A stretch of DNA of 61,005 nt, the filler included, from Nitrospinae bacterium RIFCSPLOWO2_12_FULL_45_22 (GTDB lineage Bacteria > 2-12-FULL-45-22), in NCBI GenBank assembly GCA_001803565.1. It is 5 parts of 5 records of this genome, joined end to end, with 100 filler letters (N's around TTAATTAATTAA, not from the genome) between each part and the next. Parts side by side here need not be neighbours in the genome. Positions count along the whole stretch, not along the records: positions 12,619 to 23,926 come from MHDQ01000312.1; 4 more parts are not named here. One strand, given 5' to 3'. The notes below the pieces were generated by a model. That model was not told where the DNA came from, ran no database searches, and worked only from the letters and a program-made list of their open reading frames with translations. Positions 1 to 61,005 of this stretch are shown here, piece by piece (position 1 is the stretch's first letter; the number at the start of each line of letters is the position of its first letter). The position numbers and the translations under genes were made by a program.

Positions 1-105
1 CCGATCTCGGTCTCGCTCTATATAAAACTCTGTTAAGGCACCATTTTCTAGTAGTGCTAGCCGGGTCTCTAAACTATTGGTATTTATTACTATCTCATTG
101 CCCAT
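1..105 (-). CDS. Rne/Rng (RNase E/G) family ribonuclease, N-terminal part; runs off the window edge
   Basis: Manual translation gives MGNEIVINTNSLETRLALLENGALTEFYIERDRDR, which resembles the RNase E/G N-terminus. This gene commonly follows TIGR03960/TIGR03936 genes. Confidence 0.85.
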   Translation of the reverse strand, partial: MGNEIVINTNSLETRLALLENGALTEFYIERDRDR

Positions 106-260
106 ATTGAGTTGTGATCATTAGTCATCAGCGGCGAAATAGTCTCCGGTAGTTACAATCTCCCAAACCAGATCCGCTAATCTCTCTGATAATTGATAAA
201 CTTTCCAAATATCTTATATCCGTAACTGTCCCCCAATGGCCAATGACCAATGACTAATGC

Positions 261-2753
261 TTAAAAATGGTCGGGGGCTAGCTTTTTGATGCGTATAGAG
301 GAGAACTTAGCCATATCTTCCTCATAAATCTTCTCTAAGACCTCAGTAGGTTTAGCACTGCCCTGAGGGTGATTCTTTAAAACCAGCTCTAGACAAGGGG
401 TCTTTTCGTCCTCATTAATCAGGTTGATAGAGCCGACCAGGGGTCTTATATCTATGACCTTTTCCTGACCCTCTTTTTGTCGTCGAACAAGGGCCTTTTC
501 CTGCTTCATAAAATTATTTATCCGTTCCTTATGGGAGCTCCTTATATTCTCTCCTCTCTTTATTTCTATATCTATTTTAAACTTAAAGTTTTCCTGGGCC
601 AAGGCTATAGGTGGATAACCCGGAGAAATCCTCTGCCACGATGTTACCCGTAAACCGTAGGGTAACTGAGAATTGAGCTGGTCAATTAAAGTCATTATCT
701 TAGCATTGGCCGTAAGTTCTATATCCACAAATTCCCCTTCGCTCTCTACCCCAACCGGTAAGGCCTGACCAAGGGAGATCTTTGGGTGGGGATGAGCTCC
801 TTGGGAATAAATAATCGGTATTTGGCTCCGGCGAGAAGCCCGGTAGAAAAGTTGCTGGAATTCTAAATGGGAGAGGTAGCGCATTGGGCCTTTTTTCTCC
901 AGTTTCAGTCTTATCCTTTCCGACCGTCTTTTTCCCGGCTCAGGATGGTGTAGGGGGAGGCTATTCAGACAAGGGGCCTCTAGGGGTTTGGTGGTTAATG
1001 GCTGGCAGCCTATCCCGCAGTTTAAGCATTGGCCTATCCGGCAATCTGGAGTAGATACGGCTTTCTGGGATCGGATAAATTCTTCCCACAAGAATTCTTT
1101 CTTTACCCCAGTAGATATATGTTCCCAGTAAAGGGTTTCTTCGGGGTTTTTGACAGTGTTAGCATAAGCCTTAGGGTCCAAGCCACAATAATGGAAGGCC
1201 TCCAGCCATTTTTGGAAATCCAGTTTCTCACTCCAGCTATCGAACCGGCAGCCTAAGTGGTAGGCCCTTTCAATAACTGTGGCTAGCTTTTTATCACCCC
1301 GGGCTATTACGGCTTCGAGAAAGCTTATTTCTGGCAGTTGCCATCTGACTATAAACCGTCCATCTTTTAACCGATGGCGAATATAGCGCAATTTTTCCTT
1401 CAGGGCAGCTAGCTCTTCTTGGGGTAACCACTGGAAAGGGGTGTGAGGTTTAGGGACAAACGGGGATAAGCTGACAGATACCCTGCGTATCCTCCTATTT
1501 TTATTATTCTTTCCTGATGCTAATACCTTCTGGCAAAGCGAAATAATACCATCTATGTCTTCTTGTGTTTCTGTAGGTAAGCCTATCATAAAATAGAGCT
1601 TTAATGCGTCCCAGCCAGCATCTAATAGCCTTTCGATATCTTTTAAGAGTTGCTCCTCCGCCATCTCTTTGTTAATAGCTTTTCTTAATCGCTCAGTGCC
1701 AGCTTCGGGTACCAGGGTGAATCCCGTTTTCCTTACCTTTCCGATCTCTTCCAGGATCGTAGAATTTAGGCTGCCAGGCCGCAAGGTAGGTAAAGATAGA
1801 GAAATTCTTTGATGCACCAGATATTGCATTAGATCTGCCACCAATGGGGTAAGGCAGCTATATTCTCCGGTATTAAGAGAAACCAAACTGATCTCATCAT
1901 ACCCGGTATTGCGCAGGGATTCTATGGTTAATACTTTAATCTTTTCCGGACTCCTCTCCCTCAGCGGCCTATAAATTATCCCTGCCTGACAGAAACGACA
2001 CCCCCGGCTACAACCGCGGGCTATCTCCAACACTATACGGTCATGAACGATTTTAGGATAAGGGACAATAGGGCTAACTGGATAAGGGGCTGAGTCTAAA
2101 TCCTGAATAACCCTCTTCTTGGTACATTTTGTCCCATTTATTCCAGTAAGGGACGGGACATATATCCCGGGTATCTTGTTTAACTCCTTCAGGAGTTGCT
2201 CTTTTGTGCCCGAGGCATCTCGCCATTGTTGATAGGTATCTACCAATTCCAGGATAACCTCTTCTCCTTCCCCAATAACGAATAGGTCTATGAATGGGGC
2301 TAGAGGTTCAGGGTTAAAAGCACCAGGCCCACCAGCAATGACTATGGGTAGGTCCCTGTCTCTTTCGGATGCCTTGAGGGGTATCTGGCCCAGGTTGAGG
2401 ATGTTTAAGATATTAGTATAGGTCAATTCGTATTGGAGAGAGAAACCGATCAGGTCAAATTTATGGAGAGGCCGGCTAGTTTCCAGGCTGGTGAGGGGGT
2501 AACCATGCCTTCTTAGCAGGGTCTCGTAATCTAAGTCAGGGGCAAAAAGACGCTCGGCGGCCGTATCAGTCCTTTGATTAAGGACATGGTATAAAATCTT
2601 GAGCCCCAGGTGCGACATCCCGATCTCGTATAAGTCAGGAAAAACCAGGGCGATATAGGTTCTGGCCTTATCCTTCTCTACTGCATTAATTTCACCACCC
2701 AGGTAGCGGGAGGGTCTCTGTATATAAGGTATTATATCGCTCCATATGTCCAC
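261..2753 (-). CDS. TIGR03960-family B12-binding radical SAM protein fused to a C-terminal TIGR03936/DUF2344 domain
   Basis: PSRYLGGE start, FPDLYEIGMSHLG and radical SAM CxxxCxxC (GCSRGCRFC). The C-terminal RYLSHLE...YSQG.HPHPK...ALPVG matches DUF2344. Lies downstream of rodA. Confidence 0.92.
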   Translation of the reverse strand: MDIWSDIIPYIQRPSRYLGGEINAVEKDKARTYIALVFPDLYEIGMSHLGLKILYHVLNQRTDTAAERLFAPDLDYETLLRRHGYPLTSLETSRPLHKFDLIGFSLQYELTYTNILNILNLGQIPLKASERDRDLPIVIAGGPGAFNPEPLAPFIDLFVIGEGEEVILELVDTYQQWRDASGTKEQLLKELNKIPGIYVPSLTGINGTKCTKKRVIQDLDSAPYPVSPIVPYPKIVHDRIVLEIARGCSRGCRFCQAGIIYRPLRERSPEKIKVLTIESLRNTGYDEISLVSLNTGEYSCLTPLVADLMQYLVHQRISLSLPTLRPGSLNSTILEEIGKVRKTGFTLVPEAGTERLRKAINKEMAEEQLLKDIERLLDAGWDALKLYFMIGLPTETQEDIDGIISLCQKVLASGKNNKNRRIRRVSVSLSPFVPKPHTPFQWLPQEELAALKEKLRYIRHRLKDGRFIVRWQLPEISFLEAVIARGDKKLATVIERAYHLGCRFDSWSEKLDFQKWLEAFHYCGLDPKAYANTVKNPEETLYWEHISTGVKKEFLWEEFIRSQKAVSTPDCRIGQCLNCGIGCQPLTTKPLEAPCLNSLPLHHPEPGKRRSERIRLKLEKKGPMRYLSHLEFQQLFYRASRRSQIPIIYSQGAHPHPKISLGQALPVGVESEGEFVDIELTANAKIMTLIDQLNSQLPYGLRVTSWQRISPGYPPIALAQENFKFKIDIEIKRGENIRSSHKERINNFMKQEKALVRRQKEGQEKVIDIRPLVGSINLINEDEKTPCLELVLKNHPQGSAKPTEVLEKIYEEDMAKFSSIRIKKLAPDHF

Positions 2754-2756
2754 AGC

Positions 2757-3845
2757 TTAATGTAAAAACCTCCTCATCCTTATATTTAATAACAAGCCAA
2801 TACCCATGAGATTGGTGAGCATAGAAGAACCACCATAACTCATAAACGGGAGCGGTAGCCCGACAATGGGTAGCAAGCCTATAGCCATGCCGATATTGAA
2901 AAATATATGTAAGCCGAACATTCCACTAACCCCGGCCGCTATCAGAGTCCCTAGCTTGTCCGGGGCTTTAATGGCAACCTCAAAGGTTCTTAGTATCAGA
3001 AATAAATAAAGGATGATCAGGGTAGTTGTCCCTATAAAGCCAAGTTCTTCTCCTATGACCGAGAAGATGAAGTCAGTATATTTTTCTGGTAAGAAATTCA
3101 ATCTGCTTTGAGTACCAGCCAGGAACCCTTTCCCTAATAATCCACCTGACCCAACCCCAATCTTTGATTGGAGACTATGATACCCCGCTCCCAGGGTATC
3201 GGTATTAGGATTTAATAAGATTAATATCCGAGATTTTTGATAATCTTTCAGATGATGCCAGCCAAAAGGTAATAAGGTTATTCCTATCAGCATCAGGATT
3301 AATAAAGATCGGTTGTTTATACCGGCTATGAAGCTGAGTAATAAGAAGAGTGATACTATTATTAAAGCAGTTCCCAGGTCGGGCTGCTTAATAATCAACA
3401 GGCAAGGTAGGGCTGCCAATAGGCCGGGTATTAAGAGCTGATATATCCGGTAGGGTTGTTTCGTTTTGCTATTGCTATAGTATCTGGCCAGGGTAATAAT
3501 AATGACTAACTTTGTCAGTTCAGATGGTTGTAGAGATAAGGGGCCCAGGGAGAGCCAGCGTTGGGCACCAGAAACCGTCTTGCCAGATAACTCTACAGCC
3601 ACCAGGGTAGCAATGGCTAAGGCATAAATGAAATAGGATGATTTTGCTATGGTCGTATAATCTACACTGATAACAATTATTAAACCAACCAACCCGAAGC
3701 CCAGCCAAAATATCTGTTTAAAATAGGTATTTTCTCCGTCGCCACCAGCCGCACTATAAATAGCCATTAACCCAAAGAAGGCAATAACCAGGGTTAAACC
3801 CAGTAATATCCAGTCAATATTTATTATCAGCCTACGGTCAAACAT
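2757..3845 (-). CDS. rodA: Rod shape-determining SEDS glycosyltransferase RodA
   Basis: GAQRW, QPSE, QPDLGTA, PEKYTDFIF and LPFMSYGGS motifs; directly follows mrdA. Confidence 0.95.
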   Translation of the reverse strand: MFDRRLIINIDWILLGLTLVIAFFGLMAIYSAAGGDGENTYFKQIFWLGFGLVGLIIVISVDYTTIAKSSYFIYALAIATLVAVELSGKTVSGAQRWLSLGPLSLQPSELTKLVIIITLARYYSNSKTKQPYRIYQLLIPGLLAALPCLLIIKQPDLGTALIIVSLFLLLSFIAGINNRSLLILMLIGITLLPFGWHHLKDYQKSRILILLNPNTDTLGAGYHSLQSKIGVGSGGLLGKGFLAGTQSRLNFLPEKYTDFIFSVIGEELGFIGTTTLIILYLFLILRTFEVAIKAPDKLGTLIAAGVSGMFGLHIFFNIGMAIGLLPIVGLPLPFMSYGGSSMLTNLMGIGLLLNIRMRRFLH

Positions 3846-5714
3846 CTATTCTCTCTTAGCCTCCACCTGGGTAGCTGGTATTACCCGAGGCTTGAAATAA
3901 AATTCTATGACCTTTCCGGCAAAAGGGGCAGCCGCTGCCCCACCTTTTCCACTGTGTTCTGCCAGAATAGCCATAGCAATTTGGGGATGGTCAACGGGGG
4001 CAAAGGCCACAAACCAGGCATGGGTTTTAAGATGCTCCGGGCCTTTTTCGCCTCCACCTTTGCTCAAACCCACTATCTGGGCAGTGCCGGTTTTACCTGC
4101 AGCTTCGATGCCAGGGGCCTGTGCCTTACTACCCGTCCCCCCCGGCGCATTAACTACACCCCATAATCCTTTTCTGATAATAGCTAAAGTAGAGGGTTGT
4201 AAAGATATTGTACGGATGAGCTGCGGGTTAAATTCCTTTATAATACGACCATCAGGAGATTCTATCCTTTTAACTAACAAAGGTTTATACACCTTCCCTC
4301 CATTAGCTACCGCACTAATCATAGTTGCTAATTGTAAGGGTGTGACCGATATATACCCCTGTCCAATAGATACCGATATGGTCTCTCCGGGATACCATTT
4401 CTGGCCCAATACCTCCTTCTTCCAGATATTGGAAGGTACTATGCCACCTTTCTCATTGGTCAGGCCAATGCCAACGGGATTGCCCAGCCCATACAGGGAA
4501 GCATATTTCGCTATCCTATCAATCCCTAACCGGGCACCTACATTATAGAAAAAAACATTACAGGACTCGACCAATGCCTTATGAATGTCTACGGAACCGT
4601 GACCCCTTTCCCGCCAGCATTGGAAGGCCCTGCCACCAAAAGGGAAATAGCCTGGACAATAGAAACGAGTAGCAGGTGTGATAACACCACTCTCTAGTCC
4701 GGCAGTAGCGATAATGATCTTGAATACTGAGCCGGGCGAGTATTGTCCTTGAATAACCCGGTTTTGCAAGGGCTTCGTCCTATTACTGATTAAGTTGACC
4801 CAATTTTGTTGGGAGATACCGCCGGAAAAGAGGTTAGGGTCAAAAGCTGGATGACTAACCAGGGCCAGAACCTCGCCATTGTTTGGGTTTAATACCACAA
4901 CTGCCCCGGATTTATCTTTAAATACATCCTCAATGAAACGCTGGAGTTCTAAGTCTATAGTTAAAACTAGATTATTACTCGGTCTCAATACCTCTTTTTT
5001 AAGCAATTTAAGTTCCCGGCCCAGGGAATCAACCTCCACTAATCGCTCTCCCTTATTCCCTCGAAGAAAGCCCTCAAGTTCCTTCTCCAGCCCATATTGT
5101 CCTGTTAGATCACCTAATCGGTAGAAGGAAGTATGGGAGTTTTTATGGACCTGGAGCTGTTTTTCATTAATTTCTCCTACGTAGCCCACGACATGTGAGG
5201 CTAGTGGGCCATAGATATAGTTTCGGAGTGGTTCTATCTGCAACCCGATTCCAGGAAGGTCCAGCTTATGCTCTTCTATAAAGGCGAGATCAGCGTGAGC
5301 AATATCTCGCTTTAGTATGATATCCTTTTCCAGGTAAGAAAACTTTATCTTTTTCTCTATTTCTGCCGGGGTGAGGTCCAGGCGATTCTGACAAAGGGAA
5401 AGGATAAATTTCAGGTCTTGCACATCTTCTGGGGTAAGGGTCAGGTTAAAAGAAGGCCGGTTAGTAACAATAACTGCCTTGTGCCTGTCATAGATAATAC
5501 CGCGGGGACCATTGACGATAACATTCCGGATGCGGTTATTTTCTGATAGGGATTTATATTTATCATAATTGATAATCTGTAATTCCCAGAGCCTTAGAAC
5601 AATCAAGGCCAGTAATAGACAGAAGCTAATCCTGACAAAAGTTATTCTAGCCTTTAATCCCTCTAAATCACCAGATTTAAAGAATTTAGCACGCATCAGG
5701 GGTACCTCTCTCAA
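3846..5714 (-). CDS. mrdA: Penicillin-binding protein 2 (true start may be a few codons downstream)
   Basis: N-terminal TM helix, PRG.IYDR dimerisation motif, SxxK (GSVFK), SxN (SCN) and KTG; lies in the mre operon. Confidence 0.95.
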   Translation of the reverse strand: MREVPLMRAKFFKSGDLEGLKARITFVRISFCLLLALIVLRLWELQIINYDKYKSLSENNRIRNVIVNGPRGIIYDRHKAVIVTNRPSFNLTLTPEDVQDLKFILSLCQNRLDLTPAEIEKKIKFSYLEKDIILKRDIAHADLAFIEEHKLDLPGIGLQIEPLRNYIYGPLASHVVGYVGEINEKQLQVHKNSHTSFYRLGDLTGQYGLEKELEGFLRGNKGERLVEVDSLGRELKLLKKEVLRPSNNLVLTIDLELQRFIEDVFKDKSGAVVVLNPNNGEVLALVSHPAFDPNLFSGGISQQNWVNLISNRTKPLQNRVIQGQYSPGSVFKIIIATAGLESGVITPATRFYCPGYFPFGGRAFQCWRERGHGSVDIHKALVESCNVFFYNVGARLGIDRIAKYASLYGLGNPVGIGLTNEKGGIVPSNIWKKEVLGQKWYPGETISVSIGQGYISVTPLQLATMISAVANGGKVYKPLLVKRIESPDGRIIKEFNPQLIRTISLQPSTLAIIRKGLWGVVNAPGGTGSKAQAPGIEAAGKTGTAQIVGLSKGGGEKGPEHLKTHAWFVAFAPVDHPQIAMAILAEHSGKGGAAAAPFAGKVIEFYFKPRVIPATQVEAKRE

Positions 5715-6229
5715 GAGCGGACATAATAGACTGGTCTCTTTCGGGTCTTTACTGCCTCTTCCAGCTTAAGCAGATATGAGATTAAGGGTATTCCTAATAA
5801 GGTATTCAAGGCAAATTTAATAAACATAGTACTTAAAAAGATATGCAGGGTTAAACTCTTCTCTAATAAAGAGCTTGTGGTCACCAAGAGAAGGGCGCTA
5901 TCTATGAGACTCCCTAAGAGAAAGAAGAGCAATTGAGTTATTGAATGAACCCGAAGAAATCTACTCGATATAATCTTAGATAATAAACTTAACAGCCCTT
6001 TAGAGAGAGTATTAACCCCAGCAATACCCCCCCCGATCAGGTCTTGCAGCAGACCCAAGCCCAGGCCGTAAAGATAGCCCTTATCATAGCTTCGCATAAT
6101 AATACTGAAATATATGGTCATTATTAAAAACAAATCCGGAGTGAGATGCTGAAAAGAAAGGAATGGAAGGAAGGTGTACTGGAATATGGGGATAAGAAAG
6201 ATTATAAAGGCAGTAAAGACAAATTTCAT
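5711..6229 (-). CDS. mreD: Rod shape-determining protein MreD
   Basis: Hydrophobic 172-aa protein with PDL and GLLQD motifs, between mreC and mrdA. Confidence 0.88.
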   Translation of the reverse strand: MKFVFTAFIIFLIPIFQYTFLPFLSFQHLTPDLFLIMTIYFSIIMRSYDKGYLYGLGLGLLQDLIGGGIAGVNTLSKGLLSLLSKIISSRFLRVHSITQLLFFLLGSLIDSALLLVTTSSLLEKSLTLHIFLSTMFIKFALNTLLGIPLISYLLKLEEAVKTRKRPVYYVRS

Positions 6230-6320
6230 AATCTTTTTCTTTTTATCTTCCTATGATATATGGAACGTCATTGGTCACTGGTCATTAGTTTAAAGCCTTA
6301 TAGCCTGCATTGGCCAATGA

Positions 6321-7136
6321 CTAATGACTAATGACATTAGTTATAACCAGTACTTCTTCTAATTTGTCCATATCCACACTGGGAATTATCTCGGCGTCTA
6401 AGAAAAAACTGCTATCTTTCTCGATTATTTTTTTTACCCAGCCGATTAATAGCCCTTTGGGGAAAATACCGCCTAACCCGGAGGATATGATGCGGTCTCC
6501 TACCTTAACATCAGCATTGAGATTAAGATATTTCACCTTGTAACTATTAGTCCCACTACCTATAACGATGCCACTGCTGCGGCTTCGCTGGATAAGAGCC
6601 GCGACAGAACTCCTGCTATCGGTCAGTAATAATACCTTTGAGCTATTGGGAGCAGCCACGATTATTTGTCCTACTAAACCATTGGGCCCTACTACTGTCA
6701 TTCCCTTCATTATCCCTTGCTGGGAGCCCTTATTAATAAAGATAGTACTAAACCAACCATTAATATCCCGGCCTATTACTTCGGCTGGGATAGTCTTGAA
6801 ATTTAATGCCTGTTTAAATTCTGATAATTTTAAGAGGCGCTTATAACTATTCTCTATTTCAGTAAAGCGATTATTTTCACTAAGTAATTTATCCAGTTGC
6901 TTTTTTAAACGCTCATTCTCCTCTTTTACATCAACTAAATAAATATAATGCCCCCAGCCCTGGTGGATTTTTTTTAACCCCTGGATGATCTTGGCTTGGA
7001 TAGGGGCAAAGAGATATAGGATGAGTCTTTCTGGTAAGTTAATAGGATAGACTACCCCTTTAATATTTAGGGTAATCAAACAGATAGAGATAGATATGAT
7101 TACTAATAATGGTACAAGATAATTTTTTCTCTTCAA
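6321..7136 (-). CDS. mreC: Rod shape-determining protein MreC
   Basis: TM helix, coiled coil, AEVIGR, INKGS, GLVG and SGLGGIFPKG motifs. Confidence 0.95.
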   Translation of the reverse strand: MKRKNYLVPLLVIISISICLITLNIKGVVYPINLPERLILYLFAPIQAKIIQGLKKIHQGWGHYIYLVDVKEENERLKKQLDKLLSENNRFTEIENSYKRLLKLSEFKQALNFKTIPAEVIGRDINGWFSTIFINKGSQQGIMKGMTVVGPNGLVGQIIVAAPNSSKVLLLTDSRSSVAALIQRSRSSGIVIGSGTNSYKVKYLNLNADVKVGDRIISSGLGGIFPKGLLIGWVKKIIEKDSSFFLDAEIIPSVDMDKLEEVLVITNVISH

Positions 7137-7142
7137 GATGCT

Positions 7143-8180
<1,038 letters not shown>

Positions 8181-8516
8181 TTAATAAGGGTATCCTTAAT
8201 TTTCCAGTTAAGTTTGTTACCACAAAGACACAAAGAAATTAATTGACAACCCTTCGGCTGCTCCCCATGAAGCTAAAAGGGCGAGGCGCAAAGTGTAAAG
8301 CTAAGGAATAATCCCTTAATTTTGCGCTTTTCGCTTTAAACTTTGCATTTCCTTAGTGTTCTTTGTGGCTTTGTGGTTCATCTTAAATTTGTTATTAAAT
8401 AATACCAATTTAGACTAAAAATAGCAACGGCCGTTTGCGGGGTATTGCAACCGGCTACAATATCCTTTATTATAAACCTCTGTTCAAAGAATAAGACAAA
8501 TGGGAGATAAGGAGCG

Positions 8517-10421
8517 ATGTTTAGTATTCTAAGAGAATATGCCAGGTCTTGGTGGTTTAAAGCTATACTGCTTTCCATAGTATTTAGTTTTCTAGGGACT
8601 ATCTTCTGGATCTGGGGTCGGGGGAGCTCTCAGGCCCCTTCCCGGCTTATTGCCGACGTAAATGGAGAGGAGATCAGTTTTAGTGAGTATCAAGAAGTTT
8701 ATGATAATTTGCATAATTTTTATTCTAGAATTTATCGAGATAATTTCACACCGGAGCTTTTGGAAAAGCTGGATTTGAAAAGGGCTGCCCTCAACCAGTT
8801 GATACGAAAGCGGCTGATCTTGTCCCAGGCTAAAGAGCTAGGGATTAAGGTTTCAGATCAAGAGCTTTTTGATTGGATTAAACAGACCCCTGCTTTCCAA
8901 AGGGATGGGGTTTTTGATTATTCCAGGTATCTAAACACCCTCAGTAACCAGCGGGTGGATAGCAAGAAGTTTGAAGAAGAGCAGAGGGAAGCCCTACTTT
9001 TAAAAAAGCTAGAAGATCTGATTAAAGATAGTGTTAAAGTATCAGACCTCGAGTTAAAGGAGGCATATAGTCGAGAAAAAGAAGAGGTTCAGGTGGAATA
9101 CCTCCTTCTAAAACCTGATCTATTCACAGACAGAATAGGATTGAGTGAGGAGGAGATAAAAAAATATTATAATAAGGCAAAGGAATCCTTCAGACGGCCT
9201 ACTACTATCAGAGTTGAGTATGTCCTTTTTAGTCCCAAGGATTATTTGGAGGAGGTAAAAGTTAGTGATAAAGAGATAAAAGATTTTTATAAAGAGAACG
9301 AAGCGGAATACTGGGTACCGAAAAGGCTAAAGGCCCGACATATCCTGTTAAAATTGCCATCAGAACTTAAACCAGAAGAGGAGGCTAAAGCGAAAAAATT
9401 AGCCCAAGACCTTATCGAAAGAATAAAGAAAGGGGAGGACTTTGCCGAACTAGCGAAAAAGCATTCTCAAGACCCGGCTAGCGCTAGCCAGGGGGGCGAT
9501 TTAGGCTATTTTCAATCCGGAGAAATGATCGCTCCCTTTGAAGAAGCGGCCTTCTCTCTCAAGCGAGGGGAAATTAGCCCCCCGGTAAGAACCCCTTTTG
9601 GTTACCATATCATCAAGCTAGAAGATATTCAAGAAGCCCGTACCCTCCCCCTTGCCCAAGTAAGGCAAGGCATCCAGGAGAAGATTGCTACAGAAAAGGC
9701 CCGCCGGTTAGCACGGATAAAGGCCGGTCAATTCCTTCAGGATATTGCTAAGGATAGAATAAGATTCTCTCAGTTGGCTGGGAAATACCATCTGACACCT
9801 AAAACTACCGATTTTTTTAGCCGGGATCAAACCATCCCCGGCGTAGCTAATTCAGCCGAGTTTGTCCAGATGGCCTTCTCGTCCGAAGCAGATAAAATTA
9901 GTTCACCGCTGAGGAGTGATGAGGGGTATTATCTGTTGAAAGTAGTAGCCAGGAAAGAATCCTATATACTCCCCTTAGACGAAGTAAAAGAAAAGGTAAA
10001 AGAGACCTTATTGAAGGGAAAGGCCCGGGGAGAAGCAGCTAAGCAATTAAAAAAGATCGAGGAAGAAGCTAGAAAGGGGGTAACTCTTGAACAGCTAGCA
10101 GCTCCATTGGGTCTGGTGGTGGAAAGAACTGATTTTTTCCCCCGCAATAAGGACTTAGCATCAATCCCCAGTGATCCCCCTTTTATCAAAGCGGCTTTTG
10201 CCCTGGCAAGACAAGGTGATGTTAACGGGATTGATACCCCCGAAGGCCTTTATTTGCTCAGACTGTTAGGGCGAAAAGAGGTGAAGGAAGGGGGGTATAA
10301 AAACGAAGAGGAGACCTTTAAGAAAGAATATTTACAACTAAAGAGCACAAAGTTTTTTTCTGCCTGGCTAGAAAGATTATACCAACAAGCTAAAATCCAA
10401 ATAAGCCAGGAAATGCTTTAG
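8517..10421 (+). CDS. SurA N-terminal domain / parvulin-type peptidylprolyl isomerase (PpiD-like)
   Basis: N-terminal membrane anchor, A.VNGE.IS, and rotamase motifs ARHIL, FAELAK.HS.D..SA..GGDLG and FGYHII. Confidence 0.9.
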
Positions 10422-10422
10422 C

Positions 10423-11334
10423 TCAAATAAAATAGAGCCAATCCAAATATTTCTCGTCCTTGCCCTGCACTACATTGAAAAAGGCCTGTTGTAACCTCCG
10501 GGTGACCTCGCCGGGCTTCCCATTGCCCAAGACCCTATTATCAACCTCCTTTATCGGGGTGACTTCTGCAGCCGTGCCACAAAAAAAGGCCTCATCAGCA
10601 ATATATAACTCGTCTCTAGGAAATAACTCTTCTTTGAGAGGGATACCTAAATCATGGGCCAGGGTTATTACTGAATCCCGGGTTATGCCCTCGAGGATAG
10701 AAGTGAGGGGAGGGGTTTTTATAACCCCTTTCCTTAGTATAAAGATATTTTCTCCAGACCCCTGGGCTACATATCCATCAGGGTCAAGCATTACTGCCTC
10801 GTCATAGCCGTGCTCAATAGCCTCGATTTTAGCTAATTGCGAATTAGCATAATTGCCACAAACCTTGGCTTTAGTCATGTTGACATTTATATGATGGCCG
10901 GTATAGGAAGATATCTTTACCCTTATTCCATTAGTTAATGCCCCATCACCTAAGTATACCCCCCACGGCCAAACAGCTATAGCAGTACAGATAGGGATGC
11001 CGCGGTGATTAATACCCATACCGCCATAGCCGATATAAGTAATGGGCCTGATGTAGCATTCCTCTAATTCATTAGCTTTAATAGTCCTGGTAATTGCCTG
11101 GATAATCTCTTCTGGAGAATAATCTATCTTCAGGTGTATTATCTTAATAGAATTGAAAAAGCGGTCTATATGCTCTTTTAGACGGAATATAGCTGACCCT
11201 CTGCTAGTCTTATAACACCTTATCCCTTCAAAAGCCCCTAAACCATAGTGTAACGTATGGGTCAGAATATGAATCTTGGCCTCGTTCCAGTCCACCAGCT
11301 TACCCTCCATCCATATCTTCTTGGTCGGTTCCAT
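10423..11334 (-). CDS. ilvE: Branched-chain amino acid aminotransferase
   Basis: [34 protein letters not shown] and GTAAEV motifs. Confidence 0.95.
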
Positions 11335-11383
11335 AGATACCCCTTGCTGTTAAGTTAATAACCAAAATAAACTGAGCTTTCAG

Positions 11384-11533
11384 CTTGAGGTTGTCACATT
11401 AAAATTGAACCTCTCGTCTGTCACCCTGAGCCCTTCGCTGTGCTCAGGATAAACTCCGCGACGGGTCTCAGCTTGTAAGGAACGAGATTCTTCGCTTCGC
11501 TCAGAATGACATGGCAAATGTGACAACGTCAAG
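11384..11533. mobile_element. MITE-like element with about 17-bp terminal inverted repeats and internal REP-like hairpins
   Basis: cttgaggttgtcacatt (11384-11400) and aatgtgacaacgtcaag (11517-11533) are inverted with 1 mismatch. The internal agattcttcgcttcgctcagaatgaca also occurs at about 25753-25780. Confidence 0.7.
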
Positions 11534-11652
11534 TTAAAGCTCAAAAGTTACATAATCCAGGGATTTTGTTTAAACATAATTTATAGACAAAAGTCTTTTC
11601 CTGATATTAACCACAGAGAGTAGGCACGAATTAATTCGTGCCTACAAATAAG

Positions 11653-11903
11653 TTCAGACATCTGGAAAATTTGACATAAAATTGCTCATTGGGCATAGGG
11701 ATTTGCCCCGCTAAGACCTCATAGTGCATGATGGGAGAGATTAGCATTTCTAACCCATTGATATTACTACAGATATTTACAACAAAAATTAAGTAAGGTG
11801 CAAGGAATTATGCCCACTTCAAAATTGGCCGTAAACCTTTGTTTTTATAGCCTTTTTGCCAGTTTAGCAAAAAAGGCGGAATTCAAATTTCCAGATGTCT
11901 GAA
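11653..11903. mobile_element. MITE-like element, about 250 bp
   Basis: ttcagacatctggaaaatttga and tcaaatttccagatgtctgaa form an inverted pair with one indel; no ORF of 60 aa or more lies inside. Confidence 0.7.
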
Positions 11904-12080
11904 GTTATCTTAAATGCATTTTCCTCTGTGCTCTCTGTGGTTTCCTAACCATTTTCTACTGATGCGGGAAAAATTAATGTCCATTAAGGGATTAAAAAAG
12001 GCTATAAACAAAACCCCTCTAATCTATATCTAAAGTCTCTCTGAAGTCAAGAGGAATTGTTATCTTGTGTTATCTTGGGA

Positions 12081-12198
12081 CGGTCATGTCAAAGTTGTCT
12101 TGAATTATCTGATTATGTAACTCAAGGCTTTAGCCTTGATAACTCAACCCTGAAGGGTTGAGTTACAGGGCCCATTTAGCATAACTTTGACTTTACCG
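12081..12198. repeat. Inverted-repeat element enclosing a REP-like doublet
   Basis: Ends cggtcatgtcaaagtt and aactttgactttaccg; internal gtaactcaaggctttagccttg...aaccctgaagggttgagttac. Confidence 0.55.
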
Positions 12199-12211
12199 TG
12201 GTTATCTTGGA

Positions 12212-12407
12212 GTTTCCCCAAAATTGTTAAATTAACGCAGGCTAAAGCCTGCGACTACCCCAAAACCGCATTATTAAAATGAAAATTCCTATAGTATTAA
12301 ATTAAGCCCCTATTATACAAGAGGAACCTTCATTTCCACTTCTTTATTTCCGAAAATCCTTTATGGTACAAAATTTATCTCCACTAGAGATAAATTTTTG
12401 GGGAAAC
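12212..12407. repeat. Inverted-repeat element containing a GTAG-type REP (acgcaggctaaagcctgcgactac)
   Basis: Ends gtttccccaaaatt and aatttttggggaaac. Confidence 0.55.
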
Positions 12408-12447
12408 CCCAATGATAAAAATACCTTGACAACCATGATAAAAATAC

Positions 12448-12518
12448 TGTCATCCCAAAATGATAATGTCCTATCTAGCCAAGATAGGAATGTCCTATTT
12501 TGATATAGAATGCCCTTT
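12448..12518 (+). mobile_element. Probable terminus of an IS1202/ISNCY-like insertion sequence at the contig end
   Basis: Starts with TGT and has an internally repeated aatgtcctat twice. The contig breaks immediately after, as expected for a multicopy IS. The family assignment is from recalled end structure only. Confidence 0.45.
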
Positions 12519-12618
12519 NNNNNNNNNNNNNNNNNNNNNNNNNNNNNNNNNNNNNNNNNNNNTTAATTAATTAANNNNNNNNNNNNNNNNNNNNNNNNNN
12601 NNNNNNNNNNNNNNNNNN
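12519..12618. other. Artificial contig spacer (N44-TTAATTAATTAA-N44)
   Basis: The identical 100-nt spacer with all-frame stops occurs four times. Confidence 0.98.
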
Positions 12619-12734
12619 GTTTGAATTTATCATTAATTTTATCACCCAGGAACAATTTGTAAACTTTTTGCTTGATAGCATAGAAAACCATAAACTTCAA
12701 TAAGTATATACTAAAACACTCAATTAAGTTTTCC

Positions 12735-12763
12735 TTGACATAACTGATTTTTCTTCTTAGGAT
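12735..12763 (+). promoter_or_regulatory. Putative sigma70 promoter for the flavin oxidoreductase
   Basis: TTGACA-17 nt-TAGGAT. Confidence 0.5.
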
Positions 12764-12965
12764 GAATTTCCTCTTTTTCAGGCTATCAAGCGATTTATTG
12801 ATGTAGGGACAGGGATCGCTTTGCCCTGTCCGCCGTGTCGGCACAGGCAGGCATGTCCGAATAACCCCGGACAGTACTCAGAAGTCATAAGATAAGAATC
12901 ATTATTCTGGATTCTGACTCCTGACTACTGCATTCTTAATTCTAACTTATCAGGAGGGATTAGCT

Positions 12966-14153
12966 ATGGGAGCCACTTTGGAGAAACTTTTTGAACCCAT
13001 AAAGATAAACAAGCTAGAGGTAAAAAACCGGGTTTGTTATGCCCCGACCGGAAAGTCTCACTTCACGGAAGATGGCTATATGACAGATCAGGCTATCTGT
13101 TATTATGTGGCCCGGGCAAAGGGTGGTACGGGCTTGCTCATAGTGGAGGTTTGTCTTCCCCATACCAAATATGCCCGGCCGTTACATAGGTTATTAGGTT
13201 GCTGGGATGATTCCCAATTGGCAGGACTCCGGAACCTGGCTGAGGCCATCCATGCCGCTGGGGCCAAGGCGGTTGTGCAAGAAAGCCTGGGCTTTGGCAG
13301 TCAGGCCATGTTCCCTATCAGGGGTGAAGTAGTAGCACCATCCGATGTTCCCACCTCTATCCAGAAAGGGGGTGCACCCAGGGGGCTGCAATATATGGAA
13401 GGTGTAACCGGAACAACGCCCCGGCCCCTAACCAAAGTGGAAATAGTTGAGTTAGAAGATGCCTTTGCCTTGGGCGCAGAGAGGTTAATGAAGGCAGGGT
13501 TTGATGGTTTAGAAATCCACGGCTGCCATGGATATCTCATCGCAGAATTTCTTTCGCCTTACAGCAATAAACGACAGGATGAGTATGGAGGTAGTTTAGA
13601 AAACAGGTTGAGGTTAGCCCTGAATCTGTTAAAGAAGAGCCGGGAAAAGGTAGGGGCTGATTTTGTTATCGGGTTCCGGATGAGTGGTGATGAGCATATA
13701 GAAGGGGGATATGATTTGGAAGAGGGGCAAAAGATCGCCCGCGAGATCGAAAAGGCCGGCGCAGACTATATCCATATCTCTTCGGGTCGCTATGAGGTTA
13801 TGAACCTGATGCTCCCGGATAAAGAAGGGACTATGCTCCAGGAGGCCAGGGCCATAAAAGAAGCCGTTAAATTACCGGTTATATGCCCCAATATCCATGA
13901 TCCCCTGACCGGTGAAAAGGCCCTCCAGGAAGGGATGGCCGATATGGTCTCGCTATCCCGCGGATTGATTGCCGATCCGGCCTGGGCTAATAAAGCCAGG
14001 GAGGGAAGGATTAAAGAGATAAATAGGTGTATCCTTTGTAATACCTGTCTCAAGACCCTATTTTCCGGGTTCACTATCCGCTGTGCCGTTAATCCCGAGG
14101 TCGGCTGGGAAAGGTTCATCCCAGAATACCATCCGCCTATCCGGGGCAGGTAA
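12966..14153 (+). CDS. NADH:flavin oxidoreductase, Old Yellow Enzyme / 2,4-dienoyl-CoA reductase-like TIM barrel with C-terminal Fe-S motif
   Basis: KNR...AP, RAKGG.GL, EIHGCHGYL..FLSP.SN.R.DEYGGS and CILCNTC...C.VNP motifs. Confidence 0.9.
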   Translation: MGATLEKLFEPIKINKLEVKNRVCYAPTGKSHFTEDGYMTDQAICYYVARAKGGTGLLIVEVCLPHTKYARPLHRLLGCWDDSQLAGLRNLAEAIHAAGAKAVVQESLGFGSQAMFPIRGEVVAPSDVPTSIQKGGAPRGLQYMEGVTGTTPRPLTKVEIVELEDAFALGAERLMKAGFDGLEIHGCHGYLIAEFLSPYSNKRQDEYGGSLENRLRLALNLLKKSREKVGADFVIGFRMSGDEHIEGGYDLEEGQKIAREIEKAGADYIHISSGRYEVMNLMLPDKEGTMLQEARAIKEAVKLPVICPNIHDPLTGEKALQEGMADMVSLSRGLIADPAWANKAREGRIKEINRCILCNTCLKTLFSGFTIRCAVNPEVGWERFIPEYHPPIRGR

Positions 14154-14188
14154 ATTAAAAACCACGGCTACCATTTCCATTAAATGGT

Positions 14189-14217
14189 TTGATTCAGAAG
14201 TAAAATTTTGTTATGCT
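14189..14217 (+). promoter_or_regulatory. Putative sigma70 promoter of the coo cluster
   Basis: TTGATT-17 nt-TATGCT with a TG extended -10. Confidence 0.45.
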
Positions 14218-14275
14218 TAATAGCACATACTTGAGCTAAAAAGTATTGTTTCTTATTGCACCACAGGTGTCTTTG

Positions 14276-15061
14276 ATGAGAATAGCTATTTCCGGTAAAG
14301 GTGGAGTGGGAAAGACTACCCTGGCTGCCTGGATAGCCCGCTTGCTGGTCAAAGAAGGCCAGAATGTCCTCGCCATAGATGCCGATCCTACCAATAACCT
14401 GGCCCCTACCTTAGGCTTCCCGCCAGAGCTATACGAAAATATTGTTCCTCTGAAAGAGAGGAGCAACCTTATAGAAGAAAGGGTGGGAGCGCAGGGGGGG
14501 TTCTTTCGACTCAACCCCAAGGTGGATGATCTATTGCCTCAACTAGCAGTAGAATATCAAGGAATCAAGCTAATAGTTATGGGCACCATCAAAGAGGCCG
14601 GAGGTGGTTGTGCCTGTCCAGAGAATACTTTATTAAGGGCTTTTATCGGTCATCTCTTGTTAGAAAAAGGAGAATCGGTAATCGTAGATATGGAAGCGGG
14701 CCTGGAGCATCTGGGTCGAAGGACGGTTGAGGCAGTAGATGCCTTGCTCGTAGTTGTAGAGCCCAGTCAGAATAGCATAATGGTCGCCAAAAAGATAAAA
14801 GAGCTGGCTGAGGGTTTGGGCCTTAAAAAATCCTTTTTCGTGGCCAATAAGATCAATTCAGCCGAAGAAGAGCTCTTTATTCGAGCCCGATTGCCTGAGG
14901 AACATCTGCTAGGTTATTTGCCCTATTCTGAAAGTTTAAGGCGGCAGGCCCTTTCTGAATTATCTGAATCCTCTGTATTGACTAGGGATGCCAGGCTGGA
15001 GAGCGAGCTTAAGAACCTCTTGCGCCAAGTCAGGCTCAGAGGGATAACCCCAGGTAATTAA
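14276..15061 (+). CDS. cooC: CO dehydrogenase nickel-insertion ATPase CooC
   Basis: MRIAISGKGGVGKTT, DADP, GGGCAC Ni-binding motif and DMEAGLEHLGR; next to cooF/cooS. Start moved to the ATG at 14276. Confidence 0.93.
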   Translation: MRIAISGKGGVGKTTLAAWIARLLVKEGQNVLAIDADPTNNLAPTLGFPPELYENIVPLKERSNLIEERVGAQGGFFRLNPKVDDLLPQLAVEYQGIKLIVMGTIKEAGGGCACPENTLLRAFIGHLLLEKGESVIVDMEAGLEHLGRRTVEAVDALLVVVEPSQNSIMVAKKIKELAEGLGLKKSFFVANKINSAEEELFIRARLPEEHLLGYLPYSESLRRQALSELSESSVLTRDARLESELKNLLRQVRLRGITPGN

Positions 15062-15241
15062 GATAACTTAATAATAGCGTAGGAAAGTCTATTCTGGACT
15101 CAGATAGACACAGATTATCAGGATTTTAATAAAGTGGGCAATAAGCCGTGAGGAGAGAGAAGTTAACGGCTTACTGCTTACTCCTTACTGCTCACCAAAA
15201 TATCTGTCTGAATCTGTGAAAATCTGTGTCCTAATTAATTG

Positions 15242-15351
15242 CCACTGAAAAATGGGGTGTCGAGCAAGCTCGACCACTACATGCATCATGAAAACAGTAT
15301 TGCTAGAGCAATCGGTAGTGGTAAAGCTTGCTTTGCTGGTTTTTTCAGTGG
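15242..15351. mobile_element. MITE-like element between cooC and cooF
   Basis: Ends ccactgaaaaa and tttttcagtgg, with ctaattaatt just outside on both sides; internal GTAG-type REP pair. Confidence 0.55.
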
Positions 15352-15388
15352 GAACTAATTAATTTAAGAATAAAGGAGGAGTCCAGCA

Positions 15389-15892
15389 TTGAAAGATGTA
15401 TTCATTGAATTAGAAAAGTGCCAGGGTTGTAAATCGTGTGAGTTGGCCTGTGCCGTTGAGCATTCTAAGGCAAAAACCCTCTTCGCTGCTATAAGCGAAA
15501 CACCTTTACCCCGGAAAAGGGTCTTTGTCGAATATGTTGACGGTAAACGATTTCCAATTCAGTGTCGCCATTGCGAAGAGGCGCCCTGTGTAGCTATATG
15601 TGTCTCAGGGGCTTTGAGTCGGGACGAATCGCGGGCCCTAGTTACCCATTCCAAAGAAAGGTGTATTGGCTGTGGGATGTGTGTAATGGTATGCCCTTTT
15701 GGCGTTATTACCAGGGAGATGGGCAGTAAAGTGATTACAAAATGCGACCGGTGTAAGGATAGGGATGAGCCGGCTTGTGTTGAGTCCTGCCCGGTAGGGG
15801 CCCTGGTTTTTACTGATATGGAAGAGCTAGAGAAGACCAGGCGAAGAGGGGTCATAAAAAACGTACTAATTGGTGGCTTCAAGGCCAGCTAA
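15389..15892 (+). CDS. cooF: CooF-like 4x[4Fe-4S] electron transfer protein
   Basis: CQGCKSCELAC, CRHCEEAPCVAIC, CIGCGMCVMVCP and KCDRC...PACVESCP; SD aaggaggag before a TTG start; precedes cooS. Confidence 0.9.
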   Translation: MKDVFIELEKCQGCKSCELACAVEHSKAKTLFAAISETPLPRKRVFVEYVDGKRFPIQCRHCEEAPCVAICVSGALSRDESRALVTHSKERCIGCGMCVMVCPFGVITREMGSKVITKCDRCKDRDEPACVESCPVGALVFTDMEELEKTRRRGVIKNVLIGGFKAS

Positions 15893-16052
15893 TATGCGGG
15901 ACGGGGTTATTAGGTGATTAGGTTATTGGATAATCTAAATAACCAATGACCCAATAACGTAATGACCCAATAACGAAATTCTCTATCTACTCTGTGGTTA
16001 GACCGGCAGAGGCATTTCTGTAAAAGACGTAGTTTTCAGTGGAGGGACAAAG

Positions 16053-17966
16053 ATGACGGAGAGTGAGAAGAAGTCTAGTGATTTAGCATCAAGATATATG
16101 CTGGATAAAGCCAAGGCCCTTGGCCTGGAGACCATCTGGGATCATTATGAAGCTATGTTGCCCCAGTGCGGTTTTGGTGAATTAGGTGTCTGTTGCCGGA
16201 TGTGCCTGGAAGGCCCCTGTCGGATAGACCCCTTTGGCGAAGGAGCAAAGGTAGGGGTCTGTGGTGCTACGGCCGATGCTATTGTTGCCCGGAACCTGGA
16301 TCGGGCCATTGCCGCTGGTACTGCCTCCCATTCTGATCATGCCCGCCATGTAGCCCTCACGCTGCTGGCCGTAGCGGAAGGTAAGGCCCCAGATTACAAG
16401 ATAACCGATGTAGGAAAGTTGAAGCAGGTAGCTAGCCGGATAGGTATCAAGCTAGATAAAAAGGATAATCTTACCCTGGCTAAAGAGGTAGCGCTTGCTG
16501 CCCTGGAAGATTTTTCTCGACAAGATGTCAATATACCCTTGACCTGGGTTGCGACCACCATGACCCCGGGACGCATCGAGGTATTTTCTAAATTGGGTAT
16601 TGTCCCGCACAATATAGATGCCAATGTCTCAGAGATCATGCACCGCACCAGCCGCGGTAATGATGCCGACCCGGTCAATTTATTACTCGGAGGAATCAAA
16701 TGTGCCCTATGCGACTATGCTGGTTGCCATATCGCCACGGACCTGTGCGATATCCTCTTCGGTACCCCTAAGCCGGTAGTCTCCCAGGCCAACCTGGGGA
16801 TATTGAAAAAGGATGCAGTGAACATTGCTGTCCATGGCCATAATCCCCTCCTCTCGGATATAGTGGTAGATGTCGCAGGTCAACTGAGAGACGAAGCCAT
16901 CAAGGCCGGGGCCAAGGAAGGGATAAATATGGTAGGGATCTGTTGCACTGGTAATGAAGTCCTGATGCGCAAGGGGGTAGGTATGGCTACCCACTCGGTA
17001 TCGCAAGAATTAGTGGTCATGACCGGCGCCTTAGATGCTATAGTAGTTGATATTCAGTGCATTATGCCCTCCCTGAGCTCTTTGTGTGACTGTTTCCATA
17101 CCAAATTAATAACCACCATGCCTATTGCAAAGATACCCGGGGCTACCCATATAGAATTCCATGATGATAAAGCGGTAGAATCGGCCAAGAAGATCATTCG
17201 GTTAGCTATCGAGGCTTATAAGCACCGGGACCCCAAAAAAGTGGATATCCCTGATGTAAAACAGACGGCTATGGCTGGCTTTAGCCTCGAGGCTATTGTA
17301 GAAGCCCTGAGTAAGGTAGATGCCAAAGACCCCTTAAAACCTTTGATAGATAACATTGTCAATGGTAATATCCAGGGTATTGCCCTGTTTGCCGGCTGTA
17401 ACAATGTAAAAATAGTACAGGACCAGAACTATCTGGCTATGGTAAAGGAATTGGCTAAGAATAACGTTTTAATCCTGGCAACGGGCTGTGGCGCTGGGGC
17501 CTTTGGCCGGCATGGCTTTCTAACTTCAGAGGCCACAGAAGAATATGCTGGCCCGGGACTTAAGGCCGTCCTTACTGCTATTGGTCAGGCAGTAGGCTTG
17601 AATGCCCCATTGCCCCTGGTATTACATATGGGCTCCTGTGTAGACAATACCCGGGCAGCGGATGCAGCCGTTGCGGTAGCTAATAAGCTGGGGGTGGATA
17701 TATCACAACTGCCCGTGGTAGCATCCGCGCCGGAGGCCATGGCAGAAAAGGCCATTGCCATTGGTACCTGGGCTGTGGCTGCGGGATTACCTACCCATGT
17801 AGGTGTGGTACCACCGGTCCTGGGTGGACCATTAGTCACGGAAGTCTTAACTAAAACGGCCAAGGACCTTTTGGGTGGTTATTTCATTGTGGAGACCGAT
17901 CCGGTGGCGGCAGCGGGGAAGCTATTGGATGCTATCAGAGAGCGCCGCAAGGGATTGGGTATCTGA
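16053..17966 (+). CDS. cooS: Anaerobic Ni,Fe carbon monoxide dehydrogenase catalytic subunit
   Basis: D/B-cluster motif CGFG..GVCCRMC..GPC...C, His tunnel HSDHARH, C-cluster ligands HGHN, CCTG, DIQC, AGCN, TGCG and GSCVD, and catalytic Lys (EKA). Confidence 0.97.
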   Translation: MTESEKKSSDLASRYMLDKAKALGLETIWDHYEAMLPQCGFGELGVCCRMCLEGPCRIDPFGEGAKVGVCGATADAIVARNLDRAIAAGTASHSDHARHVALTLLAVAEGKAPDYKITDVGKLKQVASRIGIKLDKKDNLTLAKEVALAALEDFSRQDVNIPLTWVATTMTPGRIEVFSKLGIVPHNIDANVSEIMHRTSRGNDADPVNLLLGGIKCALCDYAGCHIATDLCDILFGTPKPVVSQANLGILKKDAVNIAVHGHNPLLSDIVVDVAGQLRDEAIKAGAKEGINMVGICCTGNEVLMRKGVGMATHSVSQELVVMTGALDAIVVDIQCIMPSLSSLCDCFHTKLITTMPIAKIPGATHIEFHDDKAVESAKKIIRLAIEAYKHRDPKKVDIPDVKQTAMAGFSLEAIVEALSKVDAKDPLKPLIDNIVNGNIQGIALFAGCNNVKIVQDQNYLAMVKELAKNNVLILATGCGAGAFGRHGFLTSEATEEYAGPGLKAVLTAIGQAVGLNAPLPLVLHMGSCVDNTRAADAAVAVANKLGVDISQLPVVASAPEAMAEKAIAIGTWAVAAGLPTHVGVVPPVLGGPLVTEVLTKTAKDLLGGYFIVETDPVAAAGKLLDAIRERRKGLGI

Positions 17967-18113
17967 ATATTCGGGGGAGAGAAAATTACTTTCTCGGCCC
18001 AGCACCGACTTGCGATTGTTGGGTTACATGCAGGAAAAAGGGGCCAGTAAGAAAAATTCTTATCCAGCATGGGCGGAGTAGGATCAGCCGGAGGAGGTGA
18101 AAGCTTTTTAATT

Positions 18114-18572
18114 ATGGAAAGACTAGAAGCAATAATAAAAAATTATGGATTTGAAAAAAGAGCCCTTATACCTATTCTCCAGGATATTCAGACAGAGTAT
18201 GGCTGGCTCTCTGAGGACTTATTAAAGCAAGTGGCCCAGAGGTTGAAAATTCCCTCAATGGACGTGTTCAGTGTTGTAACATTTTATAAGTCTTTCAGAT
18301 TGAAGCCTATAGGTAAGTATTTCATGACTGTCTGTCTTGGCACTGCATGTCATGTAAGGGAAGCACCCGAAGTATTGGGTGAGATTCAGAGAAAGATCGG
18401 CATAAAAAACGGTGAGACTACCGCTGATAATCTCTTTACCCTGGAAACGGTTAACTGTGTTGGGGCATGTGCCTTAGGCCCTATTGTTATGGTGAATAAT
18501 GAATACCACGGTTTGATGAATAAAAACAAGATAGACCAACTCATCAAGAGGCTCTATGCAAAGGATCTATAA
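18114..18572 (+). CDS. NuoE/HydC/BfuC-like [2Fe-2S] subunit
   Basis: LIPILQDIQ..YGWL, V.TFY, VCLGTACHV and NCVGAC motifs. Likely start is the ATG at 18114 (track start 18069). Confidence 0.92.
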   Translation: MERLEAIIKNYGFEKRALIPILQDIQTEYGWLSEDLLKQVAQRLKIPSMDVFSVVTFYKSFRLKPIGKYFMTVCLGTACHVREAPEVLGEIQRKIGIKNGETTADNLFTLETVNCVGACALGPIVMVNNEYHGLMNKNKIDQLIKRLYAKDL

Positions 18573-20403
18573 TCTGCAGGACTTAGATGATTTAAGGGCA
18601 GAAATAAAAAAAAGGCCTCAGGGCAAAGCTATAACTATTGCTGTTTGCAATGGTACGGGTTGCCAGGCGTATGGGTGCGGGAAGGTTACTCAGGCATTTA
18701 TGGATGAAGTCACAAAACATGGACTGGATGTGGAGATCAAGCCAACGGGTTGCCACGGCTTCTGCCAATCGGGTCCCATTACAGTTATACACCCGGACGG
18801 CATCTTCTATCAGAGGATAAAACCTGAAGATGTAGGGGAGATCATTTCAGAAACTATCATGAGAAATCGTATCATACAACGTCTCCTCTATGAGGACCCT
18901 TTAACCCTTGAGAAAATCACCTATGAGAAAGATGTACCCTTTTATAAAAAGCAGATGCGAATAATCTTTGGGAATAACGGATTTATCAATCCCAGAAACA
19001 TAGATGACTATATCGCCATTGGTGGCTATTCGGCCATATCTAAGGTACTCAAAGAGATGGAGCCGGAAGAAGTGATAGGGGAAATAAAAAACTCTGGCTT
19101 GCGGGGAAGAGGAGGTGCTGGTTTTCCTACAGGAGTAAAATGGGAGGTTTGCCGGAACGCAGAAGAGGATCAAAAATACCTTATATGCAATTCTGATGAG
19201 GGGGACCCCGGGGCATATATGGACCGTAGTCTTTTAGAAGGGAATCCCCATTCCGTGATAGAGGGAATGCTCATAGGCGCTTATACCATTGGGGCACCGA
19301 AGGGCTTTATCTATGTCCGTCATGAATATCCCCTTGCCGTAAAGAATATTTCCTTTGCTATTTCACAAGCTAGCGAATATGGGTTATTGGGAAAAGACAT
19401 CCTTGGCCCTTCTTTTAGTTTTGATATCGAGATTATCAGGGGTGCCGGGGCCTTTATCTGTGGTGAGGAGACTTCACTGATAGCCTCTATTGAAGGGGGT
19501 AGGGGGGAGCCGCGGCCCAGACCTCCATATCCTGCCCAAAAAGGTCTCTGGGGTAAACCGACCAATATCAATAATGTCGAAACCTGGGCCAATATTCCGC
19601 TTATCATAGATCGGGGAGCCGATTGGTATACCCAAATGGGTACTGAAAAAAGTAAAGGGACCAAGATATTTTCCCTGGTAGGTAAAATCAACAATACCGG
19701 TCTGATTGAGGTGCCTATGGGCATTAGCTTGCGAGAGGTCATCTACGAGATTGGGGGTGGTATTCCCGGGGGTAAGAAATTCAAGGCTATCCAGACTGGA
19801 GGTCCTTCTGGTGGCTGTATCCCGGCAGCCATGCTCGATCTTCCCATAGATTATGAGGGCTTAACGGCCGCGGGTTCCATTATGGGTTCCGGCGGTTTAG
19901 TCGTCATGGATGAAGATACCTGTATGGTTGACGTAGCAAAATATTTTCTCAAATTTACTGTCGATGAATCCTGCGGCCTATGCACTCCCTGCCGGGAAGG
20001 GATCAAGCAGATGCTTCATCTCCTTACCCGAATAACCGAAGGAAAGGGTAAGGAGGGAGATATTGAGCTGCTAGAGGAGCTATGTCAGGCGATAAAGGAT
20101 GCCTCCCTGTGCGGCTTGGGGGGGACAGCCCCTAACCCGGTCCTCTCAACACTCCGCTATTTCCCGGAGGAATACCAGGCCCATATCAAAGACAAGAGAT
20201 GCCCAGCGAAGGTATGCCGCCCATTAATCCGCTATCAGATAGATGCTGAGAAATGTGTTATCTGTGGCCTATGTATAGAGAGTTGTCCAGAAGGGGCTAT
20301 TGCAAGCGAAGCAGGCGAGTCCCCCACTATAAATCTCGATAAATGTATCAAATGTGGTATATGCCTTGATACCTGCCCCTCTGAAGCTATTATAGTGCAA
20401 TGA
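18556..20403 (+). CDS. NuoF/HydB/BfuB-like FMN/NAD-binding subunit, long form with N-terminal 2Fe-2S and C-terminal 2x[4Fe-4S] domains
   Basis: C.GTGC...GCHGFC, GLRGRGGAGFPTG, DEGDPGAYMDRS, GGPSGG, ESCGLCTPCREG, H..DKRCPAKVC and two CxxCxxCxxxCP motifs. Confidence 0.93.
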   Translation: MQRIYNLQDLDDLRAEIKKRPQGKAITIAVCNGTGCQAYGCGKVTQAFMDEVTKHGLDVEIKPTGCHGFCQSGPITVIHPDGIFYQRIKPEDVGEIISETIMRNRIIQRLLYEDPLTLEKITYEKDVPFYKKQMRIIFGNNGFINPRNIDDYIAIGGYSAISKVLKEMEPEEVIGEIKNSGLRGRGGAGFPTGVKWEVCRNAEEDQKYLICNSDEGDPGAYMDRSLLEGNPHSVIEGMLIGAYTIGAPKGFIYVRHEYPLAVKNISFAISQASEYGLLGKDILGPSFSFDIEIIRGAGAFICGEETSLIASIEGGRGEPRPRPPYPAQKGLWGKPTNINNVETWANIPLIIDRGADWYTQMGTEKSKGTKIFSLVGKINNTGLIEVPMGISLREVIYEIGGGIPGGKKFKAIQTGGPSGGCIPAAMLDLPIDYEGLTAAGSIMGSGGLVVMDEDTCMVDVAKYFLKFTVDESCGLCTPCREGIKQMLHLLTRITEGKGKEGDIELLEELCQAIKDASLCGLGGTAPNPVLSTLRYFPEEYQAHIKDKRCPAKVCRPLIRYQIDAEKCVICGLCIESCPEGAIASEAGESPTINLDKCIKCGICLDTCPSEAIIVQ

Positions 20404-20556
20404 TTATTGATAACCGCAGAGACGCAAAGGACGCAGAGATATGTAGGTCGTAAGGAGTGAGGAGTTAGTAGTTAACTCCTCACTGCCCACTCCTTACTGA
20501 ACTTTGCGCCTTTGCGGTGCATAATTTTTTCGAGGAGAGAATAAACCATTATAAAA

Positions 20557-21309
20557 TTGATTGTTAATAATCAAGAGATCGAAGCAAAGGAAGATAGTAC
20601 TCTCTTGCAAGCTGCTTCTGCCATGGGTATTGTCATCCCTACCCTATGCTTTCATGAAGCATTGGGGCCTCATGGTAGTTGTCGGGTATGTCTGGTAGAG
20701 ATAGTAAACGGTGCCCGGCCGGGACTGGTGGCCTCTTGCACCTATCCGGTCGAAGAAGGATTAGTCGTAGAGACCAATAATACTAAAGTTCTAAAAACCA
20801 GAAGGATAATGGTTGAACTCCTATTAGCCCGCTGTCCTGACTCAACAAAGATTCGGGGACTGGCTAACGATTTAGGCATTGCTGAACCCCGGTTTGATAA
20901 AGAAAATGAGAGTTGTATCTTATGTGGCTTATGTGTACGGGTTTGTCGAGAGATCGGCATAAACTCGGTGGGGTTCATTCAACGGGGGACCAATAGAGAG
21001 GTCACTACCCCCTTCCAGAAACCTTCAGAGGTCTGCTTGGGTTGCCAGGCCTGTGCATTCCTCTGCCCCACGGGTGCGATAAAGTTTGAAGATGTAGCCG
21101 AGGAAAGAAAAGTAGAAAAATGGAAAACATCCATTAAACTCCAGCGATGTTCTTCCTGCAGCCGGCCCTTCTTCCCTGAGCCATTGCAGCTTTATTTAAA
21201 AGAAAAGGAGTTATTAGTACCAGAAAATATAGGACTATGTGAAGTATGCCGCCGCAAATCCCTCGGCTCCAGACTGGCCAGCATCCTTAGCCGAAAATCA
21301 ACGGTATAG
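20557..21309 (+). CDS. Short NuoG-N/HydA-N/BfuA-like Fe-S subunit without a catalytic domain (start may be ATT at 20548)
   Basis: PTLC...GSCRVC...ASC [2Fe-2S] motif, CILCGLCVRVC and CLGCQACAFLCP, plus a C-terminal CSSC...CEVC. No H-cluster or Mo-bisPGD domain. Confidence 0.88.
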   Translation: MIVNNQEIEAKEDSTLLQAASAMGIVIPTLCFHEALGPHGSCRVCLVEIVNGARPGLVASCTYPVEEGLVVETNNTKVLKTRRIMVELLLARCPDSTKIRGLANDLGIAEPRFDKENESCILCGLCVRVCREIGINSVGFIQRGTNREVTTPFQKPSEVCLGCQACAFLCPTGAIKFEDVAEERKVEKWKTSIKLQRCSSCSRPFFPEPLQLYLKEKELLVPENIGLCEVCRRKSLGSRLASILSRKSTV

Positions 21310-21409
21310 ACTTGTGAATTGAAATAAGAGGTGCTGACCCCAAAAAATTGGAGCTGGTTGTACTGTGAAATCTATGATTCCATTAGAAAAGGTTCACTGA
21401 ATATTTACC

Positions 21410-21531
21410 GTCACAGTTCAGCCCTATCGAAAATGAATGTCATTCTGACCGAAGGGAGGAATCTTTATTTACCTCCGGTCTCGGAAAGATTTCTCGCTGC
21501 GCTCGAAATGACAAAGAACCTGAACTGGTAC
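21410..21531. mobile_element. GTAAC-ended MITE (IS66-like ends), copy A
   Basis: Ends gtcacagttcag and ctgaactggtac, flanked by the 8-bp direct repeat tatttacc. Near-identical to the inverted copy at 57173-57295. Confidence 0.85.
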
Positions 21532-21586
21532 TATTTACCGAACTGATAATTACTTTTGGCTTGCTATAAGGGATACCATAACGGTT

Positions 21587-22111
21587 ATGGGAAAAGGGCT
21601 TATCTTAGTCTTTACTGGTGATGGTAAGGGAAAGACCACAGCGGCTCTGGGTATGGCCCTGAGGGCTACGGGGCACGGTCTTAGAGTTTTAGTGGTACAG
21701 TTTATTAAAGGTAGCCGACAATATGGCGAGTTAATAGCAGCCCAAGGATTACCATTATTAGAGATAGTGCCTATGGGCAAGGGCTTTATCAATTTGAGGG
21801 CAAAAGAACCCTTACCAGAAGATAAAGAACTAGCCCAGAAGGCCTGGTCTTTTTGCCAGGAAAAGGTTGGCACAGGCAAATACGACCTGATTATCCTGGA
21901 CGAGATCAGCTATCTGGTAAACTGCCACCTGTTGCCCCTGGAAGAGGTATTAGCTCTCTTACGGAATAAACCACCCAATCTCCATCTGGTCCTTACTGGT
22001 AGGCAGATGCCCCAGGCTATAATAGAAGTAGCTGATCTAGTTACTGAGATGAAAAAGATAAAACATCCCTACGACCAAGGCATTGCCGCCCAACCTGGCA
22101 TAGAATATTAA
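21587..22111 (+). CDS. cobO: Cob(I)yrinic acid a,c-diamide adenosyltransferase (CobA/CobO/BtuR)
   Basis: TGDGKGKTTAA.G.ALRA.G.G, QFIKG, ILDEI, LVLTGR and ADLVTEM...KHP motifs. Confidence 0.93.
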   Translation: MGKGLILVFTGDGKGKTTAALGMALRATGHGLRVLVVQFIKGSRQYGELIAAQGLPLLEIVPMGKGFINLRAKEPLPEDKELAQKAWSFCQEKVGTGKYDLIILDEISYLVNCHLLPLEEVLALLRNKPPNLHLVLTGRQMPQAIIEVADLVTEMKKIKHPYDQGIAAQPGIEY

Positions 22112-22301
22112 GGATAACGAGGGTTAGAAAAACAAAAATACGCTCATCCTGAGCTTTTTCGAAGGATTGGTTGTAACTATAGTGAAAAATATCCACAATA
22201 TTATGCATAACATCCCACTTTGTAGGGGTAACTGAAATAGGGCATTTTTTAACCGTATCTGAAGGCGTAGTTATGAGAATATCAAAGGTAGGTGGAGTTC
22301 A

Positions 22302-23471
22302 ATGAGACAAGCTTTCATTATTATGCAAATTGGTAATCCCAACTTGGATATAGTTTGTAAAGAGTCTATCGTCCCTGCACTACAGTCGTGCGCCCTTGAA
22401 CCAAAGCGTGTTGATAAACATAATGAGGGTGGTTTGTTAAAAAGTGAAATAGTTGGATTTATAAAATCGTCAGATATTATTGTTGCCGATCTTACCAATG
22501 AAAGGCCTAATTGTTACCTTGAGGTAGGATATGTTATGGGTCTAGACAAATTACGAAATTTAATTCTAACTGCACGAGAAGACCATAATCAGGATAGCCC
22601 AAATTATAAAAAGGGAGGCCCTAAGATTCATTTTGATCTAAGTGGCTATGATATCTTATTTTGGGAGCCAAACAGCCTTAATAAATTTAAAGAAGAACTT
22701 GAAAAGCGTGTAAGGCACCGGCTAGAAACTTTAGAACTTCGTATGCCTACTTCGGTTTCTCCTTGGGATGAAGAATGGATTTCCCAACAGCAAGATTTAG
22801 CTTTCTCGGGGCTAGAAAGATCCGGTAAATCAGGATTCATGGAAATTCGAATGACTCTACCTGATTCGAAGATTAGTATCGCACACGAAGAACTGCTTCG
22901 CATCGCTGAACAAGCACAAATTTCTACATCCGGTTGGCCCCTTGGAGTTGTTGTTAATAGCGAAGAATATTGTCCAAAATCAACGACAGGTGGTATTGTT
23001 GCTGAAATAGATTCTGGAGGTGGAAGGAGTTATGATTATTGGACTATTCGAAGAGACGGTACATTTTATTTGCTGAAAAGCTTGTTTGAGGATGGGAGGA
23101 AACAAGGATATATCTTTTACGATATAAGGATAGCTCGGATAACAGAAGCTTTGCTTTACGCTGTTCGTTTTTATTCAGGTTTTAAGGTACCTCCTGATTC
23201 TCGCATTTTAATCAGAATACGACATGGGGGACTTAAAGACCGGGTTCTCGGTACTTCGAGAGTAGAAAGAGTCCCCGATTACAACCGTAATTGTAAAGAT
23301 GATGAAGTATGTACTGAGGTTGAAACAACTTTTAAGAAAATAGAATCAGATCTAGTGGATCTCGTCCAAAGGTTCACACAGGAACTTTTTGTAATATTTA
23401 ATTTTTTTAAAGTCAACAGAAAGGAACTGGAGGATATAGTCAACAATTTCATGGCAGGAAGAGTTACATAA
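22302..23471 (+). CDS. Two-domain protein: N-terminal nucleoside 2-deoxyribosyltransferase/TIR-like domain plus an uncharacterised C-terminal domain; candidate defence effector
   Basis: AFIIM..., IIVADLTNERPNCYLEVGY and HFDL motifs; AT-richer than its neighbours; flanked by integron-core-like sites. Confidence 0.7.
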   Translation: MRQAFIIMQIGNPNLDIVCKESIVPALQSCALEPKRVDKHNEGGLLKSEIVGFIKSSDIIVADLTNERPNCYLEVGYVMGLDKLRNLILTAREDHNQDSPNYKKGGPKIHFDLSGYDILFWEPNSLNKFKEELEKRVRHRLETLELRMPTSVSPWDEEWISQQQDLAFSGLERSGKSGFMEIRMTLPDSKISIAHEELLRIAEQAQISTSGWPLGVVVNSEEYCPKSTTGGIVAEIDSGGGRSYDYWTIRRDGTFYLLKSLFEDGRKQGYIFYDIRIARITEALLYAVRFYSGFKVPPDSRILIRIRHGGLKDRVLGTSRVERVPDYNRNCKDDEVCTEVETTFKKIESDLVDLVQRFTQELFVIFNFFKVNRKELEDIVNNFMAGRVT

Positions 23472-23486
23472 TGTATTTGTGCCATC

Positions 23487-23567
23487 AGATAACAGCATGT
23501 TTGCAGTTTGCTTCGCTTCCCCAAACGCTTTTCACTTCGCAAAGCCCGGGAACCCTAACCGTTATTG
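23487..23567 (+). other. attC-like integron recombination site (degenerate or chimeric)
   Basis: AGATAAC...GTTATTG just after the 22302 gene stop. The inner arms are only partly complementary (tttgc/gcaaa). Confidence 0.5.
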
Positions 23568-23622
23568 TTCCTGGATCAGGAGGGCAGTTCAACAAGCTTA
23601 TAGGATAAGGAGGGGAACGAGA

Positions 23623-23828
23623 ATGAATCCGCTTTTGCAGCGTATTTCTGTTGATCCAAATGTATGCTTCGGCAAACTCTGCATTCCCGGCACCGAATAT
23701 GGGTATTTCGGTTCCTTGATTTTTTATCCAATAGGATGAGCATTGGGGAAATTCTCGCAGAATATCCTCAACTGACTAAGGAAGATATTCAAGGTGCTAT
23801 AGCACATGGCGGGGGAAGGAGGTACTAA
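23623..23828 (+). pseudogene. DUF433-family antitoxin-like gene, frameshifted
   Basis: MNPLLQRISVDPNVCFGKLCIPGT continues in the -1 frame as RIWVFRFLDFLSNRMSIGEILAEYPQLTKEDIQGAIAH. One base appears to be missing at ggcaccgaata (about 23689-23699). Confidence 0.8.
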
Positions 23829-23830
23829 TT

Positions 23831-23926
23831 ATGAAGGCTATTCTTCAAAAGCAGATAGATGAGATGACAGAGGATGAGCTTAAAGAAGTCCTTCGAAGGG
23901 ATTATCTAAGAAGGCTTACTCGTTAC
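23831..23926 (+). CDS. Small hypothetical protein, truncated by the contig end
   Basis: SD aggaggt, then MKAILQKQIDEMTEDELKEVLRRDYLRRLTRY... open up to the spacer. Confidence 0.55.
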
Positions 23927-24026
23927 NNNNNNNNNNNNNNNNNNNNNNNNNNNNNNNNNNNNNNNNNNNNTTAATTAATTAANNNNNNNNNNNNNNNNNN
24001 NNNNNNNNNNNNNNNNNNNNNNNNNN
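23927..24026. other. Artificial contig spacer
   Basis: N44-TTAATTAATTAA-N44. Confidence 0.98.
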
Positions 24027-24040
24027 TTTTTGCCGAAAAA

Positions 24041-24850
24041 TTGGCTATCCCACAACGGAGAAAGGTCTTTATCAAACCCAACATGGTATCTCATGAAGAC
24101 TACCCCACTACTACTCACCCTGATACCCTGGATGCTGTGCTGGAATATGTCTCCCGTTCTTTGCGGCACGAAGTAGTTGTGGGTGATGCTGCGGCAGTGG
24201 ACCTGCCTGATCCTGGGCAGGCCATACTGAATCATCCACTCAGAAAAGTCTGTAAGACCCATGGAGTTCCTATGCTAGACCTCTACCAGGAAAGGCAATT
24301 ATATCGCGAGAGCCCCCGGGGTTACCCCATAAAACTGTCAGCTATCCCCGTAGAATCGGATTTTGTTATTTCTTTACCGGTATTAAAAGTCCATTTTATC
24401 TGCCAGATGACCGGTGCTCTCAAAAATCAGTATGGTTATTTGGCTAAAGGCGAGCGGCTGATGATGCACTATGATCCCAATTTCCCTGAAGAGATCAGGG
24501 AAGGGTTCCAGGCTATGGCAGCGGCAGACGGTATAACTGGGACGTTAGTGAAGAAAGATTTGGACCAGGGTATTGCTGAGGTGAATGCCCTGGCTATGCC
24601 CCATCTCTTTATTATTGATGCTATAGAGACCCTGATAGAGGCCAATGAGCAGCGTCATGGTGGCATCAGACAACCGCTGGGGCAGATGTTTGCCGGGACT
24701 GATCCGGTAGCATTAGACTGTTATGGCTTGAGCCTCTTACAAAAGTTAGAACCTAAATTGTCTCATAAAACGCCACTAGACATAAGATATATCAAACTGG
24801 CTATAGACTATGGGTTAGGCTCGCCGGACTATCAACTTGTTTGGCTTTAA
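24041..24850 (+). CDS. DUF362 domain protein (probably 5'-truncated at the contig start)
   Basis: VFIKPN, TTHP, ISLPVLKVH...MTGALKN..G and DPVALD motifs. Confidence 0.85.
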   Translation: MAIPQRRKVFIKPNMVSHEDYPTTTHPDTLDAVLEYVSRSLRHEVVVGDAAAVDLPDPGQAILNHPLRKVCKTHGVPMLDLYQERQLYRESPRGYPIKLSAIPVESDFVISLPVLKVHFICQMTGALKNQYGYLAKGERLMMHYDPNFPEEIREGFQAMAAADGITGTLVKKDLDQGIAEVNALAMPHLFIIDAIETLIEANEQRHGGIRQPLGQMFAGTDPVALDCYGLSLLQKLEPKLSHKTPLDIRYIKLAIDYGLGSPDYQLVWL

Positions 24851-24863
24851 CCTGTTTATTACC

Positions 24864-25697
24864 ATGGCTTACCAATTAATTGCAGATACGACCTTTATCG
24901 CCTTTGATGTAGAAACTACTGGATTATACCCGGTAGCAGGGAGAGTGGTAGAGCTCTCGGGGGTAAAATTCACGATTGATAGCGGAGTAATAGCTACTTT
25001 TGATGAGCTTATCAATCCCCAATCTCCTATCCCCCCTGAGGTTGTTCGTATCCATGGTATAACAGATGCGATGGTAGCGGAGCGGCCAACGGCTGACCTG
25101 ATTGTCCCGAGATTTTTGGAATTCATTGGTGGGCCAGAGATGGTGTTAATATCCCATAATGCCTCTTTTGATGTAGGCTTTGTCGGGGTAGATATTGCCC
25201 GCCAGGGCATAGCGGACCCAGGTAACCTGATCTTAGATACCCTGGTCCTTGCTCGACACTGCCTACCTTCTCTTGGCAGTTATAAGTTAGAAAACCTGGT
25301 GCGTTATTTTAATATACCCAGCCAAAATTATCACCGGGCCCTGGCAGATAGCTTTTCCGTTAAGGAAATATTTTTGTCCTTGCTCCAACGCTATCCCAAA
25401 ATAAAAACCATCGAGCAAGTACAGCAAAAGACTTATACCTTCCACTTTTCTGATGCGGCGACTTTCCAGGTACAATTACCCCCGGGCTTTGAAGACCTTG
25501 CCTGGGCTATGGAAAACAGTCTCCCAGTCGTTATGGTCTATAAAGGTGGATCAAAAGGCCCAGAACCCCGTATCATTACCCCTTTAGCTGCTATCCAGCG
25601 CAACGGTATTATTTATGTAGCGGCCTATTGCCACCTTGACAAGGTAGAGAAATCCTTTAGATTAGACCGCATAAAAGAATTTCGGATAAAAAAATAG
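24864..25697 (+). CDS. DEDDh 3'-5' exonuclease (DnaQ-like) fused to a C-terminal WYL domain
   Basis: FDVETTG, HNASFD and HRALAD; C-terminal Y...R.ITP...YVAAYCHL...KSFRLDRI. Likely start is the ATG at 24864. Confidence 0.88.
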   Translation: MAYQLIADTTFIAFDVETTGLYPVAGRVVELSGVKFTIDSGVIATFDELINPQSPIPPEVVRIHGITDAMVAERPTADLIVPRFLEFIGGPEMVLISHNASFDVGFVGVDIARQGIADPGNLILDTLVLARHCLPSLGSYKLENLVRYFNIPSQNYHRALADSFSVKEIFLSLLQRYPKIKTIEQVQQKTYTFHFSDAATFQVQLPPGFEDLAWAMENSLPVVMVYKGGSKGPEPRIITPLAAIQRNGIIYVAAYCHLDKVEKSFRLDRIKEFRIKK

Positions 25698-25831
25698 TAA
25701 CCGTTCTCTAAACCTGTTACCCTGAGCGGAGCGAAAGGTCTCCTTAAGGTTTAGATTCTTCGCTTCGCTCAGAATGACATGGAGCGAAGGGCTGAGAATA
25801 ACATGGCGATAGAAAGCTGGTGAACGGTTAC
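25697..25831. mobile_element. GTAAC-ended MITE (IS66-like ends) with a different interior
   Basis: Ends gtaaccgttc and gaacggttac, flanked by the 8-bp direct repeat aaaaaata. Its first G is the last base of the exonuclease stop codon. Confidence 0.8.
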
Positions 25832-25858
25832 AAAAAATAGAGGGAGGGAAAAAATTAG

Positions 25859-26482
25859 ATGATTTTGGAGACATTAGTAGTAAGCATGTTCGGGGTAAAT
25901 TGTTATATTCTGGGCTCAGAGCAAAGCCACGAGGCAGTAGTTATTGACCCTGGGGGGAATACTAACGGCATTATCGAGACCCTTAAAAAGCATGACCTGA
26001 AGATAAAATATATCCTGGCTACCCATTGCCATCTGGATCATATTGGGGCACTGAAGAAACTAAAAGACGCTACTGGCGCAGAATTCCTGGCTCATGCGGC
26101 TGAAGAAGGAGCGATAAAGTTGATGGGGCCTATGGCAGCCATGTTTGGCGTTAAAGAAAAATTCTGTCCTAAGCCCGATAAACCCTTGTCCGAAGGGGAT
26201 ATAGTATCCGTAGGTGAGATTGATTTAAAAGTGCTCCATACCCCGGGCCACTCCCCAGGTGGGTTATGCTTCCACAATAATGGCTTCGTATTCGTGGGTG
26301 ATACACTGTTTATGGGCTCTATAGGCCGGACGGATTTTCCTGGCTGTTCCTATCACGACCTTATTCAGTCAGTAAAGACCAAGATCTTTCCCTTAGGCGA
26401 TGATGTTCGGGTATATCCGGGCCATGGCCCCGCTACTACTATTGGCATAGAGAAAACTTATAACCCCTTCTTCCAGGAATAG
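25859..26482 (+). CDS. MBL-fold metallo-hydrolase (glyoxalase II-like)
   Basis: THCHLDH, HTPGHSPG, GDTLF.GSIGRTD and PGHGP motifs. Confidence 0.93.
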   Translation: MILETLVVSMFGVNCYILGSEQSHEAVVIDPGGNTNGIIETLKKHDLKIKYILATHCHLDHIGALKKLKDATGAEFLAHAAEEGAIKLMGPMAAMFGVKEKFCPKPDKPLSEGDIVSVGEIDLKVLHTPGHSPGGLCFHNNGFVFVGDTLFMGSIGRTDFPGCSYHDLIQSVKTKIFPLGDDVRVYPGHGPATTIGIEKTYNPFFQE

Positions 26483-26497
26483 GAATGGGGATTTTTT

Positions 26498-26575
26498 GTT
26501 TCGACTAAAAACCTATCAGCCATCAGGAATCCTCTCGATAAGATCCTGCTTCAAAATGGAGATGATGGGCTATGA
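26498..26575 (+). pseudogene. C-terminal remnant of an integron-type tyrosine recombinase
   Basis: Manual translation VSTKNLSAIRNPLDKILLQNGDDGL* resembles the (YTH)VS...I(K/R)(S/N)PLD tail of IntI-like integrases. It lies directly before the cassette array. Confidence 0.65.
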
Positions 26576-26607
26576 GAGTTCAAGCTTATCCATAGGGAGG
26601 CATATCC

Positions 26608-26678
26608 GAACCAGTTCGTCTATGCCTCCAAATTGGCGGTATAACGGAACCAGTTCAGAGATAAACAAGGTATATGAA
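26608..26678 (+). other. attI-like region with mutated core site (GGTATAT instead of GTTATAT)
   Basis: GAACCAGTTC direct repeat at 26608 and 26647, then gataaacaagGTATATGAA. Positions 26669-26692 match the reverse complement of 29797-29820 at 19 of 24 positions. Confidence 0.55.
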
Positions 26679-26731
26679 ATAGCGGTTGCAAGTTTTAATG
26701 GAGTCGATAAAATAATCGAGAGGCGTTTACT

Positions 26732-27709
26732 ATGAATATCTATGAGAAACTGACACGTTTTGTTAAGCAGGTTTTTAAAACCACTGTGGAAATATTCCTT
26801 GAAGCTTTGAAACTCAGTCCCAACGCTCAAGGATATGTCAGCGGCTCAATAACTGAACTTCTGCTGAAAAAGAAACTTGAGGAAGAATATGGGTTTGAAA
26901 TCAAAAGAATTAGAGAGAAATGGGAAGGAAGAAAGCACCTGCGCCATCATGGCGATTTTTATTTCAGAAAGCCTGATTCTTCATATTGGTATGTAGTTGA
27001 GTCAAAAGGGGTTAAATCTAATTCGGAAAAATGGCATAAGCTTTACAATTTCGATAACCTAAAAAATTTTTTGATCACTCATTCAGATAAAATTCCATGG
27101 ATAGATAATACACTTAATGTAGAGGAGCAAGTAACCAACTGGATTTACACCAACCTACCTAAGTTCCGAGATGAATATTTGTCTAATTTCTACGAGTACG
27201 AAGAAGTTCAGAAATACAAGTCTAAACGCGAAACAGAGAAAGCCAGAGATATTGCTGCATTGCGTGATTATACCCGCAACCAAATCAATGATATGATTGA
27301 AGAAAGGTTGAATTATGTGATGTCAAAAATAAAAGTCTTGGAAACTCACTTTGTTTCAGGCCGATCTGGAATAAGTGAACGAACGCAGGCAACTCCACGC
27401 AAGGACGAATTCAATGTTATCGCCATTAATATTGTCCTTCGGTACCCCGAGCATAAATTTCTATTTGCCAACCCCAAAAATCTAGAGTCATCAGGAGACG
27501 ACCCCAACCATTTACAGCAAAACTATATCATGGGTTTTATTTTCACCGGCGAACAAGGTAATCCAACTTTGACGATTACGGACGATTGGTATGAAGATTT
27601 AAAAGATGTTTATGATACATTAGATGCTGAAGATTCAGTGGATGAAGACGACATGCAAATTGATAACAGGCATATTGTTCTGGACGAGGGGGAACAAAAT
27701 GAGAAGTAA
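26732..27709 (+). CDS. PD-(D/E)xK nuclease, probable restriction endonuclease
   Basis: E...GDFYF...VESKG catalytic pattern; overlaps the start of the methyltransferase gene. Confidence 0.7.
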   Translation: MNIYEKLTRFVKQVFKTTVEIFLEALKLSPNAQGYVSGSITELLLKKKLEEEYGFEIKRIREKWEGRKHLRHHGDFYFRKPDSSYWYVVESKGVKSNSEKWHKLYNFDNLKNFLITHSDKIPWIDNTLNVEEQVTNWIYTNLPKFRDEYLSNFYEYEEVQKYKSKRETEKARDIAALRDYTRNQINDMIEERLNYVMSKIKVLETHFVSGRSGISERTQATPRKDEFNVIAINIVLRYPEHKFLFANPKNLESSGDDPNHLQQNYIMGFIFTGEQGNPTLTITDDWYEDLKDVYDTLDAEDSVDEDDMQIDNRHIVLDEGEQNEK

Positions 27710-29801
27710 AAAGAGTAAGAAGAACATATATAAGCCTGTTACACAACAAGAATGGAAAGTTAAAGAACAGCAACTTCTCTTTTCTGAAGAGAGTTTGCTG
27801 CCACAAAACCTACCACACTTAAAAGAATTACGCCAAGTACACAATCTCTCAGCCATATTCGATGAATGTCATAATTATATCTATGCTAATGAAGGATTAC
27901 TCAAGGATAAGATATTTCACGAAATTGTAAAACTTCTTACCATGAAACTTTATGATGAGCAGAATACTACAGATGGCATTTTGCAATTTGGAATTACTTC
28001 AAGTGAATATAGAAGCATACTTGCACATAAACCAGGTAACTTTGAAGTTCGTATCAACAAACTATTCAATACAGTGCGAAATAAGTATCAGTCTTTGTTC
28101 TCGGACGATTCACTAAAATTGAAACCCCTAACGCTTGCTTATATTGTTGGACGATTACAGTTTGTTAACCTCACTCAGATACCCGGTGACATCAAGGGTG
28201 AAGCCTTTCAAAAGTTTGTCTATCGGCATCAACGGGGAGATCGTGGTGAGTTTTTTACTCCATATCCAATTGTAAGATTGGCTGTCGAAATGATGGCTCC
28301 AAAACCCAATGAAATGGTCATTGACCCGGCCTGTGGGAGTGGCGGTTTTCTAATTCAAACCATCTCACATGTTTGCCGAAATAATCCCAATATTGATAGG
28401 AGAGGCTACATCCAGAAACGTATTTATGGCATTGAGTTTAATCCCGATGTTGCACTATCCGCGATGATTCGACTTGCATTCGAAGGTGGTACAGGCACAG
28501 AAATCATTTGTGCAAATGCCTTAGTAGAAAATGAAGAGTTTAATAATGCTTTTGATGTGGTTCTCACCAATCCACCTTTTGGCAGCAAAGGTAAAATAGA
28601 AGAGCAAAAGATTCTCAAATTCTATCAGTTGGCTCGTAAATGTAATAAATCTCACAAGGGCGATTGGGAAGTGACGAGAAATGTTCTTTCAGGACAATCT
28701 CCAGAAATTCTTTTTATCGAGAAATGTTTGAAGTTACTTCGCCCTGGTGGTCGTATGGCAATTGTCTTGCCAGATGGCTTGCTTCAAAACATTACCAATA
28801 GTCATATCAGATTCTGGATCCGTTCTCAAGCTAAAGTGTTAGGTGTTGTTTCAATTCCACAGGAAGCTTTCGTACCATATGGCACGGGAATCAAGACCTC
28901 TCTTCTCTTTTTACAAAAAATGCCTTCCGATTCAGAAAAAGTATTCATGGCTCAAATACAAAAGATTGGCTATGATGTAAAAGGGCAACCTATTCACAAG
29001 AAAACAAACGATGGCAAGATGGTGAGAGGGGAATCAGGACTACCCATTGTTGATACGGACATAGATGAGATTATTTCAGAATACAACAGGTTTAAAAATG
29101 GCGAATATGAAATAAATAAGGAAAGCATTCACACAGTTCCTGAGAAATCCTTAAATACACGCTTGGACGTACAACATTATAAACTAGAAGATAGAAAGCT
29201 TCTTGAAATGTTGCAAGCAAGTGAAGCAAAACTACTTGGCGAATTAGCAGATATTCTCAAAGAAACCGACGATTTCCGTTTGGCGTCCAATGGCGAAATA
29301 AGATATATCGCCATTTCCGATGTTGATGCACGCACGATGCAAGTAGTCTCTTATCAAATAATTAAACCACATGAGGCACCATCAAGGGCAACTTACCGTG
29401 TACGGACTGGGGACATTATTACTGCTGTATCTGGTGCAAGCACTGGTACAAAACGACATGCAACCGCATTGATTACCGAGGATGAAGATGGAGCAATTTG
29501 CTCTAATGGTTTTGCTGTGCTCCGTAATATTCATGGTATAGAACCGTTATTCCTTTTATCATACATGCGTACGGAATATTTTTTGCGGCAGGTTAGACGC
29601 TTGATGACGGGTCATGCTATTCCAGCAATTTCTATTGAAGATTTATCAAAGGTGCTGGTGCTGGTTCCACCAAAAGAAGTTCAGAAGCAAATATCTGATG
29701 AAATTGCAAAGGTTTTGTCCATGCGTAAAGAAGTATTCAAAGTCGGGGGAAGAGTTATAGAAGAGGTTGAGTCATTAGTAGGTAAAATGATTAAAGCATG
29801 A
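27699..29801 (+). CDS. N6-adenine DNA methyltransferase (HsdM-like) fused to a C-terminal target-recognition (HsdS-like) domain
   Basis: GEFFTP, DPACGSGGFL, NPPF and GGRMAIVLP motifs; C-terminal V..GDII...AICS.GFAVL...P.I...L....VPP...Q TRD pattern. ATG at 27699 with SD gagggg (track start 27624). Confidence 0.88.
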   Translation: MRSKKSKKNIYKPVTQQEWKVKEQQLLFSEESLLPQNLPHLKELRQVHNLSAIFDECHNYIYANEGLLKDKIFHEIVKLLTMKLYDEQNTTDGILQFGITSSEYRSILAHKPGNFEVRINKLFNTVRNKYQSLFSDDSLKLKPLTLAYIVGRLQFVNLTQIPGDIKGEAFQKFVYRHQRGDRGEFFTPYPIVRLAVEMMAPKPNEMVIDPACGSGGFLIQTISHVCRNNPNIDRRGYIQKRIYGIEFNPDVALSAMIRLAFEGGTGTEIICANALVENEEFNNAFDVVLTNPPFGSKGKIEEQKILKFYQLARKCNKSHKGDWEVTRNVLSGQSPEILFIEKCLKLLRPGGRMAIVLPDGLLQNITNSHIRFWIRSQAKVLGVVSIPQEAFVPYGTGIKTSLLFLQKMPSDSEKVFMAQIQKIGYDVKGQPIHKKTNDGKMVRGESGLPIVDTDIDEIISEYNRFKNGEYEINKESIHTVPEKSLNTRLDVQHYKLEDRKLLEMLQASEAKLLGELADILKETDDFRLASNGEIRYIAISDVDARTMQVVSYQIIKPHEAPSRATYRVRTGDIITAVSGASTGTKRHATALITEDEDGAICSNGFAVLRNIHGIEPLFLLSYMRTEYFLRQVRRLMTGHAIPAISIEDLSKVLVLVPPKEVQKQISDEIAKVLSMRKEVFKVGGRVIEEVESLVGKMIKA

Positions 29802-29813
29802 AACCGCCACTTC

Positions 29814-29902
29814 ATATAACACAGCATAAAAGGTTCGTGCCTTACGGCACTCACCCAAATTTTTGCTTCGCAAAAACTTCTTTTATGCTGGAAACGTTAT
29901 GT
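29814..29902 (+). other. attC integron recombination site
   Basis: ATATAAC...GTTATGT outer boxes with perfect 11-bp inner arms cagcataaaag (29822-29832) and cttttatgctg (29880-29890), plus internal hairpins; begins 13 nt after the MTase stop. Confidence 0.85.
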
Positions 29903-29989
29903 GAAATTGCGTCCCTGAAAGATGTGGTTGTCCTTCATGGCGACCCTAAATGACAAAAAAAATGATAAAATATTGCAGGAGATTATCCA

Positions 29990-30274
29990 TTGAAAATAAA
30001 GAGCATCGTTTGGTTTAATGACATCATTGAGAAACTTATACGCAAACATAATGTTCAACAATATGAAGTCCGAGAGGTTTTGGCCAACAAACCTCATTTC
30101 AGGTTTGTTGAGAAAGGACATCGCACTAGTGAAAATGTTTATGCAGCACTGGGTAAGACTGATAGCGATCGTTACCTCGTGGTCTTTTTTGTCTATAAAA
30201 CTGATCAACGTGTCTTAATTCTTTCGGCGCGGGACATGACAAAAGCAGAAAGGAGACGATATGATAAAACATAA
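29990..30274 (+). CDS. BrnT/DUF4258-like ribonuclease toxin
   Basis: IEKL..KH.V...EV.EV, Y.ALG.T...RYLVVFF and ILSARDM...ERR.Y motifs. Confidence 0.85.
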   Translation: MKIKSIVWFNDIIEKLIRKHNVQQYEVREVLANKPHFRFVEKGHRTSENVYAALGKTDSDRYLVVFFVYKTDQRVLILSARDMTKAERRRYDKT

Positions 30275-30527
30275 AAGTTCAGTATCAAAGGCGACAACCT
30301 ACAAAGAAATTGGCGAGTTCTGGGACACTCATGATTTATCAGAGTTTTGGGATAAAACCAAAGAAACCTCCTTTGAAGTTGATATTGAATCAGAGGTCAC
30401 TTATTACGCTGTCGATAAGATGCTCTCGGAGAAAATACAAGCTATAGCTCAAAAACGTGGTGTTACCGCCGACACTCTGATTAATCTTTGGGTTCAAGAA
30501 AAACTTCAGGAACAAAAAGCATCATAA
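30261..30527 (+). CDS. BrnA/CopG-like antitoxin
   Basis: EFWDTHDL motif plus C-terminal RHH (IAQKRGV...TLINLW..EKL); overlaps the toxin stop. Confidence 0.85.
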   Translation: MIKHKSSVSKATTYKEIGEFWDTHDLSEFWDKTKETSFEVDIESEVTYYAVDKMLSEKIQAIAQKRGVTADTLINLWVQEKLQEQKAS

Positions 30528-30539
30528 AAGGCGAAGATA

Positions 30540-30731
30540 ATGGATGACACAGAGATTAGAATTAATGGGATAGAAGCTTTAAATAAGGCTCTTGGTCCTG
30601 CTGCTGCCCTCAGATTCCTTACTCTGCTCCACCGTGAGCCGACCGACTATGTGGAAATCTCTCGGCGGCTCTATGAGGGACAGACAATAGACGAGATATT
30701 TGAAAGGGCAAGGGAGCATTGGAAGGAATAA
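30540..30731 (+). CDS. Small hypothetical protein, antitoxin-like (no partner toxin seen)
   Basis: 63 aa with a GIEAL..ALG...ALRF...DY pattern that I associate with PIN-linked antitoxins. Confidence 0.55.
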   Translation: MDDTEIRINGIEALNKALGPAAALRFLTLLHREPTDYVEISRRLYEGQTIDEIFERAREHWKE

Positions 30732-30920
30732 TCCAGTGGCCGCAATGGCAGATAACACGTCGTGGGCGGCTGGCGCCCAAACCCGTCACTTTAAGCAATC
30801 AAAGGCCGTTTGCCGGTGAGGTATCTTGGCGTACGCAGGTACAAGAAAATTCTGGTTAAGTTTATAACCACAAAGACACAAATTATTGGTTATTGGTTAC
30901 TGGTGAGATGCCACCCTTAT

Positions 30921-31613
30921 ATGCAAAGGAAGCTGATGTCCTTTTATTTATCGCTTGTCTTAATCATAGTGGGTTGCGGCGGCCAGGGCAGCACCAAGGG
31001 TAGTGTGACTGCGGCAGGGGCGGTGCTCGGTACAGCGGCTATGCCTGGTTTTGGAACCGCAATAGTGGCTGGGGTAGGATGGGGTGATGAGAGGGCTGTC
31101 AATGAAGGAGAGGCCCAAAGCCATAGGGAAGCGATAAGGGATGAGGTACAGAAGCAGATAGATTTGCAGCAAAAGCTCCTGGCACAAGGCCTGCACTACT
31201 CAAACATTACTGAAAACATGACCAAAGAATTTGCTTCAGAAATAGAAAAAGGCAGGTTAGCAATCTTTGATAATGGAGCAGGTTTAAATCTTTACCTTAA
31301 TGAGACCTTTTTCTTTCCCCAAGCTAAAACCCTCAGTAAAGAGGGTAGGGTTATATTCCACAAGATATATGAGAAAATATCTCCTACCCCACAGGTATTA
31401 TTTATAGTTGAAGATAGTAATGACAGCCGTAAAAATGACTCCGGACAAAATATCTGGTCTGTAGCGAGTTTTTTGCATCAAAAAATGCCCCTCAAACCCA
31501 AGCAGGTTCTGGTTAAGAGCAATGGTAAGCTGCTAAATATTTCCCGCAAGGCCGCCGCCCTTCCTCCTAAGGCTTATTCTGTTAGAATAATCCTCATTTC
31601 CCCCAGCACCTAA
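30921..31613 (+). CDS. Lipoprotein with glycine zipper and degenerate OmpA/MotB-like C-terminal domain
   Basis: Signal peptide MQRKLMSFYLSLVLIIVGC and GAVLG...GTAIVAGVG zipper. Likely start is 30921 (track start 30810). Confidence 0.6.
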   Translation: MQRKLMSFYLSLVLIIVGCGGQGSTKGSVTAAGAVLGTAAMPGFGTAIVAGVGWGDERAVNEGEAQSHREAIRDEVQKQIDLQQKLLAQGLHYSNITENMTKEFASEIEKGRLAIFDNGAGLNLYLNETFFFPQAKTLSKEGRVIFHKIYEKISPTPQVLFIVEDSNDSRKNDSGQNIWSVASFLHQKMPLKPKQVLVKSNGKLLNISRKAAALPPKAYSVRIILISPST

Positions 31614-31738
31614 GTGCTTCATTTCATAAATACAGTTACGTATTATGCCTATTTTTAACCTTTCCTGTATTCCTGGTTTCCTTATCATAAGCACTTTCTC
31701 TCAAATACGTCACCGTAATTATGGATTAGAGCACCTAA
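31611..31738. repeat. Degenerate inverted-repeat (MITE-like) element
   Basis: Ends taagtgcttcatttcataaatacagttacgtatt and aatacgtcaccgtaattatggattagagcaccta; agcacctaag occurs at both ends. Confidence 0.5.
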
Positions 31739-31867
31739 GACTTCTTTGATCATGATAGGAGCAGATGCTATTTGCCCTACCAGCTTGGTCAACAATATAG
31801 GACTAGAGGCTTGGCCCTAGCCCGATTAGCCCAAATAACAATTGATTTCAGGGCTATAAAAATTTTG

Positions 31868-31896
31868 TTGACAAAGTATTCTTTCTGGGGTATTTT
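31868..31896 (+). promoter_or_regulatory. Sigma70 promoter giving a probably leaderless TA transcript
   Basis: TTGACA-17 nt-TATTTT ending 6 nt before the ATG at 31903; no SD. Confidence 0.6.
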
Positions 31897-31902
31897 TGTA
31901 GT

Positions 31903-32133
31903 ATGAAAGTCAAGACATCTATAACCTTGTCTGAAGATTTACTGAAAGCGATCGACGAATATGCAGGGGAATACAAAAACAGGTCAGAATTCATCGAAGA
32001 TGCTGTCCGGGCTTTTATCATACAATTGATCCGCAGCCAGCAAGATGCCAGAGACCTTGAGATTATCAATCAGCATGCGGATTATTTAAACCGAGAAGCA
32101 GCGGATGTTCTTACCTATCAGGTCGCTCTGTGA
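31903..32133 (+). CDS. Ribbon-helix-helix (CopG-like) antitoxin
   Basis: [13 protein letters not shown].......RSEFIE.A pattern; overlaps the toxin start (GTGA). Confidence 0.88.
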
Positions 32134-32468
32134 AACGTGGTGAATTGTATCGTGTTGTTAACCCTTCAGCCAAGGATCCCAAAAAATCCAGAGTCTTTGT
32201 TGTTGTAAGTCGCCAAGTTCTCATCGATTCTCGTTTCTCCACAGTCATTTGCGCCCCGATTTATTCAGCTCATGACGGTCTTTCCACTCAAGTCATAGTT
32301 GGGGTGGATGAGGGATTGAAGCATGATAACACTGTTCACTGCGATGAGCTTGTGAGTTTGCCTAAGTCGCTTCTGACCAACTTTGTCGGATCGCTCTCTC
32401 CACAAAAAACCGAAGAGCTTAATAGGGCTCTAAGTATAGCCTTGGATATTCGGGATTTAAAGGGCTAA
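32130..32468 (+). CDS. PemK/MazF-family toxin
   Basis: MKRGELY.V.......K.R.FVVVS, VICAPI and VG.L......L..AL motifs. Confidence 0.9.
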
Positions 32469-32553
32469 CAAGTCAGTCAAGCTGACGTCGTGGAGCGTGG
32501 TTTGCTTTTTCTGGAGGGACAGCGGTCGGCGCGGCTGACTTCCGTTGTTATAC
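32463..32553 (+). other. attC integron recombination site
   Basis: GGCTAAC overlaps the toxin stop, inner arms aagtcagtc and ggctgactt, ends GTTATAC. A matching TTAGCCC lies at 31826-31832 upstream of the TA promoter. Confidence 0.85.
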
Positions 32554-32602
32554 GGAAAGATTTCTCACGGCGCTCGAAATGACAAAGAACCTGAACTGTT
32601 AC
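32553..32602. mobile_element. Right half only of the 21410/57173 MITE
   Basis: ggaaagatttctcacggcgctcgaaatgacaaagaacctgaactgttac matches the 3' half of copy A. Confidence 0.75.
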
Positions 32603-32609
32603 GAATTTT

Positions 32610-35159
32610 TTATGCCTTATAAATTCTTACTTTTTGGCATAGATCCAGATTATTGGTGGGCATATCAGTATGCTCCAGGTCAATGGGCTGGAGCTCGCAT
32701 ACCCGCGCCCCTTTGCCTTTGGCAATCGGGAGCCCTTCTGCCCAATGGCCACAATTATTAGCTATCCCCAGGGCCTCGGGATGGATCCCTTCGGTCAACC
32801 TGACCCGCCCTTTTATCTTATAGCCATCTATGGATTCTATCCAGATCAGGTCACCATCTCTTATACTACGCCTTTTCCCTTCGCCGGCATTGATGACTAC
32901 ATAGTAAGTCCAGGGGTCCAGCTCTGAAAGCTCATTCAGCCAGGGGTTCTCCATAGTCCAGGAGAAGGTATGCCAGGCTACCCGATAATAGAAGGCATAG
33001 AAATCATATCCCGCTTGCTCCACCAAATGCGATGGGCAAGGCTTCCAATCGGGCAAAGGCTGATAATCGCTGATATCCCAGTTGATACCCAACTCGCTGG
33101 TAATCTTCTTGATATCTTCCCCTACCCGTAAAAAGTATTCAAAATAGATAGGTATCCGGACATCCACAAAGGCCCGCCAATAGACTTCTTCTACCTTCTT
33201 AGGCCATTTGATCAGGCCATGCTCCTTGAACCACTCTAGCCCATGCCCTGGTCCAAAATATGACTTGGCCCACCGGTCTACAACCTCTTCCCAGGAATAT
33301 TTGCCATTGGGCTCCAGCATATATGGCCCGGTTAGACCACCAGCAAAATTGATCACAGCATAAAAATCCTCCAGGAACCCTATCCGCTCAGCCAATTCTA
33401 ATAAGACCTCATTAGATGATCGGATACTGGCAGGTGGTTCAACTACTGGCTGTCTTATCTGCCAGGCCCATTCCCCTCGGCCGCCCGGGAAGTTGAAGAT
33501 AAGGTTGTTTATCGGGTAAGTATCGAGTCGTTCCAGATAGCAGGCATCAGGCAAGACAATATCAGAAAAGTCAGTAGTCTCATCCAGGGTGAGGTTAAAA
33601 GAGACAATGAAAGGGATATTTTTGAGGAAATTAGCTATTATCTGAGGATTACCCAGGCTGAACAAGAGATTAGAGCCAAAGTTTATCATAACCCCGGCAC
33701 CATAGGGCACCCCCCATTTCTCTGGATCCAGGACAGTTAAGACCGGCATGTATGAGCCAATGGCCAGGGGAAGAAATTCTGATAGGGTAAGGGATTCCGG
33801 CGATTTGACTTCGCCCGGGGGGAAGGGCACCGTCGGTACTACCCAGGTCCCAGTGACCATAAGACCATCCGGGCCGGGCTTAGGGATATAATTGGGCCGG
33901 CCCGTCTCTGGATGACCATGACATACCGGGTTAGTACCCAGGATCCCACCCGGGACATCACATGCCCCCATCAATAAGTTTAACAATTCCAGGGACATAC
34001 AGGTAAGGAGGGAGTGTTTATGGCCCTGGGCCCCTTTAAAATATACAATGGCTGCGGGCCGGTAAGGCAGCTCCTTGCCCTCGATATTAATGGTGCTACC
34101 GATGCGGGCTGCCTGGCCAAATTCCTGTGCCAGCCGCCGGATGGTATGGGCCGGTATGGTAGTTATTTTGGCGGCCTCTTCTGCGGTATATGGTTTTATA
34201 TGATCTTTTAGCTTCTGGAAGGCAGGCTGCGCTTGAATCCCCTGGATTTCATAGCTCCCTTCCAGGGCATAATCCTTTATTGAAGGATCATCATAGACCT
34301 TCGCCTTGCCCTCAACGGTATCCCATACCAGGGGCTTGCCAGTCTCTTTATCCCTAAGATAATAGCCATCAGGTCTGATCAGATACGGGGCATTAGTATG
34401 GGTTTTGAGATGTTCGGCATCATAAATACCCAGCTCATTAACCAGGGTGTTAATCATAGCCAGGGCCAATGCTGCATCTGTCCCTACCTTTATCGGTATC
34501 CATTCATCGGCTTTTTCGGCCGCTGCATTGAGCATGGGGTCTACTACTACTACCTTCATACCCCGCACCCGGGCATCAGCACACCTCTGGGATATAGTAC
34601 TGAAGCTGTAATAGGTCGCAAAACCGATATTGCAGCCAAATATTATAAGATAATTACAATGGTCGTAATCCGGTATCTTGTTCCAGGAGGCATGGAGCAG
34701 GCAGGAGAAGAGGTGCTCTCCATTGCCGCAATGGATACCAGCACCCGAAGGGTACCAGTTAGGCGTGCCGAAGGCGGTAGCAAAACAGAGCGAGTTTAGC
34801 ATAGGCCCTACATTGGCTACTGAACCGGTTATTATTAACTTCCTGGGGTCTTCCTGCCTTACCATCCGAAGCCCCTCTGCGATAGTGTCCAGGGCCTCTG
34901 CCCAATCAATCTCTACCCACTTAGGGTCTATCCCAATCCCTTTCTCTGGATTGCTCCTTTTTAAAGGTCTTTTAACCCGGTAAGGGTCATAAAGGGTCAT
35001 TATGCCCGAAAGACCCTTGGGGCATAAGCGGCCCAGGCCGGCAGGACTATTGGGATTTCCTTCAATCTTCACCAGGGTCCCATCCACCTGGTGTGCCATT
35101 ATCCCGCAACTGTTATAACACATACTGCATGCCGAGGGTATCCAGGTACCTTTATCCAT
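32610..35159 (-). CDS. Mo/W-bisPGD (DMSO reductase family) oxidoreductase catalytic subunit, cytoplasmic
   Basis: CSMCYNSC...RLCPKG FS0 motif, GTDAALALA, SDIVLPDA.YLER and a C-terminal molydop-binding domain; no twin-arginine leader. Confidence 0.92.
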   Translation of the reverse strand: MDKGTWIPSACSMCYNSCGIMAHQVDGTLVKIEGNPNSPAGLGRLCPKGLSGIMTLYDPYRVKRPLKRSNPEKGIGIDPKWVEIDWAEALDTIAEGLRMVRQEDPRKLIITGSVANVGPMLNSLCFATAFGTPNWYPSGAGIHCGNGEHLFSCLLHASWNKIPDYDHCNYLIIFGCNIGFATYYSFSTISQRCADARVRGMKVVVVDPMLNAAAEKADEWIPIKVGTDAALALAMINTLVNELGIYDAEHLKTHTNAPYLIRPDGYYLRDKETGKPLVWDTVEGKAKVYDDPSIKDYALEGSYEIQGIQAQPAFQKLKDHIKPYTAEEAAKITTIPAHTIRRLAQEFGQAARIGSTINIEGKELPYRPAAIVYFKGAQGHKHSLLTCMSLELLNLLMGACDVPGGILGTNPVCHGHPETGRPNYIPKPGPDGLMVTGTWVVPTVPFPPGEVKSPESLTLSEFLPLAIGSYMPVLTVLDPEKWGVPYGAGVMINFGSNLLFSLGNPQIIANFLKNIPFIVSFNLTLDETTDFSDIVLPDACYLERLDTYPINNLIFNFPGGRGEWAWQIRQPVVEPPASIRSSNEVLLELAERIGFLEDFYAVINFAGGLTGPYMLEPNGKYSWEEVVDRWAKSYFGPGHGLEWFKEHGLIKWPKKVEEVYWRAFVDVRIPIYFEYFLRVGEDIKKITSELGINWDISDYQPLPDWKPCPSHLVEQAGYDFYAFYYRVAWHTFSWTMENPWLNELSELDPWTYYVVINAGEGKRRSIRDGDLIWIESIDGYKIKGRVRLTEGIHPEALGIANNCGHWAEGLPIAKGKGARVCELQPIDLEHTDMPTNNLDLCQKVRIYKA

Positions 35160-35181
35160 AGCTTAACTCCTCTTATATTTA

Positions 35182-35276
35182 TTAAAGGTTCAACAGTCTT
35201 TGGGCATTGCCGCCCAGTATGGCTTCTATTTCCTCCTGGCTAAAGTTAATACCCGGGGGGGCATTTTGGGGTAAGT
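35182..35276 (-). CDS. C-terminal end of an amidohydrolase-family protein (partial)
   Basis: Translation ...FSQEEIEAILGGNAQRLLNL* has the typical ILG.NA.RLL amidohydrolase_2 tail. Confidence 0.65.
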
Positions 35277-35376
35277 NNNNNNNNNNNNNNNNNNNNNNNN
35301 NNNNNNNNNNNNNNNNNNNNTTAATTAATTAANNNNNNNNNNNNNNNNNNNNNNNNNNNNNNNNNNNNNNNNNNNN
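35277..35376. other. Artificial contig spacer
   Basis: N44-TTAATTAATTAA-N44. Confidence 0.98.
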
Positions 35377-35512
35377 ATTTCCACTTTTCTGTTCTTGTAA
35401 ATCATCTGTTCCTGGTAGAAGATAAATTTTGGCGAATGTCCAGATTTTTTAATGATGAAAATTTAGAGAAAATAGAGCAAAATATAAAAACGATCACCAG
35501 GAGGAGGAATTT

Positions 35513-36469
35513 ATGGTAAAGTCTCAAATCCTTGAGCTGATTATTGTTGGTGCTGGCCCGGCAGGGTTGGGAGCGGCTTATGCTGCTAAGAAGCAAGGGT
35601 TCAGCTATCGGGTCTTGGAAGCGGGTAAGATTGTAAATACAGTTCATGAATTCCCCCTCAATAAAACTCTCTTTTCTCAACCGGAGGAGTTGGAACTCGA
35701 AAAAGGGAGCTTCCTATGCCTTAATAAACACCCTACCAGGGAAGAAACCATTGCTTACTATACTAATTTTGCCAGGGAAAATCAACTAGAAATAGAGACT
35801 TACAATCAGGTAGTAGATATTACCAAACAAGGTGATCTCTTTGAAGTCCATTCTGAAAAAAGTATTTATCTATGCCGTTATGTCATTGTTTGTATAGGCG
35901 TAAATGCCATTCCGAGGAGGTTAGGGGTACCGGGAGAGGATTTGTCCAAGGTATCCCACCGGTTCTGGAAAGCTGATCCATATCGTTATAAGAAGATACT
36001 GGTAGTGGGTGGTGGCGATTCCGCCCTGGAGACGGCCCTTTCCTTGTGCCAGGTAGAAGCAGAGGTTTCCTTGTCATATCGCCGTGCCCGGTTTGTTAGA
36101 CCCCAAAAGATAAACCTGCTCCCCTTTTTAGAGAGAGTAGAAGGTGGCTTGATAAAGGTATTGTTCGAAACTGTGGTAAAGGAGATACGGCTTAAATCTG
36201 TTATCCTTCAGAGGAAGAGTGAGAGTGGGAGAGAGGAGGAATTGCTCAATGATTTTATTTTCCTCATGACTGGTACAGAACCAGCCCTGGATTTCCTTTC
36301 CCGTATTGGTATAGAGATCAGAGGCCGGTATCCAGTCTATGATGAAGAGACCTTTGAGACTAGAATAAGCGGTTTGTATCTGGCGGGCCACATTACTAAA
36401 CAAAGATTTATTAAAAATGCCTTAGACCATGGCCCCAAAATTATAGAGCAACTGCCTAGTTATGCCTAA
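35513..36469 (+). CDS. FAD/NAD(P)-dependent disulfide oxidoreductase, YpdA/TrxB-like
   Basis: GAGPAG, PTREE...YY, VVGGGDSA.E.A and TFET...GLYLAG motifs; lacks the TrxB CxxC. Confidence 0.85.
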   Translation: MVKSQILELIIVGAGPAGLGAAYAAKKQGFSYRVLEAGKIVNTVHEFPLNKTLFSQPEELELEKGSFLCLNKHPTREETIAYYTNFARENQLEIETYNQVVDITKQGDLFEVHSEKSIYLCRYVIVCIGVNAIPRRLGVPGEDLSKVSHRFWKADPYRYKKILVVGGGDSALETALSLCQVEAEVSLSYRRARFVRPQKINLLPFLERVEGGLIKVLFETVVKEIRLKSVILQRKSESGREEELLNDFIFLMTGTEPALDFLSRIGIEIRGRYPVYDEETFETRISGLYLAGHITKQRFIKNALDHGPKIIEQLPSYA

Positions 36470-36509
36470 CTGTATTTATGAAATGAACTGCTAAGGAGGG
36501 ATGAAAACG

Positions 36510-36680
36510 ATGGTCGAGAAAGAGAAGCTTTGTCCTATATGCGGCAAGAAAGGAGAGTTTAAGGGATTTGCCTGTGATCCTTGTCAGGACAAGATCAGGC
36601 GAGAAGCATTAGGAGAGAGGCAAAAGATCAAAGCGGAAGCGGATAAAGAGATCAAAAAATATGGCGGAAAAGGTGACTAG
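36510..36680 (+). CDS. 56-aa protein with CxxC...CxxC metal-binding motif (not in the ORF track)
   Basis: SD aaggaggg; MVEKEKLCPICGKKGEFKGFACDPCQDKIRREALGERQKIKAEADKEIKKYGGKGD*. Confidence 0.75.
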   Translation: MVEKEKLCPICGKKGEFKGFACDPCQDKIRREALGERQKIKAEADKEIKKYGGKGD

Positions 36681-36688
36681 CAGCTCCC

Positions 36689-37717
36689 TCAAGAAACACA
36701 TACCTTGCTCCAGAGCTTAAAATTCTCCAGGACTATGCCGGAACCCCGGACAATGGCCCTGAGGGGGTCTTCAGCCAGGAAAAATTTCAACCCAATTTCT
36801 TTGTTTAATCGCTCCGGTAAACCCCGGAGTAATGAGCCACCACCAGCCAGCATTACCCCTCTATCATAGATATCTGAGGCCAATTCAGGTGTAGTCTTAT
36901 CCAGCGTACGGCGGATAGAATCCACAATAGCCACTACAGGTATATCCAGGCTTTCCCTTATCATATCATCAGTAATAGTCATTATCTTAGGGATCCCTTC
37001 AATTATATCTCTACCTCTGATCTGGCATTCCAACTTCTCTTTTTGGGGAAACGTTGTCCCAATTTCTATCTTAACCCTCTCTGCTTCAAAAGGGCCAACT
37101 TGTAAGTGATATTGATGCCGCATAAAGTGCATAATGGCCTCGTCCATCTCATCTCCCGCCACTCTAATAGATTCAGAGGTGGCAATAGCGGAGGAGGCAA
37201 TTACCGCTACCTCAGTAGTACCACCACCTATATCTACCACCATATTACCTTTGGGGCCATTAATTGGCAGGTTAGAGCCAATAGCCGCTGCCATGGGTTC
37301 TTCTATGAGAAAGACCTTCCTGGCGCCGGATTGATCGGCAGAGTCAATAACGGCTCGCTTCTCTACCTGCGTTATTCCTGATGGTATACAGATTACCATG
37401 CGGGGGTGTATGAGTGGTCTTCTTCGTAATATCTGTCTTATAAAATAGCTTATCATCAGCTTGGTCACATCAAAGTCGGCAATCACCCCATCTTTCATGG
37501 GCCTAATGGTTTTTATATGTCCTGGGGTCTTGCCATACATCTCCTTAGCGGCGCTACCTACTGCTAAGACCTGGCCGTCCCTCTCAGAAATAGCTACCAT
37601 AGAAGGTTCGTCTAAGACCAGACCCCTGCCTTTAACATGAACCAGCGTATTAGCAGTGCCCAGATCTATCGCTAAGTCGTTAGATAATAAGTTTAAGAGA
37701 GATGATCCCCACCCCAT
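36689..37717 (-). CDS. mreB: Second MreB paralog (outside the mreBCD operon)
   Basis: [28 protein letters not shown] and VDIGGGTTE motifs. Confidence 0.93.
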   Translation of the reverse strand: MGWGSSLLNLLSNDLAIDLGTANTLVHVKGRGLVLDEPSMVAISERDGQVLAVGSAAKEMYGKTPGHIKTIRPMKDGVIADFDVTKLMISYFIRQILRRRPLIHPRMVICIPSGITQVEKRAVIDSADQSGARKVFLIEEPMAAAIGSNLPINGPKGNMVVDIGGGTTEVAVIASSAIATSESIRVAGDEMDEAIMHFMRHQYHLQVGPFEAERVKIEIGTTFPQKEKLECQIRGRDIIEGIPKIMTITDDMIRESLDIPVVAIVDSIRRTLDKTTPELASDIYDRGVMLAGGGSLLRGLPERLNKEIGLKFFLAEDPLRAIVRGSGIVLENFKLWSKVCVS

Positions 37718-37729
37718 ATAATCTGCTCC

Positions 37730-39214
37730 TTATGCCGATAAGGTTGAAATAAAAGAATCTGCTAGTACCCGATTTTTACCTTTAAATTTATCAAGGTTAT
37801 TCGAATTGAAGCTAGTGATAGATCTGAACAGATGCGCCTGTATATCATGTTTATTCCTGGAAGGAAGCAGAGGAGTGATTCCGATGGTCACGGTAAGATG
37901 TATTTCTTTGTTGCAGACCAATAGAATAGTCTCTTCCACTACCTTTCTGATATACTCGGCATGTTTGTAAGCTGCTTCGCTATCGGTTTGAGCTAGGGCC
38001 AAAAGAAAACCATCACTGACAGAGCGAGAAACTAGGTCTTCATCCTTTGCCGTCATTAGCAGTATCTGGGCAATTTGTTTAGTGGCTTCTTCGCAAATAG
38101 TGTGACTGTAACGGTTTCCTAATTGCTCAAGATTATCCGGCTCAATAATCAATAATTGATAATCTATTCCTTGAGCCAATTTATCTGAAATGGTCTTGAC
38201 GAATTGCCGGAAGTTATAAATACCAGTAGAAGGGTCCAAAGAACCCAGGGTTTGCCGCTCCTCCTTCATGGTGGCATAAGCCAGGGCCATAGCTGCCTGG
38301 GTAGCTATTAATGAACCTACCTGCAGATGCTGGTCATTGAAGCATGCTGACTTATTGCTCAAAAAACCCCATCCCCCCAGGACCTTCCTATCAGCGGTCA
38401 GAGGGATTCCTAAAAAAGAATTTACCTTCATCTGGGGTTCGTTGGGGCAAAGGATATAGGTCTTACCTGGATAGCCTTTTAATTCCACCAGTTTCAACGG
38501 GGATGCATTCTTTATTACCCATCCTACCAGGCTCTGAGAAAGGGATACAGTGATACCTTTTAGTTTATGGAGGCCCTCCCCGGCCGTTTTAACTATGGAG
38601 TAAGACCCATTAATCTTGTCTAATAAGACTACCAGCAAGCCTTCATAGGGTATAATTTTATTGCTGAGCGATCCTAAAAAGTCTAATACCCACGGCCTTT
38701 CCGGATGGCTACACAATCCCTGGCTCATTTCTAATAATGTTATTATATCTAATGTTATTATATCTTTATCATTGTCCTTATTTTCAGACTGATGCCCAGT
38801 TAAGAGTCTAGCAAACTCCTGGGCAAAGCCCGTTAAAATCTTTTCTACTTTAGAGGTAAAAACATAATGTCTTTTACTATCTATACACAATACCCCGGTT
38901 AACTCATTTAGCTCTACAGGAACAGCCAAAAAAGACTTTATCTCTTCATCGTGGGAATATAACTGGAGAGTTTTAGTATCCCGTTGGAATTCTGAAACAT
39001 TCAGATTTTGTCTGGTTTGGGCTACCCAGCCAATTAACCCATGACCTATCTGAATAGTAGCACCTTTCTGGATATGGTGACTGAGGGAATGGAAAGAAGT
39101 CAATTTTAGGACTGTCCCTGCCTCGTTGGGCAAGAAAAGGGCCGCGGTAAAGGCATCAGTCACATTACTTACCAGTCTGATGAGACTATCAAGACCTTTT
39201 TGGGAATTTATCAT
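37730..39214 (-). CDS. GAF-GAF protein with degenerate GGDEF-like domain
   Basis: Two GAF repeats (GLIGWV...SFLAVP and SLVGWV...SFLGIPL). DPSTGIYN and LTVTIGI flank RSVSDGF, which replaces RxGG(D/E)EF. Confidence 0.82.
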   Translation of the reverse strand: MINSQKGLDSLIRLVSNVTDAFTAALFLPNEAGTVLKLTSFHSLSHHIQKGATIQIGHGLIGWVAQTRQNLNVSEFQRDTKTLQLYSHDEEIKSFLAVPVELNELTGVLCIDSKRHYVFTSKVEKILTGFAQEFARLLTGHQSENKDNDKDIITLDIITLLEMSQGLCSHPERPWVLDFLGSLSNKIIPYEGLLVVLLDKINGSYSIVKTAGEGLHKLKGITVSLSQSLVGWVIKNASPLKLVELKGYPGKTYILCPNEPQMKVNSFLGIPLTADRKVLGGWGFLSNKSACFNDQHLQVGSLIATQAAMALAYATMKEERQTLGSLDPSTGIYNFRQFVKTISDKLAQGIDYQLLIIEPDNLEQLGNRYSHTICEEATKQIAQILLMTAKDEDLVSRSVSDGFLLALAQTDSEAAYKHAEYIRKVVEETILLVCNKEIHLTVTIGITPLLPSRNKHDIQAHLFRSITSFNSNNLDKFKGKNRVLADSFISTLSA

Positions 39215-39657
39215 TCAGGCAGCAAAACCCCCTGTTCTGGTTCCAGAGCTATTTACTCCACCGCGCCAAAAAAATCAAAAAAATATATGATTTATGTGAT
39301 AATGTAATGCAAATCCTCTTTTCCTGTCAATAAAAAATTGCTATAGAGATGTTGTTTGAACATAAATTAACCGCAAAGGCACTAAGATCGCAAAGGTTTT
39401 ACAAGATTTTCAACAATAGCAGTCCCCATAATAATGTCATCCTGCCTGCCTGATCGACAGACAGGAACTTGATTCAGGATTGGTTTGCTAGTTCATCTTC
39501 TTCACACAAAGGCACGAAAGATCACGAAGACACGAAAATGGATTAAGTTATCTTACCTCCGTGTTTATGCTTTCGTGCCTTTGGATTGTTTCGTGTTTTC
39601 GTGTTCCTTCTCTGGTCAATCTTCGCGCCCTTTGCGTCTTGGCGGTTCTATTTTAAC

Positions 39658-40791
39658 TTATGAGACTTTGTGGGCAATCATCTCCAGGAAGGCCTCTATC
39701 CGGGTCCTGGCCTGCTCTATGCCTAGGGAAGGGTGTTCCAGGGTAAGTAAAAGCACCGGTATTTGGGCCTCTTCGAGCCTCTTTTTAAACAGGACAAAGT
39801 CGTAGGCAAAGGTATCGCAAAAAATTAGGCTATAAAGAATGACCCCCTGGGCATTGAATCCTTTGACCATATTGATGAGGTGCTCTAGCCTCGCCTCTGG
39901 GGGATGGATACAGGCACAGGGTACCTTTTCCAGATAGAACCGGCTAATATTGAGCAGGGGATTGCTGTCTAACTCGGCCTCTGACCAGAAATAGCGAGTG
40001 CCTATACAAAGATCATCACTGACCACCATGGCACCACAGGCATCTATTAGCTCTAATAAGTCGGTCTCATTCATCATACTACCTGATACCACTAGCCTTA
40101 GTCTTTTCTCAGGGGCTACTTCTCTGGCTTCTAACTCTGCCAGGGCTTCTCGCAAGAGGCGGTTATGTTCCTCTTTAGGCATGACAGTACCGGCCTTAAT
40201 AACCTTTAATACCTCCGAGGCGGTTATTGGTGGAGTTTCTCGCTTTCGCAATTCATAGAGTCTTCTTAGTAAGATACGATTCTCTTGATAGACCTGGAAT
40301 GCCCACCCTAAAGCCGCATCATTAATGCCATTTCCCCCAAAAAGCTCTAGGGCCTGCTTAAATTTCTCTAACTGCTGGAGGTGGTATTTATGCCCGGAGG
40401 GGGAACTTTTATGGGGATGATCCATAATATAGAAAAAGGGTATGGGGATATAGAGCTTCCATAGATCGTATAGTCGGCAGATAGCATCACAAGTATGGGT
40501 AGCTACTATACCATCCAGGAAATCATATTCGGTCTCTAAGGCTGAGCCTAAACAACTACGGGCATAAGGGCAGGTATTAGGCTGCAGATAAGCATCGCCT
40601 AAAGAGATCCTTTGCGGGTTACCATGGATCCTGATAGGGAGCATACCAGCGGCATAAATAATTTCCTCGGGGGTATAAGTACAAAGCCAGCCAATAACTT
40701 TCTTACCCTGAGATTTCCAGTTCTTCACAGCCGGGTTAGCAGGAGTTTCATCGGCTTCCCGTAACAATCTTGTCAGACTATTCATTTCCAT
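39658..40791 (-). CDS. 2-hydroxyacyl-CoA dehydratase / benzoyl-CoA reductase subunit C-like (HGD-D family)
   Basis: GWLC.Y.PEE.I.AAG, C.Y, TCD, DDLC.G and FCD motifs. Start set at the ATG at 40791 after SD aaggagg. Confidence 0.88.
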   Translation of the reverse strand: MEMNSLTRLLREADETPANPAVKNWKSQGKKVIGWLCTYTPEEIIYAAGMLPIRIHGNPQRISLGDAYLQPNTCPYARSCLGSALETEYDFLDGIVATHTCDAICRLYDLWKLYIPIPFFYIMDHPHKSSPSGHKYHLQQLEKFKQALELFGGNGINDAALGWAFQVYQENRILLRRLYELRKRETPPITASEVLKVIKAGTVMPKEEHNRLLREALAELEAREVAPEKRLRLVVSGSMMNETDLLELIDACGAMVVSDDLCIGTRYFWSEAELDSNPLLNISRFYLEKVPCACIHPPEARLEHLINMVKGFNAQGVILYSLIFCDTFAYDFVLFKKRLEEAQIPVLLLTLEHPSLGIEQARTRIEAFLEMIAHKVS

Positions 40792-40801
40792 CTCTGCCTC
40801 C

Positions 40802-41371
40802 TTAAGGCTTCTGGGCAATGATACTAGCAAGGGCCTTTTCTTTGCCCGCCTCTTTTACGTTCAGCACCAACTCTCGATAGACTATCACTTTATAATCAAT
40901 AAAAGAGTGTAATAATTCATTGGTTTTTAAGAGATACGCAGGGTTTTTAGGATGACCGTACCGGCCCTGTTCTTCAGTATATGTCTCAAATACTACCATC
41001 CCACCAGGCCTTAAGCCAGACTTGATCTTTGGGATCAAATCCCGTTGCAGATAATAAAAATTTATTATCAGGTCATACTCTTCTGGAGGAATAGAGTAGC
41101 AGGTAAGATCACCGACTACCCCATTAATCAATACACCTCGTTCCCTGGCCAGTTGGAGACATTTCTCTACTGCAGCCTCTGATCCATCAATCGCGGTTAC
41201 TACATAACCATGGCTGGCGAGATAGAGGGCATTACGACCCTCGCCCATAGCCAGGTCTAATGCCTTACCTTTAGGGAGTAGGGCTATATTGTCTTGCAGA
41301 AACTGGGCTGGAGCCAGCTTAGAGACATGGCCCTGACCATGATATGTTTTATCCCAGTCCTTTATTTCCAT
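40802..41371 (-). CDS. Class I SAM-dependent methyltransferase (TehB-like)
   Basis: ALDLAMGEGRNA.YLA and L.PGG motifs. Confidence 0.88.
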   Translation of the reverse strand: MEIKDWDKTYHGQGHVSKLAPAQFLQDNIALLPKGKALDLAMGEGRNALYLASHGYVVTAIDGSEAAVEKCLQLARERGVLINGVVGDLTCYSIPPEEYDLIINFYYLQRDLIPKIKSGLRPGGMVVFETYTEEQGRYGHPKNPAYLLKTNELLHSFIDYKVIVYRELVLNVKEAGKEKALASIIAQKP

Positions 41372-43202
41372 GAAAGAAGTTGAAGATCTCCTGGGCTAAT
41401 CCCTTGTTTAATTTAGATACCGCTTGCAACTCTTCTACCGTAGCCTCGGCTATTCGGTCTAAACTGCCAAAATGCTTCAAGAGCTGCTGTTTACGCCTGG
41501 GACCAATACCTGGAATATCGTCCAGAGAAGAATATAATCCCTCCTTCTCTCTGATCTTTTTATGATAGCTGATAGCAAAACGGTGGGCTTCATCCCGAAT
41601 CTGCTGTAATAGGAATAGAGCTGGAGAGCGTCGGGAAAGGATCACCGGGTTCTTTCGACCCAGCAGATATACCTTTTCCTCTCCTTTGCTTTTCCTCGCT
41701 CTTAATCTATCATCCCGGGCCTTCGCCAGGCTGATGAGGTCCGGGGTATGAATCGCCAACTTATCCAATATATCCCGTGCGATATTTAATTGCCCTTTGC
41801 CTCCATCTACCATGATTAAGTCTGGTAGGTTCTCTGCGACTGATGCCTGGCGATAATGCCTTTCTAGTACTTCAGCCATCATCCCATAATCATCGGCCTG
41901 GTGTACGGTTTTGATCCTGTAACGCCGATACCATTGCTTATCAGGGGTCCCCTGGATAAACCGTACGGCTGAGCCTACAGCCTGATTCCCACCGATATTG
42001 GAGATATCGAAACACTCGATCTTAACTGGCAGGTTGTGCAATGAAAGTTTTTTCTGGAGTTCGTCCAATTGGTCCGGGTATGACTCTAGGTTGCCCTGAT
42101 CCTTCTGGAAGGCCATTTTTGCATTTTTACCGGCCATCAAAACTAATTGTCTCTTCTCACCTTTTTGCGGACAGAGGATTTGTACCTTACTACCCCGTCG
42201 TTCAGAGAGGATCTCTACTAGCACCCCCGAACCTTCCACGAGAAATGGTAGATATATCTCTTCTGGAATATAGCTACTACCATAGTACTGATTAAGAAAA
42301 GAACTCAACAACTCAGGAGCCGGTGTAAGGGGCTGGACAAAGGTGTCAGCTTTACCACCAACGAGCTTTCCATGGCGGATATGGAGTCTCTGGATGGCAA
42401 GGGCTTTCCCTTCTCGGTAAAAGCCAAAAATATCTATGTCCTTCAACTGGCTTGAGACTACCTTCTGTCGCTCGATAGTCTTCTCGACCGCCTGGATTCG
42501 ATTATAAATCCGGTTGGCCTCCTCAAAATTTAGCTTCCTCGATTCTTCCTCCATCTTCTTTTTTAATATCCGGATTAATTCCTCATTCTGACCCTGGAGG
42601 AAAAGGATAACCTGGTCAATAAGTTGCCGGTATTCTTCCTCCTTGATCTCTTTACCGGCACAGGCGCCGAGGCATTGACCAATCTGGTAATAGAGGCAGG
42701 GACGATCTCTCTGGCTAAATACGGTATCGGTGCAAGAACGGATAGGGAAGGTACGGTAAATGATCCGCAAGGTCTCTCTTACTGCCCGGGCAGAAGAGTA
42801 AGGCCCAAAGTAAAGACAGCCATCTTTCTTAGCTCCTTTAGGCAAGCGGACAATAGAGAGCCGGGGGAAGGGTTTGCGGAGATCAAGGCGGAGGCTGACA
42901 TAGGTCTTATCATCCTTAAATTTTACATTATACCGGGGCTGGTATTGCTTGATCAGGTTATTTTCTAAAATAAGGGCCTCTTTCTCGGTATCAGTAGCAA
43001 TAAAGTCTATATCTGCTACATTACTCCTCAGAAATCTCACCTGGAGCCGATTATCTCCAGAATCCCTAAAATAGGATCTTACTCGGTTGCGCAGCTCCTT
43101 AGCCTTACCTACATATACTACCTTCCCCCCTTTATTCTTCATCAAATAAACCCCAGGGCTCTTGGGGAGCCGCTCAACCTTATCCATTAAATCTAAATCC
43201 AT
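41349..43202 (-). CDS. uvrC: Excinuclease ABC subunit C
   Basis: GIY-YIG motif PGVY...YVGKAK.LR.RV.SYF, ECFDIS, VDGGKGQ, RDEAHRFA and HhH IPGIG. Confidence 0.97.
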   Translation of the reverse strand: MDLDLMDKVERLPKSPGVYLMKNKGGKVVYVGKAKELRNRVRSYFRDSGDNRLQVRFLRSNVADIDFIATDTEKEALILENNLIKQYQPRYNVKFKDDKTYVSLRLDLRKPFPRLSIVRLPKGAKKDGCLYFGPYSSARAVRETLRIIYRTFPIRSCTDTVFSQRDRPCLYYQIGQCLGACAGKEIKEEEYRQLIDQVILFLQGQNEELIRILKKKMEEESRKLNFEEANRIYNRIQAVEKTIERQKVVSSQLKDIDIFGFYREGKALAIQRLHIRHGKLVGGKADTFVQPLTPAPELLSSFLNQYYGSSYIPEEIYLPFLVEGSGVLVEILSERRGSKVQILCPQKGEKRQLVLMAGKNAKMAFQKDQGNLESYPDQLDELQKKLSLHNLPVKIECFDISNIGGNQAVGSAVRFIQGTPDKQWYRRYRIKTVHQADDYGMMAEVLERHYRQASVAENLPDLIMVDGGKGQLNIARDILDKLAIHTPDLISLAKARDDRLRARKSKGEEKVYLLGRKNPVILSRRSPALFLLQQIRDEAHRFAISYHKKIREKEGLYSSLDDIPGIGPRRKQQLLKHFGSLDRIAEATVEELQAVSKLNKGLAQEIFNFFHGNKGLG

Positions 43203-43667
43203 AGCTGATCTTTATCAAACATTATTAAATAAACCAGACGCGAAGGACGCAAAGAACGTATCCGGGAGGCGTAAACAGAGAACAAATAATAGTTCTTTAT
43301 TCTTTTTTCCTTAGCTTTGCGTTTTGCGCTCTGAGTTTTACGCCTTTTTCACGGACACCGACACGGCTTCAAGGTTTCTCCTGGCGCTCTTTGCGGCTTT
43401 GCGGTATATAACTTGGGTTTATATCTTTGTGTTCTTGGCCTTAATTATGAATTATAATCTTTGGGAGAAGATCAAGAAAGGGTAAAAAAAGGAAGGATTG
43501 GCTAAATCATTGTTTTTATTGACTTTTTCTCCTGTCTACTACTTAGGCAATCTAATATTTTTGCCCCAAAAATATATCTTTTAAGGACCTAATTAACAAG
43601 TTTTCCCACAAGCTATCCACAACCAATGTTATTAATCAATAGTTAGTGGTTAGGGGCATCTAAGGCG

Positions 43668-44789
43668 CTATATATTGACTTTTCTGGCCAACCTCTTTAT
43701 CGCCAGATTCAACCCCTCCAGGGTTAAAGGATACATGGGGAAGATATTCTTGACCATGCGGATAGTGGGTTGATCCCAGTAACGAGGTTCTTCAGGATTT
43801 AGCCATACGGTATGGGGGAAATGACTGGCTATACGTTTAAGCCACATTATTCCAGGGATTTCATTCTTCTCTGCCGAATAGATGGCCCCGTGGCGCCTGG
43901 TCAATTCTTCGGGGGCCATACAGGCATCCCCTACCAGGATAAGTTTATAGTCCATCCCTAAGGTACTTAATACCTGGGGAGTGGGAAATGCCTTCTGACG
44001 TTCGATATCCTCAAAGACCTTATCATAAACGCAGTTATGAAAATAATAATATCTAAAATCCTTAAAGTGTGTGGCGGAATGGGCGGCGGAAAAGAGTCGG
44101 CTGCATAGCCGGGAGAATGGGGCCATGGACCCCCCTACATCCAGGAGTAGTAGGAGTTTTACCGCGTTTTTCTTGCTCCGGCGCCAGATGAGCTCTAATT
44201 CGCCCGCATTCTTGCTGGTAGCCTCGATAGTCTTTGCCAGGTCTAATTCATCGTCTGGCCCTTGCCGGTAGAGTTGCCTTAGGTGTTTCAAGGCTACTTT
44301 GAACTGCCTGACATCCAGGGTTAAGTCCTGGCGCAAGTTTTTGAAATGCCTCTCCGCCGCAATCTGGATCGCAGAGCGCGAACTAGGCCCTTCATCCTTC
44401 TCTTTGGTTTGTGACGGATAATTAGAATCTGTTTCCTTAATTTTTATCTTTTTATTGGAGATACGCTCCTCAAAATCTTCTATCCAACGGTTAAACCCTA
44501 TGGGTTTAAGCAGGGTCATTTCTTCCGGGGTCAGATTCTTTGACCACTCCAATATTTCTTCTATCATATCCTCTGGGTTTTTTATCCCTCGGAAATATTC
44601 TTCAAAGGCCATATCGTAATGATCGAAATAGGCCTCATCTTTTATCAGGATAGCCCGGGCTAGATAATAAAAGACCTGCAAATCAGAAAGGGCATGGCCT
44701 TGAACTAATGCCTCCATAAGGGTCATCCATTCGGTTATAGAAACCGGGACTTTTCGCTGTCGCAAAGCATAGAAAAAATCTATAAACAT
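43668..44789 (-). CDS. VWA-domain protein, CoxE/COG3825-like
   Basis: LR...VPVS..EW, LLLDVGGSM MIDAS, YFHNC.Y, GDA.M.P and VWLNP motifs. Confidence 0.85.
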   Translation of the reverse strand: MFIDFFYALRQRKVPVSITEWMTLMEALVQGHALSDLQVFYYLARAILIKDEAYFDHYDMAFEEYFRGIKNPEDMIEEILEWSKNLTPEEMTLLKPIGFNRWIEDFEERISNKKIKIKETDSNYPSQTKEKDEGPSSRSAIQIAAERHFKNLRQDLTLDVRQFKVALKHLRQLYRQGPDDELDLAKTIEATSKNAGELELIWRRSKKNAVKLLLLLDVGGSMAPFSRLCSRLFSAAHSATHFKDFRYYYFHNCVYDKVFEDIERQKAFPTPQVLSTLGMDYKLILVGDACMAPEELTRRHGAIYSAEKNEIPGIMWLKRIASHFPHTVWLNPEEPRYWDQPTIRMVKNIFPMYPLTLEGLNLAIKRLARKVNI

Positions 44790-44795
44790 TGTCTC

Positions 44796-45692
44796 TCAAA
44801 AGGTCAATAATGCCAAACCAGTTATTATCATCACAATAGCTATGCCCTGGATGCCGTTTATCTGCTCAGCCAAATATACCCGGGCAATAAAAATGGTTAT
44901 CAATGGGTAGAGATTAGCTAGAGGAGCAACTAAAGAGACTGCCCCGCTACTCATAGACATTAAGAAAAAGATTCCGCCTACGCAGAAAGATAGTTGAGAA
45001 AGTTCGGAAATAACCCACCCTCTCCTACTTACCGAGATCGCCCTACGCCGCTGCCACCACCAGAGAGGGAGCAGGGCAACCGGGGTCAAAAAGGCATAAA
45101 TGCCTATTAGGTTCATATAACCAACTTCTCTTATCAATACTTTGCTTATTACTACGGAAATGCCCCATGCTAGACAAGAGAGAAAAGACCAGTATAACCA
45201 CCCACTGGAGTGGTTCTTGATCCCTTCTGTACCAGCAGGATTTGCGGGATTATTAGCGGGATTGTTATATGATAAGGCTATGATGCTAATAAACACCAGG
45301 AATAAGCCCTGGTATTGCCAATAATTCAATATCTCATCCAAAAACAGCCAGGCTCCAATAATGGTAACTAAGGAATAAGCGCTGGTAATAGGTGCTACCA
45401 ATGAGACTTTACCCCTTTGCAAGGCCAGGTAATAAAAAAGCCAGCCCGCGGCAGACAAGATACTGCTCAGTATAACCAATAGCCAGGCCTTCCAGGAAGT
45501 GGTAAGTATAAATGACTGAGAGAGGGAAAAATATCCTCCCCAGATAATTAAAGTATTTAAGGCATAGAGGAGCAACATATTGGCCGGGCCAACTATTGAA
45601 ATACCTTCTTTGGCCAAGACCTGTCCAATACCCCACAATACTATCGTCACTATTAATGCCAAAGCCCAGTATGATTCCAGAATTGCAACCAT
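44796..45692 (-). CDS. EamA/DMT-family transporter
   Basis: Two EamA repeats (G.VSLVAP...) with about 10 TM helices. Confidence 0.9.
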   Translation of the reverse strand: MVAILESYWALALIVTIVLWGIGQVLAKEGISIVGPANMLLLYALNTLIIWGGYFSLSQSFILTTSWKAWLLVILSSILSAAGWLFYYLALQRGKVSLVAPITSAYSLVTIIGAWLFLDEILNYWQYQGLFLVFISIIALSYNNPANNPANPAGTEGIKNHSSGWLYWSFLSCLAWGISVVISKVLIREVGYMNLIGIYAFLTPVALLPLWWWQRRRAISVSRRGWVISELSQLSFCVGGIFFLMSMSSGAVSLVAPLANLYPLITIFIARVYLAEQINGIQGIAIVMIITGLALLTF

Positions 45693-46679
45693 TTACGCTC
45701 CCATAGTTTTATTACCCAAATAGCTGATATCAATGTAGTCAGGTAATTCCTTTTTCAGATAGACCTTTAGCTTATTCATCAATTTTTTCTCTTTTTGCCG
45801 GATAGCCTCGCGGGTAATGCCAAATTTATCACCGATCTCCTGAAGGGTCACAGGCTCCTCAGCAATCAACCTATGTTCCAGGATATAGCGTTCCTTTTCC
45901 TTAAGTCCCTGGGCAAAAGCCTGAATCTTTGCTCGGAAGAGTTCCGCAAATTCCTCATCCTCCAATTTTTCCGCGATTGGTGGGTCGGGGGAGGAGAGAA
46001 GATCAGCATAAGTTCTTTTGCCCTGGTCATCTATAGGGGCATCTATAGATATGTCTACCGCGGATAAACTCTTATTTACTTCTATAACATCTTCTTCTGT
46101 TACATCTAAACGCTCAGCTAAAAGTTTTGGACCGTAATGAAATCCCTGGGCCTCTAACCTTTCTTTTTCCTTTTGGAGATTATACAATAACTTCCTCCGG
46201 GCATTGGTAGTCCCTACTTTTACTAGCCTCCAATTGTCCAGGATAAACTTAAGGATATAAGCCCTGACCCACCACGAAGCATAGGTAGAAAACCTTGTGC
46301 CGGCAAAGGGATCAAAATGTTTTACCGCCTGCATAAGGCCAACATTACCTTCCTGAATAAGGTCCATAATGTTGTAATAGACCCGTTTAAAAAGAAAAGC
46401 TATCTTCACTACAAGTTGCAGGTGGGAAGTGACTAGCCGGTGAGCAGCTTCTATATCTCCTTCTGTTTTATATTTCAAGGCTAGCCGGAATTCTTCTTCT
46501 TTAGATAATGAAGGGAAGCGGCGGACTTCGGCCAGATAGCGGTGGAAGGGATCGTAATATACTAAAGAGGTACTAGCCGAGGTTGGTTCTTCTTTCTTCT
46601 CATCTTCCCCTATGCCTATTTCTTCTGAGGCCAACTCTTCTTCTAATTGTTCTTTTATAAAAGTGTCCATCTCAACCAT
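45693..46679 (-). CDS. rpoH: RNA polymerase sigma factor, RpoH/sigma32-like
   Basis: DLIQEGNVGLM.AV..FDP, RFSTYA.WW, RpoH-box-like NWRLVKVGTT.ARRKL.YNL and TLQEIG..FGITRE.IRQ. Confidence 0.85.
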   Translation of the reverse strand: MVEMDTFIKEQLEEELASEEIGIGEDEKKEEPTSASTSLVYYDPFHRYLAEVRRFPSLSKEEEFRLALKYKTEGDIEAAHRLVTSHLQLVVKIAFLFKRVYYNIMDLIQEGNVGLMQAVKHFDPFAGTRFSTYASWWVRAYILKFILDNWRLVKVGTTNARRKLLYNLQKEKERLEAQGFHYGPKLLAERLDVTEEDVIEVNKSLSAVDISIDAPIDDQGKRTYADLLSSPDPPIAEKLEDEEFAELFRAKIQAFAQGLKEKERYILEHRLIAEEPVTLQEIGDKFGITREAIRQKEKKLMNKLKVYLKKELPDYIDISYLGNKTMGA

Positions 46680-47097
46680 AAAATATCATGATTACTCTAG
46701 GTTTATAACCGTTTAGCCAAATAAAGTCTCTCAAATATGGCTCATCAGGAATCTAAAACTAAATAAAAGCTAAAGACTTAACCACAAACCTGCCTGTGCC
46801 GCCAGCACGGCAGACAGGTGACACGAAGTAACGAATGACACAAATAGCTTTTATATCTCATCATTCGCGCTATTTGTATATTCGTGTAATTCGTGATCCA
46901 TCTCTTACCGGCCCTGGCAAGTGTTCATCCTCGGCTAAGATCATAATTTTGGCTAAACAGTTGCTCTTTTTCTCGGTGTCTTCAGCGCCTCTCTGGCTAA
47001 ATTGGAGCGAAGCCTTTAATTGGCTAAGCTGTTACCTAAGTTTATATTTTTCAGCTACTCTTTTCAATGGATTCGAGGAATAAGTATGTCCCAAGGG

Positions 47098-48096
47098 CTA
47101 ATTCTTGGGCTGGTTTGGAGAATAACCGGGTTTATTATAAATAAAGGTGCCTAGCAAAGGTAGTCTCTTTTCTTTAATCTCTAGCGGGATTGGTTTGAAC
47201 GGGGCTGCACGCTCTATGGCACTTAAAACCCCTTTATCTAAGACCTTATATTGGGAAGAAGTAACCAGCTTGATCTCGGAAACATTGCCATCCCGTTCTA
47301 CAGTAAAAGCCAGGTCTATTTGGCCTTTTAAGGCCGGCTGGGCTTCTTCTGGATATCGCCAAAACTGCAATATCCTCTCCTTTATATAAGCCAGATAGGG
47401 GGCTAAATCTGGGTCTTTGCTGTCCAACGGAATATACTTGCGCCCCATTAGTGGGGGATTGATTTCCCGGAGACTATCCCCAATAGCCAGGGCTTCTGCG
47501 GGTTGCTTAAAGCCAGATCTTTCTCCTTCTATAAGCCCAAAAATCTCTTTTCCTTGCCTCGATCCAGGAAAAGTGGCGATCTGCGCGGGTTTTGCTACGT
47601 CAGTTGATTCGGTTCCTATATCTATAGGGTTTGCGGATAAGAGCTTTTTATCAGTAATCTGGGGATAGTGCAATAGCTCTTCTTTTCCCTCATTTAAGAG
47701 ATTCTGGAGGATATGAGCCTTATGCTTAACACCAGGTAAAACAGGTTTTTCTAATACGGCTGGAGGAGCGACTGATTTTGTCCTATTCAAGGATAAGGGT
47801 AGGGGTAGTTGCTTCAGGAAATCCTGCTTCTTAAGGATAGGGGGATTTGTTGTGGGCTTTGGCACCTTTCTAGTCTGGAGGAGCTTTGTTCTTTTCGGTG
47901 GTTCAGAAATAGTTATCTGGCGCTGCTCGGCAATATCCATTAGTTTTACTACTAACGGGGATTCCTCTGGATTACTTGGTGACGCCAATATAACGATTTT
48001 GCTAATCAACAGGATGCTTAAATGGAACATCAGAGATAAAAACAAGTAGGGGGTAAAAGTTCTTTTCTTCCCCATACTATATACTACAAAAGCCAT
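47098..48096 (-). CDS. TonB/TolA C-terminal domain protein
   Basis: N-terminal TM with S...H motif, Pro/Lys-rich linker and C-terminal W.YP..A...G.....F....DG...SS....LD...AAPF. Confidence 0.85.
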   Translation of the reverse strand: MAFVVYSMGKKRTFTPYLFLSLMFHLSILLISKIVILASPSNPEESPLVVKLMDIAEQRQITISEPPKRTKLLQTRKVPKPTTNPPILKKQDFLKQLPLPLSLNRTKSVAPPAVLEKPVLPGVKHKAHILQNLLNEGKEELLHYPQITDKKLLSANPIDIGTESTDVAKPAQIATFPGSRQGKEIFGLIEGERSGFKQPAEALAIGDSLREINPPLMGRKYIPLDSKDPDLAPYLAYIKERILQFWRYPEEAQPALKGQIDLAFTVERDGNVSEIKLVTSSQYKVLDKGVLSAIERAAPFKPIPLEIKEKRLPLLGTFIYNKPGYSPNQPKN

Positions 48097-48426
48097 ATTA
48101 AAGCCCCTTTAATGAAACCCCGGTTAAAAAACTTGTTGTTTCTAAAAAAAAATTATAATGTTATAATAGTTTTATTACCATCCTTTTCTTTTTTCTGTAG
48201 ATCTGTAGAAAAAATATTGTAACTACCAGACACCAGGGACACATTTTTTAATGAAGAGTTAGCAGTAAGGAGGGAGGAGCTTACTCCTCACGGTAGTCTC
48301 TTAGAGTGCTTTGTGCCTTTGTGGTTCATCATACTTTTTGCGCTTTTTGGCGGCTATTTTTAGAAGAACGTGTTGACTAAACAGTTACAGAATTTCCTAT
48401 TTTATAAAAAAAGGAGGTGAGAAAAT

Positions 48427-48678
48427 ATGAAACGGTTATTTGCCCTAATTACCCTAGCTTTTTTCCTGGTATTTTCTGCGAATATCCTCACTGCTTGCAA
48501 ACAGAAGCCGAAAGAAGAGCCAGCAGTAGAGGAAGGTGCGGGAAAAGCTGAGGAACCACAGGCCGTAACCCCAGCACCCGCTGAACAACCGGCACCAGCA
48601 CCCGCTGAACAACCGGCACCAGCACCGGCACCAGCACCGGAACAACCCCAGGAACAGCCTCAAACACCTGGGCAATAG
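48427..48678 (+). CDS. Small Pro/Ala/Glu/Gln-rich lipoprotein
   Basis: SD aggaggtg, lipobox LTAC, tandem PAPAEQPA repeats, followed by a terminator. Confidence 0.85.
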   Translation: MKRLFALITLAFFLVFSANILTACKQKPKEEPAVEEGAGKAEEPQAVTPAPAEQPAPAPAEQPAPAPAPAPEQPQEQPQTPGQ

Positions 48679-48702
48679 TAAAGGGTAAACCATTCCCGAA
48701 GT

Positions 48703-48742
48703 AAAGGGGTAAAAACTTGCGGTAGTTTTTACCCCTTTTTTT
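48703..48742 (+). terminator. Intrinsic terminator
   Basis: Hairpin aaaggggtaaaaact-tgcggt-agtttttacccctt followed by a T tract. Confidence 0.85.
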
Positions 48743-48851
48743 ATTGGACTGGTATTGCTCTCTTGACCTTTTTTGCAATCTCTGCTACTTTTTAATCGCA
48801 TAAGGATCTTAATCTAGTGCCCATCCAGAAATGAAATCGTGGCACTAATTA

Positions 48852-48992
48852 GTTTCCAATCCAGAAATGAGGAATTTTCCGCAAGGTCAAGGAAATCAAG
48901 GGATTATGCGGAGTCGTACTTTAGTACGTCGCACAAATAATCCCGCAGATTGACGCAGAGATTGTGGAAAAGGGCCATTTATGGATGGAAAC
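48852..48992. mobile_element. MITE-like element upstream of degQ
   Basis: Ends gtttccaatccagaaatg and catttatggatggaaac; internal hairpin around gtactttagtac; a partial copy of the end lies at about 48814-48833. Confidence 0.7.
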
Positions 48993-49051
48993 GAATCTAG
49001 ATGACCGTATTGAGTATGCTTAAGAGAATAATAATCGGGAGAGAAAAGGTG

Positions 49052-50533
49052 ATGAAAAAAATCTTATCAGGAGTAATAATTTTTTTAATCGCGGTAAGTG
49101 TTGTATTAGTAAGCTGTAATAGCCAATCAGAATCGGTAAGTGGTAATTTCTGGAAAGAAAAAAAAGGTGATGTTAGTAAAACCAACCCGCAGATTAGCGC
49201 CCCTCAATCCTTTGCTGAATTAGCAAAAGAACTTAATCCTGCCGTAGTGAATATAAATACTACGCAGGTGATAAATCCCCGTGAATTCGGCCCCTCGATG
49301 CCGTTTCCGGGCCCTGGCCCCTGGGGAGAGAGGGACCCTTTCCAAGAGTTCTGGGAAAGGTTCTTTGGGGAGATGCCTCATAGAGAATTTAAGCAGCGCA
49401 GCTTAGGTTCGGGCTTTATCGTTAGTAAGGATGGCTATATCATAACCAACAACCATGTGGTAGAAAAGGCTACAGAAATAAAAGTTACCATTGGAGACGG
49501 GAAGGATTATGATGCTAAGGTAGTAGGAACGGATGCTAAGACCGATCTGGCATTGCTAAAAATCAATCCAAAAGATGACTTGCTCGGAGTAGCCCTGGGC
49601 GATTCAGACAAGCTACAGGTAGGCGATTGGGTTATAGCTATCGGTAACCCTTTTGGGTTGGAACATACGGTTACTGCCGGGATAGTCAGTGCTAAGGGGA
49701 GGGTTATTGGCGCCGGGCCTTATGACAATTTTATCCAGACCGATGCCTCTATTAATCCGGGCAATAGTGGCGGTCCGCTCTTTAATCTGGCTGGTGAGGT
49801 GGTGGGGATCAATACTGCTATAATTGCTTCCGGTCAAGGGATTGGTTTTGCTATCCCGATTAATATGGCTAAAGAGCTATTACCTCAGCTTAAAGAAAAA
49901 GGTAAGGTCACCAGGGGTTGGCTGGGTGTAGCCGTGCAGAAGGTTACCGAAGACCTGGCAAAATCTTTTAATTTAAAGGAGGAAAAAGGGGCATTAGTAG
50001 CTGATGTAGTAGCCGGTGGACCAGCAGAAAAAGCCGGGATAAAGCGTGGTGATGTGATTATTGAGTTCGACGGGAAAGAGATTAAAGAGATGAGCGAGCT
50101 GCCCCGAATGGTAGCTAACATGCCCATAGGAAAAGAGGTAGAGGTAAGGATGCTGAGGAATGGCAGGGAAAAGACCCTTAAAGTAACCATTGGAGAGCTT
50201 AAAGAAGAGCGAGAAGCAGCCGTCAAACCTACCAGCAGGGAGTTTGAAGAGGAACTAGGCCTCACTGTCCAACCTCTTACTTCGGAAATGGCCAGGCGCT
50301 TCGGCCTCAGTGAAACTAAAGGAGTAATGGTGTCTAATGTCTCTCCAGATAGCCCATCTGATGAAGCTGGTATCCGTCGGGGGGATATTATTCAGGAAAT
50401 AAATCGGTGGCCCATAAAAGATATGGACGACTATCAAAAGGCATTACGAGAGGCAAAAGATAAAAAGAGCTTACTGCTTTTAGTAAGACGGGGTGATAAT
50501 ACCATCTATTTAGCGCTAAATATCCCTGGCTAG
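49052..50533 (+). CDS. DegQ/DegP (Do) serine endoprotease with two PDZ domains, possible lipoprotein
   Basis: SLGSGF, TNNHVV, TDLAL, INPGNSGG and two PDZ domains. Likely start is 49052, with lipobox LVSC. Confidence 0.95.
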   Translation: MKKILSGVIIFLIAVSVVLVSCNSQSESVSGNFWKEKKGDVSKTNPQISAPQSFAELAKELNPAVVNINTTQVINPREFGPSMPFPGPGPWGERDPFQEFWERFFGEMPHREFKQRSLGSGFIVSKDGYIITNNHVVEKATEIKVTIGDGKDYDAKVVGTDAKTDLALLKINPKDDLLGVALGDSDKLQVGDWVIAIGNPFGLEHTVTAGIVSAKGRVIGAGPYDNFIQTDASINPGNSGGPLFNLAGEVVGINTAIIASGQGIGFAIPINMAKELLPQLKEKGKVTRGWLGVAVQKVTEDLAKSFNLKEEKGALVADVVAGGPAEKAGIKRGDVIIEFDGKEIKEMSELPRMVANMPIGKEVEVRMLRNGREKTLKVTIGELKEEREAAVKPTSREFEEELGLTVQPLTSEMARRFGLSETKGVMVSNVSPDSPSDEAGIRRGDIIQEINRWPIKDMDDYQKALREAKDKKSLLLLVRRGDNTIYLALNIPG

Positions 50534-50736
50534 CTATACTTTTGCAGAAACGCTTTTTAAGTTCTAACCACAAAGTACACAGAAAACATAGTAATTGATG
50601 CACCACAAAGAGCACAAAGATATGCACCTCGTAAGGAGTGAGGAGTTAGGGGTGAGGCGAAAGGGGATGAGGAGTTATCGCCTTACGCCTTACGGCTTTT
50701 TGTGTCCTTGGTGTGGTAACAAAACTTGATTAAATT

Positions 50737-52629
50737 ATGAATGGCCAGCGTGATAGAGAAAACCTCTCTTTTAAAAAATGGCTCCAGAAACAGCTTCAAG
50801 CTAGAGGGGGTGAAGATGACAAGAAAAAAATTCCTAAGAAGGCAGTCCATTTTTCTGTCTGGTATTTCATCCTGGCCCTCTTAATCCTCCTCTCTATTCA
50901 AAGTTATTTTTCCGCCCAAGAATATCAAGAGCTTAACTATAGTCAATTTAAAGCCTTCCTCAAAAAAAACCAGATCAATGACCTTACCATAGACCCTAAT
51001 TATATCAGAGGGGTTATCAAACAGGAGGAGAAAAGTAAGGGAGCTCATAAAAGATTCATCACGATCAGGGTTACAGACCCGGAACTAACCAAAGAACTTG
51101 AGAAATACGGGATTGTTTACCGGGGAAAAATAGAAAACACCTGGTTCAGGTCTTTACTGGCATGGGTTTTACCCATGTTGATATTCTTTGCTATCTGGGG
51201 ATTTATCTTTAAGAAGATAGGCGCCTCGGGTTATAATGTCATGTCTTTTGGCCGTAATAAGGCCAAAATTTATGCCGAAAATGAGACTAAGGTGACCTTT
51301 GATGATGTAGCGGGTGTTGATGAGGCTACGGAGGAATTGCAGGAGATCATAGAATTCCTCAAGACCCCTAAGAAATTCCAAATACTGGGCGGCAAGATCC
51401 CTAAAGGGGTATTATTGGTGGGCCCACCCGGTACGGGCAAGACTTTGCTGGCTAAGGCAGTGGCCGGAGAAGCAAAAGTGCCTTTCTTCAGCATTAGTGG
51501 GTCAGATTTTGTCGAGATGTTTGTGGGTGTGGGGGCAGCACGGGTCAGGGACCTATTTTCCCAGGCCCAGCAACAGGCCCCTTGCATCGTCTTTATTGAT
51601 GAGCTGGATGCCCTGGGTAAGACTCGGGGCTTCAATCCTTTAGGGGGTCATGATGAGAGAGAACAGACCCTCAATCAGCTCTTAGTCGAGATGGATGGCT
51701 TTGATACCAAGAATGGGGTCATCATCATGGCCGCTACTAACCGGCCTGAGATATTGGACCCAGCCTTGCTCCGGCCCGGCCGGTTTGACCGGCAGATACT
51801 GGTAGATAGGCCCGATATTAAAGGCCGGGAGGAGATATTACAGGTCCATACTCGAAAGGTAAAGCTAGCGCCGGGTATAGATTTGAAGATTCTGGCTGGC
51901 CGTACACCGGGCTTTGTTGGCTCTGACCTTGCCAACATTGTTAATGAAGCGGCCTTGCTGGCAGCAAGGAGGAATAAAAATCAGGTAGAGATGGAGGATT
52001 TTGAAGAGGCTATTGACCGGGCACTTACGGGTTTAGAAAAGAAAAGCCGGGTAATGAACGAAAATGAGAAACGGATTATAGCGTTTCACGAATCAGGCCA
52101 TGCCCTGGTAGCAGAATCGGTCCCCCATACTGATCCCGTCCATAAAATCTCTATTATCCCGCGCGGTATTGCCGCCCTTGGTTATACCTTACAACTGCCT
52201 ACAGAAGACCGCTATCTGATGACCAGGGCAGAGCTACTAGATCGGTTGGCAGTATTGCTGGGGGGTAGGGTAGCAGAGGAGTTGATGTTTGAAGAGGTAT
52301 CTACCGGCGCCCATAACGATCTGCAGCGCGCTACTGATATTGCCCGGAAGATGGTCAAAGATTACGGTATGAGTGAGAAACTCGGGCTGGTTACCTTCAA
52401 TGGAGAGAGGAGCTCTTTCTTGTTCCCGGCTTCTTTCCCGAGCACTAAGGAATATAGCGAAGTTACTGCTAAAGAGATTGATGATGAAGTTAAATCCTTT
52501 ATTGATGCTACCTATCAGCGAGTAAAAGAAATCCTTACTCTGAAAAAAGATAAACTCCAACGGCTAGCTGAAACTCTCTTAGAAAAAGAGACCCTGGAAG
52601 GAGAGGAATTGCGAAAAATTATAGGATAA
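50737..52629 (+). CDS. ftsH: ATP-dependent zinc metalloprotease FtsH
   Basis: Two TM helices, [34 protein letters not shown] and HESGH. Confidence 0.97.
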
Positions 52630-53650
52630 AGGAAAAAGGTGGTCTGATAATGCCTTTTTCGGTGATAATGGCCTGGATATACTGGTGTGGGGTGATGTCA
52701 AAGGCCGGGTTTGTTACCTCAGTTTTTTCCGGCGCAATTCTCCTATCCATGATATAAGTGATCTCTTGCGGAGCCCTCTCCTCTATCGGGATCTGGTGGC
52801 CTGAAGGGATAGTCGAGTCAATAGTAGATGTGGGTGCGGCAACATAAAAGGGTATCTTATGTTCTTTAGCCAATACTGCCAGGGTATAAGTCCCGATCTT
52901 ATTAGCTACATCCCCATTAGCCGCTATCCGGTCCGCCCCTACCATCACCATACTGACCTCTCCCTTTTGCATTAAATGACCGGCCATATTATCGGTGATA
53001 AGCCGATGGGGTATATTGCATTGTCTAAGTTCCCAGGTGGTCAGTCGTGCCCCCTGGAGAAAGGGCCGGGTTTCACTTACCCATACCATTATCCTTTTCC
53101 CTTCCCATAAAGCCGTTTTGATGATCCCTAGAGCTGTCCCTATACCACCAGTAGCTAAGGAGCCGGTATTACAATAGGTGAGGATCTGGTCCCCTTCTTT
53201 GATCAACTCTTTTCCCCAACGGCCGATGGCTTCATTAGCAGATTTCTCTTCTTCCATGATCTTTAATGCCTCTTGCACCAATAGCTGCTTAAGACTATGG
53301 AGTTCTAAACCTTTGTTCTGGAGAACAACCTCCTTTAGTCGCTCTAAGGCCCAGAACAGGTTCACGGCGGTAGGTCTGGTATTGGCCAGTAGTTCGATGA
53401 CCGGGTTCAACTGACTAAAAAAATCATTAAAATTGCTGGCTGGAATGGTATTAGCGCCCAGGCATACCCCTAAGGCCGCTGTAATGCCGATAGCCGGGGC
53501 ACCCCGTACCACCATATCTCTTATGGCCTGAGCCACCTGATAATGATCCCGGCATTCTATATATACCTCTTCTAGCGGGAGCTTCCGCTGATCCAGCAGC
53601 CTGACTAATCCTTCTTCATAAATTATCGGTGTAATCATTTCTCTAGCCAA
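52619..53650 (-). CDS. mtnA: S-methyl-5-thioribose-1-phosphate isomerase
   Basis: LDQR.LP, VRGAPAIG, RPTAVNL, CNTG.LAT, ETRP.LQGARLT and ANKIGT motifs. Confidence 0.96.
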   Translation of the reverse strand: MAREMITPIIYEEGLVRLLDQRKLPLEEVYIECRDHYQVAQAIRDMVVRGAPAIGITAALGVCLGANTIPASNFNDFFSQLNPVIELLANTRPTAVNLFWALERLKEVVLQNKGLELHSLKQLLVQEALKIMEEEKSANEAIGRWGKELIKEGDQILTYCNTGSLATGGIGTALGIIKTALWEGKRIMVWVSETRPFLQGARLTTWELRQCNIPHRLITDNMAGHLMQKGEVSMVMVGADRIAANGDVANKIGTYTLAVLAKEHKIPFYVAAPTSTIDSTIPSGHQIPIEERAPQEITYIMDRRIAPEKTEVTNPAFDITPHQYIQAIITEKGIIRPPFSFIL

Positions 53651-53840
53651 AAACCCCTTCCCGCTATTCCATAGTAGAAACCTAAAGCCTCACCCTATGC
53701 GTACTTATTTTTAGCGTTTGTGATAGATTGTATAGTTATATTCTTTCATCCCTTATTACCTCCCAAAAAGTTTCTCTCGCTCTAATTATATAATCCCACA
53801 TTACGCAACGATTTAGGAAGGAGCGTTCGTATTGCCATTC

Positions 53841-53942
53841 CTATACAATCAAGATATGGTCGATTTTCTCTTCATAGACAACTCTTAGAACATGATCTTT
53901 ATCGAATCGCTTCTGAACGATTAGTCTCTCCTTATGACCCAT
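53841..53942 (-). pseudogene. Fragment resembling the C-terminal half of a DUF4258-like toxin
   Basis: Translation (M)GHKERLIVQKRFDKDHVLRVVYEEKIDHILIV* begins exactly at a GTTATG site. Confidence 0.45.
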
Positions 53943-54015
53943 AACTTATGTAGAGTTCCACATAACATAGACCAATTAAGCCAAAATGGCCTCTTATTTG
54001 CTCTGCCAGCCGTTG

Positions 54016-54189
54016 TTATCCAACCCTTGATTTTTTCTGAGGAGCGGGTGATTCCTTAAGAATTCTAATAGCATATTTCTGCTCCATATTTTTATAATGT
54101 GCCAAAAGGGCTTTGGTATCATGCCCAAATTGAGCGGAAATTTGATGACGTACCAATCTTATCGCTTCAATTGCTGGATCCTTCTTCAT
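54016..54189 (-). CDS. 57-aa putative antitoxin downstream of the PIN gene (not in the ORF track)
   Basis: SD gggagg; MKKDPAIEAIRLVRHQISAQFGHDTKALLAHYKNMEQKYAIRILKESPAPQKKSRVG*; overlaps the PIN gene 3' end. Confidence 0.75.
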   Translation of the reverse strand: MKKDPAIEAIRLVRHQISAQFGHDTKALLAHYKNMEQKYAIRILKESPAPQKKSRVG

Positions 54190-54670
54190 TATGTTTTTCC
54201 TCCCAGGAAATAAGTTCGACTGGTGTTGTTAAAATAGGTACAAATAGCCCGAGAATCGTATTGACATGCCTAATATGCTCAAATTTATTGGCATTTGCAA
54301 GGTGAACACAATTCCAGGTCAATAGGAAATGACAACGGTGATATGAGGCAAGGGCCAAATGTAAGGCATCGCCCTTGGGATCTATAGGCATTACACGTCG
54401 TGTAATATATGTATCAACAATTTCCTCAATGGGATCGTGAATTGGTAGTATCGGCAATTCAGCTATGAGACCCAGAGCATCTTCTTTTGCTGGATGACTT
54501 CCGCGCTCTAGCTCTTCAATAACTGGAAGGCTTGTCACCAGTTCGTAATGCATCCGTTGGTAATCCCACCAATCGCGAGTCCACTGATGTCGAGCCACCA
54601 TTTCTGGTTCCCTACGAGTTTCATAATAGAAACTCGGGATGGTTGTTTCTATATAAACGCGTCTAATCAT
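54167..54670 (-). CDS. PIN-domain (VapC-like) ribonuclease toxin
   Basis: VYIETTIPS, S..V.EE, DALHLA.A and LLTWN..HLAN motifs. Confidence 0.9.
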   Translation of the reverse strand: MIRRVYIETTIPSFYYETRREPEMVARHQWTRDWWDYQRMHYELVTSLPVIEELERGSHPAKEDALGLIAELPILPIHDPIEEIVDTYITRRVMPIDPKGDALHLALASYHRCHFLLTWNCVHLANANKFEHIRHVNTILGLFVPILTTPVELISWEEKHNEEGSSN

Positions 54671-54735
54671 ATCCTCCTAAGATCCAGCTAATATCTATGC
54701 AGTTCCAATTCCTTCCCTTGGTAGGGAATCAATTT

Positions 54736-54918
54736 TTATTGAATGTTTTTTACCGAAATAGGGGTAGCATAAGGAACTCTAGCCCCATCTATCTGGACGA
54801 TGTTAACATCTTGGATATCAGAGGCTTGGAGCCTTTCAGACGTAACTATGGGTTTTAACAATAAACCCCATAGGGCAACAGCAATTAGAGTCAAAATAAT
54901 CTTGGAATAGGTGTCCAT
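54736..54918 (-). CDS. Small membrane-anchored hypothetical protein
   Basis: 60 aa, SD gaggaagg, N-terminal TM (D.Y.K..LT.IAVAL). Confidence 0.65.
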   Translation of the reverse strand: MDTYSKIILTLIAVALWGLLLKPIVTSERLQASDIQDVNIVQIDGARVPYATPISVKNIQ

Positions 54919-55235
54919 CTTCCCTTCCTCCTCTAGATTTAAGCTTCGGTGTCAGGGCATCTATTATAATCTCTAGGATATTGCAGGATTCCAGATATTT
55001 TTAATGTCTCCTTAAATAAGCTTAAGGATTAGCCGATACCTCAGGCAAACCATTTAGGAAGTTTAGCCCATGTCTGGTCCATTTCGTAAAAAATTTAGCT
55101 GCATTCAGGAAAAAATTGGCCATTACTTCAGGAAGCATATAATTTACCATCTTATGTCCGCCTCAATATGCCTATAATCTCAAAATAATAACTAAGGTAA
55201 CTTTCAAAGGTGGTATGGAATTATTACCATATTTT

Positions 55236-55274
55236 TTAAGGGTTATCCTCCACTATTTTTATTTCATCGTCATT
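55236..55274 (-). CDS. Last codons of a gene cut by the contig end, possibly a type IIG restriction-modification enzyme
   Basis: ...NDDEIKIVEDNP* resembles the LT.EEI.IVE tail of Eco57I/TaqI_C-like enzymes, but only 12 residues are visible. Confidence 0.35.
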   Translation of the reverse strand, partial: NDDEIKIVEDNP

Positions 55275-55374
55275 NNNNNNNNNNNNNNNNNNNNNNNNNN
55301 NNNNNNNNNNNNNNNNNNTTAATTAATTAANNNNNNNNNNNNNNNNNNNNNNNNNNNNNNNNNNNNNNNNNNNN
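55275..55374. other. Artificial contig spacer
   Basis: N44-TTAATTAATTAA-N44. Confidence 0.98.
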
Positions 55375-55527
55375 AGGCATAGGCCATAGATACAGGAGGG
55401 CAAATAGCAATGGCCCAATAAAGAATCCGAGGGTCTTTCGCCACCAATCAAACTTTTCTTCTGCCGGAGAGATAACCAGACTGAGCTTTATAGTCTCCTT
55501 AGTGGTCTTTAGTTCAAGATCATCCAA
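55375..55527 (-). CDS. N-terminus of a probable DASS/SLC13 anion symporter (partial)
   Basis: ISPAEEKFD.WRKT.G.F.GPL...L...P pattern leading into the first TM helix. Confidence 0.55.
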
Positions 55528-55546
55528 GACTTATTTAGCCCTTTCT

Positions 55547-56284
55547 TTAATCGGCTTGGCGAAAGATCTCCAGATTCAAATTCAGCTTTTCTTTGGTATC
55601 CTGCTCCTCCATCTGTACCTCCAAAGATTTTATATCCTGAGGTTGAATAGGGAAAAATAATACTCCCCTCACCTTGGTATCCTCTGGGATGCTGCCAGGC
55701 ACTACTATTAAGCTACCCAGGTCTTCCCTGATCCTTTCTGTGGCCTTCTCCTTGGCTTCTTCAATACCTTCAACCGTTTTATAGCCCCCCAATGTCCATC
55801 CCCCTACAGCGGCCCCGGTAGCGGGATTACCCCCCACTATTGCGGCGGTAACAGCCCCAATAATAGCACCAGCCGCGCCATACAAAGCGCCTTTTTTTGC
55901 GCCATAATTAACCATCTCTTTATATTTATTGGCTTTATAAATACGGCGGGCCAGCTCGCTTATGGGCAGAGGCCGGTAGAGGTATTTATCCTTATCCCGG
56001 ATAAAGATATCATCCAGGTTTAGCCGGAGGGCTGCGCTACTATTATTCTCTATCCCTAGATTTATGGCCTGGATACCTAGCTCATTCAAATTGATCCCAA
56101 AATATTTTTGGGATTCATCAGGAGATATGAGGTCCGCACTGACCATATATTTTCCGCTATCTATCTTCTGGAATGAGCCCGTGGGTTTAGGTACCGATTT
56201 TTTCAGGCCAAAAGTCTGGCAGGAAAGGATGAGGGTCAGGGTTAATAAAATAGAAAAAAGGGGGATTGGTCTTGTTAGTTGCAT
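55547..56284 (-). CDS. Lipoprotein with glycine-zipper segment, unknown function
   Basis: Lipobox ILSC; GALYGAAGAIIGA...GAAVGG zipper. Confidence 0.8.
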   Translation of the reverse strand: MQLTRPIPLFSILLTLTLILSCQTFGLKKSVPKPTGSFQKIDSGKYMVSADLISPDESQKYFGINLNELGIQAINLGIENNSSAALRLNLDDIFIRDKDKYLYRPLPISELARRIYKANKYKEMVNYGAKKGALYGAAGAIIGAVTAAIVGGNPATGAAVGGWTLGGYKTVEGIEEAKEKATERIREDLGSLIVVPGSIPEDTKVRGVLFFPIQPQDIKSLEVQMEEQDTKEKLNLNLEIFRQAD

Positions 56285-56360
56285 GGCTATACCTCCTTAT
56301 TGTCCTTTAGAGATAGGGATCAGCGGTCGGGGATCAGGGATCAGAAAAAAGGCTAATTTC

Positions 56361-57086
56361 CTAATACCTGTCCCCCTGACCCCTGCCCCCTGCCCCCTGT
56401 TCCCGGTAAATTAATGGGTCTACTAAGCCAGCCTCTTGAAACCCCTTCAAGCGCCAGTAGCAGCTATCACACCGGCCGCAGGGCCTCCCTTTATCGTCTG
56501 GATCGTAACAACTATGGGTCAGGCTGAAATCTATCCCCAACTCCAGCCCTTTCTTAATGATCTGGGCCTTAGTAAGGTTTATCAGGGGGGTATGAACCTT
56601 TATCTTCCAACGGCCCTCGATCCCGGCCTTAGTAGCCAGACAGGCCAACTGTTCAAAGGCCGCAATGTATTCCGGGCGACAGTCAGGATAACCCGAATAA
56701 TCGAGATAATTAGCCCCTAAGAAGATAGCCTCAGCCCCTAAAACCTCTGCCCAGGCCAGGGCCAGGGCCAAAAAGATGGTGTTTCTGGCCGGGACATAGG
56801 TTATAGGTATACCGGTTGTGATGTCCGGTTCTTGCCTCTCCTTAGGTACGGTTAACTTCTGGTCGGTAAGGGCAGAACCGCCAAAGACTGATAGGTCAAC
56901 ATTGATTATCAGATGCTGCTCCACCCGGAAGAAGTTTGCTATGCGGCGGGCGGCATTTAGTTCGTAAGCATGCCTCTGCCCGTAATTAATGCTTAAAGAA
57001 TAGATAGCATAACCCTCCTGTCTAGCTATAGCCAGGCAGGTAGTGGAATCTATCCCCCCACTAGATAATACTACCGCCCTCTTCAT
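56361..57086 (-). CDS. queC: 7-cyano-7-deazaguanine synthase
   Basis: [27 protein letters not shown] and SCY...CGRCDSC motifs. Confidence 0.96.
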
Positions 57087-57172
57087 TCCAGACCCCTATA
57101 TTTACCACAGATGCACGTGGATTAACACAGATTTTTGTCAAAAAATTAAACACAAATGGACGAATTACACGA

Positions 57173-57295
57173 GTAACAGTTCAGGTTCTTTGTCATTTCT
57201 AGCGCAGCGAGAAATCTTTCCCAGACCGGAGGTAAATAAAGATTCCTCCCTTCGGTCGGAATGACATTCATTTTCGATAGGGGCTGAACTGTTAC
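57173..57295. mobile_element. GTAAC-ended MITE (IS66-like ends), copy B
   Basis: Perfect 12-bp TIRs gtaacagttcag and ctgaactgttac, with 8-bp direct repeat ttacacga; inverted copy of 21410-21531. Confidence 0.9.
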
Positions 57296-57598
57296 TTACA
57301 CGAATACTTTAGTTGACTATCCGCTTGCATCTTACCTTCTCTATCATTCGTGTCATTAGTCCATTCGGGTAATTCGGGTTCCACTCTTCATCTACTATGT
57401 TCCGGGAAGAGCAAGATTATTTTTTGCCTCATCGGAAGGGTGCGGGTACAAGTTTTGTAGATTCTATTATAACCCAAGTTCTCACTGGGAGGTGATAATT
57501 TTTTGCTCCTCGTTTTTTCCCGCCCGCTTGAATGGTAAGACCGTTTGTTGTATCATCCCCTTTGGCCTCGCTGATTTTTGTGTTTTCACCTGGTTCAA

Positions 57599-58510
57599 AT
57601 GACCAATACGTATATATTACCAGAATGGAACCGGCTCCTCGGGGAGATAAAGGATAATAGAGGAATAGTATTCCTATTAGGGGCGACCCATTCTGGCAAG
57701 AGTACCCTGACGAAGTTTTTAGCTGAGACCCTGAGTAGAGAGGGAGAAAAAGTCGCTTTATTGGATGGCGATATTGGCCAGTCCATCTTTGGCCCGCCTA
57801 CTACCTTAAGCCTTGCCTTTCTACCCAATCCCACGGAGAGCCTTGGAGCGATCCAGCCCCATTTTCGTTATTTCATAGGCTCCAATACTCCCTCAGGCCA
57901 TTTCCTGCCTATGATAGTAGGCCTGAAAAAGTTGGTGGATAAGGCCTTTCAGTTTGGTTACCATATAACTATTATAGATACTACCGGTTTTGTTAGCGGC
58001 GGAGCGGCTGTAGAATTAAAACGTCGCAAGCTAGAGCTTCTGCAGCCCAGACACATAGTGGCCTTGCAACTGAATAGAGAAGTAGAAGATATTTTGCATG
58101 GTTTACCCCCTGGCCCTGCTCATACTATCCATCGCCTCCCAGTATCTCCCAAAGCCCGGATAAAGAGCCCGGAAGAACGTCAGGCTTATCGGCAGAAAAA
58201 ATATGCCGAATACTTTCACGACCTCAAGGAATATGAATTTGAGTTGAAAAAAGTTAGATTATGGGGCAGGCATTATTTGCCAGAAAGCAATCTGGCAAAC
58301 CAAGTTGCAGTCCCGGGCTTACTTATTGGTTTAAACGATGCTGAGAATTTCTCCTTAGCCATCGGCATCTTGCAAGAGCTAAATATGAAAGAAGGGAAGA
58401 TAAGGCTACTGGCCCCTCCTACCAACCAGAAGGAGGTACAGATATTACAATTCGGGGTTATTCGTATCACCCCTCTGGGCAAGGATCAGCCAGTAGCCTT
58501 CGGGCAGTAG
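57599..58510 (+). CDS. Clp1/Grc3/Nol9-family polynucleotide 5'-hydroxyl kinase
   Basis: Walker A GATHSGKST, D.DIGQ...GPP, IDTTG and lid RQAYR. Likely start is the ATG at 57599. Confidence 0.88.
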   Translation: MTNTYILPEWNRLLGEIKDNRGIVFLLGATHSGKSTLTKFLAETLSREGEKVALLDGDIGQSIFGPPTTLSLAFLPNPTESLGAIQPHFRYFIGSNTPSGHFLPMIVGLKKLVDKAFQFGYHITIIDTTGFVSGGAAVELKRRKLELLQPRHIVALQLNREVEDILHGLPPGPAHTIHRLPVSPKARIKSPEERQAYRQKKYAEYFHDLKEYEFELKKVRLWGRHYLPESNLANQVAVPGLLIGLNDAENFSLAIGILQELNMKEGKIRLLAPPTNQKEVQILQFGVIRITPLGKDQPVAFGQ

Positions 58511-59669
58511 CCTTGACCTCTTCATATAACTCTTTGATAGGGACTCCTAGCTTATCAGCCCCTTCCTGACAATCAGCCAACTCAGGCGAAACCTGGCACA
58601 GCCGACCATCCAGATAACCCAGCTTTACCCTCATCGGCCCATAACGGGTCTCGATAATTTTTATCTCCCGGGCCAGTTTCTTTCTCTGAGCTTGATAGAG
58701 CCTTACTCCCAACGTGGTACTCTCTTCAAATAAAGCACAGATAAGCCGGTCGCGTTCGAGGTAGTCAGATAGGATAGTAAGTTTTACGGCGGGGCGGCCC
58801 TTTTTCATAGTTATAGGGGTAAGGGTAACATCCAGGGCGCCCTGCTGCTGCAGCCTGTCCATAATATGCGGGTAAAACTCGGGGTTCATATTATCAATAT
58901 TAGTCTCGATTACGGTCACCTCATCTTCTTGCAAAGTAGCTAAGGACTCACCCTGGATCAGCCTCAGCAGGTTGGGCTTTTCCGGGATATCCCGGGAGCC
59001 GGCACCGCAGCCAAATCTCTCTACCCGCATTAAGGGCATAGGAGAAAATTGCTGGGCAAGGGTAGTAATGATAGCTGCACCGGTGGGAGTCGTTAATTCA
59101 TACTGACTTGGGGAACCATATGCTGGTATGCCTTTCAGTAGCTCCAGGGTAGCTGGTGCTGGTACTGGAAGAGTCCCGTGACAGGTACTAATAAAGCCAC
59201 TGCCCAGGTTAAGGGGTGAGGATATGACCTTTTGGCATCCCAGTAGCCCGAGACCCAGCACTGCTCCTACTATGTCTATTATGGTATCAATTCCTCCCAG
59301 CTCGTGGAAATGCACCTCTTCCATCCTTACTCCATGGACTTTAGCTTCTGCTTCAGCCAGGCGTTTTACTATCCAGAGGCTTTTTTGTTTGGGAGTTGGT
59401 TCAAGAGAGCTGGTTTCTATGAGGCTCAGTATCTGTTGGGCATTTAGAGGATGGCCAGTAGTAGCCGGATGGGCTAACCTGATCTCCAGCTTGGTACCGG
59501 TGATAGAGCCCCGGGTGGTTTTATGCGCTGACAGGTGGTATTCCGGCAGATTCAGATGCTGTTTCAACTGGGCTTCCAGCCCTTCTACCGAGAGGCCCAG
59601 GTCTATCATCGCCCCTAAGATCATATCACCACTAATGCCAGAAAAGGCATCTACATAAAGGAGATTCAT
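58467..59669 (-). CDS. larC: Nickel pincer cofactor biosynthesis protein LarC
   Basis: SGISGDM..GA..DLG, VHFHE.G..D.I.DI, HG.LPVPAPAT, TPTGAA, ETNID and MKKGRP motifs. Confidence 0.94.
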   Translation of the reverse strand: MNLLYVDAFSGISGDMILGAMIDLGLSVEGLEAQLKQHLNLPEYHLSAHKTTRGSITGTKLEIRLAHPATTGHPLNAQQILSLIETSSLEPTPKQKSLWIVKRLAEAEAKVHGVRMEEVHFHELGGIDTIIDIVGAVLGLGLLGCQKVISSPLNLGSGFISTCHGTLPVPAPATLELLKGIPAYGSPSQYELTTPTGAAIITTLAQQFSPMPLMRVERFGCGAGSRDIPEKPNLLRLIQGESLATLQEDEVTVIETNIDNMNPEFYPHIMDRLQQQGALDVTLTPITMKKGRPAVKLTILSDYLERDRLICALFEESTTLGVRLYQAQRKKLAREIKIIETRYGPMRVKLGYLDGRLCQVSPELADCQEGADKLGVPIKELYEEVKATARRLLADPCPEG

Positions 59670-59702
59670 TTATTCACCTGTACTTTCGCACTTCTTCATC
59701 AG

Positions 59703-60467
59703 TTATTCATCATGCTCGCCCAAGATATTGATCTTATGGGCCAGGTAGCCAGCGCCAAAGCCATTATCTATATTGACCGTAGCTACTCCGGTGGCACAGG
59801 TATTCAGCATGGTAAGCAGCGAGGCTAAACCAGCAAAATTTGCCCCATAGCCGACACTCGTCGGTACTGCAATAATTGGTTTGTCTACCAACCCCCCTAA
59901 GACACTAGCCAACGCCCCATCCATACCCGCTACCACAATTATTACCCGGGCCTCACCTAACAACGCCCTCTTATCCAGGAGGCGATGGATACCAGCAACC
60001 CCTACATCGTACAATTTTTCTGCCGTACTACCCAGGGTTTGGGCAGTTACCAATGCCTCTTCTGCTACCGGTATATCGGCGGTACCGGCCGTGATAATCA
60101 AGACCTTCCCCTGGGTCTTTTTCCTCTCTCCCTCTGGTTCTATAACAATAGTTCTGGCCAGGGGATTATACTGGGCTCTGGGATTGATCTTCTTTACTTG
60201 CTCATATATCCTGGAATTGGCTCTGGTTGCTAATATAGTACTCCCTACGGCTGACATCCGCTCTACGATCTGGCAGATTTGCTCAATAGTCTTACCCGGG
60301 CAATAAATCACCTCAGGAAACCCTTTGCGTAAGTCGCGATGATGATCAATCTGGGCAAAGCCCAAATCCTCATAAGGGAGCTTTCTTAATGCCTCCAGGG
60401 CTTCCTCGGGTTGAATTTTTTGCTGGTATAATGTCTCTAGTAACTTCTTCAGAGAATCTCTATTCAT
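59703..60467 (-). CDS. larB: Nickel pincer cofactor biosynthesis protein LarB
   Basis: DHHR..RKGFPEV, AGTAD.PVAEEA, DVGVAGIHRL, PTSVGYG and VNIDNGFGA motifs. Confidence 0.95.
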   Translation of the reverse strand: MNRDSLKKLLETLYQQKIQPEEALEALRKLPYEDLGFAQIDHHRDLRKGFPEVIYCPGKTIEQICQIVERMSAVGSTILATRANSRIYEQVKKINPRAQYNPLARTIVIEPEGERKKTQGKVLIITAGTADIPVAEEALVTAQTLGSTAEKLYDVGVAGIHRLLDKRALLGEARVIIVVAGMDGALASVLGGLVDKPIIAVPTSVGYGANFAGLASLLTMLNTCATGVATVNIDNGFGAGYLAHKINILGEHDE

Positions 60468-60643
60468 TTTGTCCCTTTTTAGTGCTCTTTCGTGTCAATT
60501 CGTGGCTAAACAGTTACAAGATTTGAAACCAATAGACAGTGAGTAAGTTTTCAATTATAATTAGTTATTGCTTCCGCTGTCAACTTTCAGGTGCTAAAGA
60601 AATGGTCATTATCAGAACGCAAAATACTCTAGACAAAATACTG

Positions 60644-61005
60644 ATGGACAAGGATATTGATCGAAGGGGATTTATCCAATTAGGGTTGAAGGCAGCCATG
60701 GCCCTGCCCTTACTGGGCAGTGTAACAGGGCTGCCAGGTAGAGAGGGAGAGGTACCAGATTTGGTTATAGTGAAAGGTAAATCGGCCGAGGCTATAACCA
60801 GGCTAGCTATTAATACCCTGGGTGGTATGAAGCGATTTGTATCCCGAGGTGATGTAGTAGTTATTAAGCCTAACATGGGTTGGGATAGGGTGCCAGAGCA
60901 AGCCGCTAATACCAACCCCCAGGTGATAAAGGCTCTAGTAGAGATGACTTATTCAGCGGGGGCTAAGCTGGTCAAGGTATTCGATAATACCTGCAATGAT
61001 CCCCG
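60644..61005 (+). CDS. Tat-signal DUF362 domain protein (partial, runs off the window; not in the ORF track)
   Basis: MDKDIDRRGFIQLG twin-arginine leader, then LGGMKRFVSRGDVVVIKPNMGWDR..EQAANTNP. Confidence 0.88.
   Translation, partial: MDKDIDRRGFIQLGLKAAMALPLLGSVTGLPGREGEVPDLVIVKGKSAEAITRLAINTLGGMKRFVSRGDVVVIKPNMGWDRVPEQAANTNPQVIKALVEMTYSAGAKLVKVFDNTCNDP

Follow-up and report, generated by a model that had tools for sequence, protein, structure and literature searches.

A candidate electron-bifurcating CO dehydrogenase encoded by six co-oriented genes of a Nitrospinae genome

Gene cluster and CO dehydrogenase subunits

The genome of Nitrospinae bacterium RIFCSPLOWO2_12_FULL_45_22 (GCA_001803565.1) carries six co-oriented genes on the + strand, cooC-cooF-cooS-bfuC-bfuB-bfuA, which on balance appear to encode one soluble multi-subunit enzyme of the Codh-Bfu (CodhABCSF) type, i.e., a CO dehydrogenase (CODH) coupled to an electron-bifurcating core. 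This enzyme type has already been predicted in print, from genomes as Codh-Bfu in 2022 (PMC9304861) and as CodhABCSF in 2025 (PMC12318220), with Acetohalobium arabaticum, Clostridium cellulovorans and Sporomusa silvacetica as predicted hosts. A literature search found no biochemical characterisation or purification of either, in line with the first-pass annotation of this DNA, which had described such contexts as predicted but uncharacterised. What the present analysis adds is an occurrence beyond Firmicutes, a further gene order that is new, and repeated modular assembly.

The window analysed, a stretch of 61,005 nucleotides, is a concatenation of five MAG contigs with N spacers between them. 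The whole cluster is confined to a single 11.3-kb contig (12619-23926), and its genuine neighbours are limited to 1.6 kb upstream and 2.6 kb downstream. The junctions cooF-cooS, cooS-bfuC-bfuB and bfuB-bfuA are spanned by contigs assembled from other public runs; therefore, the gene adjacency is not an assembly artefact. The public runs with the cluster were labelled groundwater, soil and sediment, and no RNA run carrying the stretch was found among them. The CooS, CooF and CooC genes and the NuoE-like, NuoF-like and 250-aa NuoG-N-like genes were all found co-oriented and as placed by the first-pass annotation, except that its span (14276-22111) extends over cobA (21587-22111), a gene whose position beside CODH-bfu clusters is not conserved. 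An OYE-family FMN oxidoreductase gene (12966-14153) lies on the same strand, 122 nt upstream of cooC.

CooS (16053-17966, + strand) is the Ni,Fe CO dehydrogenase catalytic subunit, scoring 755 bits against TIGR01702 (cut-off 478) as the only match to this family in the genome. Its closest solved relatives were CODH-II of Carboxydothermus hydrogenoformans (1su6, 860 bits) and R. rubrum CooS (1jqk, 852 bits). The alignment to 1su6 bore out the earlier description of an intact CooS with its cluster ligands, His tunnel and Lys: all residues that we take to bind clusters D, B and C (C39, C47, C48, C51, C56, C70, H261, C295, C333, C446, C476 and C526) were kept, as were K563, H93, H96 and H99, and the His run has Leu at position 102 (H102 in CODH-II). 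The ferredoxin-like subunit CooF (15389-15892, + strand), whose TTG start is preceded by a strong RBS, has four Cys4 [4Fe-4S] motifs with Fer4_11 and HydN-like matches, and its 16 Cys were invariant across six CooFs from CODH-bfu loci. It matched WorS (9mqx_E) over its full length (95 bits) and also HycB4, and is the predicted wire between CooS and BfuA. The cooC gene (14276-15061, + strand; ORF opening at TTG 14246) encodes a Ni-insertion ATPase for CODH of the CbiA/MinD-type P-loop family, with a GKGGVGKTT P-loop and a Cys-x-Cys (the CAC motif in GGGCACPEN); CooC-like genes were present in 8 of 12 other CODH-bfu loci. CooF and CooC accompany CooS here as they do in C. hydrogenoformans CODH-II and R. 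rubrum CooS-CooF. In R. rubrum, CooF feeds an energy-converting hydrogenase, whereas the next genes after cooS here are bfuCBA. Neither acsB nor a hydrogenase had been seen in the cluster, and this held: the contig contained no acs gene, and no hydrogenase stood beside cooF-cooS.

The BfuABC module and its predicted docking to CooF

The bfuC gene (18114-18572, + strand) encodes a NuoE/HydC-like, thioredoxin-like 2Fe-2S protein (PF01257, 176 bits) with the [2Fe-2S] C1 cluster. Its ORF opens at 18069, and the true start is probably the ATG at 18114, which is preceded by the RBS GGAGGAGG; from M16 onward, the protein is 72% identical to a 152-aa paralog on another contig (C317). Overlapping bfuC by 17 nt, bfuB (18556-20403, + strand) encodes a long NuoF/HydB-like protein of 615 aa with PF01512 (FMN-binding), PF10531 (SLBB), PF10589 (NuoF 4Fe-4S) and PF00037/Fer4-family domains, corresponding to an FMN and NAD(H) site, an N-terminal [2Fe-2S], a NuoF-type [4Fe-4S] and a C-terminal 2x[4Fe-4S]. 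The thioredoxin-like N-terminal and C-terminal cluster domains and the motifs GDPGAYM, GGPSG, DTCMVD and H..DKRCPAKVC reported earlier were all present in the translation. The proposal that this protein is of the HydB type rather than NuoF also stood, given its best solved match, subunit B of the bifurcating NiFe-HydABCSL (7t2r_B, 885 bits), against 425 bits for complex I NuoF (2fug_1) and 419 for the non-bifurcating formate dehydrogenase beta, together with the B2-site His. At this site, H543, C549, C554 and C456 align to H525, C531, C536 and C438 of 7t2r_B, and T494 occupies the place of C476. According to section 6 of PMC9304861, 1550 of 1558 BfuB retain the His, which non-bifurcating homologs lack, and that paper reports Thr at the C476 position in about two-thirds of BfuB. 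The role of the Thr/Zn type of B2 site is described as unsettled in PMC12318220, and the sequence features, with a site of this type, are no proof of bifurcation. The sequence features by which PMC9304861 delimits the Bfu family were all found, namely the BfuB domains, BfuC beside BfuB, the 2Fe-2S and 4Fe-4S of BfuA and the B2-site His/Cys.

The short connector BfuA (20557-21309, + strand; 250 aa; the start may instead be ATT 20548) has a [2Fe-2S], 2x[4Fe-4S], a C-terminal Cys4 zinc-finger-like motif and a tail. The domain search returned only Fer2_4 (PF13510/PF00111) and Fer4-family domains, with no H-cluster, molybdopterin or NADH-G_4Fe-4S_3 domain, which agrees with the earlier statement that the A-like subunit lacks H-cluster and Mo-bisPGD domains; PF10588, present in FeFe- and Mo-type A subunits, was likewise absent. 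The protein aligns over its full length (residues 5-240) to WorA (9mqx_A, 247 aa; E 2e-49), zinc-finger cysteines included, and C198, C201, C228 and C231 were invariant in 16 sequences. According to PMC12318220, the zinc finger and C-terminal helix of WorA recruit WorS, and an equivalent role towards CooF is proposed there. Sequence and fold prediction together suggest that BfuA is a WorA-type adaptor whose Cys4 motif and tail serve a WorS/CooF-type partner. Folding BfuA together with CooF predicted an interface (BfuA 161-169 and 206-245 with CooF 88-108) with clean controls: the score was 0.75 (median of three runs) versus 0.01 for the best of three controls, a mark that 116 of 157 solved complexes attained, as did 2 of 215 mismatched pairs. 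Contact agreement between runs was at least 91%, and partner pLDDT was at least 80. Because a like complex (9mqx) has already been solved, this pass may reflect likeness to it.

Among characterised systems, WorABCSL, the bifurcating tungsten aldehyde oxidoreductase of Acetomicrobium mobile (9mqx), shares the short BfuA with a Cys4 zinc finger and tail and a ferredoxin-like four-cluster partner (WorS or CooF) and matches the BfuB core at 741 bits (9mqx_B), although its catalytic subunit is a tungstopterin enzyme rather than a Ni,Fe CODH. NiFe-HydABCSL (7t2r) has the same B2-site His and Cys positions in BfuB, whereas the Thr at the C476 position here is as in enzymes whose B2 site binds Zn, and the BfuA here has neither the C-terminal domain nor the A3 cluster and no associated hydrogenase. 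With the published Codh-Bfu cases, as described in PMC9304861, the cluster shares BfuABC encoded with CooS and CooF, with CO as the proposed third substrate, and, as in Type 2, a short BfuA without the A3 (His-ligated) and A5 clusters. That paper assigns the BfuB of Codh-Bfu Type 2 to clade 49 of its tree, where it also mainly places the kind of NiFe-HydB, the best solved match here. In contrast, the CODH genes lie between bfuB and bfuA in the four known cases, which are described there as 'only in Firmicutes', whereas the order here is cooCFS-bfuCBA in a lineage outside Firmicutes; both traits are descriptive of those cases and are not part of what makes a Codh-Bfu. A further difference is the close paralogy of the present BfuBC to a formate-type module of the same genome (BfuB 75% identical to its counterpart on contig C317).

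We infer a single complex, its electron route, bifurcation, the physiological direction and a preference for NAD over NADP. CooC would mature the Ni,Fe C-cluster of CooS, which would oxidise CO to CO2 and whose B and D clusters would relay the electrons to the four [4Fe-4S] of CooF. Docked on the C-terminal zinc finger and tail and the ferredoxin-like lobe of BfuA, CooF would deliver them via the two [4Fe-4S] and the [2Fe-2S] of BfuA to the BfuBC core. There, the FMN and neighbouring clusters could deliver a hydride to NAD+ and, via the C-terminal 2x[4Fe-4S] domain of BfuB, two electrons of low potential to ferredoxin, for a net reaction of 2 CO + 2 H2O + NAD+ + 2 Fd(ox) -> 2 CO2 + NADH + 2 Fd(red) + 3 H+. 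The benefit would be that ferredoxin reduction stays feasible at trace CO, when the potential of CO/CO2 has risen far above its standard value of -520 mV, a hypothesis put forward in PMC9304861. As CO at standard potentials can drive both reductions without any bifurcation, an energetic need would depend on this trace-CO argument.

Recurrence and origin of the CODH-bfu pairing

A survey of gene neighbourhoods supported the expectation that the synteny recurs in diverged lineages. Of 79 metagenome loci, 6 had CooS no more than 9 kb from bfuCBA. A BfuA-like match occurred in 53 of 400 genomes; the short-BfuA neighbourhood was examined in 27 of these, and 6 showed the same proximity. No CooS was near BfuB in the 80 nearest BfuB loci of species genomes. 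The only same-order relative of the source genome among the 400 (68% complete) yielded neither CooS nor BfuB, and all other genomes there were related to the source genome at the domain level only. The 12 CODH-bfu loci showed at least four gene orders; in some (L188), cooF directly precedes bfuC and cooS directly follows bfuA. Four of the 12 (L099, L177, L189 and L191) also contain acsB, followed by acsC in L099 and L177, with acsV too in L099. These acs-linked loci share the same six gene families and the same zinc-finger BfuA type, and their CooS is 45-47% identical to the one here, but they continue into acsB whereas the present cluster stands alone.

CooS and BfuB identities disagreed across the CODH-bfu loci, and a single origin of CODH-linked BfuBs was rejected (lnL difference 717, p-AU 1e-53). 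The rejected single origin and the incongruent trees indicate that the CODH-bfu pairing was assembled repeatedly. Related short BfuAs elsewhere were paired with POR, Hdr-like and Fdh partners, as expected of a promiscuous module. The first-pass annotation had regarded partnering with Hdr or Fdh elsewhere as evidence against its reading; such partnering was indeed found, with Por in addition, but it does not weaken the CODH pairing, because it is normal for such a modular family. Tentatively, and at somewhat less than even odds, CooS, CooF and a CODH-dedicated zinc-finger BfuA could form a cassette that moves as a unit into any available BfuBC and that in this lineage took over a recently duplicated BfuBC of the formate type.

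Alternative readings and implications

The coupling of CooS/CooF input to NAD(H) and ferredoxin, as first proposed, is favoured by the BfuB, BfuA and CooF matches, the synteny and the predicted interface. In addition, no other obvious catalytic partner for the short BfuA was found on its contig, and a search of the 85%-complete genome turned up neither an [FeFe] hydrogenase domain nor an above-cut-off [NiFe] large subunit. The module might instead be a plain diaphorase, like HoxEFU or formate dehydrogenase beta/gamma, giving a non-bifurcating CO:NAD(P)+ oxidoreductase in which ferredoxin is not obligatory. CO/CO2 (-520 mV in Table 1 of PMC9304861) is able to reduce NAD+ directly, the NCBIfam subunit names are NuoE/HoxE, NuoF and HoxU, and for the 250-aa protein the database label of some relatives is that of a bidirectional-hydrogenase diaphorase subunit. 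However, BfuB keeps the N-terminal 2Fe-2S, the C-terminal 2x[4Fe-4S] and the B2-site His, which are absent from plain diaphorases, and it scores far higher against the bifurcating subunit than against NuoF or formate dehydrogenase beta; we regard a plain diaphorase as unlikely.

The spacers bear on another alternative. Those between cooC and cooF (327 nt), cooF and cooS (160), cooS and bfuC (102-147) and bfuB and bfuA (153) are long. The first holds dispersed repeat elements (15142-15361; direct repeat D1 and inverted repeat I4) with 78 blastn matches on 58 contigs of the genome and a depth peak in four public runs; the last holds a palindromic repeat element (20427-20513; 11 matches on 10 contigs) that adjoins a weak terminator-like hairpin (20505-20521). 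The long spacers and this hairpin after bfuB make co-transcription of the six genes less certain. CooS-CooF might reduce free ferredoxin while BfuCBA acts alone or with a partner elsewhere, e.g., as a ferredoxin:NAD+ link; the closest BfuB relatives serve other partners, and PMC9304861 itself voices this doubt. Yet BfuA lacks a catalytic domain of its own, CooS adjoins bfuCBA in at least four gene orders despite incongruent CooS and BfuB histories, the L188 order interleaves the two gene sets, and CooF is predicted to dock on BfuA. Two separate enzymes seem improbable to us. Operation mainly in reverse, with NADH and reduced ferredoxin confurcated to make CO from CO2 for acetyl-CoA synthase, seems about as improbable. 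The acs genes of the four linked loci, the NuoEFG-like COGs that PMC6344411 lists in Wood-Ljungdahl contexts and a CdhA-like and CdhC-like cluster on contig C157 of this genome speak for it. On the other hand, the cluster's own contig is free of acs genes, a search of the 85%-complete genome gave neither formate-tetrahydrofolate ligase nor full AcsC, NADH and Fd(red) together have a mean potential well above -520 mV (by the potentials given in PMC9304861), and CooS has its nearest relatives in CODH-II and the R. rubrum enzyme, both of which oxidise CO.

Should the predicted function of the Codh-Bfu-type enzyme hold, the oxidation of CO would supply NADH and low-potential ferredoxin simultaneously, and the very low CO of groundwater, soil and sediment would become usable. 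About a dozen diverged natural CODH-bfu versions, with four gene orders among them, are added by the survey as candidates for expression and structural studies, and the repeated recombination of a bifurcating core with a CO-oxidising module provides an evolutionary argument for joint function. Should the cassette view be true, the same cell would use one bifurcating core design for formate as well as CO, and Codh-Bfu would comprise polyphyletic chimeras well beyond Firmicutes, some of them stand-alone trace-CO scavengers and others working within acetyl-CoA synthase operons.

Organisation and genomic setting of the cluster

Six co-oriented genes on the + strand encode a Ni,Fe carbon monoxide dehydrogenase (CODH) and a Bfu (HydABC-like) module: cooC (14276–15061), cooF (15389–15892), cooS (16053–17966), the NuoE-like bfuC (18069/18114–18572), bfuB for a 615-aa NuoF-like protein (18556–20403) and the 250-aa NuoG-N-like bfuA (20557–21309). 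The first-pass annotation had listed the same six genes; family searches agree with it, and every motif it quoted was found in the translations. The window consists of contigs C311, C312, C313, C314 and C316 of one MAG (3.67 Mb, 321 contigs, 85% complete) placed end to end, and genes on either side of the N spacers (12519–12618, 23927–24026, 35277–35376 and 55275–55374) are not neighbours. The cluster lies entirely on one 11,308-base contig (12619–23926). Logan contigs from four other public runs span the cooF–cooS, cooS–bfuC–bfuB and bfuB–bfuA junctions, and the gene order is therefore real. Twenty DNA runs from 16 studies, labelled as groundwater, soil or sediment, contain 50% or more of the words sampled from the stretch. 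Two RNA-labelled runs contain almost none of these words, and no RNA run is listed as carrying the stretch.

The true neighbours are an OYE-like gene upstream (12966–14153) and, downstream, cobA (21587–22111) and a gene for a 389-aa protein (22302–23471). The OYE-like gene and cobA were considered as members of the system and rejected, as neither recurs in other CODH–bfu loci. The 389-aa protein has no match in Pfam or NCBIfam, is encoded in a region of low G+C (0.38) and gave weak Atlas leads only (0.82–0.85), to clusters with TIR, SEFIR or DUF4062 domains. On the next contig, 24837–25697 encodes a fusion of a DEDD-type (RNase T/DnaQ-like) exonuclease domain and a WYL domain.

Short genome-dispersed repeats account for the long spacers between cooC and cooF (15062–15388), cooF and cooS (15893–16052), bfuB and bfuA (20404–20556, with a palindrome at 20450–20497) and bfuA and cobA (21310–21586, with a roughly 120-nt element near 21410–21530). 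With self hits included, blastn returned 78 hits on 58 contigs for the cooC–cooF spacer, at up to 46-fold coverage, and 38 hits on 31 contigs for the bfuA–cobA spacer; depth peaks occur at both repeats in four public runs. The genome-wide recurrence of these repeats links this contig to the bin's other contigs. The repeats are neutral on co-transcription, which they neither show nor exclude. An Rfam search of the contig (E ≤ 0.1) returned no RNA family, promoter-like sites were fewer than in shuffles (19 vs. 23.3) and terminator-like sites were ordinary in number (16 vs. 13.1).

The source genome, 85% complete, gave no TIGR01702 match other than this CooS. Contig C157 (L162:786–9871) encodes a divergent CdhA-like protein of 842 aa (TIGR00314, 465 bits, under the cut-off of 781). 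A CdhC-like gene, broken into frames of 317 and 126 aa, accompanies it, as do genes for a CooC-like ATPase, a MoxR AAA ATPase and a VWA/Mg-chelatase-like protein; that cluster showed no gene for a corrinoid protein. Searches of the same incomplete genome returned no formate-tetrahydrofolate ligase and no full AcsC. Nor did they return any [FeFe] hydrogenase domain or any [NiFe] large subunit that passed its cut-off, and the idea that the module serves a [NiFe] hydrogenase as its HoxEFU diaphorase was accordingly rejected. Contig C263 encodes all of complex I, including a separate NuoF. Neither CooS nor BfuB was found in the sole compared genome of the same order (68% complete); the other 399 of the 400 comparison genomes are related to the source at domain level only, implying that the lineage is not Bacillota.

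Subunits and the predicted BfuA–CooF interface

CooS scored 755 bits against TIGR01702 (cut-off 478) and 860 bits against CODH-II (1su6). The alignment to 1su6 was read using residue numbers that we take to be those of the CODH-II ligands. The first-pass annotation had described an intact CooS; all cluster ligands and the catalytic Lys do align, whereas the His run aligns at three of its four residues and has Leu at position 102. CooF resembles the WorS subunit of WorABCSL, a solved bifurcating tungsten aldehyde oxidoreductase (PDB 9mqx), which it matches over its full length (9mqx_E, 95 bits); it also matches HycB4.

Among solved structures, BfuB scores highest against the B subunit of bifurcating NiFe-HydABCSL (7t2r_B, 885 bits), followed by bifurcating FeFe-HydB, NfnB and WorB, with complex I NuoF at 425 bits. 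At the B2 site, H543, C549, C554 and C456 of BfuB align with H525, C531, C536 and C438 of 7t2r_B; the two proteins thus share these His and Cys positions but differ at Thr494, which occupies the place of C476. In the part of PMC9304861 concerned, a Thr variant at this position is ascribed to about two-thirds of BfuB, and a passage of PMC12318220 places zinc at the B2 site of FeFe-HydABC, of NfnABC and of WorABCSL.

The first-pass view that the A-like subunit carries no catalytic domain was borne out by family searches, which matched one 2Fe-2S and ferredoxin-type 4Fe-4S domains only. BfuA resembles WorA (9mqx_A, 247 aa) over nearly its whole length, residues 5 to 240 aligning at E 2e-49 with the two CxxC pairs kept, and the four Cys of these pairs are invariant in 16 homologs. 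The corresponding Cys of WorABCSL bind zinc, and the helix after them recruits WorS, according to a passage of PMC12318220. The closest database relatives of BfuA are P0002 (72% identical) and P0003 (64%). A possible start of bfuA is ATT 20548 (region 20532–20559), which follows the RBS GAGGAGAG by 8 nt and lines up with the point where the closest homolog begins (MIKL); in that case the gene would not begin at TTG 20557.

When BfuA and CooF were folded together, as the first-pass annotation had proposed for the complex, an interface was predicted with a score of 0.75 (median of three runs; best of three controls, 0.01); 116 of 157 solved complexes attained this mark, as did 2 of 215 mismatched pairs. 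The alignments used held 16 BfuA and six CooF sequences; contact agreement between runs was at least 91% and partner pLDDT at least 80. The predicted contacts join BfuA 129–134, 161–169 and 206–245 to CooF 46–57, 66–75 and 88–108, so that the ferredoxin lobe and zinc-finger tail of BfuA would face the third Cys motif of CooF. The predicted docking supports binding of BfuA to CooF, although the pass may reflect likeness to WorA–WorS, since that structure is solved.

Recurrence and probable repeated assembly of CODH–bfu loci

None of the 80 BfuB loci nearest to the cluster's copy in species genomes (47–67% identity) holds CooS, and BfuB similarity is therefore no guide to the partner; A subunits at these loci are of FeFe-hydrogenase, molybdopterin, HdrA-fused, polyferredoxin or short types. 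Searched from BfuA, the CooS–bfuCBA pairing whose conservation the first-pass annotation had put forward as a check does recur. CooS adjoins bfuCBA in six (L087, L089, L097, L099, L102 and L110) of 79 metagenome loci, a set that excludes the window's own contig (L082) and in which many of the remaining loci are too short to tell. A BfuA-like match at E ≤ 1e-45 occurs in 53 of 400 comparison genomes. Neighbourhoods were taken from 27 of these, a subset chosen mostly for matches that extended, within a short frame, to the C-terminal region, and CooS was present in six (G021, G038, G045, G116, G188 and G213).

At least four gene orders were seen. The order cooC-cooF-cooS-bfuCBA was seen in this window alone; cooF-cooS-bfuCBA occurs in L102, L110 and L178 (cooC downstream in the last), cooC-cooS-cooF-bfuCBA-acsB in L099 and L177 (and in L191 with cooC on the opposite strand), and cooC-cooF-bfuCBA-cooS in L188, L189 and L190 (acsB next in L189). 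Where a locus has a full-length zinc-finger BfuA, its recognisable partner is mostly CODH or a pyruvate-type 2-oxoacid oxidoreductase. Short BfuA beside pyruvate-type 2-oxoacid:ferredoxin oxidoreductase genes, a predicted Por-Bfu, was found in L021, L083, L092, L100, L101, L192, L195 and L202–L204, and in the loci compared this form is no rarer than the CODH-linked one. In 14 loci (L129, L138, L140, L148, L152, L158 and others), short BfuA is followed by a conserved 525–527-aa protein without an NCBIfam family, which may be an unrecognised Bfu partner.

The source genome carries paralogs of BfuB (75% identical) and BfuC (72%) on C317, in the order bfuC(152)-bfuB(637)-formate-dehydrogenase-like A(871)-NfnA-like(279)-GltD-like(464)-ferredoxin(91) (L163:64–7608; lengths in aa). 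The nearest BfuB from other genomes among the loci compared reaches at most 69% identity. In a 122-row BfuB tree, from which rows with < 520 aligned residues were excluded, the cluster's BfuB is sister to its C317 paralog (support 99); at least six changes are required across the nine CODH-linked rows. Forcing CODH-linked BfuBs together, as a group defined after the first tree was seen, cost 717 log-likelihood units (p-AU 1e-53, 46 rows). For BfuA (60 rows, with nine rows of unknown context kept out of the test), the tree constrained to place eight CODH-linked rows in one clade was 13.6 units better (p-AU 0.77); a single clade is thus compatible with the data and not rejected, though not established, since 250 residues carry little signal.

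CooS and BfuB identities are incongruent across loci: CooS is 64% identical to its counterparts in L089 and L102, whose BfuBs are only 48–50% identical to BfuB here, and in L110 BfuB groups with those of L089 and L102 while CooS groups with acs-linked ones. The phylogenetic comparison suggested by the first-pass annotation, made with a tree for BfuB and identities for CooS, thus gave disagreeing histories in which CODH-linked BfuBs are not one clade. On these sequences, the simplest reading is that the CODH module has recombined repeatedly with different BfuBC cores.

Proposed electron flow, alternatives and relation to predicted enzymes

The observed gene content, ligands, homology and recurrent synteny, together with the predicted interface, make it likely that the CODH and Bfu modules are physically coupled. 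In the resulting complex, electrons would pass from CooS to CooF, from CooF to BfuA and on to the FMN site of BfuBC, from which a hydride would be transferred to NAD+, and two low-potential electrons would reach ferredoxin via the C-terminal clusters of BfuB. That the complex forms, the path its electrons take, their bifurcation, the choice of nucleotide and the direction of the reaction are all what we infer, and we give the full bifurcating Codh-Bfu statement somewhat better than even odds. An unlikely alternative is that the coupled modules act as a plain CO:NAD(P)+ diaphorase. That the cluster encodes two independent enzymes appears improbable, and a mainly CO2-reducing role slightly more so. 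The first-pass observation was right, and its interpretation as a bifurcating CODH is the best available.

That annotation had correctly stated that such systems were predicted from genomes. In the relevant part of PMC9304861, "Codh-Bfu" is an uncharacterised Type 2 Bfu enzyme with four sequences in BfuB clade 49, described as "only in Firmicutes" and with CODH genes between bfuB and bfuA; the cluster here differs in being non-Firmicute and in its order, cooC-cooF-cooS-bfuCBA. A passage of PMC12318220 puts forward a "CodhABCSF" for Sporomusa silvacetica, in which CooF is the WorS homolog and which is "yet to be purified". A full-text search for bifurcating CODH returned these two papers, one loose usage and no characterisation; the loose usage, "bifurcating carbon monoxide dehydrogenase" in a passage of PMC6203783 on Clostridium ljungdahlii, was rejected as a characterisation. 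Excerpts of two further papers list NuoEFG-like COGs in Wood–Ljungdahl contexts of CODH (PMC6344411) and lump such CODH neighbours as NAD(P)/FAD oxidoreductases (PMC13056359). The system is therefore a further, non-Firmicute member of an uncharacterised enzyme type predicted in print, to which our results add evidence for repeated assembly of the CODH–Bfu pairing and a set of diverged CODH–Bfu candidates for biochemistry.

Follow-up and report, generated by a model that had tools for sequence, protein, structure and literature searches.

The window analysed here, a 61,005-nucleotide stretch of DNA from Nitrospinae bacterium RIFCSPLOWO2_12_FULL_45_22, carries defence and toxin-antitoxin genes between sequences that resemble integron recombination sites, with a short recombinase-like remnant at their head. 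Is this segment a decayed integron and, if so, of which kind? A sequence-only reading had described it as a decapitated, frozen integron on the basis of four features: a 25-codon remnant, a direct repeat, an inverted match with GGT in place of GTT, and two attC-like sites. All four are real. We conclude that the segment is probably the leftover of a gene-capture platform, integron-like in its working and of a little-described type; no published description of such a platform or site family was found in the literature searched. The features of the locus are listed in Table 1.

Table 1 Features of the locus, with positions counted along the window
Feature	Position	Strand	Remarks
Metallo-beta-lactamase (MBL)-fold gene	25859-26482	+	Pfam Lactamase_B 105.6 bits, profile positions 4-196 of 196
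Tyrosine recombinase gene relic	26498-26575	+	last 25 codons and stop; match to family tails
attI-like site	26590-26676	+	hairpin 26596-26629; repeats 26596-26617 and 26635-26656; core AAACAAG|GTA 26663-26672
325-aa gene, candidate restriction endonuclease	26732-27709	+	overlaps methyltransferase gene
N6-adenine DNA methyltransferase fused to one specificity domain	27699-29801	+	N6_Mtase 131.9 bits, Methylase_S 30.7 bits
Hairpin recombination site of a non-canonical family (attC1)	29808-29908	+	TAAC 29817-29820, GTTA 29896-29899
BrnT toxin	29990-30274	+	Pfam BrnT_toxin 46.5 bits
CopG/BrnA-type antitoxin	30261-30527	+	Pfam CopG_antitoxin 38.5 bits
63-aa gene	30540-30731	+	matches no family
Lipoprotein-like gene	30921-31613	+	between dispersed host-genome repeats
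Ribbon-helix-helix (RHH) antitoxin	31903-32133	+	Pfam RHH_1 27.3 bits
MazF/PemK toxin	32130-32468	+	Pfam PemK_toxin 50.4 bits
Canonical attC site	32463-32553	+	MazF stop codon within GGCTAAC; end GTTATAC
Half of a ~125-nt palindromic repeat with dispersed copies	32554-32602	+	91-94% identical to halves at 21482-21536 and 57173-57221

Recombinase relic and attI-like site

The MBL gene is the chromosomal left flank and lies outside the element. In phase with its TAG stop codon (26480-26482), a frame at 26483-26572, EWGFFVSTKNLSAIRNPLDKILLQNGDDGL, runs to the stop codon at 26573-26575. It corresponds, as a relic, to the recombinase tail ...IYTHVSTK..I.SPLD..L..GGD, from which the catalytic YTH codons have already been lost, and it shares its strand with the sites. 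The peptide is the C-terminal tail of a tyrosine recombinase: compared with 98 different tails from the family, it scored 78 (15 of 24 residues identical), ranking first among 3263 six-frame peptides of the window (runner-up 40), and none of 2000 shuffles reached that score (best 45). At the DNA level, the relic shares 74-77% identity with relics and pseudogenes of two other genomes (G340 and G008), and the 218-nt segment spanning tail and attI-like site has matches in 7 of 401 genomes at E ≤ 1e-4. The tail is kept, the attI-like site follows it and the rest of the gene is absent, in agreement with the earlier view of an integron-like platform that lost its integrase; since the recombinase is missing, the platform is beheaded.

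The repeat said to be reminiscent of attI is part of an attI-like site that is conserved in other genomes. GAACCAGTTC occurs twice in the 61 kb, at 26608 and 26647 (expected 0.09; at least two copies in none of 100 shuffles), each time within a 22-nt direct repeat whose two copies are 82% identical. The site aligns with the sequence immediately 3' of intact recombinase genes, on the same strand, in three genomes (G151, G039 and G084). At 26669-26671 the window reads GGT, as does contig L083, which is identical to it. GTT is read by six of the seven aligned sequences, namely five homologous sites of other genomes and a second haplotype of the same locus (L085), which differs from the window at 11 positions, eight of them within 26596-26681. 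The L085 haplotype and contigs of all four sequencing runs carry GTT, and GGT is confined to this assembly. Freezing of the platform by a core mutation is therefore unsupported for the lineage, whereas its description as decapitated is supported. The inverted match proved longer than the 19 of 24 positions first reported: 26671-26699 and 29790-29818 are 83% complementary over 29 nt, pairing the start of the cassette with the sequence that immediately precedes its own hairpin site. In addition, G[TG]TAnnnGAAAT is matched at both 26669 and 29896.

Full-length relatives of the recombinase

A classical IntI is recognised by its IntI-specific additional domain and by at least 265 bits on TIGR02249, and the window itself offers 25 codons only; the comparison was made on full-length relatives. 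All five pass NF040815 (named "site-specific tyrosine recombinase/integron integrase" in NCBIfam) with 230-248 bits (cut-off 220), and all five fall below the IntI cut-off, with 221.7-235.8 bits in two stretches. Their alignment lacks ~37 IntI residues, and the IntI-specific insertion is missing. The search for intact homologs that combine recombinase and site succeeded in G151, G039 and G084, in each case co-oriented. A co-oriented integrase had been regarded as atypical, which does not apply to the NF040815-type family, where co-orientation is the usual layout.

Among eight loci with an intact recombinase, four have co-oriented hairpin sites downstream; in three of the remaining four, the sequence ends less than 450 nt after the gene. 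In G039, a complete genome, no hairpin site was found within ~18 kb downstream of the intact recombinase, which counts against the explanation that we prefer; the four-site hairpin array of this genome lies ~330 kb from that gene, with no recombinase within ~8 kb of the array. Recombinase relics and pseudogenes, all of one family, stand at the heads of hairpin loci.

The first cassette and its hairpin site

The earlier proposal of a two-gene defence cassette agrees with our annotation, in which the attI-like site and the hairpin site enclose a restriction-modification unit. The 325-aa gene had no match in Pfam, NCBIfam, PADLOC or PDB sequences; its language-model look-alikes are type II restriction enzymes (0.83-0.86), a lead only. 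The methyltransferase scored 272.6 bits on PADLOC MTase_II. An alternative start of its gene lies at 27624.

The segment 29814-29902 is structured (bottom strand -24.4 kcal/mol, z -5.85), and 29808-29908 carries the family hairpin pattern TAAC ... CCCAAAT ... GTTAnnnGAAAT. Two covariance models of attC, R1 and R2, were built for this analysis and are not those of IntegronFinder. The segment 29814-29902(+) scored 9.8 bits on R1 (E = 7) and was unlisted on R2 at E ≤ 10, whereas 32463-32553(+) was the top R1 match in the whole window (28.7 bits, E = 1.6e-4; R2 26.3 bits, E = 1e-3), close to a genuine dfrA1 attC (28.3 bits). Of the two sites previously called clear attC, the one at 32463 is canonical, and attC1 is a member of a separate family of ~95-nt hairpin sites. 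On the hairpin model R3, the score of 29808-29908 is circular because this site is one of the seeds of the model.

Homologues of attC1 occur in 24 of 401 genomes, with independent copies 80-94% identical. Conservation ends at TAAC and GTTA, and both flanks differ across all 12 aligned copies; other contigs in the runs match 29817-29899 only. In the family, 84.6% of cells pair and nine pairs are changed on both sides, as against 4.4 in shuffles (3 of 500), a modest covariation because the sequences are close. Co-oriented hairpin arrays were found in seven loci (6, 5, 4, 3, 2, 2 and 2 sites, spaced 0.5-2.4 kb apart), in none of which the canonical attC model gave a match, and the hairpin model gave no match beside 20 classical intI genes. 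It should be noted that 7 of 12 genomes with hairpin sites also have a classical IntI. This counts against the preferred explanation and makes the NF040815-type recombinase only the putative partner enzyme.

Comparison of sequences shows that the tail, the hairpin site and the attI-like site are each homologous to parts of intact systems, and it also reveals the layout of these systems. The segment 26498-29908 is probably the head end of a non-canonical integron-like platform without its recombinase. In the intact relatives, a Xer-like tyrosine recombinase of 360-430 aa (NF040815, without the IntI-specific insertion) points at an attI-like site (core AAACAAG|TTA, two direct repeats), with co-oriented cassettes behind it. 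Each cassette starts with TTAnnnGAAAT and ends with a ~95-nt branched hairpin site, ACTTCnnnTAAC ... CCCAAAT ... GAAAC-GTTA. By analogy with integrons, from which we infer both the recombination chemistry and the crossover point, exchange would take place at G|TT on folded single strands. In the window copy, the recombinase has been cut down to its last 25 codons, leaving intact the attI-like site and a first 3.2-kb cassette that consists of the candidate restriction enzyme and methyltransferase followed by their own hairpin site. Such cassettes may now be mobile only via a recombinase supplied from elsewhere in the genome. No excision joints at the site boundaries were found in contigs of the four sequencing runs, which counts against this explanation.

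Downstream cargo and right edge

Behind attC1, the order is BrnT/BrnA, the 63-aa gene, the host-like lipoprotein gene and the RHH-MazF pair with the canonical attC at its end. The cargo named earlier was largely confirmed (N6_Mtase with Methylase_S, BrnT, a CopG/BrnA-type antitoxin, RHH and PemK/MazF); the 325-aa and 63-aa genes match no family. A copy of the 63-aa gene with 89% likeness lies beside an attC1-like half in other contigs of runs X1 and X2, and a 41% identical copy occurs in L123.

The canonical attC at 32463 is outside the hairpin-site system, and the RHH-MazF-attC unit may be either the far end of an array that was rearranged or a classical cassette inserted separately. The second of these options leads to a reading that is plausible at somewhat less than even chances: two unrelated neighbouring events, namely the beheaded non-canonical platform (26498-29908, perhaps to 30731) and a single classical cassette (~31826-32553) put into a host repeat by a classical IntI acting in trans, that is, a SALIN. 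No site of either type, canonical or hairpin, was found in 29903-32462, which leaves one continuous array without support. The lipoprotein-like gene, suspected earlier to be chromosomal, fits that description and is probably not a cassette: it lies between host-type repeats (30850-30882 matches 8202-8234 at 88%), and the palindrome at 31611-31737 has a summed depth 23-43 times that of the left-flank bin. At 32553|32554 the attC adjoins a host repeat that is cut exactly at the attC end, marking the right edge; other copies in the runs have the missing half before 32553. Furthermore, the GGGCTAA flank of the attC has its complement, TTAGCCC, at 31826-31832, suggesting a 5' cassette boundary there, and a preprint by Loot et al. 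(10.1101/2022.09.11.507474) describes how IntI inserts cassettes singly at GWT sites of the genome. A CALIN requires at least two attC sites within 4 kb and no integrase; the 11.25-kb contig has one canonical attC site, so that the region is a SALIN by the canonical model. However, unless this is a hotspot, the occurrence of two such elements on one strand within 2.6 kb would have to be coincidental, A rather than G precedes TTAGCCC, and TTATAC, the six bases after the crossover G, is absent from the host repeat.

Is the platform a classical integron, or a platform at all?

It is very unlikely that a true IntI, from the known group with inverted orientation, is the source of the tail and that both sites are ordinary attC. 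IntI is common in the phylum (137 of 401 genomes above the cut-off), the inverted layout occurs at 1 of 13 array loci (L065), the site at 32463-32553 is canonical, and Cury et al. (2016, PMC4889954) describe both an inverted-integrase group and intI pseudogenes near CALIN. However, the relic scored only 46 against 37 classical IntI tails, as against 78 for the NF040815-type family (46 was reached by 1 of 5000 shuffles and by none of 4734 null windows), and a profile built from 29 classical IntI proteins gave E = 60 (rank 16 of 3281). The failure of 29814-29902 on the canonical model, the silence of the hairpin model beside classical intI genes and the sharing of the attI-like site with genes that lack the IntI insertion point the same way. 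The earlier reading of the remnant as a tyrosine recombinase end directed at the cassettes stands; its assignment to classical IntI, and with it the platform as a classical integron, does not.

Equally improbable is that no recombination platform exists and that the hairpins and the conserved segment 3' of the recombinase gene are terminators, small RNAs or repeats in a defence island that looks cassette-like by accident: the genome is full of palindromic intergenic repeats, the hairpin element consistently lies right after a co-oriented gene and is single-copy by close match in five of five genomes, and excision joints are missing from the run contigs, but the sharp ends of conservation with differing flanks, the matches confined to the element, the co-oriented arrays, and the relics and pseudogenes from a single recombinase family heading such loci, speak against it.

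Implications of the proposed platform

We consider it possible, at odds not far below even, that there is a second, widespread kind of integron, with a Xer-like recombinase devoid of the IntI single-strand-recombination helix, a two-repeat attI and ~95-nt branched hairpins, invisible to current integron finders, and that the window is a beheaded copy with a classical attC cassette included in its array. The ability of integron integrases to recombine folded single strands has been attributed to the gain of one extra helix (Escudero et al. 2020, PMC7790495). If the proposal is true, a large helix-less recombinase family heading hairpin-bounded arrays would make integron origin directly testable, and surveys by IntI and canonical attC models would overlook a pool of mobile defence and toxin-antitoxin genes. 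If an array of the new kind holds a classical attC cassette, the two systems would exchange cassettes. The window offers a clear case of platform decay, a junction of the hairpin and canonical attC site types and, where crossover is presumed to occur, a natural GGT/GTT pair.

Comparison with known systems

The closest described layout is that of the inverted integron-integrase group, e.g., in Treponema, where the integrase is co-oriented with the cassettes (Cury et al. 2016, PMC4889954). As described there, this group resembles the present systems in the order of recombinase, attI and co-oriented cassettes, in folded palindromic sites with AAC/GTT ends, and in toxin-antitoxin and defence cargo. 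In contrast, the present recombinase family lacks the IntI-specific insertion and stays under the TIGR02249 cut-off, and its sites, which the canonical attC model misses, are branched hairpins of ~95 nt in which the centre, CCCAAAT, is conserved and the foot, ACTTC/GAAAT, is extended.

CALIN and SALIN are attC clusters and single attC sites, respectively, without an integron integrase (Cury et al. 2016; Loot et al. 10.1101/2022.09.11.507474), and those adjoining intI pseudogenes are a minority among the CALIN of Cury et al. (15 of 279). As defined in these sources, they share with the window cassettes with recombination sites and the absence of a functional integrase nearby; here, however, only one attC is canonical, and the relic and the first site come from another system. 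Sedentary chromosomal integrons also hold restriction-modification and toxin-antitoxin genes as cassettes, but the arrays described are classical and IntI-dependent (bioRxiv 10.1101/2024.07.02.601686).

Like XerA/XerC/XerD-type chromosome dimer resolvases, the relatives pass NF040815, have a plain catalytic domain of Xer length and keep RHRY-type boxes. Unlike these resolvases, they are extended by ~90 aa at the N-terminus and end in a ...SPLD tail like that of IntI, and they adjoin attI-like repeats and cassette arrays rather than a 28-bp dif site.

The contig and the features it carries

The window is not a single molecule: four linkers join at least five contigs, so distances or skew across the linkers are meaningless. 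Within it, a single contig identical to a public metagenome contig (L083) carries the region described here, the head of which is a beheaded integron-like platform. The 325-aa protein of the first cassette had no match among PDB sequences. For the flanking oxidoreductase, the closest relative found was in an uncultured Thermodesulfobacteriota genome (L016, 69% identical), and no gene order was shared with this genome.

Positions of features in the region, and of related repeats elsewhere in the window
Feature	Position (strand)	Remark
Linkers	12519-12618; 23927-24026; 35277-35376; 55275-55374	44 N + TTAATTAATTAA + 44 N each
Contig carrying the finding	24027-35276	11,250 bp
MBL-fold gene	25859-26482	
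Recombinase tail (relic)	26498-26575 (+)	last 25 codons
attI-like site	26590-26676 (+)	
22-nt direct repeat	26596-26617; 26635-26656	
Start of first unit	26671	GTATATGAAAT; TTAGATGAAAT in other haplotype
325-aa gene		candidate restriction endonuclease; no family match
N6-adenine methyltransferase gene		fused to one specificity domain
Hairpin site	29808-29908 (+)	also given as 29814-29902; end of first unit
Start of second unit		TTATGTGAAAT
BrnT and CopG/BrnA-type antitoxin genes		
63-aa gene		no family match
Lipoprotein-like gene		
127-nt imperfect palindrome	31611-31737	directly after lipoprotein stop codon
TTAGCCC	31826-31832	complementary to GGGCTAA flank of canonical attC
TTGACA/TATTTT promoter-like boxes	about 31868-31897	within candidate RHH-MazF cassette
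RHH antitoxin and MazF/PemK toxin genes		
Predicted canonical attC	32463-32553 (+)	
Dispersed ~125-nt palindromic element, GTAACAGTTCAG ends	21409-21533; 57171-57297	full copies, 96% alike
Half copy of this element	32554-32602	
Sub-repeat of this element	11485-11514; 25753-25782	
Molybdopterin oxidoreductase gene		convergent

A recombinase tail from an Xer-like family

The 30-aa peptide of the relic had no match in Pfam or NCBIfam, and it did not stand out when searched with a profile of 29 classical IntI (E = 60). Its best pairwise score against classical IntI was 46, a value reached by 1 of 5000 shuffles; as judged from sequence, the evidence for a classical IntI tail is thin. DNA spanning the tail and the adjacent site (26483-26700, 218 nt) matched 7 of 401 genomes of the phylum at E ≤ 1e-4, and the matching genomes show the same tail in several states of decay. 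These include a pseudogene in which a stop replaces the tyrosine codon (G340), a frameshifted relic reading EENYTHV / AKNLSKIKRPLD that heads the array of G144, and recombinase fragments of 79 aa (G008) and 56 aa (G316). The 56-aa fragment points to a very large family, matching 7972 of 8000 scored candidates at E ≤ 1e-5; among the 120 matches listed, identity over the fragment was 78-98%, and some of the remaining candidates may be other tyrosine recombinases.

Full-length members of the family have 360-430 aa. All five examined passed the NCBIfam model of Xer-like tyrosine recombinases (NF040815; 230-248 bits, cut-off 220), and all five fell below the integron integrase model (TIGR02249; 222-236 bits, cut-off 265). 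Checked for the IntI-specific insertion in an alignment with two classical IntI, the family lacks about 37 of its residues, and its members carry a ~90-aa N-terminal extension. Against 98 distinct family tails the window peptide scored 78, sharing 15 of 24 residues, the terminal GDDG among them; it ranked first of 3263 peptides, the next best scoring 40, and none of 2000 shuffles reached 78. The sequence-only reading had called the tail IntI-like, which is right for a tyrosine recombinase tail but not for classical IntI. The relic lies in the reading frame of the MBL gene, separated from it by a TAG stop and five codons (26483-26497); this shared frame is probably chance, one in three.

The attI-like site and its variable core

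In three genomes (G151, G039, and G084), the direct repeat and core are kept directly 3' of intact recombinase genes, in agreement with the attI-like reading first made from the repeats and core. The pseudogene of G340 and the relic of G144 are likewise followed by both. The attI-like consensus ends AAACAAG|TTA; the core of the window reads AAACAAGGTA, and the other six of the seven aligned sequences have GTT.

It should be noted that a second contig, L085, is 99.7% identical to the window over 3846 nt, and that 8 of the 11 differences, including G to T at 26670, fall within 26596-26681, an 86-nt stretch that holds the presumed crossover point. Because the contigs of all four sequencing runs read T at 26670, together with the five neighbouring changes, GGT is a variant of one assembly and is not fixed in the lineage, although contigs do not reveal the frequency of the GGT form. 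The proposal that a mutated core had fixed the first cassette thus fails for the lineage, GTT being present in L085 as well. Differences between the window and L085 lie on both sides of the core, and neither point mutation nor a simple site-specific exchange explains the cluster of eight well. Positions 3847-4531 of L085 depart from the window sequence inside BrnT codon 11 (window 30024 onward) and run on, without a change of frame, into a capsid-like reading frame of 225 aa; this junction reflects either chimeric assembly or a genuine rearrangement.

One predicted canonical attC and one site of another family

Rfam gave no meaningful match to the region, and because it is without an attC family, we built our own covariance model from seven class 1 integron attC sites (three plasmids) and 12 sites adjoining IntI genes of the phylum. 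The seed consensus structure had 86.2% of cells paired vs 69.7% in shuffles, and 0 of 500 shuffles reached 86.2%. When the entire window was scanned with filters off, the top match was 32463-32553 (28.7 bits, E = 1.6e-4 for the whole window). Genuine attC sites score 24.7-60.4 bits on this model (dfrA1 attC, 28.3), and a second model built from 54 sites chose the same stretch (26.3 bits, E = 1e-3). Since both models pick it and genuine attC scores are comparable, the site is predicted to be a canonical attC. Its left half keeps the usual pattern (...TAAC, a five-base spacer, and ..TCAAGCTGAC), and the MazF stop codon lies inside its GGCTAAC box. A weakness of the call is that, folded in isolation, the site does no better than shuffles (z about -1). 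Our first motif-based finder, symmetric in design, overlooked it. The right edge is sharp, with the half palindrome starting at the next nucleotide, and the missing half is present at the corresponding place in other copies in the sequencing runs.

Both this site and 29814-29902 had been taken for clear attC. The latter did not stand: it ranked only fifth in the whole window on the first model (9.8 bits, E = 7) and was absent from the list of the second at E ≤ 10. Its bottom strand folds at -24.4 kcal/mol (z = -5.85), and among 401 genomes of the phylum, 24 contain close copies at 80-94% identity. Conservation runs from TAAC to GTTA, and the sequences on either side are different in each of the 12 aligned copies. 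Runs X3 and X6, two of the four, each contain 3-4 further contigs that match 29817-29899 only and then diverge. By a 21-nt word, the site is single-copy in five of five genomes.

A hairpin-family model built from 11 copies had 84.6% of cells paired, and nine pairs were altered on both sides vs 4.4 in shuffles (3/500). In the family plan, ACTTCnnnTAAC is followed by a covarying stem and a first hairpin; CCCAAAT separates this hairpin from a second one, after which come ACTTC, the return stem, and GAAAC-GTTAnnnGAAAT. With this model, diverged members were detected in 12 of 151 genomes. Arrays of these sites are co-oriented with a spacing of 0.5-2.4 kb, and hold six sites in L128 (G014:C63), five in L131 (G144:C28), four in L133 (G039), three in L129 (G014:C41), and two each in L127 (G014:C84), L130 (G014:C39), and L132 (G008:C308). 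The canonical attC model found no match on these seven loci or within 1.5 kb of 20 hairpin-site copies, and the hairpin-family model found none beside 20 classical intI genes. No clear link to classical IntI emerged (IntI in 7 of 12 hairpin genomes vs 150 of 401 overall), and a dif-like Xer site was rejected, the flanks not being conserved.

Layout of intact systems

A close full-length relative of the recombinase was found in 9 of 301 genomes. In four of the eight loci examined (L165, L166, L167, and L171), hairpin sites lie 3' of the recombinase gene on the same strand. Three of the other loci end <450 nt after the gene; the exception is the complete genome G039, where the attI-like site is present with no hairpin array behind it. 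The four-site array of G039 lies ~330 kb from the recombinase, and no recombinase was found within 8 kb of the array. The same genome (L061, L133, and L164) holds an intact NF040815-type recombinase with its attI-like site, a separate hairpin array, and also a classical integron (IntI 498 bits, canonical array).

Cassette units, repeats and the RHH-MazF genes

Complementarity between the initial 29 nt of the first unit and the 29 nt directly before TAAC is 83%, which upholds the inverted match suggested between cassette start and far end. A cassette that forms a circle and has an extended foot would need such complementarity. No joints across cassette boundaries were found in contigs of the four runs, a result that says little, as contigs drop rare variants. 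From the start of the second unit up to the canonical attC, no sites of either family were found. A decayed site at 30751-30828 (AGATAAC ... GGTATCT) was rejected (fold z +0.5 to +0.6, <8 bits), as was a short candidate at 31793-31832 that folds no better than chance. Insertion of the 6-kb block as one piece at G|TT (26498 and 32547) was likewise rejected for want of a common left boundary, which dissolved because the longer relics of G340, G008, and G316 reach further upstream.

The suggestion that the lipoprotein gene may be chromosomal fits the repeats flanking it, which are also found beside housekeeping genes on other contigs; at one of them, the summed depth exceeded that of the left-flank bin 23- to 43-fold across the four runs. 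The ~125-nt palindrome is highly repeated in metagenomes, with a summed depth of 336-352 in runs X1 and X2 vs about 14 nearby. The 127-nt palindrome belongs to a second repeat family, and one of its arms recurs at 36462-36496, behind a different gene. In each of the four runs, contigs are interrupted at 31638-31705, a stretch whose summed depth reaches 132-622.

A 0.72-kb RHH-MazF cassette may have its 5' boundary at TTAGCCC. This cassette may have been inserted alone by a classical IntI: such enzymes are common in the phylum (137 of 401 genomes pass the cut-off), and insertion of single cassettes at genomic sites is reported for IntI in the preprint of Loot et al. (10.1101/2022.09.11.507474). 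Alternatively, the cassette and its canonical attC may be part of the same rearranged array.

Comparison with known integrons

In the literature searched, we found no published account of recombinases without the IntI additional domain at the head of cassette arrays. The definition of CALIN comes from Cury et al. 2016 (PMC4889954), who counted 15 of 279 CALIN with intI pseudogenes nearby and also described an inverted-integrase group. In the integron-like subgroup of Smyshlyaev et al. 2021, the IntI insertion "is not fully conserved", and archaeal IntI retain the additional domain according to Ghaly et al. 2022. The platform that heads the region is integron-like, with an enzyme and sites unlike those of the textbook integron.
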